Shown: positions 1 to 26,048 of the stretch, in pieces | How positions within the stretch are numbered: the first letter of the stretch is position 1 | Layout of the letters: each line of letters starts with the position of its first letter | Virus record (IMG/VR): IMGVR_UViG_3300025645_000401 | Span: 1 to 26,048 of that record | Length of the DNA: 26,048 bases | From: a virus | Taxonomy: Duplodnaviria > Caudoviricetes | Direction: 5' to 3' (one strand) | Position numbers and translations under genes: made by a program | The notes under the pieces: model-generated | Database searches by the model: none | Seen by the model: only the letters and a program-made list of their open reading frames with translations | What the model was told of the DNA's origin: nothing

Positions 1-3000
1 CAAAATGCGATAGAGTATGACGGGACTGAGGACGACAGCGAAGGTGACGGCGATGACGCTACGCTAGATATGAACAGCCTAGCGCCTGACGGTGAGATGA
101 GTACCTCGAAAACTTCGGCCTACGAAGTTGACGGTGTTGTAGACGATACACTAAAAGCATGGACGCAGAAACAAGAGACAGCTCCCACTGCCCAGACCGC
201 GGCGCAGAGAGCTGCTATTCGGGCTGAGTTTGATGCGGCTATGAAGAAAGACCGTAAGTACAAAGTTGCGGTCGACCTATGGAACAACGGGTTTGAGTCT
301 GATGTAGAAAATGAAGCGGACCGTGTCCCCTTCGAGTCTATGGATGCGGGCTCTCGCCTTGAGTGGCTCACGTTCGCCACAGAATATAACTCAGGAGACC
401 TTGACCTAGACGCCTTAGGTCAAGAGTACGACTTTATCCGTGCCGACTTTATAAAGGATACACAAAATGCCAAACGTCAAAGCCCCGACCCAGTCGGACA
501 AATTGCAGGCCAAGCAGACCCGGAAGAGACTGCTCCTGTTAGTGGAGGAGTACGAGAAGAAGGGGCTAGACCTGAGCAAAGCGAAGAGCGTGCTGATGGG
601 GAAGAGAACCCCACGCAGTTAACCGCTGAACAGTTTAAGGAGCGCTCTGCTAACGTACAGGTTACAACTAAGAAGAAGCGCCGGGTGGTTAAACCCACAG
701 TGGCAGCTCCAGTGGTTGACACTAAGCCTACTCCCACTGTGGAGGCCAAGACACCTGCTGGAGACACACGCGGCCAAGGTACTCAGTACCATGGGTCATC
801 CAGAGAAGTCACTTCCCTAGATGACAGCTCTTACGGACCGGTGAACATATACGGGCAAGGGTTTTACACAACGGACGCTGCTGACATAGCTACAGGGTAC
901 TCAAACGCGGGCAGAGGAAAAGGGCCTAAATCGCCGGTAGTGTACAAAGTTACAAAGCTAAAAGACGCTAACCTGTTTGACTTAGAACAGCCCTTGACCC
1001 CCCAAGTACTCGGGTGGTTCAGTCAGTCAAGAGTATTTAAAGCGGATGAAGCGCAAGATTTACCTGCAACGTCGACAGTGCGCGACGCTTTAGACTACCT
1101 GCGCAGCACTATGACCGACGACATGGAAACAGCAGATGCTATACAAGATAGTATGGAGAGCTTCCGTAGAACGCTAGAGAACGCAGGGTTCGAAGGATAC
1201 CGCCACGTCGGCGGTACGTTTACAGGTAAAGCGCCCCATAACGTAGAAATCTTCTGGGAGCCAAGCGAGCAACTAAAAATCGAAAGAACAACCCCCGCGG
1301 AAGTAGAGCCTACTCCCACTGTGGAAGCCAAGGCACCTAAGAAGCGAGAAGGGTCAGTCGCTCAAGTTAACAGCGCGGACGCCATAGCAGAGCGGTTGGG
1401 TGGTGAAGTCGTTTACCAGAACGGTGAGCTGTCTCTTGTTCGCGGGTACAGCAACATCTCGGGGGCTCCAGTATACGCCGCCGCTAAAAACGATACGTAC
1501 ACCACAGTGGACGTTGAGAGCTACACAGGCAATGTCTTTACCCCTAGCCAAAAGGCGGAGCTTGTAGCCGCTAAGACCGCCGTGGAAACGGAAGCGCAGA
1601 GAGTTCACGCAGAAACACCGTTTGTCACTTATGAGAACGGCTTAGCATTCTCCGAGAATACGTCTCCCGAATTGCAGGGTATCGCGCGCGGTTGGAAAGA
1701 GTTGCTCGGGCTTGAGTCCGAGGTGTACATCACAACCCTTAGCGACGCGAAGGCCAACAAGCTTAACTTTACAGGTCCACTACGGGCCGTTGGCTCTGGC
1801 ACGCTAGACAGCAATGAGCGTGGATCTACGCGTCGTATGGCTGACGGCACTCACTACATTATCTTTGACGACCAACCTGACAAAGCTGCCACACTGGAGA
1901 CTCTCGCCCATGAGATGGGTCATATACACCAGAAGGAAGCGTTTGACTCTGCCCCAGCAAGCCTGAAGGGGGAACTTTACGACGCGCACAAGGCTTGGCT
2001 GGCAGAACAGAAAGGCGGAACCGCTAAAGCTTTGGTTGAAGCTCTACGCGCTCGGAAGACGGGTAAAACCACTAAGGTCGGTGAAGATCTTATGGCGCAC
2101 CAAGCGCAGCCCTACTGGAAGTCGTTCAGCGAATGGTACGCCGACCAAGTATCACGTTGGGCAACAACGCAAAAGGTTCCACTAACGGTTGTCGAGAAGT
2201 TCTTCTCTCGCCTCGGCAAAGCCATGAAAAGCTTTTACGCCAAGGTGGCAAACAAGAAGTACCTGCCGTCATCCGAGTTTGTGAATTACTTGAGCCAAGT
2301 CAAAGGCGCTGCCCTGCGAGACCCGCTTAACGATAACGTCGACCTCCAGTCCGACGCAATGAAGGGGTCTATGGAGCCAACACCTGAGGGGCGCGCAAAC
2401 ACCGGGCGCTACGCCCAAAAGGCAGGCGAGGTGTTTGGACCTAAAGCTGAGCAGTTTGTGAATGACTCTACTGAGCTTTTTTCAAAAGCCGCTCGTTCGC
2501 TAGAGTTCGTTCACCAGTTTATCCGTAGGATTAAAGGACGGTTGCCCGAAGCTGGGGTGTGGTACCAAGCTGTTAAAGAGTCAGACAAGACACGCCAAGA
2601 CATCCGTCGTCAGGTAGAGGCCATAGCGATCGACGCTCGAAACCTAACGGGTGAGCGCTTAGTAGTCGTCAACGACTTTGTCAGTAAGTCCACCTACTTC
2701 CAGAAGTGGGGCTACAACCCTCAGTTTACTGACAAGAACGGAGACCCGCGCGTTATTAAAACAGACGCTATCATGGAGCGAGCCTACAACCGGTTAGCAC
2801 CTGTTGAGCAGAAGTTGGTGCGGGACATGTTCCAGCACGGTGAAAACATGCGTCTGCGCAAGCTGGCAATCGCCAAAGAGATGGGTATTCCAAAGACCTT
2901 CTTTAGTGCTGAGGCCCTTGACGGTCCCTATGCCCCACTGAAGCGTTTTGGTAAGTATGCTACGGTACTGAAGTCCCAAGCGTTACTTGACGCAGAGGCG

Positions 3001-5124
3001 CTCGACACGGCTGAATCAACCACAGCGACACGCAAGACTGTGGAAGAGTTAAAGTCCGACGGAGATAACTACGTGGTCAGTTTCTTTGACACCATGGGGT
3101 TGGCGAAGAAGTTCAGGGACGAGAACGCTAAGACCTACGCGTACGCAAGCGCGTCACAGCGTGCTAACGACGTAATGGAAGACCGCACACCAAACGCTGA
3201 AGTGTTCCAGAAAGTGCTTGGGGCTCTGAGCGCCGCGGACAAATCTCAGATAGACCCAGCGTCTAAGGCAGCTTTTTCCGACTTAGTGCGCGACATGTAC
3301 TTTGACTCGCTAGATCAGCGCGACGCTCGAATGTCCGGGGCCAAGCGTAAGAACCGCGCGGGTTACGAAAAGAACATGATCCGTTCGTTCCTGTCTCACG
3401 CAAGCGCTGAATCGGCGATGATCTCCACTATGGAGCACGGTGCTGAAGTCAACATGGCTCTGGCGGCGACCCTCAAGGCAGCTCGCAAAAACGAAACAGA
3501 ACTCATGCCCATGTACAACATGATGGCTGCTCACTACAAAGACTCGCTGGTCTACAAGCAGTCGACATTCCAGAGCATACAAAACCGTATAGCGGCTGGG
3601 AACTCTGTCTGGATGCTGACATCGAGCATTGGCTACCACGTAACGAACGCTACCCAGCCCGCCGCGGTTACGGTCCCGTTCCTTGCCGGGCACTTTAACA
3701 GCTACTCTGGCGCTTGGAAAAGCTTGCTAGACGGCTACACAGTGGCAAATGGGGCCATTAGGATGACGAAGGATCTCGAGACTGAGATCGACGTCGAAAA
3801 AACGCCTGAAAAGTACCGAGCGCTGCTGAAAGAACTCCAACTGCGGGGCCTTCTAGACGTAGGTATGGAAGAAGACTTGGCCTCGTTCGAGCGGTTCAAC
3901 ACAGGCTATGAGGGCCTTAACGCCGCGGGAGATGTTGCTGGCAAGATTACCCACAAGTTGTACCAAACAGCCCGTTTCGTAGAGGCTCAAAACCGTATAT
4001 CCTCAGCCGTTGCAGCGTACGACATGGCACTGGCAAAACCTTCAGTCCCTGCACGGTTCGACATGACGCCAGTGGAGTACGCGACCGCGATCGTGGAAGA
4101 CACGCAGGGTAACTTTGGTGCGCTTGACGCTCCACTGCTGCTCAAGAAGCTTCCTAAGCTGACAGTTCAGTACCGAAAGTACCAGTTCTTAATGGCGGCG
4201 AACTACGTCAAGAGTTTTCAGATGGCGTTTAAAGGTGAGTCTCCTGAGGTAAGGGCTGCGGGTAAGCGAACGCTAGGGTACATGCTCGCCCACGCCGGTA
4301 TACTCGGGGGTCTAACGGGAATCCCGTTGGTATCGAGTATTTCGGCGACGTACTTTTGGCTGGCGAATCTGGTCTCTCCTGAGGAAGACGAGCCCCAAGA
4401 TCTTGAGCGTTTTATCCGCGAGAACGTTCCGGGGAAATTCGGCGAGGTTCTTGCTCGAGGTGGGTTCAGTGCGATCGGCATAGACATGTCTACCAAACTT
4501 AGCCAAGACAACATCTTCAAACCTTTCCCGTACACGGAAATCGAGCCAACTGAAGATGCCCTTAAAGATATTGTCTTTAACCTAGCTGCTGGCCCCTCTG
4601 GTACCACGATGCTGAACTTCTTGCGCTCCGCCGAGTACGCAGCGAATGGGGATGTGTCAAAAGCCATCGAGCACTTTGTGCCAAAAGGTTTACGCAAGCC
4701 ACTGGAGTCCTACAGACTTGCTACCGAAGGCATGTCGTTTAAGAACGGCGACATCGTGGTTACCCCAGAAGAAATGAGAGCGTCAGGTATGGTTCCACTG
4801 CTTGTTAACGCGCTGGGCATTCCTGTCAGCCTTGTCGAAAACATAAAGTACACTCGGAGCCAGCAGTACGAAATCAGCCAGCACTTTAGCACTGAGACGG
4901 GCCGTATACGACGTGAGTACATAGACGCTCACCAGTCTGGCGACCCTAGGGCTAAGCTGAGACTTAAACGCGAGTGGCGAACCTTGCAGGGTCACAAGGA
5001 CAGACTTCGGGGGTCTTTCGGGAATGACAGCAAAGCGCTGCGACGCCAGTCCATATCCGATCTAATCAAAGCGCCTTTCGCTCAGCGGCGGCGGGAGCGA
5101 GGTGCTGCCAGCCGGTTCGAGTAA
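1..5124 (+). CDS. Large polyvalent protein, 5'-truncated, probably virion-associated/injected: ART-like domain, zincin-like metallopeptidase, PLxRFG domain, C-terminal helical/hydrophobic LPD-type region
   Basis: Frame +1 is open from base 1 (QNAIEYDGTEDD...), so the start lies outside the window. Motifs: YHGS...YGQGFYTT...ATGY...GFEG (~785-1265); HEMGH (1909-1923) plus downstream EWYAD; YAPLKRFGKY (PLKRFG at 2935-2952); TQGNF and a hydrophobic LAHAGILGGLTGIPLV segment near the C-terminus. Confidence 0.85.
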   Translation, partial: QNAIEYDGTEDDSEGDGDDATLDMNSLAPDGEMSTSKTSAYEVDGVVDDTLKAWTQKQETAPTAQTAAQRAAIRAEFDAAMKKDRKYKVAVDLWNNGFESDVENEADRVPFESMDAGSRLEWLTFATEYNSGDLDLDALGQEYDFIRADFIKDTQNAKRQSPDPVGQIAGQADPEETAPVSGGVREEGARPEQSEERADGEENPTQLTAEQFKERSANVQVTTKKKRRVVKPTVAAPVVDTKPTPTVEAKTPAGDTRGQGTQYHGSSREVTSLDDSSYGPVNIYGQGFYTTDAADIATGYSNAGRGKGPKSPVVYKVTKLKDANLFDLEQPLTPQVLGWFSQSRVFKADEAQDLPATSTVRDALDYLRSTMTDDMETADAIQDSMESFRRTLENAGFEGYRHVGGTFTGKAPHNVEIFWEPSEQLKIERTTPAEVEPTPTVEAKAPKKREGSVAQVNSADAIAERLGGEVVYQNGELSLVRGYSNISGAPVYAAAKNDTYTTVDVESYTGNVFTPSQKAELVAAKTAVETEAQRVHAETPFVTYENGLAFSENTSPELQGIARGWKELLGLESEVYITTLSDAKANKLNFTGPLRAVGSGTLDSNERGSTRRMADGTHYIIFDDQPDKAATLETLAHEMGHIHQKEAFDSAPASLKGELYDAHKAWLAEQKGGTAKALVEALRARKTGKTTKVGEDLMAHQAQPYWKSFSEWYADQVSRWATTQKVPLTVVEKFFSRLGKAMKSFYAKVANKKYLPSSEFVNYLSQVKGAALRDPLNDNVDLQSDAMKGSMEPTPEGRANTGRYAQKAGEVFGPKAEQFVNDSTELFSKAARSLEFVHQFIRRIKGRLPEAGVWYQAVKESDKTRQDIRRQVEAIAIDARNLTGERLVVVNDFVSKSTYFQKWGYNPQFTDKNGDPRVIKTDAIMERAYNRLAPVEQKLVRDMFQHGENMRLRKLAIAKEMGIPKTFFSAEALDGPYAPLKRFGKYATVLKSQALLDAEALDTAESTTATRKTVEELKSDGDNYVVSFFDTMGLAKKFRDENAKTYAYASASQRANDVMEDRTPNAEVFQKVLGALSAADKSQIDPASKAAFSDLVRDMYFDSLDQRDARMSGAKRKNRAGYEKNMIRSFLSHASAESAMISTMEHGAEVNMALAATLKAARKNETELMPMYNMMAAHYKDSLVYKQSTFQSIQNRIAAGNSVWMLTSSIGYHVTNATQPAAVTVPFLAGHFNSYSGAWKSLLDGYTVANGAIRMTKDLETEIDVEKTPEKYRALLKELQLRGLLDVGMEEDLASFERFNTGYEGLNAAGDVAGKITHKLYQTARFVEAQNRISSAVAAYDMALAKPSVPARFDMTPVEYATAIVEDTQGNFGALDAPLLLKKLPKLTVQYRKYQFLMAANYVKSFQMAFKGESPEVRAAGKRTLGYMLAHAGILGGLTGIPLVSSISATYFWLANLVSPEEDEPQDLERFIRENVPGKFGEVLARGGFSAIGIDMSTKLSQDNIFKPFPYTEIEPTEDALKDIVFNLAAGPSGTTMLNFLRSAEYAANGDVSKAIEHFVPKGLRKPLESYRLATEGMSFKNGDIVVTPEEMRASGMVPLLVNALGIPVSLVENIKYTRSQQYEISQHFSTETGRIRREYIDAHQSGDPRAKLRLKREWRTLQGHKDRLRGSFGNDSKALRRQSISDLIKAPFAQRRRERGAASRFE
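725..756 (+). repeat. 32-bp intragenic direct repeat, copy 1
   Basis: AGCCTACTCCCACTGTGGAGGCCAAGACACCT; 30/32 identical to 1307-1338. Confidence 0.95.
1307..1338 (+). repeat. 32-bp intragenic direct repeat, copy 2
   Basis: AGCCTACTCCCACTGTGGAAGCCAAGGCACCT; 582 bp (194 codons) from copy 1, same frame. Confidence 0.95.
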
Positions 5125-5167
5125 TGTCTCTCCTCGGGCGTTAACTTATTCCCTTAGCGCCCCTTTC

Positions 5168-5201
5168 GCCTAGCCTTATCCATTGGGCTAGGCTTTTTTT
5201 T
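5168..5201 (+). terminator. Rho-independent terminator after the polyvalent protein gene
   Basis: Stem GCCTAGCCT / GGGCTAGGC with an 8-nt loop, followed by 8 T. Confidence 0.9.
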
Positions 5202-5258
5202 GTACGAAAATCGTGTAGTATCAAGTTGTTAGCTAAATTCACACTCAGGGTATGACTA

Positions 5259-6038
5259 ATGCGACATTTGTTTATTCCAGATACTCAAGTTAAGAAAGGC
5301 GTGCCGCTCGACCATCTCCGCGCGCTAGGCAACTACATAGTAGAGAAAAAGCCAGACGTGATTATCCACATTGGTGACCATGCCGATATGCCGTCGCTGT
5401 CTAGTTACGAGAAGACCGGCTCCAAATATTTCGAGAACATGCGATACCGAGACGACATCGAGTCCTCAAGGCTTGGCATGGAAATACTGCTAGAGCCCAT
5501 GGTTCGCTACAACAATATGCAGAAGCGCAACAAGAAAGCCCTGTACAAGCCGCGGATGGACCTCACGCTTGGCAACCACGAGTATCGCATTCAGCGCACG
5601 ATCAATGACGACCCGGTGAAACTTGAGGGTCTGATGAGTATGAGCGATCTGGGTTACGAGGAGTACGGCTGGACTGTACACCCGTTCCTACACCACGTTG
5701 AGATTGATGGCGTGCTGTACTCGCACTATCACAAGAACCCGAATAGTCCCATGGGCAACCCGATGGGTGGCACGATCCAGTCCAAGCTGAACAACATGAA
5801 GCAGTCATTCTCGAATGGCCACAACCAGATGCTCCAGTACGGCATAGCTTATACCGGATCAGGTCGCAGGCTGCATGGTTTGCAAGCTGGTGCGTTCTAT
5901 ATGCACGACGAGGGCTTCATGGGGTTGCAAGGTAACAAACAGCACTGGCGCGGCGTAGTAGTCAAGAACGAGGTGAAAGATGGGCAATACGACCCCTGTT
6001 TTGTGTCTCTCGACTACCTTCTGAAGAACTACAGGTAG
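5259..6038 (+). CDS. Calcineurin-like metallophosphoesterase (phage type)
   Basis: Metal-binding motifs in canonical order: PDTQ, GDHAD, GNHE, SH, GHNQ. Confidence 0.85.
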   Translation: MRHLFIPDTQVKKGVPLDHLRALGNYIVEKKPDVIIHIGDHADMPSLSSYEKTGSKYFENMRYRDDIESSRLGMEILLEPMVRYNNMQKRNKKALYKPRMDLTLGNHEYRIQRTINDDPVKLEGLMSMSDLGYEEYGWTVHPFLHHVEIDGVLYSHYHKNPNSPMGNPMGGTIQSKLNNMKQSFSNGHNQMLQYGIAYTGSGRRLHGLQAGAFYMHDEGFMGLQGNKQHWRGVVVKNEVKDGQYDPCFVSLDYLLKNYR

Positions 6039-6054
6039 GAGCGCACAATATTTA

Positions 6055-6280
6055 TTTTGACTACAGTTTTACTACATTCCCAAATAGCGGTTCGGTAAGT
6101 ATCCGTTTTAATTAACCTATTTATACCCACTGCAACTCAGCGAGATAAGCAGCAGCTTTTTTTTCAAATAATTTCTGTTTAATTTCTAGCTAGTTAACAG
6201 ATAGTCAAACTGTAGCTTTCTCAGGTGAAACTACTTGAACACAGGTGTATGTACCTGTACGACTACATCTTACTTCAGTT
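6055..6280. mobile_element. Probable attP with integrase arm-type repeats
   Basis: AT-rich intergenic region just 5' of the integrase. Tandem ACTACA-like pairs at 6058-6076 and 6260-6277, and an inverted pair at ~6199-6216. Confidence 0.65.
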
Positions 6281-6301
6281 TGATGCAGGCGGGTTTTAGC
6301 T

Positions 6302-7306
6302 ATGGCGAGTATATACAGACGCGGGAAAGTCTACTGGATTCAGTGGAGCCTCGACGGGGAACGCCACAATGAGTCTCTGCGCACCACCGTAAAGAAGGAA
6401 GCGCTGATAGCCAAGTCAGCTAAAGAGCTGGAGACGCGGACCGGTGTGTCCGTCGCCCAGTCTAACTGCACCGTGGCAGAGTTCAGCGTACAGTACCTTT
6501 TGTGGCACCGTGGAGAGTACCCGTGGGCTGAGAAAGGAATGCGCTATTACTTCGACTCGACCTTGCTACCTTCGTTCGGCCACATGCGCCTCGCCAGCCT
6601 AGATCCCCAACAGGTAGAGCTGTGGAAACACAAACGCAACGGATCTATGGGGCACTTGTCCAAGCGCCCACGAACACGACTCACTGTTAACTCAGAGCTA
6701 AAGAAGCTCAAGGCGCTGGTAAACAAAGCGGTGGAGTGGGGAGTTATACCTAGGAACACGATCGCTCCAGTCAAAATGTTCCAGAACTTGGATGCTAACG
6801 CACGCGGGTACCTCACGAAAGAACAGCTAAACGCGCTGTACACCGCTGACCCTGAGACTGCTGCGATCTGGCAGCTAATGGCCAACACGGGTATGCGGAT
6901 CGGGGAAGCTATGAACCTAAAATGGACGAGGGTTAATGCTGAGAGGGTGAGGGTTGTATCGAGTCAGGAACATATGACAAAGACGCGCCAGTGGCGGGAC
7001 ATACCAGTATCACCGGGATGTCGATCTGCGTTGGCGGAGTTGAGGGGTCGCAACGACGGTTACGTGTTGCCGAGGGTAAATATCACTACGTTGAGGAGGT
7101 ACTTTAAGAAGGCGTGCGATAAGGCGGGGTTTGATGCAGTGCCTCACGAATTACGTCATACATTCATTAGTCACTTAGTGATGCAAGGCATTCCGTTGCG
7201 CACAGTGCAGGTACTGGCGGGGCACAAGAGTATCGCCGTAACAGAGCAATACGCGCATCTTGCGCCCAACCACATGTCAGACATGGTTTCTAGTCTTCAC
7301 CTCTAG
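6302..7306 (+). CDS. int: Tyrosine recombinase / phage integrase
   Basis: Catalytic set R (TGMRIGE), K (TKT), HxxR (HELRH), H (AGH), Y (EQYAH); short N-terminal arm-binding-like beta domain. Confidence 0.95.
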   Translation: MASIYRRGKVYWIQWSLDGERHNESLRTTVKKEALIAKSAKELETRTGVSVAQSNCTVAEFSVQYLLWHRGEYPWAEKGMRYYFDSTLLPSFGHMRLASLDPQQVELWKHKRNGSMGHLSKRPRTRLTVNSELKKLKALVNKAVEWGVIPRNTIAPVKMFQNLDANARGYLTKEQLNALYTADPETAAIWQLMANTGMRIGEAMNLKWTRVNAERVRVVSSQEHMTKTRQWRDIPVSPGCRSALAELRGRNDGYVLPRVNITTLRRYFKKACDKAGFDAVPHELRHTFISHLVMQGIPLRTVQVLAGHKSIAVTEQYAHLAPNHMSDMVSSLHL

Positions 7307-7320
7307 GGAGCGGCGTCATG

Positions 7321-7566
7321 CTACCACTTCCTCGTGCTGAGCTGATCTGTTCGGGGATGCCGTAGATCTTCTACAAGCAAAGAATTGTCGATGTGGTCTC
7401 GGGTATTCACGCAACGTGCGCTTCTTGTGTGGCGCTTTGTTCCACCGCACAGTTCGCAGATTTTACCATCGAAGAACTTTAGCTTCTGCTCTAGCGCATC
7501 TGCACGAGCGTACATTTTCTCTGCATCGGACCGTAAACTATCAGGTGTTACCTTTGCGTAGTTCAT
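7321..7566 (-). CDS. Small hypothetical protein with a Cys motif (CELC...RC)
   Basis: Start moved to ATG 7566: ATGA overlap with the upstream stop and a GGAG RBS; 81 aa. Confidence 0.6.
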   Translation of the reverse strand: MNYAKVTPDSLRSDAEKMYARADALEQKLKFFDGKICELCGGTKRHTRSARCVNTRDHIDNSLLVEDLRHPRTDQLSTRKW

Positions 7567-7766
7567 GTTGTTACTCTCCATAGTGAGTTTAGTTTCGAAT
7601 AATCGGGTCGGTCTATTTCGCTGCACGCTGTGATCTGCCTGTACTTATCTTCGCACGGTATGCAGCTGCTGTGGCGCTTGCCGCTTTTGTGGTTGAGGTA
7701 CAGGGGTGCTGCTACGATTTTGCCACAGCTGTAACACCGGGCTTTGAGTGGGGCTGCTCGGGCCAT
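7563..7766 (-). CDS. Small zinc-ribbon protein
   Basis: CYSC...CIPC; stop/start overlaps with both neighbours. Confidence 0.6.
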   Translation of the reverse strand: MARAAPLKARCYSCGKIVAAPLYLNHKSGKRHSSCIPCEDKYRQITACSEIDRPDYSKLNSLWRVTT

Positions 7767-8194
7767 TAGTTGACCCCCGTTGAACCAAAACCTTTCTTGC
7801 CCCGTGTGGTGTCGTCCAGCTCCTTCACCTCAGTCGAGACCAGCATTGCCGGCACTACAATTAACTGTGCGATACGCTCACCGCGCTCAACTCTAAACGG
7901 CACGATGTCTGTACTGTGAACCGTCATCACAACGCGGATCTCGCCACGGTAATCTGAATCAATTACACCTGCCATGGTGTCCACGCCTCGGCTAACAGCC
8001 AGTCCACTGCGTGGTTTGATCAGACCAACGAACCCATCTGGTACGGCAACTGCGATGCCAGTACTGATGCTCGCTACTTGCCCGAAGTGAACTCGGGAGA
8101 GGTCTTGGTCTGAGTAGATGTCGAACCCTGCGGCTCCTGCGGTGGTACGTTTTGGTATTACTGCTGTATCTGTTAAACGTTTGAACTTGATCAT
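7766..8194 (-). CDS. dut: dUTPase (trimeric)
   Basis: All five motifs: AGFDI, PRSGLA, GVIDSDYRGEI, GERIAQL, RGKKGFGSTG. Confidence 0.97.
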   Translation of the reverse strand: MIKFKRLTDTAVIPKRTTAGAAGFDIYSDQDLSRVHFGQVASISTGIAVAVPDGFVGLIKPRSGLAVSRGVDTMAGVIDSDYRGEIRVVMTVHSTDIVPFRVERGERIAQLIVVPAMLVSTEVKELDDTTRGKKGFGSTGVN

Positions 8195-8197
8195 CGT

Positions 8198-8395
8198 CTA
8201 CACCTTGAGAAGAACTTGAGGAAATATGGTGTCGATGTTCGCCAGCACTGCCAGCAATAACACAACAAAGGTGTAAGTCATCAAGGCGGTATAGACTGCC
8301 CAGTACCATTTCATTTCCTCGATCAGCATGTTAAAGGCGACCTGACCACAGAACATCATTACCGACAGCATGATCATAATTTGTAATATTGTCAT
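8198..8395 (-). CDS. Small membrane protein with two predicted TM helices
   Basis: Two hydrophobic stretches; GGAG RBS; tightly packed in the operon. Confidence 0.6.
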   Translation of the reverse strand: MTILQIMIMLSVMMFCGQVAFNMLIEEMKWYWAVYTALMTYTFVVLLLAVLANIDTIFPQVLLKV

Positions 8396-8397
8396 GT

Positions 8398-8589
8398 TCA
8401 GTTCTCCAAGATCATCGGTTGGACGTCGACGCCCACCATCATGTGGAATATCGCTTTGGCCTGTGCTTCGATGATCTTGGGCCGTGACCAGTCGTACCGT
8501 ACCGCAGATGCCACGGCTTGGTGTCTGTGTGGTATCCCAGCACGGTATGTGAATGTATACCCGCTGATGTCGTCAATTAGTTTTTTCAT
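8398..8589 (-). CDS. Hypothetical protein
   Basis: GGAGG RBS; tight packing. Confidence 0.55.
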   Translation of the reverse strand: MKKLIDDISGYTFTYRAGIPHRHQAVASAVRYDWSRPKIIEAQAKAIFHMMVGVDVQPMILEN

Positions 8590-8683
8590 TGGTCTTCCTC
8601 CCGATACGGGGATTCCCGTTTCGTAATCGTTTGATCTTCTTGGGGGTGCCTTTCTCCGCTGTTATGTTCTTTGTAGTGATCAT
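8573..8683 (-). CDS. Possible 36-aa basic peptide (not in ORF track)
   Basis: MITTKNITAEKGTPKKIKRLRNGNPRIGRKTNEKTN fills the gap between neighbours; weak AGGGA RBS. Confidence 0.3.
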   Translation of the reverse strand: MITTKNITAEKGTPKKIKRLRNGNPRIGRKTNEKTN

Positions 8684-8689
8684 TTTAGT

Positions 8690-8974
8690 TTAATCCCTAG
8701 GGAGCCCCCACCGCTGGATCATCCCCCCTACTGCACTAGGGGACGCCTCCAAAAGTTCTGCGATGGCGATACTTTCCATCCCTTGCTTCAACAGTTTGTT
8801 TATTAACCGTGACCGGGGCGTCATAGGACGCGGAGGGGTTGTTTTAGGACGCCCCCCTAATGCTTTGGCACCCATGTCACGGAACTTTGTGTTGCCCCAC
8901 ACTCGACGCGCTCTGGCGTTACAGCTTTTTGCGTCGATCATCATTGCTTCGAGTGTGGTCATGTTGCTTGCCAT
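8690..8974 (-). CDS. Hypothetical protein with a C-terminal HTH-like region
   Basis: GMESIAIAELLEASPSAVGGMIQRW resembles an HTH; starts 2 bp after the primase stop. Confidence 0.6.
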   Translation of the reverse strand: MASNMTTLEAMMIDAKSCNARARRVWGNTKFRDMGAKALGGRPKTTPPRPMTPRSRLINKLLKQGMESIAIAELLEASPSAVGGMIQRWGLPRD

Positions 8975-8976
8975 TC

Positions 8977-11922
8977 TTATCCGCCCGCTTGGGATTCAGT
9001 AGCAACCCCTTCTTCAGTTTTCACAATTGACAGCGCTTTACTGTCGAAGAACTTCGTGAAGTTAAGTTCGTAGCAACGAGACTGGCCACTCGGGACAGTA
9101 GTGCCAGAACCCAAAGTAATGCGGGGGCTAAACGTGCCATCCGCTTGGAACACTAAGTAACCTGCACGGTCTAGCTCTTCCTTGACGGCAGCAGGTGCCA
9201 CGCCGTGCTCCTTGCACCAGTCAGCGATTGCTTTGACTGTGACGTAGACCTTCTTGTCCTCGGTACATACACGGCCCACTGCGGGGTTGCGCATAGTTTC
9301 CATCGGATGTTCTTTGACCTTGGAGCGGTTATCACCAAAGTGCTTAGTGATAATCAAACGACCCGGCAGAGTAGCAATGAACGCAGCAAGCTGTTCACTA
9401 ATGTCGAGGTTGTTTTCCCGACGGCTCTCACGCATGGTCTGGACCTGACCTAGCGCCCACTTTTTCATGGCGTCCATGTCAAACTGAACCAAATTCAGTT
9501 TGTGTGCGATCTTACCTGCCACCAGCGCAGTCACAATGGTGTCTCGGTAGAACCGTTCCTTGTTGTCTTCTTCCGACTTCGGGTTGAACTTGCTACGAGC
9601 CGAGACAATCTGGCGACGTACCCAGTCTTGGTTCTCGATGATGAACCGGATGTACGGGCGGCAAGCCTCACCGTAAACGTGGTCCATGTGGTTCTCGACG
9701 AACTCCTGCGTGATGTCAGGGAAAACCTTGTTCCGGTAGTCCGCTGGTAATGACACCTCAAAGAAACGTAGCTGCGTAGCTTCAACTCTATAACCTGCTG
9801 GCAGCTTACTAATGCTTTCCATGATCGAGTCGTTCGATGTGATGAAGCTGTTCTTAAACCACTGCCCGCCGACGGTACTGAACTTGCCCGTGGTGCCCAG
9901 TCGTTCCTTGTCCCGACCGTTAGCCAGCGCATAACCGGTACGAGTTAGCTCGTCTGGAGATCGTCCTGAGAACTCGTCGAGGACCATTGGGACAGAGCCC
10001 ATGATCGCAATCCGTTTGATCGCTGCGTTGAGCGTAGATCCTTGCTCACCAGTCTGACGTTCCATGTGCCGTGGGTTGCCATAGAAGCCGCACGCGATCT
10101 TAGCGGCAGTAGACTTACCTGTGCCACCGTGACCTGTGAACGCCAAAGGCAGGCCGTGCCAGTTACTCGACCCCATCAACTCAACAAGGGCTGAGCCCAT
10201 AGAGTGGCAGAGAGCGAACTGGAATGGTTCCGCGCCGGGGCGGTTGTACAGCTTGTCTATGTTTGAGGTCCACTCTTCAAGCGTACCACTGCGCCCAAAG
10301 TCGAGGGCTATATCTTGTGGCATACTTGGGTCGCAGAGAACATCGTGCTCACCGTCGAGGCTCAGCTCCTTGGTGCCTATTACAAAGCCTGTACGCTCCT
10401 TGTTCCACCCGAACTGGGCAACCGTCTTAGTCTCGACCCGCCATTTCTGTAGCGTGTCGATTAACTCTACTGCAAAATCAACCATATTATTTCTCGCGTT
10501 TTTGGAGCGTGTGAGAAACACCTCGTACGATGCAAGCGTCTTCGCCATCATGTCTGGGGATGCTAACTCTGTCGTAGGCATAAAGAATTCGCGCCAACGA
10601 CCGTTTTGCTCTAGTGCTTTCCAATGTATGTTCCATACTCCTTCGCTGTCTTGGATGCGATTAATGGGGTATACGAACGAGCGGCAGAACGGTGTCCAGT
10701 GGACGACGCCCTCTTCGTCTGTGTAGGCTTTCGATAACGTCTGACCGTTCCAACGGTAACCTGCCGCGGGCCAGTGTGGGATGTGCTGCCCTTCGATAAC
10801 CTGTCCCGCTGCTGCGGCTGCTTTCGTGGCGACGGCGTTAGCGTCTATGCTGGCTTCAGCGACAGACTCTGCTTTTTCAGTAAAGCCTAGTGTGACTGGA
10901 AACCTGCAAGTCGCCGCAAAAGGACAGTCTGCCATGCACCCGGCGTGGCGATCCATTTCTACGCACGATGTTGGACCAACAGTCCACTCGTCGATCTTCT
11001 CTTGCGTCTCCGCCATGGAGTAGCCTTCGTACCCTTGGCTCCACTCATGGATCTTATCTGCGCCATCCTTACAAAACTTGATGACCCCGATGGCACGGTG
11101 CCAATGAGGTTCCGGTATGTTGCCACCACTGTCTTTAAACTGACGAACAGCAGCACAGTTCTTGGCTACTACTTCCGCGTCGCTGTCAGGGTAGTCGACC
11201 GGCGTATCAGCAAACGGGCTAACATTCGCAGCCTTTCGAGTGGTCGGCGCAGGTTGCACGCTGTTGTTGGTTATGAAATCCGATAACGCTGATCGCACTT
11301 TGTCTACTGTGTAGACCTTACCTTCCCTGAGTAGCTCTACGGGGCGCGCTGGTTCGTACTTGCGGTTGTGAACGCCTATGGGCCGTAGAATACGCGACGT
11401 GTCACTATCCACGGCGCGGTCTGCTTTAATCTGTAAGTGCGTTGTGACGTCACGCTTCATAGCGGACAGTTCTTCCCACACCTCGGTCGTTATGTCTTCG
11501 TTGAGGTGGATGTAGCTGTGGTACCCGCCGCCGGAGTTAACGATCGTTGGGGATAACCGTAATGATTTAGCTAAGAGAACCACGCCTTCAAGCGCTTCCT
11601 CCTTTGTGTCGTACGCGTCCTTCTTGGATACGTCGACATCGAAGTCGTCGAAAAGTGACCGACATGCCACCACGTTTTCCTGCGTGCGGATGCGGCGCTT
11701 GCCGGTCTTCTCGTCATCGTACCAATCGCCGAATGAGTTAACTCCGAAGTAGACTGTTTCTCCTCTACCATCGAAGAATAATGCTGCTTGAGCTGCCTCT
11801 TCGGCGTTGGGGTAGTTCTTCCATTTGAACCAAGAACCGCCGTCGTCTTTCGCCTGCATGAGGCCAAGGACAGTCTGCCCCTGTGACGGAAGCACTAGCT
11901 TTAGGAACTCTAATGTACCCAT
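8977..11922 (-). CDS. Primase-helicase (N-terminal RepB'/AEP-like primase, PriCT-like region, DUF927-type P-loop helicase)
   Basis: DDFD and SGGGYHSY primase motifs; Cys cluster; QFGW; Walker A GHGGTGKST; Walker B VLDE. Confidence 0.88.
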   Translation of the reverse strand: MGTLEFLKLVLPSQGQTVLGLMQAKDDGGSWFKWKNYPNAEEAAQAALFFDGRGETVYFGVNSFGDWYDDEKTGKRRIRTQENVVACRSLFDDFDVDVSKKDAYDTKEEALEGVVLLAKSLRLSPTIVNSGGGYHSYIHLNEDITTEVWEELSAMKRDVTTHLQIKADRAVDSDTSRILRPIGVHNRKYEPARPVELLREGKVYTVDKVRSALSDFITNNSVQPAPTTRKAANVSPFADTPVDYPDSDAEVVAKNCAAVRQFKDSGGNIPEPHWHRAIGVIKFCKDGADKIHEWSQGYEGYSMAETQEKIDEWTVGPTSCVEMDRHAGCMADCPFAATCRFPVTLGFTEKAESVAEASIDANAVATKAAAAAGQVIEGQHIPHWPAAGYRWNGQTLSKAYTDEEGVVHWTPFCRSFVYPINRIQDSEGVWNIHWKALEQNGRWREFFMPTTELASPDMMAKTLASYEVFLTRSKNARNNMVDFAVELIDTLQKWRVETKTVAQFGWNKERTGFVIGTKELSLDGEHDVLCDPSMPQDIALDFGRSGTLEEWTSNIDKLYNRPGAEPFQFALCHSMGSALVELMGSSNWHGLPLAFTGHGGTGKSTAAKIACGFYGNPRHMERQTGEQGSTLNAAIKRIAIMGSVPMVLDEFSGRSPDELTRTGYALANGRDKERLGTTGKFSTVGGQWFKNSFITSNDSIMESISKLPAGYRVEATQLRFFEVSLPADYRNKVFPDITQEFVENHMDHVYGEACRPYIRFIIENQDWVRRQIVSARSKFNPKSEEDNKERFYRDTIVTALVAGKIAHKLNLVQFDMDAMKKWALGQVQTMRESRRENNLDISEQLAAFIATLPGRLIITKHFGDNRSKVKEHPMETMRNPAVGRVCTEDKKVYVTVKAIADWCKEHGVAPAAVKEELDRAGYLVFQADGTFSPRITLGSGTTVPSGQSRCYELNFTKFFDSKALSIVKTEEGVATESQAGG

Positions 11923-11955
11923 GCCGTTACCTATTCTGTTGACGTGTGAACAAAT

Positions 11956-11981
11956 AGTAACGGGGGCGAACCCCCGTTACT
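11956..11981 (-). terminator. Perfect 11-bp stem with a UUCG loop after the SSB gene; weak terminator or mRNA stabiliser
   Basis: AGTAACGGGGG-TTCG-CCCCCGTTACT followed by ATTTGTT on the - strand. Confidence 0.7.
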
Positions 11982-11995
11982 CGCGAGCAGCGGTG

Positions 11996-12721
11996 CTAGT
12001 CGTCGAAGTCTAGATTGTCTAGCGCTGCGTCGATGCTGTCGTAGTCGTCAACTTTAGCAGGTTTAGCTTTCTTAGGCGCGGCTTCTACCACTTCGGCAAC
12101 TGGCGCTGGGGTGGGCTTAGGGGCTGGAGCTGGTACTTCATCGAAGTCGTCACCGAAGCTTTCTACGTTTGCCGTGCTGTCAAAGCCTTCAACTTCGCCA
12201 AACGGGCTTGCCAGCTCTCGCTCTTTAAACTTCACAACTTGAACTGCACGAAGTCGTAGAGACACGCCGTTACCGTTGTTAGAAGAGTACGGCACCAACG
12301 CCAGATGGCTGTTGATCGTGCTGCCGGTTGTTAGTTCGAAATCCTCCGGCAAGAGCTGGTTTCGAGCGTCAAACTGACGTGGCTTCTTTGTTAGCTCATT
12401 GTTGTACGAACCTTTCAAGCTCGACTTTACTACGAACCCGCCGTCGACCTGCTCGAAAACCTCCTTCGCAGATGGCATCTCAGGCCAGTTGGCAGCTTTA
12501 CGCTGGTTGTACGCATCTGACATGTCTTTATAAAGATTGGCAGCCTGCTCTTTTTGGAGCTTAAAGTTCAGCTCATACTTTGCACCCTCATCCAACGGGT
12601 CACACGGGACGCTCTGCCCTTTGCCGTTGTTGGCCTTGGTGTCGTACTTGTACGTCGTGTTGATACGCGGGTACAGGGCTTCGACGTTAGTCAGGATGTG
12701 CATTGCGTTAGTTGTAGCCAT
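11996..12721 (-). CDS. Single-stranded DNA-binding protein (T7 gp2.5 / DUF2815-like)
   Basis: GVSLRLRAVQV strand motif; acidic tail ending LDNLDFDD; start moved to ATG 12721 (GAGGA RBS). Confidence 0.75.
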   Translation of the reverse strand: MATTNAMHILTNVEALYPRINTTYKYDTKANNGKGQSVPCDPLDEGAKYELNFKLQKEQAANLYKDMSDAYNQRKAANWPEMPSAKEVFEQVDGGFVVKSSLKGSYNNELTKKPRQFDARNQLLPEDFELTTGSTINSHLALVPYSSNNGNGVSLRLRAVQVVKFKERELASPFGEVEGFDSTANVESFGDDFDEVPAPAPKPTPAPVAEVVEAAPKKAKPAKVDDYDSIDAALDNLDFDD

Positions 12722-12743
12722 GGTAAATTCCTCTCGGGTTTGG

Positions 12744-13253
12744 TTAATATGTGTAGCCATCAGTGGAACCAAACGGGCTATCCGCTTGCTCCGGCGTATG
12801 TATAGAAGTGAGTTCGTCTTCGTCTAAAAATCGTGTGACTTTAAACGTCAACGTTGCTCGCTGATCTACACGGGTAACGTCGATTTTTGTTACGACGTGT
12901 GTTAGTTGTTCGCCTCGTGCTATGACTTGGTCTTCGTAAGCACGAAACGGTCGGACACTCGCAGCAGGAACGCGAAACGTTTCCGCATAGTCCGAGTTTG
13001 GTTTGCGAAGCGTAAGCTTTATGCTTTCCGCGCAAGCCTTTCCCAGTTTGCCATTAGGCGTAATTCGGGAACCCCATGTGTTGTTCGTACATACAGAACA
13101 CTTCTTCGCTTGGGGTTCGGTTGCATTAACAGACGGAACTACACCGTCATCAGACGAACACAGCTGCTCACCCTCAAGTGACCGGTAGTGTCTAGCTTTG
13201 TAAATCCGTGGTAGTACCACGACTTCTACTGGCAGATCATCCATCGTTAACAT
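12744..13253 (-). CDS. Conserved phage replication-region protein, Cys-rich (possible Zn-binding ssDNA/recombination factor)
   Basis: CSSDDG..P...PQAKKCSVC..N.WGS...GKAC pattern; located next to the SSB. Confidence 0.65.
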   Translation of the reverse strand: MLTMDDLPVEVVVLPRIYKARHYRSLEGEQLCSSDDGVVPSVNATEPQAKKCSVCTNNTWGSRITPNGKLGKACAESIKLTLRKPNSDYAETFRVPAASVRPFRAYEDQVIARGEQLTHVVTKIDVTRVDQRATLTFKVTRFLDEDELTSIHTPEQADSPFGSTDGYTY

Positions 13254-13655
13254 CTACTTACGCCTAAAATTGACAACTTGAGTTTCTGACCAATTGATAC
13301 CCGGTGGCAAATCGCCCTCGGCTTCCTTGAATTGCTGGATAGCAGTTTTGTTTACCCGCCGTTCCAACATCTCCCAAGCATCGTTCTCCTTTACGTGCCC
13401 AAGTAACGCATCCCAATCTGCCACAGTGGCGGAAGAACGTGTTGACCTGTAAGCAGTTCCAATGTCGCGTGAAGACACGTTGTCTATTCCCCGGTCTTGG
13501 AACCGTCGCAGAAACTCGACCTCGATCTTGTTCTGCTTTGCCTTGTCCCCTGAGTCGTCGTCGTCATACGCAGCTTTGCGTTGTGCCCGTCGATCTCGCA
13601 GGGCGATGAACAGTTTTAGGCAGGAACCGTCATCCAACTCCGATATTTTCGTCAT
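13254..13655 (-). CDS. Conserved phage protein, function unknown
   Basis: Start moved to ATG 13655 (AGGAG RBS); N-terminal coiled-coil, then DWDAL...LERRV...LPPG pattern. Confidence 0.7.
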   Translation of the reverse strand: MTKISELDDGSCLKLFIALRDRRAQRKAAYDDDDSGDKAKQNKIEVEFLRRFQDRGIDNVSSRDIGTAYRSTRSSATVADWDALLGHVKENDAWEMLERRVNKTAIQQFKEAEGDLPPGINWSETQVVNFRRK

Positions 13656-13833
13656 TTGTTTTCTCCTTTTTACCGTGTAGCCAGCTGTTAATATCTGCTT
13701 CATCCCAACGCAGGACTTTCTGCGAGACCTTGATAGGTTGGGGGAAGCTTATTTCTCGCCGCCGCAGTGCTGGTAATGCTGCTTTGGTGATGCCCAATTT
13801 TTCAGAAACCTCTTCTGGTCGTAGCAAGTTCAT
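13630..13833 (-). CDS. AlpA/excisionase-like winged-HTH DNA-binding protein
   Basis: LLRPEEVSEKLGI...FPQPIKV....RW...I..W signature. Confidence 0.85.
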   Translation of the reverse strand: MNLLRPEEVSEKLGITKAALPALRRREISFPQPIKVSQKVLRWDEADINSWLHGKKEKTNDENIGVG

Positions 13834-13868
13834 ACGCTTTATGCCTCTATGTGTGTTTACTTGTTAAC

Positions 13869-13897
13869 AGATTAGTGCATATAGGTTCGCCTGTCAA
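13869..13897 (-). promoter_or_regulatory. Sigma70-type promoter for the AlpA-like/SSB/primase genes
   Basis: TTGACA (13897-13892), 17 bp, TAATCT (13874-13869); palindrome 13855-13868 immediately downstream. Confidence 0.75.
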
Positions 13898-15465
13898 GCC
13901 ATGACAGAACCCCGATGTGCCTTGACCTCGTCTAGTAACGCGCCCTGCATCTTCTGCTTGTTGCGAAGACGAGAGTAGATGCGCTTCTCGACGGGTGTTC
14001 CTTCCAACATGATGATGAAGTTATTCATCTTCTGGCCCGGTCGATTGATCCGACCGTTAGCCTGCTCAAAGACCTCGTTCGACGTTACGCATGAGTACCA
14101 AATGATGGTAGAAGCGGACGTCAGTGTTAAGCCGTGGGACATAGCGGCAGGTTGCGCCACGATGACCCTTGGTTCTTTTGATTTCTGGAACGCCCCGAAT
14201 ATGCGGTCACGTTCCTCTTTCTTAACTCCCCCGTGGATCACTTCAACGGTGAAGTCTTTTCTCAGTTCGTCGGCGACCATGTTGACCGAGCTAACATACG
14301 GCACAAACACGATGACCTTGCCCTCAGCTTGGCGAACGATCTCGCGGGTCTCTTCTATGCGCGGCGAAGATGGGATAGTCAGCTCTGTCTTGTCGTTAGA
14401 GTAGACGACGCCGCAGGCAATCTGTACAAGCTTGCCCATCTTTACTGCTTCGTTAACTGCTGTGATTTCGCCGTTGTCGGCTTCGGTCCGCATCCTAGCG
14501 ACCATCTCTTTGTAGGCTTTGTTTTGTTCTTTAGTTAGCGCTACTTGTCGAGTCTCATACATAAGTGGCGGCAGGTCAACGCATTCATCACGAGTAAAGC
14601 GTACAGACGGTTGCATAACCTCACGTACGATGTCTGTTGCATCAGGTCTTGGTAGCCACTGGAACTGCGACAACTGGCGCATTACTTGGCCCTTAAAGCG
14701 ATTGAAGTAAGGCGGTACGTTGCTTGGTGATATAAGTCTGCATTGTGCCCAAGCATCGGTTGGTGCGTTTGGTGTTGGCGTACCAGTCATACCCCAGCAA
14801 GCACGGGTGGGCTTATGCCGGTTGATTACTTTGTTGATCGCTTTCCACCGGTCGGTCCCTGCGTTGCGTGCTGCCTGTGCTATCTCGTCGATGATGATCA
14901 AGTCGATGTCCGGGCGGTCTGCTAACAAAGGCTCGATGATCTGCAAACCGTCGTGGTTGATGATGTACACGTCGACGTCAGTCTTCAGCATCTTCTCACG
15001 CTTCTGCTTCGAGCCGTACAACACGGCGTACTGTAGGTGTGGAAAGTGCTGAAACACTTCGTCGGCCCATGTACGCTCTAGCGTTGACAGTGGAGAAACA
15101 ATTAAGACCTTGTGCAGATGACCGATACTGCGCAGGTAGTCGTAGGCCCATAGAGACGCCAGAGACTTACCAGTCCCTAGCTCGCTAAGGTTGAACGCCC
15201 GATCATACATAGACAGAAACGCCGCCGCTTCTCGTTGTGCGGCGAAGGGTGTGTAGCGACCGGGCCAATCATAATGCTCCCTGATAGGAGCTGGTGCGTC
15301 AAAGCCGAGGTTGCGCAGTACCTTAGTCTCGGCGATCTTGTGGGGCACCGCCACGTACGGGATGCCCTTAACTGTGAACGCTTTCGCTGTTGGTATTATG
15401 TTGGTGATGCGGGCAGGCTCCCGGCTTTTAAGTACCAGCGCCTTCTTCTCATGCCATATCAACAT
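13894..15465 (-). CDS. SNF2-family (SF2) helicase
   Basis: ELGTGKS, IIDE, MTGTP, HGLTLTSA, QANGRINRPGQ. Confidence 0.92.
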   Translation of the reverse strand: MLIWHEKKALVLKSREPARITNIIPTAKAFTVKGIPYVAVPHKIAETKVLRNLGFDAPAPIREHYDWPGRYTPFAAQREAAAFLSMYDRAFNLSELGTGKSLASLWAYDYLRSIGHLHKVLIVSPLSTLERTWADEVFQHFPHLQYAVLYGSKQKREKMLKTDVDVYIINHDGLQIIEPLLADRPDIDLIIIDEIAQAARNAGTDRWKAINKVINRHKPTRACWGMTGTPTPNAPTDAWAQCRLISPSNVPPYFNRFKGQVMRQLSQFQWLPRPDATDIVREVMQPSVRFTRDECVDLPPLMYETRQVALTKEQNKAYKEMVARMRTEADNGEITAVNEAVKMGKLVQIACGVVYSNDKTELTIPSSPRIEETREIVRQAEGKVIVFVPYVSSVNMVADELRKDFTVEVIHGGVKKEERDRIFGAFQKSKEPRVIVAQPAAMSHGLTLTSASTIIWYSCVTSNEVFEQANGRINRPGQKMNNFIIMLEGTPVEKRIYSRLRNKQKMQGALLDEVKAHRGSVMA

Positions 15466-15868
15466 GGGGTAAATCCTTATCTAATTCGGCGTCTAGCTGT
15501 CGGATGCGCTCATCGCATATGTGTTTAATCTTTTCGTAGTCGAGCCGTCGTTGGCCCTCCTTGGTGCGCAAGATACGCTTCACGATGTCAGCGTCCCACG
15601 GGTTCAACCCGTACTCCAACCAGATGTCCCAAGGCTGGATCGCATGTCGCGAATAGTCTGACTCACCGACGTTGTGCGCACGGATTGGGTCTAGCGCCTG
15701 CTGGTGTGGAGGCTTCATCTTGTCGATGTACTGCTGCGCCTGCTCCGTGGTAACGTCACAGTTCAGCGCAATGTCGTAGATGTCGCAATCTAACTGGGTG
15801 CCGTAGACGCCCGCAGGTGTGCGGTGCCGCAGCAGGTAGGCCCATACTCTCTCGTCGGTGTTGTCCAT
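15449..15868 (-). CDS. DUF3310-like protein with an N-terminal HTH-like extension
   Basis: NVGESDY...IQPWD......LNPW...IVK...R.K pattern in the C-terminal half. Confidence 0.6.
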   Translation of the reverse strand: MDNTDERVWAYLLRHRTPAGVYGTQLDCDIYDIALNCDVTTEQAQQYIDKMKPPHQQALDPIRAHNVGESDYSRHAIQPWDIWLEYGLNPWDADIVKRILRTKEGQRRLDYEKIKHICDERIRQLDAELDKDLPHVDMA

Positions 15869-16140
15869 TACTTACTCCCCTTGGTGTACATCTCCGGGTT
15901 CTTCTTACGCCAGCCACGGTTTTCTTTTTTGCTGACAACCTTTGTGTTCGACTTGTCGGTGCTTCCGCCCTTGTCTAGGGGGTCCACGTGGTGAACATCT
16001 TTACCGTCACCCTTTGCGGCACGACCGTCAGCGATTGCTTCGCGGCGTGCTTTGTTTTGGGCAACACGTTTCTTTTGGACACTAGGCTTCTTGTTGTAAG
16101 CGGCCTTAGTCTCTAGTTCCTGCTTCGATGATTTTGGCAC
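15868..16140 (-). CDS. Small basic HNH-fold protein
   Basis: DVHHVDPLDKGGS...N........NR; likely GTG start at 16140 after GAGG. Confidence 0.75.
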   Translation of the reverse strand: MPKSSKQELETKAAYNKKPSVQKKRVAQNKARREAIADGRAAKGDGKDVHHVDPLDKGGSTDKSNTKVVSKKENRGWRKKNPEMYTKGSK

Positions 16141-16420
16141 TGATCGCATCCTCAACTTGTTTAACGTCGTCGACTACAAGTGCTAACCCGTAAGCAGATT
16201 GTATGTCGGCCAATTCACGCTCTTGGTTAGCCGTGACATTCTTTATTTTGCCCGGTGCCTTCGTCTCGAAAGCCATGAACAAACCTTTGTAGCACACCAG
16301 TATATCAGGGCAGCCTACACGTCCCATGCCGTTAGACACAGGCATGTAGTACCACGCCCCAATAGACTGGAGGTACTCTTTAACCTTCCTCTTAACTTTA
16401 CCCTCTGGGGTCATAGCCAT
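16106..16420 (-). CDS. VRR-NUC domain nuclease (probable resolvase)
   Basis: TPEGKVK...G.PD......G.F.AFETKA......TANQ. Confidence 0.88.
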   Translation of the reverse strand: MAMTPEGKVKRKVKEYLQSIGAWYYMPVSNGMGRVGCPDILVCYKGLFMAFETKAPGKIKNVTANQERELADIQSAYGLALVVDDVKQVEDAISAKIIEAGTRD

Positions 16421-16432
16421 TCTTAGTACCTC

Positions 16433-16606
16433 TTAGTGGAGACTAACGGACGGTACGAAATCGCCGTACATCGCTAGGTAAGTCTCTAGTCTTAGCGCCA
16501 GCTCAAGCTCAAGTGGAGTTAGGCTGGGCATGTCAATCGTTAGCGCTAACAAATCTTCGTTAGAAAGCTCTAAGAACTGCTCAATCGTCAGTGGTACGTC
16601 AGTCAT
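16433..16606 (-). CDS. 57-aa hypothetical protein (not in ORF track)
   Basis: MTDVPLTIEQFLELSNEDLLALTIDMPSLTPLELELALRLETYLAMYGDFVPSVSLH; GGAG RBS; fills the gap almost exactly. Confidence 0.65.
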   Translation of the reverse strand: MTDVPLTIEQFLELSNEDLLALTIDMPSLTPLELELALRLETYLAMYGDFVPSVSLH

Positions 16607-16609
16607 TAT

Positions 16610-17275
16610 TTATACTCCGCAGAACTCGCAGTTTTGTCTACCTACCGGGCACCAGTTCTTGCAGAGGCCGGACGGCTTAGGTGTCCATTTGTCGTCATGG
16701 TGGGCTATCGCTAAACGCTTTAGCCGTGGCATGAACTCGTTCCAGATTTCTGGAAGCTGCTGACGCGTGAACACCTCTTTATCGAACTCACCAGACTTTA
16801 ACCAGATGAATCCCGTCGTAACCTTATCTATCCAAGGGTACTTAGCAAACGCTAAGGCCGCGAACAGTTTCAGCTGGTCCATGTCAGGCTTACGCTTGCC
16901 AGTTTTCCAGTCGAGCAGGTACGCTTTCTCTGGACCAACGACGCCGATGTCGATGATGCCCCGTACCCATACGTCGTCTGCCATCCATTCGGTTGGCCGG
17001 AAGCTGCGGTCGAGTGCGATACTTTCTTCGATGACACGCTTGCCCTCATAGGAAAGTATCTTGTCGACGTACCGCTCGTACTTCGCAATGCTCTTAGGCA
17101 AAGGCTTACCGTCCTTAGCGAACAGCTCCAGTGCCGTGTGTACTTCGTTGCCCCAGTTAGTTGCCTCCGTTTGGGGTTCTTTTACTTTACGCGTCACTCT
17201 AGTTAGCTCGAAGCGACGTGGACATGTTTCAAACGCTGTAAGAGCCGAGTAGCTCCAAGGTTTTTTTAGTTCCAC
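16610..17275 (-). CDS. PD-(D/E)XK exonuclease (RecB/Cas4-like)
   Basis: WSYS.....CP; GIID; DWKTGK; QL..FA; C-terminal Cys cluster. Confidence 0.88.
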   Translation of the reverse strand: MELKKPWSYSALTAFETCPRRFELTRVTRKVKEPQTEATNWGNEVHTALELFAKDGKPLPKSIAKYERYVDKILSYEGKRVIEESIALDRSFRPTEWMADDVWVRGIIDIGVVGPEKAYLLDWKTGKRKPDMDQLKLFAALAFAKYPWIDKVTTGFIWLKSGEFDKEVFTRQQLPEIWNEFMPRLKRLAIAHHDDKWTPKPSGLCKNWCPVGRQNCEFCGV

Positions 17276-17832
17276 TGTGGTAGTTTTCCTTCATATATTT
17301 CTGTATCGATTATGTCCCAGAACTCTAGCAGCATTTCGGTACGCAGTTCGGTCTCCAACCGCTCCTGCTTTAGCCGTTTGCGCTGTATTTCTAAGAACGC
17401 CAGTCGTCGTTGTGCCCATTTATGTTCTTGTTCTGCCATCCATTGCATCCGCTTAGTATAGGGTATCTGGCCGTAAAGCTCTTCGGCTTTGGTGATGGCT
17501 CTTCCCATCCGCTCCCTGCGCGCCTGCTGGACAAATCGCCCATTTACTCGACGGTGTATGGCTTGAACTTCGACAAACTGTTGGCTTCGTCTGTCGAACT
17601 GATCTCGTACTTCCATTAGGTAACCTACAAATCCTTCTAAGTCGTGCGCGAACGCGCGGATCAAAGGGTTGAGAAACTCATGCGCTTTCGGGAGTAAAAA
17701 GATCTCCGGGTTGTTAGCATAACTTTGCATGTGTCTATCAGCCACCGTGAGCCACTCGCGCACTTTGTCTGGGTTTCTTAGCAGCTGTACCGTAACAGCT
17801 GCTGTTGGTTCTTCCGTTTTGTTAACTTCCAT
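17266..17832 (-). CDS. Hypothetical helical protein
   Basis: 188-aa ORF; GGGGTG RBS; overlaps the start of the nuclease gene. Confidence 0.7.
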   Translation of the reverse strand: MEVNKTEEPTAAVTVQLLRNPDKVREWLTVADRHMQSYANNPEIFLLPKAHEFLNPLIRAFAHDLEGFVGYLMEVRDQFDRRSQQFVEVQAIHRRVNGRFVQQARRERMGRAITKAEELYGQIPYTKRMQWMAEQEHKWAQRRLAFLEIQRKRLKQERLETELRTEMLLEFWDIIDTEIYEGKLPQWN

Positions 17833-18007
17833 TGGTCACCCCAATTTTACCTTATCCTACTTACTTGCGGGCTTATCTGTTATCTAGTGCCGCAAGTTAC
17901 AGGTACAGGTGTTCCTCCCTAAACTTACTTACATGTATATAACATAGCCTGCAACTATATGCACCTACTATCGACATCCGTGCCTCCTTTTAAGTGGTTC
18001 GTGGATA

Positions 18008-19927
18008 TTACTTTGCGTCACCGTAAGTGTCACCGATGTCACCTTCACTCCATGTAACTAGCTCAGGCCACCATATAGGGGGCGTGCGCATTACTTTCTG
18101 TACTAGATCTAGCATGTCCTGCGATTCGCTTTCAGGAACGATGTAAACCAGCTCATCGTGAACCATTAACGCAGGGTTTAAGCCCGTAAGATCTTGAACT
18201 GTTAACGCGTTGTCAGCAATTACACACCGGGCAAGATGCTGAACGATGTTCTCGTCGATCTTCCCTGCATAGATTCGGGCTTTGTTGCGACCGTGCCCAT
18301 ACACAAACTCCATACGTCCGTCGGCCTCGTTACGCTCGGTACGCAGGCTTGGGTAACGGATGATGCCTTTAGGTGTCTTTAGCCCTTCAGGGACTGGGAC
18401 AACCATACCCCACGGGTCGAGAGCAGCCCCCGTCGCACCACGCATAATAGTTGGCAGTACGTTGTGACATGTGCGCCATCCTCTGGTGATCTCGTAGTAA
18501 CTGTCCCGCCATTGGTTCACGATGTCTTGGCTCTCAGACTCATCAATCTCTACACCGCCCATCAGCTTGGCGACGGTCATAAACGTTTTCCATCCTGCCC
18601 CGAAACCCAGCCCGAGGTGGGCAACTTTGCCGACCTGTCGTTGCTGCTTGGTCACGTTGTCGTATGGTACGGCGTAAAGCTTACTGGCGAAGTCTTTATA
18701 TAGGTCAGCTTTCTCTGGGTCGGCTTGGAACATTGCCGTACTAGATGGCACCTTCCATAAGAAGTGGTTAACACGTAGCTCGATGCCGGACAGATCCGCC
18801 ACGACGACCTTGTACCCTGCCGGTGCGATCAACGACTTACGCAGTGCATCCGATGGTCGGGGTGCATACGGATTAACACGTGGTAAGTTCTGTGGGTTGT
18901 AGCCCCACCCGCTCCAGCGTCCCGTAGTGTCCGCTCCGTAGTACTTCAGCGGAATAGGCACCCGTTTGTCAGGGTGCGCGTTAGAGGCGTCTAGGAACGC
19001 GTTGATGCGCGTCTGTAGGATCGTTGACTTGGCGTCTAAGCGAGCGGCTGCTGCTGTAGCAACTATCGGGTTGTCATGTTCTTGTAGCGCAAGGAACTCT
19101 TCGTCTGTCTTTGCCAGCGCAGGTATCTCTTTGCCCGTTCGTGCTGAAATCTTGGTTGGAACTTCCACGCCCACGGTACGTAGGAACGCTGCAAACTTAG
19201 CAGCAGACGATAGCAGCTTTAGGATCGCTTCTATGTTCTCCTCGTCGGTGTGCGCTGCGTCGTAAACGTTCATCTCTTTAGATGCTTCGAGCAGCACCTT
19301 CTTCTTACGTATGCCTTCTTCGACCAACGTGTCGTACAACAGTGAACTGTTAGCCTCAAACTTTGGCTCGACTAACATGCGGATCGTCATGTCGATAAGC
19401 CGCACCTCGTCTTTACGTGTCTGCGGTATGAGTCGTCTCAGTAACGCGTAACACTGGTCAACGTCGTCCTTGTTATAGAGAGCCATGTCGGCAATCTCTT
19501 TCTTGGTGAACTCCGACAAGCGTCGGCCTTTCGTGGCGATGAGCGCGGACTGGTCTTTGTAGCCTATCTTGTAATGCTCCACGAGCTTGGCCAGTGAACC
19601 ACCAGCGTCCTTGGCGTGGATTGGTCGAGACATAGCCAGCGTGCATCCCCATAGCCGGGGCTTGATGTGCATACGCCATGCTAGGATCATAGAGTCAAAG
19701 CCGGACAGGTTGTGCCCGACTACCCAATACTGTGACCAGTCGACCTTGGACGCATACTCGATGACGTTCGCTTCGCCGAATACAATCTCGGTCTCGCCGT
19801 CGTCAAACTTAAACCCACAAGAGATTATCTCTGTGTCAGGGTGCATACAGTAAGCGATGGGGGACATCTTGGACAGGGAGTGCGTGACGCTCCAGTAGGT
19901 CTCAAGATCTACGGTACATATTTTCAT
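18008..19927 (-). CDS. polA: Family A DNA polymerase with a 3'-5' exonuclease domain
   Basis: Exo DLET and HN..FD; TGRWS, QNLP; motif A DLSGIELR; motif B RQVGKVAHLGLGFG; motif C VHDE. Confidence 0.95.
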   Translation of the reverse strand: MKICTVDLETYWSVTHSLSKMSPIAYCMHPDTEIISCGFKFDDGETEIVFGEANVIEYASKVDWSQYWVVGHNLSGFDSMILAWRMHIKPRLWGCTLAMSRPIHAKDAGGSLAKLVEHYKIGYKDQSALIATKGRRLSEFTKKEIADMALYNKDDVDQCYALLRRLIPQTRKDEVRLIDMTIRMLVEPKFEANSSLLYDTLVEEGIRKKKVLLEASKEMNVYDAAHTDEENIEAILKLLSSAAKFAAFLRTVGVEVPTKISARTGKEIPALAKTDEEFLALQEHDNPIVATAAAARLDAKSTILQTRINAFLDASNAHPDKRVPIPLKYYGADTTGRWSGWGYNPQNLPRVNPYAPRPSDALRKSLIAPAGYKVVVADLSGIELRVNHFLWKVPSSTAMFQADPEKADLYKDFASKLYAVPYDNVTKQQRQVGKVAHLGLGFGAGWKTFMTVAKLMGGVEIDESESQDIVNQWRDSYYEITRGWRTCHNVLPTIMRGATGAALDPWGMVVPVPEGLKTPKGIIRYPSLRTERNEADGRMEFVYGHGRNKARIYAGKIDENIVQHLARCVIADNALTVQDLTGLNPALMVHDELVYIVPESESQDMLDLVQKVMRTPPIWWPELVTWSEGDIGDTYGDAK

Positions 19928-19974
19928 TTAGGTCTCCATTCCCCGCACTAAGCGGGGGTGCAAAGTTAGCAGAT

Positions 19975-20253
19975 TTATAGGTTGGACATCCACCACGAGA
20001 CGAAGACGACAATCACAGAGAGTGAGACAGACGTGGCAAAGCATCTCTTACAAAACCTATCGGTAAAGCTTAGCGCCGCTACTGGCGGCTGATCCTTGAT
20101 GCGGGTCTTACGTGGGCGGCCTCGCTTTAAACGCGCAGGGGTGTTGAGCGCATCTTCTAACGACCACCCTCGGCCTAGGCGGTTGTGTACTACGCTTGGG
20201 TGCAGCCCTTTCTTACGGGCTAGTTCTGATACATTGGTTGACGTGTTAGACAT
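19975..20253 (-). CDS. Small HTH-like protein with a C-terminal hydrophobic anchor
   Basis: SELARKKGL....V..RL.RGWSLEDALNTP, basic RGRPRK, C-terminal TM-like stretch; AGGAG RBS. Confidence 0.65.
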   Translation of the reverse strand: MSNTSTNVSELARKKGLHPSVVHNRLGRGWSLEDALNTPARLKRGRPRKTRIKDQPPVAALSFTDRFCKRCFATSVSLSVIVVFVSWWMSNL

Positions 20254-20266
20254 GGTTGTTCTCCTA

Positions 20267-20953
20267 TTATGGTTTTGTAATTCGGTGGCCTATTGCCAGT
20301 GATGCGAGCATGTCGCGGTCGATGCCTAAGCTTTCCGGGAGTAAGGAAGAGTTCTTCGCCGCTCGACTGGGTGCTGGCTCGCGTAATTTATCCATGTACG
20401 CCGCTGGTACGTACATCTCGATCTCGGGCATGGCCTTGATCGCAGCGTTGAGAGACGAGTAACCAGCCATAAATATCTGGATCTGGTCAACAACATCCCT
20501 GAACTGCGTGTTGATGCGTCGGAGGTGGTCTTTGTGTGCCGAGACTACATCAAAAAAGCTGCGGAGTAGGTCGTCACAGTCATCAAGTTTTAAGTCTACC
20601 TCCACGCCGTAGTAGCGGTCCTTGGTTGCAAACGGCAGTGATACTGTGTCGTGCTCTGGAAACTCTAGGTCTTGCTTGTGTACATTGCGGTCGCGGTCAA
20701 GAACGTCTGAGCCGTCAAGCGGGAACCTAATCACCACACGTCGGTGGTCTTTTAGCCATGTTGCTGGGAGCTTGCCCTCCAGATGCGGCGCGTCTCTGTA
20801 TGACGCCTTACATACTGCGTCCCTTGCTGAATCGAACAACGGGGTGCCATATGCAATCGTGCGTGGTGGATATGCTTTTATCGCAGCTTGGCGCATTGTT
20901 TCTACGTAATCTAGCATCTGGTTCATAAGTGTGTCAGTTTTACGTACATACAT
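20267..20953 (-). CDS. Hypothetical protein (C-terminus reminiscent of the Nmad5 family)
   Basis: 228-aa ORF coupled to the vWA gene; SLNAAIKAMPEIEMYVP motif; family call tentative. Confidence 0.6.
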   Translation of the reverse strand: MYVRKTDTLMNQMLDYVETMRQAAIKAYPPRTIAYGTPLFDSARDAVCKASYRDAPHLEGKLPATWLKDHRRVVIRFPLDGSDVLDRDRNVHKQDLEFPEHDTVSLPFATKDRYYGVEVDLKLDDCDDLLRSFFDVVSAHKDHLRRINTQFRDVVDQIQIFMAGYSSLNAAIKAMPEIEMYVPAAYMDKLREPAPSRAAKNSSLLPESLGIDRDMLASLAIGHRITKP

Positions 20954-20956
20954 AAT

Positions 20957-22105
20957 CTAGTCCTCGAATTTTATTACGGTGCCCCAGCTGAATGCCGTGG
21001 TGCCTGTCGTGAGCCACACTGTTTCGTGGCTAGCCGTGAATTGAGACTGGTCGCCGTAGCCATCAGTCAGGTAGACAACACACTCAGGCTCGATAGCGTT
21101 GTCGTCGATCCAGTCGAACACTGGCTTGAACGATGTACCGCCGCCGCCCAAGGCTTGGATGCTGACGGGAAAGTCATCAGGTGTGTACTCGTCAACACCT
21201 GCTACGGCGTGGTCACAGTAGACAACGTGAACAACCTCAGGGTTACACGTGTCGATGATGCGATTGATGTGACCGTTGAACATAGCGATGTCGTCGTCGG
21301 TAACAGAGCAGGACGTATCGACACCGATAACAACCGGCCCCATCTTAGGTAGATAGTCAACGCCGGGGATGTAGATGTTGCGAGCGATAAACCGGCGGTT
21401 GGGTCTGTTCCACGAGTAGCCATCTTTGATCTTGCCTGCCATGAAGCGCTCAAGAATATCGTACCAAGGGGTCTTCACGTTAACGAGATCGTCGACCAGA
21501 CGCTCGATACCTGCGGGCAGCTTGCCGACTGCCTTGGCAGCCTTGGCAGATTGTATGGTCTCGATCTTGGCTTGCGCTTCGAGCTGGTGGATCTGCGCGT
21601 CGTCGAGCGGTTTGCCGTCGTCGTCGACGGGGTCGCCTATGTCGTTACCGAGACCGCCGGGGCCTTCCCCTTCGCCGTCGTCGGCCTCATCATACAAAGA
21701 CTCGGCGGCCATGTTGCGAGCGCCGTCCAGCGTAATTCCGCCGTCGATGAAGTCGCCGACATTGGCGTCGATCAGGGTGTCGTTGATAACTTTGTCGGCA
21801 GCGACATTCCACGCCTTGGCATCTCGGTGTCCCCGGCGCAAACCGTGGCATAGCATGTAGTGCATCGCCTCGTGAGCCAGTAAGAACATGATGTTGCGAA
21901 CTGACAGTGGCTCGGCAAAGTCTGGGTTGATGTACATCTGACCTGTCGCTGACATACCGGCGGTCGGTATCTTGTCGGTGTAGATGATAGGCCGTTTGGT
22001 GCAGGCGGTCCCAAAGAACGGGTGATCCAAGATCAGTAGTGACTTGGCCTTGCCTACCTTGCGTTGCACGTCGTCGAGTGCAGTGTGCTGTAGTTGGGCG
22101 CTCAT
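20957..22105 (-). CDS. DUF2201-type protein: N-terminal HExxH metallopeptidase and C-terminal vWA domain
   Basis: HEAMH...H, WNVAADKVIN; acidic linker; MIDAS DTSCS, GGGT, LTDG. Confidence 0.88.
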   Translation of the reverse strand: MSAQLQHTALDDVQRKVGKAKSLLILDHPFFGTACTKRPIIYTDKIPTAGMSATGQMYINPDFAEPLSVRNIMFLLAHEAMHYMLCHGLRRGHRDAKAWNVAADKVINDTLIDANVGDFIDGGITLDGARNMAAESLYDEADDGEGEGPGGLGNDIGDPVDDDGKPLDDAQIHQLEAQAKIETIQSAKAAKAVGKLPAGIERLVDDLVNVKTPWYDILERFMAGKIKDGYSWNRPNRRFIARNIYIPGVDYLPKMGPVVIGVDTSCSVTDDDIAMFNGHINRIIDTCNPEVVHVVYCDHAVAGVDEYTPDDFPVSIQALGGGGTSFKPVFDWIDDNAIEPECVVYLTDGYGDQSQFTASHETVWLTTGTTAFSWGTVIKFED

Positions 22106-22114
22106 GGTGTTCTC

Positions 22115-23203
22115 CTATACTAGACCTTGCATCTTGCTCATAAGGTCGTCGATTTGGGTGGCTGCTTTCTCACGTACCGTTGATGAGTTGCGCAGTACGT
22201 CTTTGTTGTTGGCGTAGGTGCCGACCAGTGACTGGAGGTCTTTGATACGCTCGGTGATCTCTGGGTCATCTGAGATGTTGATCTTGGCCATACGAGATGA
22301 AACCTCGACCATGTTGTCGATAAGACTGTCTCGAAAGATGTGTCCGTCGTCGCCGATGGTCACCGCCAATTTATTGACAGCGCGTTGCATTGGCTCGATC
22401 ATCTGGTTGAGGACGTGAGCGCTTGCATTGGTACTGGCATCGTCGAGCTGGCGTTGCAGACTGTCTTTGTCCTCGTCGCTGATACCCACACGGAAGTCAC
22501 CTGTCGTAGGCACCGGCATGTAGCGCACCTCGATACTAAACTTGGCACGCACCTCGGCGGCGTCAGGGTAGTCGTTGGGGTTGGCAAGGTTCGGCTTGCC
22601 CTTGGCAAAGGCTATGTCGGCCAAGCGTGCTAAGTCTGCGGTAACCTCGTGGTCCCAATGCTGGACAAGATCGTCGACCGCATCGTTGGCCTTGTCGATC
22701 AGTTGGCGCAGTCCTGCTGTAAAGAACATGTAGTGGTCGATGTTGAGCAGCTCCACACCAGTAGTCCACGGCACCGTGTTGTCTTTGGCGTATGTATAGA
22801 CCTCGGTGTACTTGCTGATCGCCTCTTTGACGCGGTTGTTGCGCCCCTCGAACAGATGCTTGTTAACATTACCTGCGCCGTACGCTCGGCTTTCCTCGGT
22901 GTCGAGCTTGTAGGGTGAGTACATCCGGCGCTTGACCTGCACTAGCACGGCTTTCTCGTCTAAGTTCTTGATTTGTAACGACTGACGAGGTAACGTGTTA
23001 ACAGATTCAACACTTGGTACAGTCTCGCTCTTCGGCGGCACTGCAAATAGTCGCGCGTTGGTGTTAGCAGGCACGGCGACGGCAATGTCGTCGATGACAT
23101 TAGCGATCTGTGAAACCGGCGACGTCAATGAGTCGTCGACTTGGTCTTTCTCCCATTGCTCAACGGCAGCAAGTGCGGCGGCGAGTGTTTCATTGATAGT
23201 CAT
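22115..23203 (-). CDS. Conserved helical protein of AAA/vWA modules (DUF3150-like, tentative)
   Basis: Lies between the AAA and vWA genes; DYP...EVRAKF and FRDSL motifs. Confidence 0.6.
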   Translation of the reverse strand: MTINETLAAALAAVEQWEKDQVDDSLTSPVSQIANVIDDIAVAVPANTNARLFAVPPKSETVPSVESVNTLPRQSLQIKNLDEKAVLVQVKRRMYSPYKLDTEESRAYGAGNVNKHLFEGRNNRVKEAISKYTEVYTYAKDNTVPWTTGVELLNIDHYMFFTAGLRQLIDKANDAVDDLVQHWDHEVTADLARLADIAFAKGKPNLANPNDYPDAAEVRAKFSIEVRYMPVPTTGDFRVGISDEDKDSLQRQLDDASTNASAHVLNQMIEPMQRAVNKLAVTIGDDGHIFRDSLIDNMVEVSSRMAKINISDDPEITERIKDLQSLVGTYANNKDVLRNSSTVREKAATQIDDLMSKMQGLV

Positions 23204-23204
23204 A

Positions 23205-24218
23205 TTAGTTACCTCCCATAAAGATGTCTTTGTTCTTGATCGCCCAGCCGATGAAGTCGCGGGTCTGCTGTAGCTGTGGCGTTAGGCGCAGTGCGTCTGT
23301 GACGTAGACCATCTGAAATTCCTTAGGCATACGGTCCATATAGGTCATGTCCCTGCTGAACGTGTCTGGCGTTGCCGTCATACTCAGCGCAGTCGACACG
23401 GCATACTTGACGGCTGGCTCTTCTGGCACCTCAGTATCGGCAGGGTGTAGTCGTACGAGGTCGATCGACGGCATCTTGTGCATCATGTCCATCGCAGCAA
23501 CCCACTCAGCTGCTGCCCCCTCGCCCACTTTGCCCTCTGCTGCTGTCAGGTACATGTTGGTGGGCAGTTCTAGTGGTACCTCGGTGAACAGCTTGGTCCA
23601 CGATCGTTGGGTTGGATTGCTGCGCTTGTTGGCGTCGTAATCGTTGAGCAGGTTGGGTCGCAGTCTAAGGAACGCGATACCCATGGCATCCACACCGTTG
23701 TTCATGGCCCACTCACACCAATCGTCGAGCGACGTGTCTACGTCGAAGTGATACATACGGTCGTTCAGGTGGCCTAACAGAGGCTTGGCACCAGCACGGT
23801 CTTGGGCACGGTTACCAGTGGCGATCATCACCACGCTTGGGTCGACTTTGAACACCGGGGTCTGTCGTTCTAACACGAAACCCGCTGCCCATGTCTGGAG
23901 CTGCTGGGATGACTGGGCCAGCTCCTCAAGCACGATCATGCCGGGGCCAGAACCTTCCCGGTAGTCGTAGAACATCTTGGTGGGGTTGAACACGGTCATG
24001 CCGTCAGTAATTGAGGGCACACCGGTGAAGTCGACGACATCATGGTTGTTGATATGCACCACAAGTACACGGTCATGCGGTATGCCCAGCTCGTCGGCTA
24101 TCTGGAGGCAGGCATCTGACTTACCCATGCCGGGTGCGCCGTGGATCATTGGCACTACTTTGGGGGATTTGCGGAACATTGCCGCGATGGTGGTCTTGCA
24201 CTCGTTTATTGAAGCCAT
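23205..24218 (-). CDS. MoxR/CbbQ-like AAA+ ATPase
   Basis: Walker A GAPGMGKS; D..GVP; variant Walker B IVLEE; sensor-1 ATGN; LNDR; PTQRSW. Confidence 0.88.
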   Translation of the reverse strand: MASINECKTTIAAMFRKSPKVVPMIHGAPGMGKSDACLQIADELGIPHDRVLVVHINNHDVVDFTGVPSITDGMTVFNPTKMFYDYREGSGPGMIVLEELAQSSQQLQTWAAGFVLERQTPVFKVDPSVVMIATGNRAQDRAGAKPLLGHLNDRMYHFDVDTSLDDWCEWAMNNGVDAMGIAFLRLRPNLLNDYDANKRSNPTQRSWTKLFTEVPLELPTNMYLTAAEGKVGEGAAAEWVAAMDMMHKMPSIDLVRLHPADTEVPEEPAVKYAVSTALSMTATPDTFSRDMTYMDRMPKEFQMVYVTDALRLTPQLQQTRDFIGWAIKNKDIFMGGN

Positions 24219-24263
24219 TGTGGTTCTCCTGTGTGCCCTTAGGTGGGCGCAGTTGAATTGATA

Positions 24264-24292
24264 TGATTACATGTAAACACATAAAGTGTCAA
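24264..24292 (-). promoter_or_regulatory. Sigma70-type promoter for the AAA/vWA operon
   Basis: TTGACA (24292-24287), 17 bp, TAATCA (24269-24264); overlapped by palindrome 24265-24278. Confidence 0.65.
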
Positions 24293-24303
24293 CGGGTTAA
24301 GGG

Positions 24304-24687
24304 TTATGATGCTTTCTTGAGTATCCTTGCGGCACAGTATGCGGCGTACGATCCCTCCCAAAGGAGGTCGAGCATACCGTCATGGTCTAGCCACAATATG
24401 TCGTCGGTTGACGGTCGAGCGTGGCTCTGGTGGCGCGTCGTTGTATGGCTATACTTGCTGCCATTGCCGAACCATTGGGCTGCTGTCTCATCATAGGCAA
24501 ACATGGGGAAATGCTTGCCGTACGAGTAAACGATGTAGAACCCTTTACCCTTGTCAGAGGGCAGCGCAGTGGCATCGTCAATATCACCGCTAAACGTGGT
24601 GTCCGAAATGATCGTGCCGTTGTTGGTCACGAACTCCTCGCGCCGATCGACATACGACCGTACTTCTCTGTTGCTTATTCTAGGCAT
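24304..24687 (-). CDS. Early hypothetical protein, paralog A
   Basis: Start moved to ATG 24687 (GAGGAG RBS); aligns end to end with 24704-25036. Confidence 0.75.
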   Translation of the reverse strand: MPRISNREVRSYVDRREEFVTNNGTIISDTTFSGDIDDATALPSDKGKGFYIVYSYGKHFPMFAYDETAAQWFGNGSKYSHTTTRHQSHARPSTDDILWLDHDGMLDLLWEGSYAAYCAARILKKAS

Positions 24688-24703
24688 GGTGATGCTCCTC
24701 GTG

Positions 24704-25036
24704 TTATTGGTTAAGAATTCTGCGAGCGCAGTGCGCTCCATACGATCCAGCATCAATCAGCGACCGCATGTCTTCATGGTCTAGCCAGTTGACCTTGACG
24801 TCGGATGCTATTGCTGCGGTCTTGAGTGACTTGGGGGCGTTCTCGTACGTGTCGGCATTACCGAACCACACCTCAAGATCGTCGTCGTATACATACAGAG
24901 GGTTGTTGAAGCCGTAAGTGTAGACGACATACTTCCCTTTGCCTGACAGCATCGAATATAAGGTGCTGTCTTTGATATGAAATGGTAGGCGGCGATCTAC
25001 GTAGTCACGCACCTCGTCCTTGCGTATTCTGGTCAT
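24704..25036 (-). CDS. Early hypothetical protein, paralog B
   Basis: AAGGAG RBS; shares EVR.YVDRR, Y.VY.YG, WFGN, WLDH, GSY.A.CA.RIL with paralog A. Confidence 0.75.
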   Translation of the reverse strand: MTRIRKDEVRDYVDRRLPFHIKDSTLYSMLSGKGKYVVYTYGFNNPLYVYDDDLEVWFGNADTYENAPKSLKTAAIASDVKVNWLDHEDMRSLIDAGSYGAHCARRILNQ

Positions 25037-25235
25037 GCTGGCGCTCCTTTACGTCGGCGGCGCAGTCATTGAAGGCAAACCCGCTGCTGACGTCACAACC
25101 GATACTGTATGCCTGCTCAGCGCTGAACTCGTGCCGCCAAAGGTAGGCAAGCTCAACGTCGGTCAGTGGGCAGTCGGGAAAGCCATAGTGGGCAAACCAC
25201 TGTTGCAAGGTTTTGGTGTAGCTTGATTTGGACAT
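25005..25235 (-). CDS. Early hypothetical protein
   Basis: Start moved to ATG 25235 (AGGAG RBS); 76 aa. Confidence 0.6.
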   Translation of the reverse strand: MSKSSYTKTLQQWFAHYGFPDCPLTDVELAYLWRHEFSAEQAYSIGCDVSSGFAFNDCAADVKERQHDQNTQGRGA

Positions 25236-25245
25236 GGTGGTGCTC

Positions 25246-25383
25246 CTATTGTCGGAACTCGTTATATTTTCGGCACAGAGCGCAGGCATACGAACGATAA
25301 CGCATGTCTACTTCCATCTTGGTGCCGGTGGGGATGTGTACGATTTGCCACTTGGTGCCGTGGGGTCGTACGGCGTAGGTCAC
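25246..25383 (-). CDS. 45-aa hypothetical protein (not in ORF track)
   Basis: GTG start overlaps the upstream TGA: MTYAVRPHGTKWQIVHIPTGTKMEVDMRYRSYACALCRKYNEFRQ; alternative ATG at 25389. Confidence 0.5.
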   Translation of the reverse strand: MTYAVRPHGTKWQIVHIPTGTKMEVDMRYRSYACALCRKYNEFRQ

Positions 25384-25604
25384 TTCCATAGGTCAGCGGG
25401 ATAGATACACTCACCTTGGATGTAGTTGCCGACAGCATCAGTGGGGAAACGTTCGCCACACCCACTTAGCCAGTTGATGGTGATAAACGCCACGAACAGA
25501 CCTAGTGCTACGCAGGTCAGTGTTTGGCCAGCGGCGTTGATGAGTCGTTGGCGCAGCTTGGCATGGTCGCGCCGTTTATGCCGGTTGATAAAAGCATCTG
25601 GCAT
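25380..25604 (-). CDS. Small membrane protein / possible lipoprotein
   Basis: Basic N-terminus, hydrophobic helix, LSGC lipobox-like motif; AAGGGG RBS. Confidence 0.6.
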   Translation of the reverse strand: MPDAFINRHKRRDHAKLRQRLINAAGQTLTCVALGLFVAFITINWLSGCGERFPTDAVGNYIQGECIYPADLWK

Positions 25605-25747
25605 GGTGGTGCCCCTTATGGTTACACGTAAACAGATAGCAGACCAGAATGCGGTGCGCTAGGGATCTGTTAGGTGTCGCAGGTGGATGTATACGGATGC
25701 ACAAGGCAACCATATGTTTTCAGGCGGATAGGTACGAATAGGTACGG

Positions 25748-26048
25748 CGACTAGACAGCGGTGCTAATTAGACAATCTAATTAGACAGAGGTACGCTTGT
25801 AAGTCATTGATTTATATACAATTAGACAATAAGACAGCGCCCAGCAGTAGTGGGCAAAGTAGGCGTAGTTGAAAGACGGACTACCGCGATTTTCAAATTG
25901 GTGATACAAGTGTTCCAAAGTGCTGACTAATAATTATGGCTGTCTTATTGTCTAAATAGAATTAATATTATTACTTATAACTATATAGAATGGGGCTTGT
26001 AGCCGTGTTTTGTATTTAGACAATCGACTAGACAATCGACTAGACAAG
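25748..26048. repeat. TAGACA iteron array, probable replication origin or genome-end region
   Basis: 10 (T/A)AGACA units; a perfect 17-bp inverted repeat; 12-13-bp tandem periods; AT-rich tract. Confidence 0.75.

Follow-up and report, generated by a model that had tools for sequence, protein, structure and literature searches.

DNA that lies between short direct repeats can be deleted by recombination or by replication slippage, and in polymorphic toxins, such as CdiA with its VENN motif, Rhs proteins, and the MuF proteins of phages, short junction motifs that are conserved mark the places where variable toxin domains are swapped. Cassette recombination is mentioned in the available text of a survey of polyvalent proteins (PMC5512222), which describes the latter as giant, multidomain proteins that are encoded in virion modules and are predicted to be packaged and injected. 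According to the same text, modules of the ADP-ribosyltransferase (ART) superfamily are the commonest protein-modifying modules of polyvalent proteins and occur in many architectural contexts, and the active site of the ART-PolyVal family is H-Y-D (PMC5512222; Iyer et al. 2017). A related theme is found in phage T4, whose ADP-ribosyltransferase Alt is packaged in the head, injected, and modifies host proteins early in infection (available text of PMC5512222 and PMC9503650).

Here, we followed up a preliminary description of a candidate swappable cassette in a giant phage protein, located in a window of 26,048 nt (the whole stretch of DNA analyzed; Caudoviricetes, IMG/VR record IMGVR_UViG_3300025645_000401). 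T4 Alt may serve as a functional model for the ART-fold module of this protein, as an ART delivered along with the DNA; the two are likened by function only, and Alt is a stand-alone protein of the R-S-E clade, whereas the window's ART-fold domain is a module of a giant protein. With polymorphic toxins the locus shares a short linker or junction that marks the gain, loss, or replacement of an effector by recombination, but in those toxins the variable domain is C terminal and the junction motif is family-wide, whereas the window's module is internal and flanked on both sides by recipient-specific sequence. Deletion between direct repeats accounts for the 582-nt (194-codon) difference between the alleles with the module (ART+) and the empty alleles (ART−) of the type of contig L058; being a process of loss only, however, it leaves unexplained how a foreign domain arrived between two copies of the recipient's linker. 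The words "linker," "direct repeat," and "shuffling" do not occur in the available text of PMC5512222, which gives no account of alleles that gain or lose a domain together with a flanking target duplication.

A giant virion-protein gene with several modules

The module lies in an open reading frame that is cut by the start of the window (Table 1) and is found at full length at positions 3013 to 10524 of a near-identical contig, L002, downstream of genes matching families of virion structural proteins and DNA ejection proteins. The C-terminal region of the protein belongs to the PLxRFG family, with 188.5 bits for NF032893 against a curated cutoff of 100 (E value of 2e-55; amino acids [aa] 1014 to 1655). 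The protein also matches the DarB-like antirestriction family phrog_10089 (2.4e-27), and NCBI names its relatives as PLxRFG domain proteins. The HExxH module is conserved across the 120 relatives listed and has subthreshold Pfam matches only (eCIS_core, 0.0069; DUF6782, 0.076). As judged from its sequence, this 2,503-aa protein is thus of the PLxRFG/polyvalent, internal-virion type, combining an ART-fold module with an HExxH module and a PLxRFG/DarB-like region. A Pfam search found no LPD families in this protein, its N-terminal part included, while LPD38, LPD39, LPD23, ART-PolyVal, ddrB-ParB, GNAT, and FtsK-gamma are present in relatives that are 44 to 53% identical in the peptidase-like HExxH module. 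Canonical ART-PolyVal domains in relatives are located downstream of the peptidase-like module, whereas the window's domain is located upstream of it.

Given the gene order behind virion and ejection genes, and the fold match to a pre-ejectosome chain described below, the prediction is that virions contain the giant protein and eject it, together with the DNA, into the host. The DNA polymerase of the phage is at most 32% identical to those of cultured phages, and phage GenBank contained no DNA or protein match to the first 5.1 kb of the gene or to the cassette region. Among the bacterial genomes searched, there was no close relative of the peptidase-like module. A tyrosine integrase is encoded at positions 6302 to 7306 of the window, which also codes for a Gp2.5-like annealing protein and an exonuclease.

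Table 1 Features of the giant virion-protein gene within the window
Feature	Position	Strand	Basis
3' 1,707 codons of giant virion-protein gene (PLxRFG/polyvalent-type, 2,503 aa)	1..5124	+	ORF list, translation
Direct repeat R1, (K)PTPTVEAKTP, disordered linker	725..756	+	Repeat search
Insert-specific DNA between R1 and R2	757..1306	+	Missing in L004, L058, P0028-31
Conserved core of ART-fold domain, aa 255-429	763..1287	+	26-sequence alignment; structure model
YHGS motif, invariant His (aa 264), predicted NAD-site residue, strand 1	787..798	+	Alignment
GFYTT, within invariant NIYGQGFY, predicted strand-2 Tyr (aa 289)	859..873	+	Alignment columns
VEIFW, Glu 416 as candidate catalytic acid in window's subclade	1243..1257	+	Alignment
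Direct repeat R2, (E)PTPTVEAKAP, disordered linker	1307..1338	+	Repeat search
HExxH module (HEMGH 1909-1923), zincin-like, predicted peptidase	1339..2400	+	Motif in translation
PLKRFG motif (PLxRFG), aa 979-984	2935..2952	+	Translation
PLxRFG domain (NCBIfam NF032893 "tail-700"), DarB-like C-terminal region	3040..4965	+	NCBIfam profile

Two in-frame repeats in a disordered linker

The two 32-nt repeats noted in the preliminary description are present as claimed, with 30 of 32 positions identical, both in frame 1, and a start-to-start distance of 582 nt, which equals 194 codons. Their ungapped score of 26 lies far beyond chance, as the maximum among 60 codon shuffles of the open reading frame was 16 (12.4 ± 1.1). 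R1 and R2 differ by GAG/GAA and ACA/GCA, and the third base is the same in 9 of the 10 full shared codons, pointing to a young duplication, in line with the suggestion of a recent event made from the wobble positions. The unit that has no counterpart in empty alleles can be read either as R1 plus the insert-specific DNA or as the insert-specific DNA plus R2.

Both repeats sit in a disordered Pro/Thr linker, over which the AlphaFold model is poor (block pLDDT of 44 to 62 at the N-terminal end and 51 to 55 at the C-terminal end, with R1 below 50 at model residues 11 to 19). The 32-mer does not recur in the 5' part of the gene; the nearest to it there is a linker stretch that is 79% alike. Pattern scans retrieved the repeat core from just five contig records besides the window's own, all from the same phage group; two of these five are both 41,828 bases long and are probably one contig. 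The third-position GC content of the insert (0.50 versus 0.485 in the upstream flank) does not set it apart.

The enclosed domain has an ADP-ribosyltransferase-like fold

Between the repeats we found, as had been proposed, one globular domain, with a single conserved core that extends from DTRGQG (aa 255) to approximately KIER (aa 429) in 26 homologues and is confidently modeled by AlphaFold (pLDDT of 79.9, pTM of 0.73). This core stays within the repeats, with its ends 2 residues after R1 and 6 residues before R2. When Foldseek matches of the model were reranked with VIA, chain B of PDB entry 9k3a came out on top (Z of 13.4), followed among the matches listed by diphtheria toxin (7.7), MbcT (7.5), ParT (7.2), and tankyrase 2 (7.1), and further down by the anti-CRISPR 6kyf (6.7), RES and NatT (6.6), and exotoxin A (6.3); the matches below 9k3a chain B cover 122 to 141 aligned residues, for which a Z below 8 alone can reflect a common arrangement. 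The fold call is therefore based on the uniform ART content of this list and not on single Z values. Foldseek gave a probability of 1.00 against RES toxins. On the strength of the model, the domain belongs to the ADP-ribosyltransferase superfamily at the fold level.

Three alignment positions, H31, Y56, and Y67 (aa 264, 289, and 300), are invariant in all 26 sequences and lie on or beside the first two strands of the model; from their spacing, we take them to be the equivalents of H21, Y54, and Y65 of diphtheria toxin. This fits the H-Y-[EDQ] clade, with its NAD-site His on strand 1 and Tyr on strand 2. The catalytic acid of the superfamily is a Glu or Asp on strand 5. The Glu of the VEIFW motif, which is on a model strand in the window, is present in the window, L017, L018, L020, L021, L023, and P0003 to P0005 and replaced in most other members; across the family, the column of this candidate catalytic acid holds E, R, A, N, K, or Q. 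Enzymatic activity of the module is a prediction.

At the level of sequence profiles, the ART-like resemblance proposed earlier, which stands for the fold, falls below the Pfam cutoffs. The window's domain scores 20.3 bits with ART-PolyVal (PF18760; gathering cutoff of 31.2, E value of 1e-3, profile positions 10 to 67 of 140) and 25.4 bits with DUF3990 (PF13151; gathering cutoff of 32.2, E value of 1.3e-5, positions 4 to 62 of 152). At an E value of ≤0.01, these models match 13/26 (best, 2e-5) and 19/26 (best, 7.6e-7) family members, respectively. DUF3990 is listed in Pfam's ART clan (available text of PMC7955679). Comparing the family with 17 canonical ART-PolyVal sequences by hhalign aligned the HG[TS] region only (probability of 68.8%, E value of 4.5e-5); this alignment spans the N-terminal 45 columns, and the strand-5 Asp cannot be placed by it. 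The family, which is captured by no Pfam model, comprises 315 clusters (50% identity) at an E value of 1e-30 and 787 at 1e-10. Scanning with one peptide pattern located it in three bacterial genomes (Delftia, Comamonas, and a Peribacteria metagenome-assembled genome), and a PDB sequence search with the family profile returned nothing significant (best E value of 0.12).

The best structural match belongs to cyanophage A4's pre-ejectosome (root mean square deviation of 3.4 Å over 161 residues; chain residues 1420 to 1617; Foldseek E value of 2.4e-5), where a domain of the same fold is found in a large ejection protein packed in a podovirus capsid (PMC12002296); its sequence identity to the window's domain is only 12%. 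Judging from the chain residue numbers and from Cys1715 of gp27 in that paper (PMC12002296), this chain is presumably gp27. "ADP-ribosylation" has 0 occurrences in the available text of that paper.

ART+ and empty alleles coexist among near-identical phages

The preliminary description had called for single-repeat, empty alleles in relatives of the phage, and these exist in near-identical phages with a flank identity of 96 to 99% (L058, L004, P0028, and P0029 to P0031). The 42.2-kb contig L058 reads VVDT-KPTPTVEAKPP-KKREG, with a single repeat and no domain; window positions 1 to 750 and 1307 to 4320 both align to it with an overlap of 26 nt, the signature of a single repeat copy. In the P0028 cluster (17 members), the empty protein has 2,309 aa versus 2,503 aa in the ART+ protein P0002, exactly the 194 codons that recombination between the repeats had been expected to remove. 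L004 and P0029 to P0031 also lack the domain and read VVDT-EPTQATA-EPTPTVEAKAP-KKREG. The flanks of ART+ and ART− alleles are 93 to 99.6% identical, and of five protein clusters with 99 to 100% identity in the peptidase-like region, one is ART+ and four are empty.

All 15 further relatives that keep the upstream flank (P0032 to P0042, P0045, and P0047; 47 to 66% identical in the peptidase-like region) are without the domain, and in each of them 2 to 49 residues separate the upstream match from the peptidase-like match; L006, L007, and P0032 to P0034 have one short linker. Across the 120 relatives listed with a peptidase-like module, only P0002 contains the domain. Since the sampled orthologues are without the module, a recent insertion that duplicated ∼32 nt of the recipient's linker is the most likely origin of the domain. 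Both repeat differences are common to the window, L002, and L003, whose inserts differ at 1 of 550 positions, suggesting that the three descend from one event. No donor of the module was found, the nearest module elsewhere being 57 to 58% identical in protein.

L058 could be the pre-insertion allele or a product of excision or recombination; at the last variable codon, its repeat copy has CCC and matches neither R1 (ACA) nor R2 (GCA). Given its extra EPTQATA heptad, the L004-type allele is not derivable by a simple crossover between R1 and R2. The proposal that the linker acts as a site of gain and loss or of exchange is borne out for gain and loss, for which alleles are seen, but not for exchange, as none of the five near-identical clusters showed a different domain between the window's repeats.

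The expected 582-nt deletion junction did not appear among the joints listed for the contigs of four runs on the window; this check used Logan contigs, from which assembly drops rare variants, so that the absence is weak evidence. Contigs of four runs from four studies cover the module and its joints to the flanks. In one run, X16, the depth figure was lower for the module's contig than for the flank contigs, a difference that we do not interpret because depth is given once per contig, and a joint in the same run skips 48 nt of the L004 linker, its shorter side of 30 letters being too weak as a bridge. Separately, in two to four runs there are contigs in which the repeat or a flank continues into different sequence (STTYTRQDLV to EPTQATAEPTPTVEAK, VAAPVV to EPVGARVSAA, and GQPEQQSAAP to VEAKAPKKREG), and these might represent additional alleles or other inserts. 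Two 30-mers from such contigs had no exact match in viral contigs, nothing near-identical to the variants occurred among shorter proteins, and the distinctive peptide motifs were absent from the collected proteins and loci, except for the five residues PEQQS in P0078 and P0123.

The pattern recurs in other lineages

In a second lineage, whose protein matches an internal virion protein family, contig L018 contains a perfect repeat of 29 nt (82% over 49 nt) with a spacing of 618 nt, or 206 codons, enclosing an ART domain that is 41% identical to the window's; the ART+ allele of this lineage rests on one contig. L060, which is 98.5 to 99.6% identical to L018, is domain-less with a single copy, and the outgroup L062 (74 to 77% identical) is empty too. 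The window's linker and the L018 insert, at its start, have VDT[EK]P in common, a likeness that was judged to be chance, with other homologues being without it. In L047, from a third lineage, a Pro/Ala-rich linker occurs in two copies (23/28) that enclose the domain, and relatives of L047 at 74 to 85% identity have one linker and no such domain; this is a decayed version of the pattern. Only at the corresponding slot in relatives of the L047 lineage did we find replacement by other modules, and these alternative inserts match no Pfam family.

Across the domain family, 7 of 147 distinct copies are flanked by peptide repeats with a score of at least 7, each with its own sequence. The maximum among 1,500 mismatched pairs was 6, and the peptidase-like domain, used as a control, gave 0/116 (Fisher one-sided P = 0.016). 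For the scan of DNA flanks, mismatched pairs used as a control gave a 99th percentile of 14.1 and a maximum of 33, the latter probably due to the pairing of related loci. Other repeat-flanked cases are P0174, P0219, P0236, P0281, and P0151. The flanking repeats of L047 and P0151 lie in low-complexity sequence, and P0281 has two domain stretches, so that a tandem duplication could explain its repeat.

Origin of the repeats

We consider it probable that both repeats derive from the recipient's own Pro/Thr linker, which was duplicated when the ART module was inserted, likely recently, near-identical phages being single copy and module-less. Given that the outgroups are single-linker and domain-less and that the repeats differ between lineages, the duplication would be a by-product that permits loss and not a dedicated exchange site. 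The exactly single-repeat form of L058, the four empty clusters versus one ART+ cluster, and the Pro-rich linkers that flank many copies of the domain elsewhere would also fit a module that is old in the clade, with preexisting similar linkers as repeats and recurrent repeat-mediated loss as the only process. This is unlikely, however, in view of the 15/15 module-less flank-keeping relatives with one linker, the shared third codon positions of the repeats, and an L004 allele that R1 × R2 deletion does not yield; moreover, the single-copy sequence in the outgroup of the second lineage implies that the repeated sequence is the recipient's own. Far less credit can be given to an artefact, be it a chance similarity of low-complexity linkers or a chimeric assembly of the ART+ form. 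The linker is indeed Pro/Thr-rich, and metagenome assemblies can join at repeats, but the repeat score exceeds that of all shuffles, the ART+ arrangement is found in the window, in the independent assemblies L002 and L003, and in the contigs of the four runs, and the insert preserves the frame with one whole domain, making such an origin hardly conceivable.

A dedicated, integron-like system of site-specific effector-domain exchange, with the repeats as its recognition sites, would account for an in-frame, tightly bounded, repeat-bracketed unit and for the different modules in the slot of the L047 lineage, and is in line with the tyrosine integrase of the phage. We regard it as very improbable, given that the repeats of the different lineages (PTPTVEAK, KPENIEVKGV, YGANNKLVSQDRA, PAFQKMKD, and others) have no sequence in common, are ∼8 to 18 residues long and derived from each recipient, and that the window's repeats, whose core the pattern scans retrieved only from its phage group, hold no other domain in the near-identical clusters. 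An integron-like cassette system was accordingly rejected, as there is no attachment sequence common to cassettes and the flanking repeats of the lineages are unrelated. Against a transposable element stand the coding content of the 550-nt insert (the domain only, with no transposase), the lack of inverted repeats pairing the insert ends in the repeat search, and a duplication size that varies between cases (∼24 to 54 nt). An intein was discarded because the insert starts with AGDTRG and ends with TTPAEV, followed by EPT, so that the terminal residues required of inteins (Cys, Ser, or Thr in first place, and His-Asn at the end with Cys, Ser, or Thr after it) are absent, and the Pfam search detected no intein or homing-nuclease family.

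Proposed mechanism and implications

With the linker duplication as the preferred reading, insertion may have taken place through two joints, illegitimate or based on microhomology, or else through two template switches; these would have been independent of each other, and an overlap of ∼30 nt between their sites in the recipient would have left a target duplication. The duplicated linker would then allow precise loss of the module, with homologous recombination or slippage between R1 and R2 excising the 582-nt unit, while R1, by recombining with the one copy that an empty genome has, could transfer the ART state from one background to another. Both ART+ and ART− virions would in this way come to be present in the population, and with time the repeats would decay and the module become fixed. 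In the host, the module is predicted to act on a target of the cell with the use of NAD+, ADP-ribosylating or depleting it, and would thus have an accessory function in takeover or counter-defense. More tentatively, and with the odds against it, the ART-fold module could be a domain-level mobile element that hops in frame into the disordered linkers of unrelated phage virion proteins, duplicates some 24 to 54 bp of each target, and is precisely excisable, providing a switchable and transferable injected effector that has no transposase, intein, or integrase of its own.

That polyvalent and ejection proteins differ wildly in domain content is known, but the entry and exit of their domains are not known to have been seen in action. 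Here, the states before and after are caught in near-identical genomes of two independent lineages, together with a third, decayed case. The duplicated recipient linker can be read as the molecular scar of a recent insertion; it suggests a mechanism of domain gain and loss that can be tested, and it provides a simple mark in the sequence by which recently acquired effectors can be found in metagenomes. The natural pairs of ART+ and ART− phages can also be used to study how an injected ART-fold effector works against the defenses of the host.

An ART-fold domain in the linker of a giant virion protein

The window, a 26,048-base IMG/VR virus record with an estimated completeness of 45%, opens with the 3′ part of one long open reading frame (ORF). 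The whole gene, of 2503 codons, is found on the near-identical 41.8-kb contig L002, directly after genes matching virion structural and DNA ejection protein families. The C-terminal third of its product scores 188.5 bits against the NCBIfam PLxRFG model, above the cutoff of 100, and has a match to the PHROG "DarB-like antirestriction" family as well. The remaining window genes encode a tyrosine integrase, a dUTPase, a primase/helicase, a Gp2.5-like annealing protein, a helicase, an exonuclease, a DNA polymerase, and other proteins. Given the integrase, the phage is probably temperate, and its annealing protein and exonuclease make up a set of recombination functions for which short repeats could be substrates. 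It is far from any cultured phage; the DNA polymerase shares at most 32% identity with those of cultured phages, and the window DNA had no match in the phage collection.

Features of the window and of the complete gene on contig L002
Feature	Location	Strand	Description
Giant virion protein ORF	1-5,124		3′ part, 5′-open at window start
Repeat 1	725-756		Direct repeat, in gene frame
Repeat 2	1307-1338		Direct repeat, in gene frame
Tyrosine integrase	6302-7306	+	
Gp2.5-like single-strand annealing protein	11996-12772	-	
Exonuclease	16610-17275	-	
Tandem duplication	L002:4959-5024		33 nt, 97% identical; 5′ part of the giant gene, not in the window

The preliminary description had reported two direct repeats in this ORF that enclose a single domain resembling ADP-ribosyltransferases (ARTs), and both observations held. 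The repeats (32 nt, 30/32 identical) lie 582 nt (194 codons) apart, and their score of 26 exceeds that of all 60 codon shuffles of the ORF (mean, 12.4; maximum, 16). The third base is the same in 9 of the 10 codons common to both, in agreement with the mostly identical wobble positions noted before. Two scans, one of viral contigs and one of metagenome contigs, found the repeat core only in the window's phage group. Since an AlphaFold2 model (pLDDT of 79.9 and pTM of 0.73 overall) is well folded in its core and poor over both repeats, these lie in a flexible linker. At the insert and repeats there is neither a transposase nor an intein motif, and inverted repeats and a shared attachment sequence are absent as well. 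The tandem duplication on L002, located in another Pro-rich linker region, encodes DDNVPVLTDVV twice, with one residue changed in the second copy of the allele represented by protein cluster P0028.

An alignment of 26 homologues places the conserved domain between DTRGQG (residue 255) and about KIER (residue 429), which leaves 2 residues between repeat 1 and the domain and 6 between the domain and repeat 2. His264, Tyr289, and Tyr300 are invariant in all 26 sequences, and the candidate catalytic Glu416 (VEIFW) is conserved only within the window's subclade. DUF3990 (25.4 bits versus a cutoff of 32.2) and ART-PolyVal (20.3 versus 31.2), both ART-clan Pfam families (for DUF3990, see PMC7955679), match below threshold; at E values up to 0.01 they touch 19 and 13 of the 26 members, respectively. 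We do not count it as a member of ART-PolyVal. In a profile comparison with 17 canonical ART-PolyVal copies from relatives, the alignment was confined to 45 N-terminal columns (probability, 69%). The ART case is clearer from the modeled structure than from Pfam. The top match from Foldseek and VIA lies in the cyanophage A4 pre-ejectosome, at residues 1420 to 1617 of its chain B (PDB 9k3a; Z of 13.4, rmsd of 3.4 Å, 161 residues), and the other matches listed, well below it, are all ART-superfamily enzymes, namely, diphtheria toxin, MbcT, ParT, tankyrase, RES, NatT, exotoxin A, and an anti-CRISPR (Z of 6 to 7.7, 122 to 141 residues). According to the text of the A4 paper, the capsid contains four packed ejection proteins, and ADP-ribosylation is absent from that text (PMC12002296); this stretch of chain B is a solved ejection-protein domain with the ART-like fold, and it may be unannotated there. 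We class the window's domain as having an ART fold and belonging to a large, uncurated family, which has 315 members at an E value of 1e-30 and 787 at 1e-10 among 1.84 billion representatives, in proteins of 215 to 4179 residues where its position varies greatly.

Empty and filled alleles

Two copies of linker sequence native to the recipient flank the foreign ART-fold module, and genomes without the module carry one copy. The window and the IMG/VR contigs L002 and L003 have both copies and the module (ART+). The 42.2-kb contig L058 has a single copy and no module (VVDT-KPTPTVEAKPP-KKREG), its two window flanks overlapping by 26 nt, while the IMG/VR contig L004 has a single copy plus a heptad, again without the module (VVDT-EPTQATA-EPTPTVEAKAP-KKREG). 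A protein search with the peptidase-like region, the HExxH module that follows repeat 2, returned five clusters at 99 to 100% identity: the ART+ P0002 (2503 amino acids), the L058-type P0028 (2309 amino acids, 17 members), which is shorter by exactly 194, and the L004-type P0029, P0030, and P0031 (2314 to 2316 amino acids). Flanks of ART+ and ART- alleles are 93 to 99.6% identical. The module and its joints to both flanks are covered by contigs from four runs of four studies, one of these runs possibly being the window's source. The three ART+ sequences have both repeat differences in common and differ at 1 of 550 insert positions.

These empty alleles support the earlier interpretation of the linker as a site of domain gain and loss, with the repeats now read as an insertion scar. 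Between the window's repeats we saw no alternative domain, and the contigs contained no joint of the 582-nt deletion. At the linker (700-760/1300-1340), contig ends from four sequencing runs (X9, X16, X17, and X18) reveal three or more additional junction forms, with a different sequence ahead of EPTQATA-EPTPTVEAK, a different sequence past VAAPVV, or "...PEQQSAAP" joined to VEAKAPKKREG. They point to further alleles, and from these sequences the linker looks hypervariable in natural populations.

Direction of change

Fifteen further relatives (P0032-42, P0045, and P0047), 47 to 66% identical in the peptidase-like module, keep the upstream flank and lack the domain, with 2 to 49 residues separating the two matches; one short linker, KKKRRVVKPPKNPEEAPEAKR, is found in L006, L007, and P0032-34. 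Because these relatives lack the domain, P0002 is its sole carrier among the 120 relatives listed, and the ART+ inserts are near-identical, the module is most likely a single recent gain in the window's lineage. We found no donor, the nearest module elsewhere being 57 to 58% identical.

L058 can be read in two ways. Its upstream flank is nearest to the ART+ L002 (98.6%), its sequence beyond 2400 is nearest to the empty L004 (99.6%), and just past the repeat two bases are common to L058 and L004, which fits a crossover of repeat 1 in an ART+ genome with the lone copy in an empty one. The sequence also fits an old recipient type that predates the insertion. Compared with L002, L003, L004, L005, and L058, window positions 1 to 5124 form a mosaic of haplotype blocks with tightly clustered differences (137-152, 367-384, and 651-669), and the nearest relative of L058 switches between the upstream flank and the stretch past 2400. 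This pattern suggests frequent recombination inside this phage population.

Recurrence in other lineages

Such insertion has occurred more than once, in different recipients and with different duplicated sequences. A DNA flank scan of 33 other domain-bearing loci, several of them near-duplicates, yielded one more clear case, L018, whose protein matches an internal virion protein family. A 29-nt perfect repeat (49 nt at 82%), spaced by 618 nt (206 codons), encloses a domain 41% identical to the window's. The repeated sequence (KPENIEVKGV) has no relation to that of the window and belongs to the recipient itself, and a single copy without the domain is present in the near-twin L060 (98.5 to 99.6% identical) and in the orthologue L062 (74 to 77%). 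The DNA-level mismatched control had a 99th percentile of 14.1 and a single value of 33 that probably arose because related loci had been paired.

In a third lineage, L047, the domain lies between two Pro/Ala-rich linker copies (23/28 identical), and in relatives with 74 to 85% flank identity a single linker is present and the domain is missing. These relatives carry, further along, other HExxH-motif modules missing from L047; a Pfam search of the alternative modules matched no family. Despite these similar flanks, the middles of L071, L074, L076, L077, L084, and L091 are quite different from that of L047, and some orthologues have a "PRYSYGSKQF" module and at least three kinds of HExxH modules at its ART-like slot.

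At the protein level, among 147 distinct domain copies whose flanks were complete, 7 had flanking peptide repeats with a score of at least 7 (8/148 if P0001, a fragment of P0002 from the window itself, is included), each with its own repeat sequence: P0174 (13 residues), P0281 (16/18), P0219 (11/12), P0147 (10), P0236 (8), P0151 (7), and P0002 (7 to 8). The cases outside the DNA-scanned loci were identified from peptide sequence, and caution applies to P0281, which has two domain stretches, and P0151, whose repeat is Lys/Pro-rich. The maximum score among 1500 mismatched pairs was 6, and none of 116 peptidase-like domains reached a score of 7 (Fisher's one-sided P = 0.016).

In P0004 (2308 amino acids), the ART-like domain is 57% identical to the window's, AKTE directly abuts both its ends, and a module of about 80 residues (RKDYISGYKEGYDNKHG...GYY.G) is found on either side of it; a larger and older duplication may surround an insert of this type here. 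Canonical ART-PolyVal domains in P0048, P0052, and P0058 lie just downstream of the peptidase-like module (about 49 to 50% identical there), whereas the window's domain lies just upstream, so that two different ART families occupy two slots around it.

Proposed mechanism and function

We propose that the module would enter via a pair of joints, illegitimate or based on microhomology, or via template switches, with the return point in the recipient about 24 to 54 nt upstream of the departure point, which would duplicate that stretch. Survivors would be in-frame, whole-domain insertions within disordered linkers. The duplication could then allow precise removal of the unit by homologous recombination or slippage, and recombination with empty genomes could move the ART state between backgrounds. 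Old insertions would lose the repeat scar, which would explain the approximately 95% of copies without one.

From its gene position, its PLxRFG/DarB-like relatives, the polyvalent-protein literature (PMC5512222 and PMC9503650), and the A4 structure, we predict that the giant protein is packaged and ejected. The predicted role of the module is an NAD+-using action on a host target. The carrier protein and the ART theme are already known, and full-text searches of one literature collection turned up no description of repeat-flanked, allele-level domain gain and loss in phage polyvalent or ejection proteins. What is new here is an insertion polymorphism caught in the act, together with a recurrent repeat signature.
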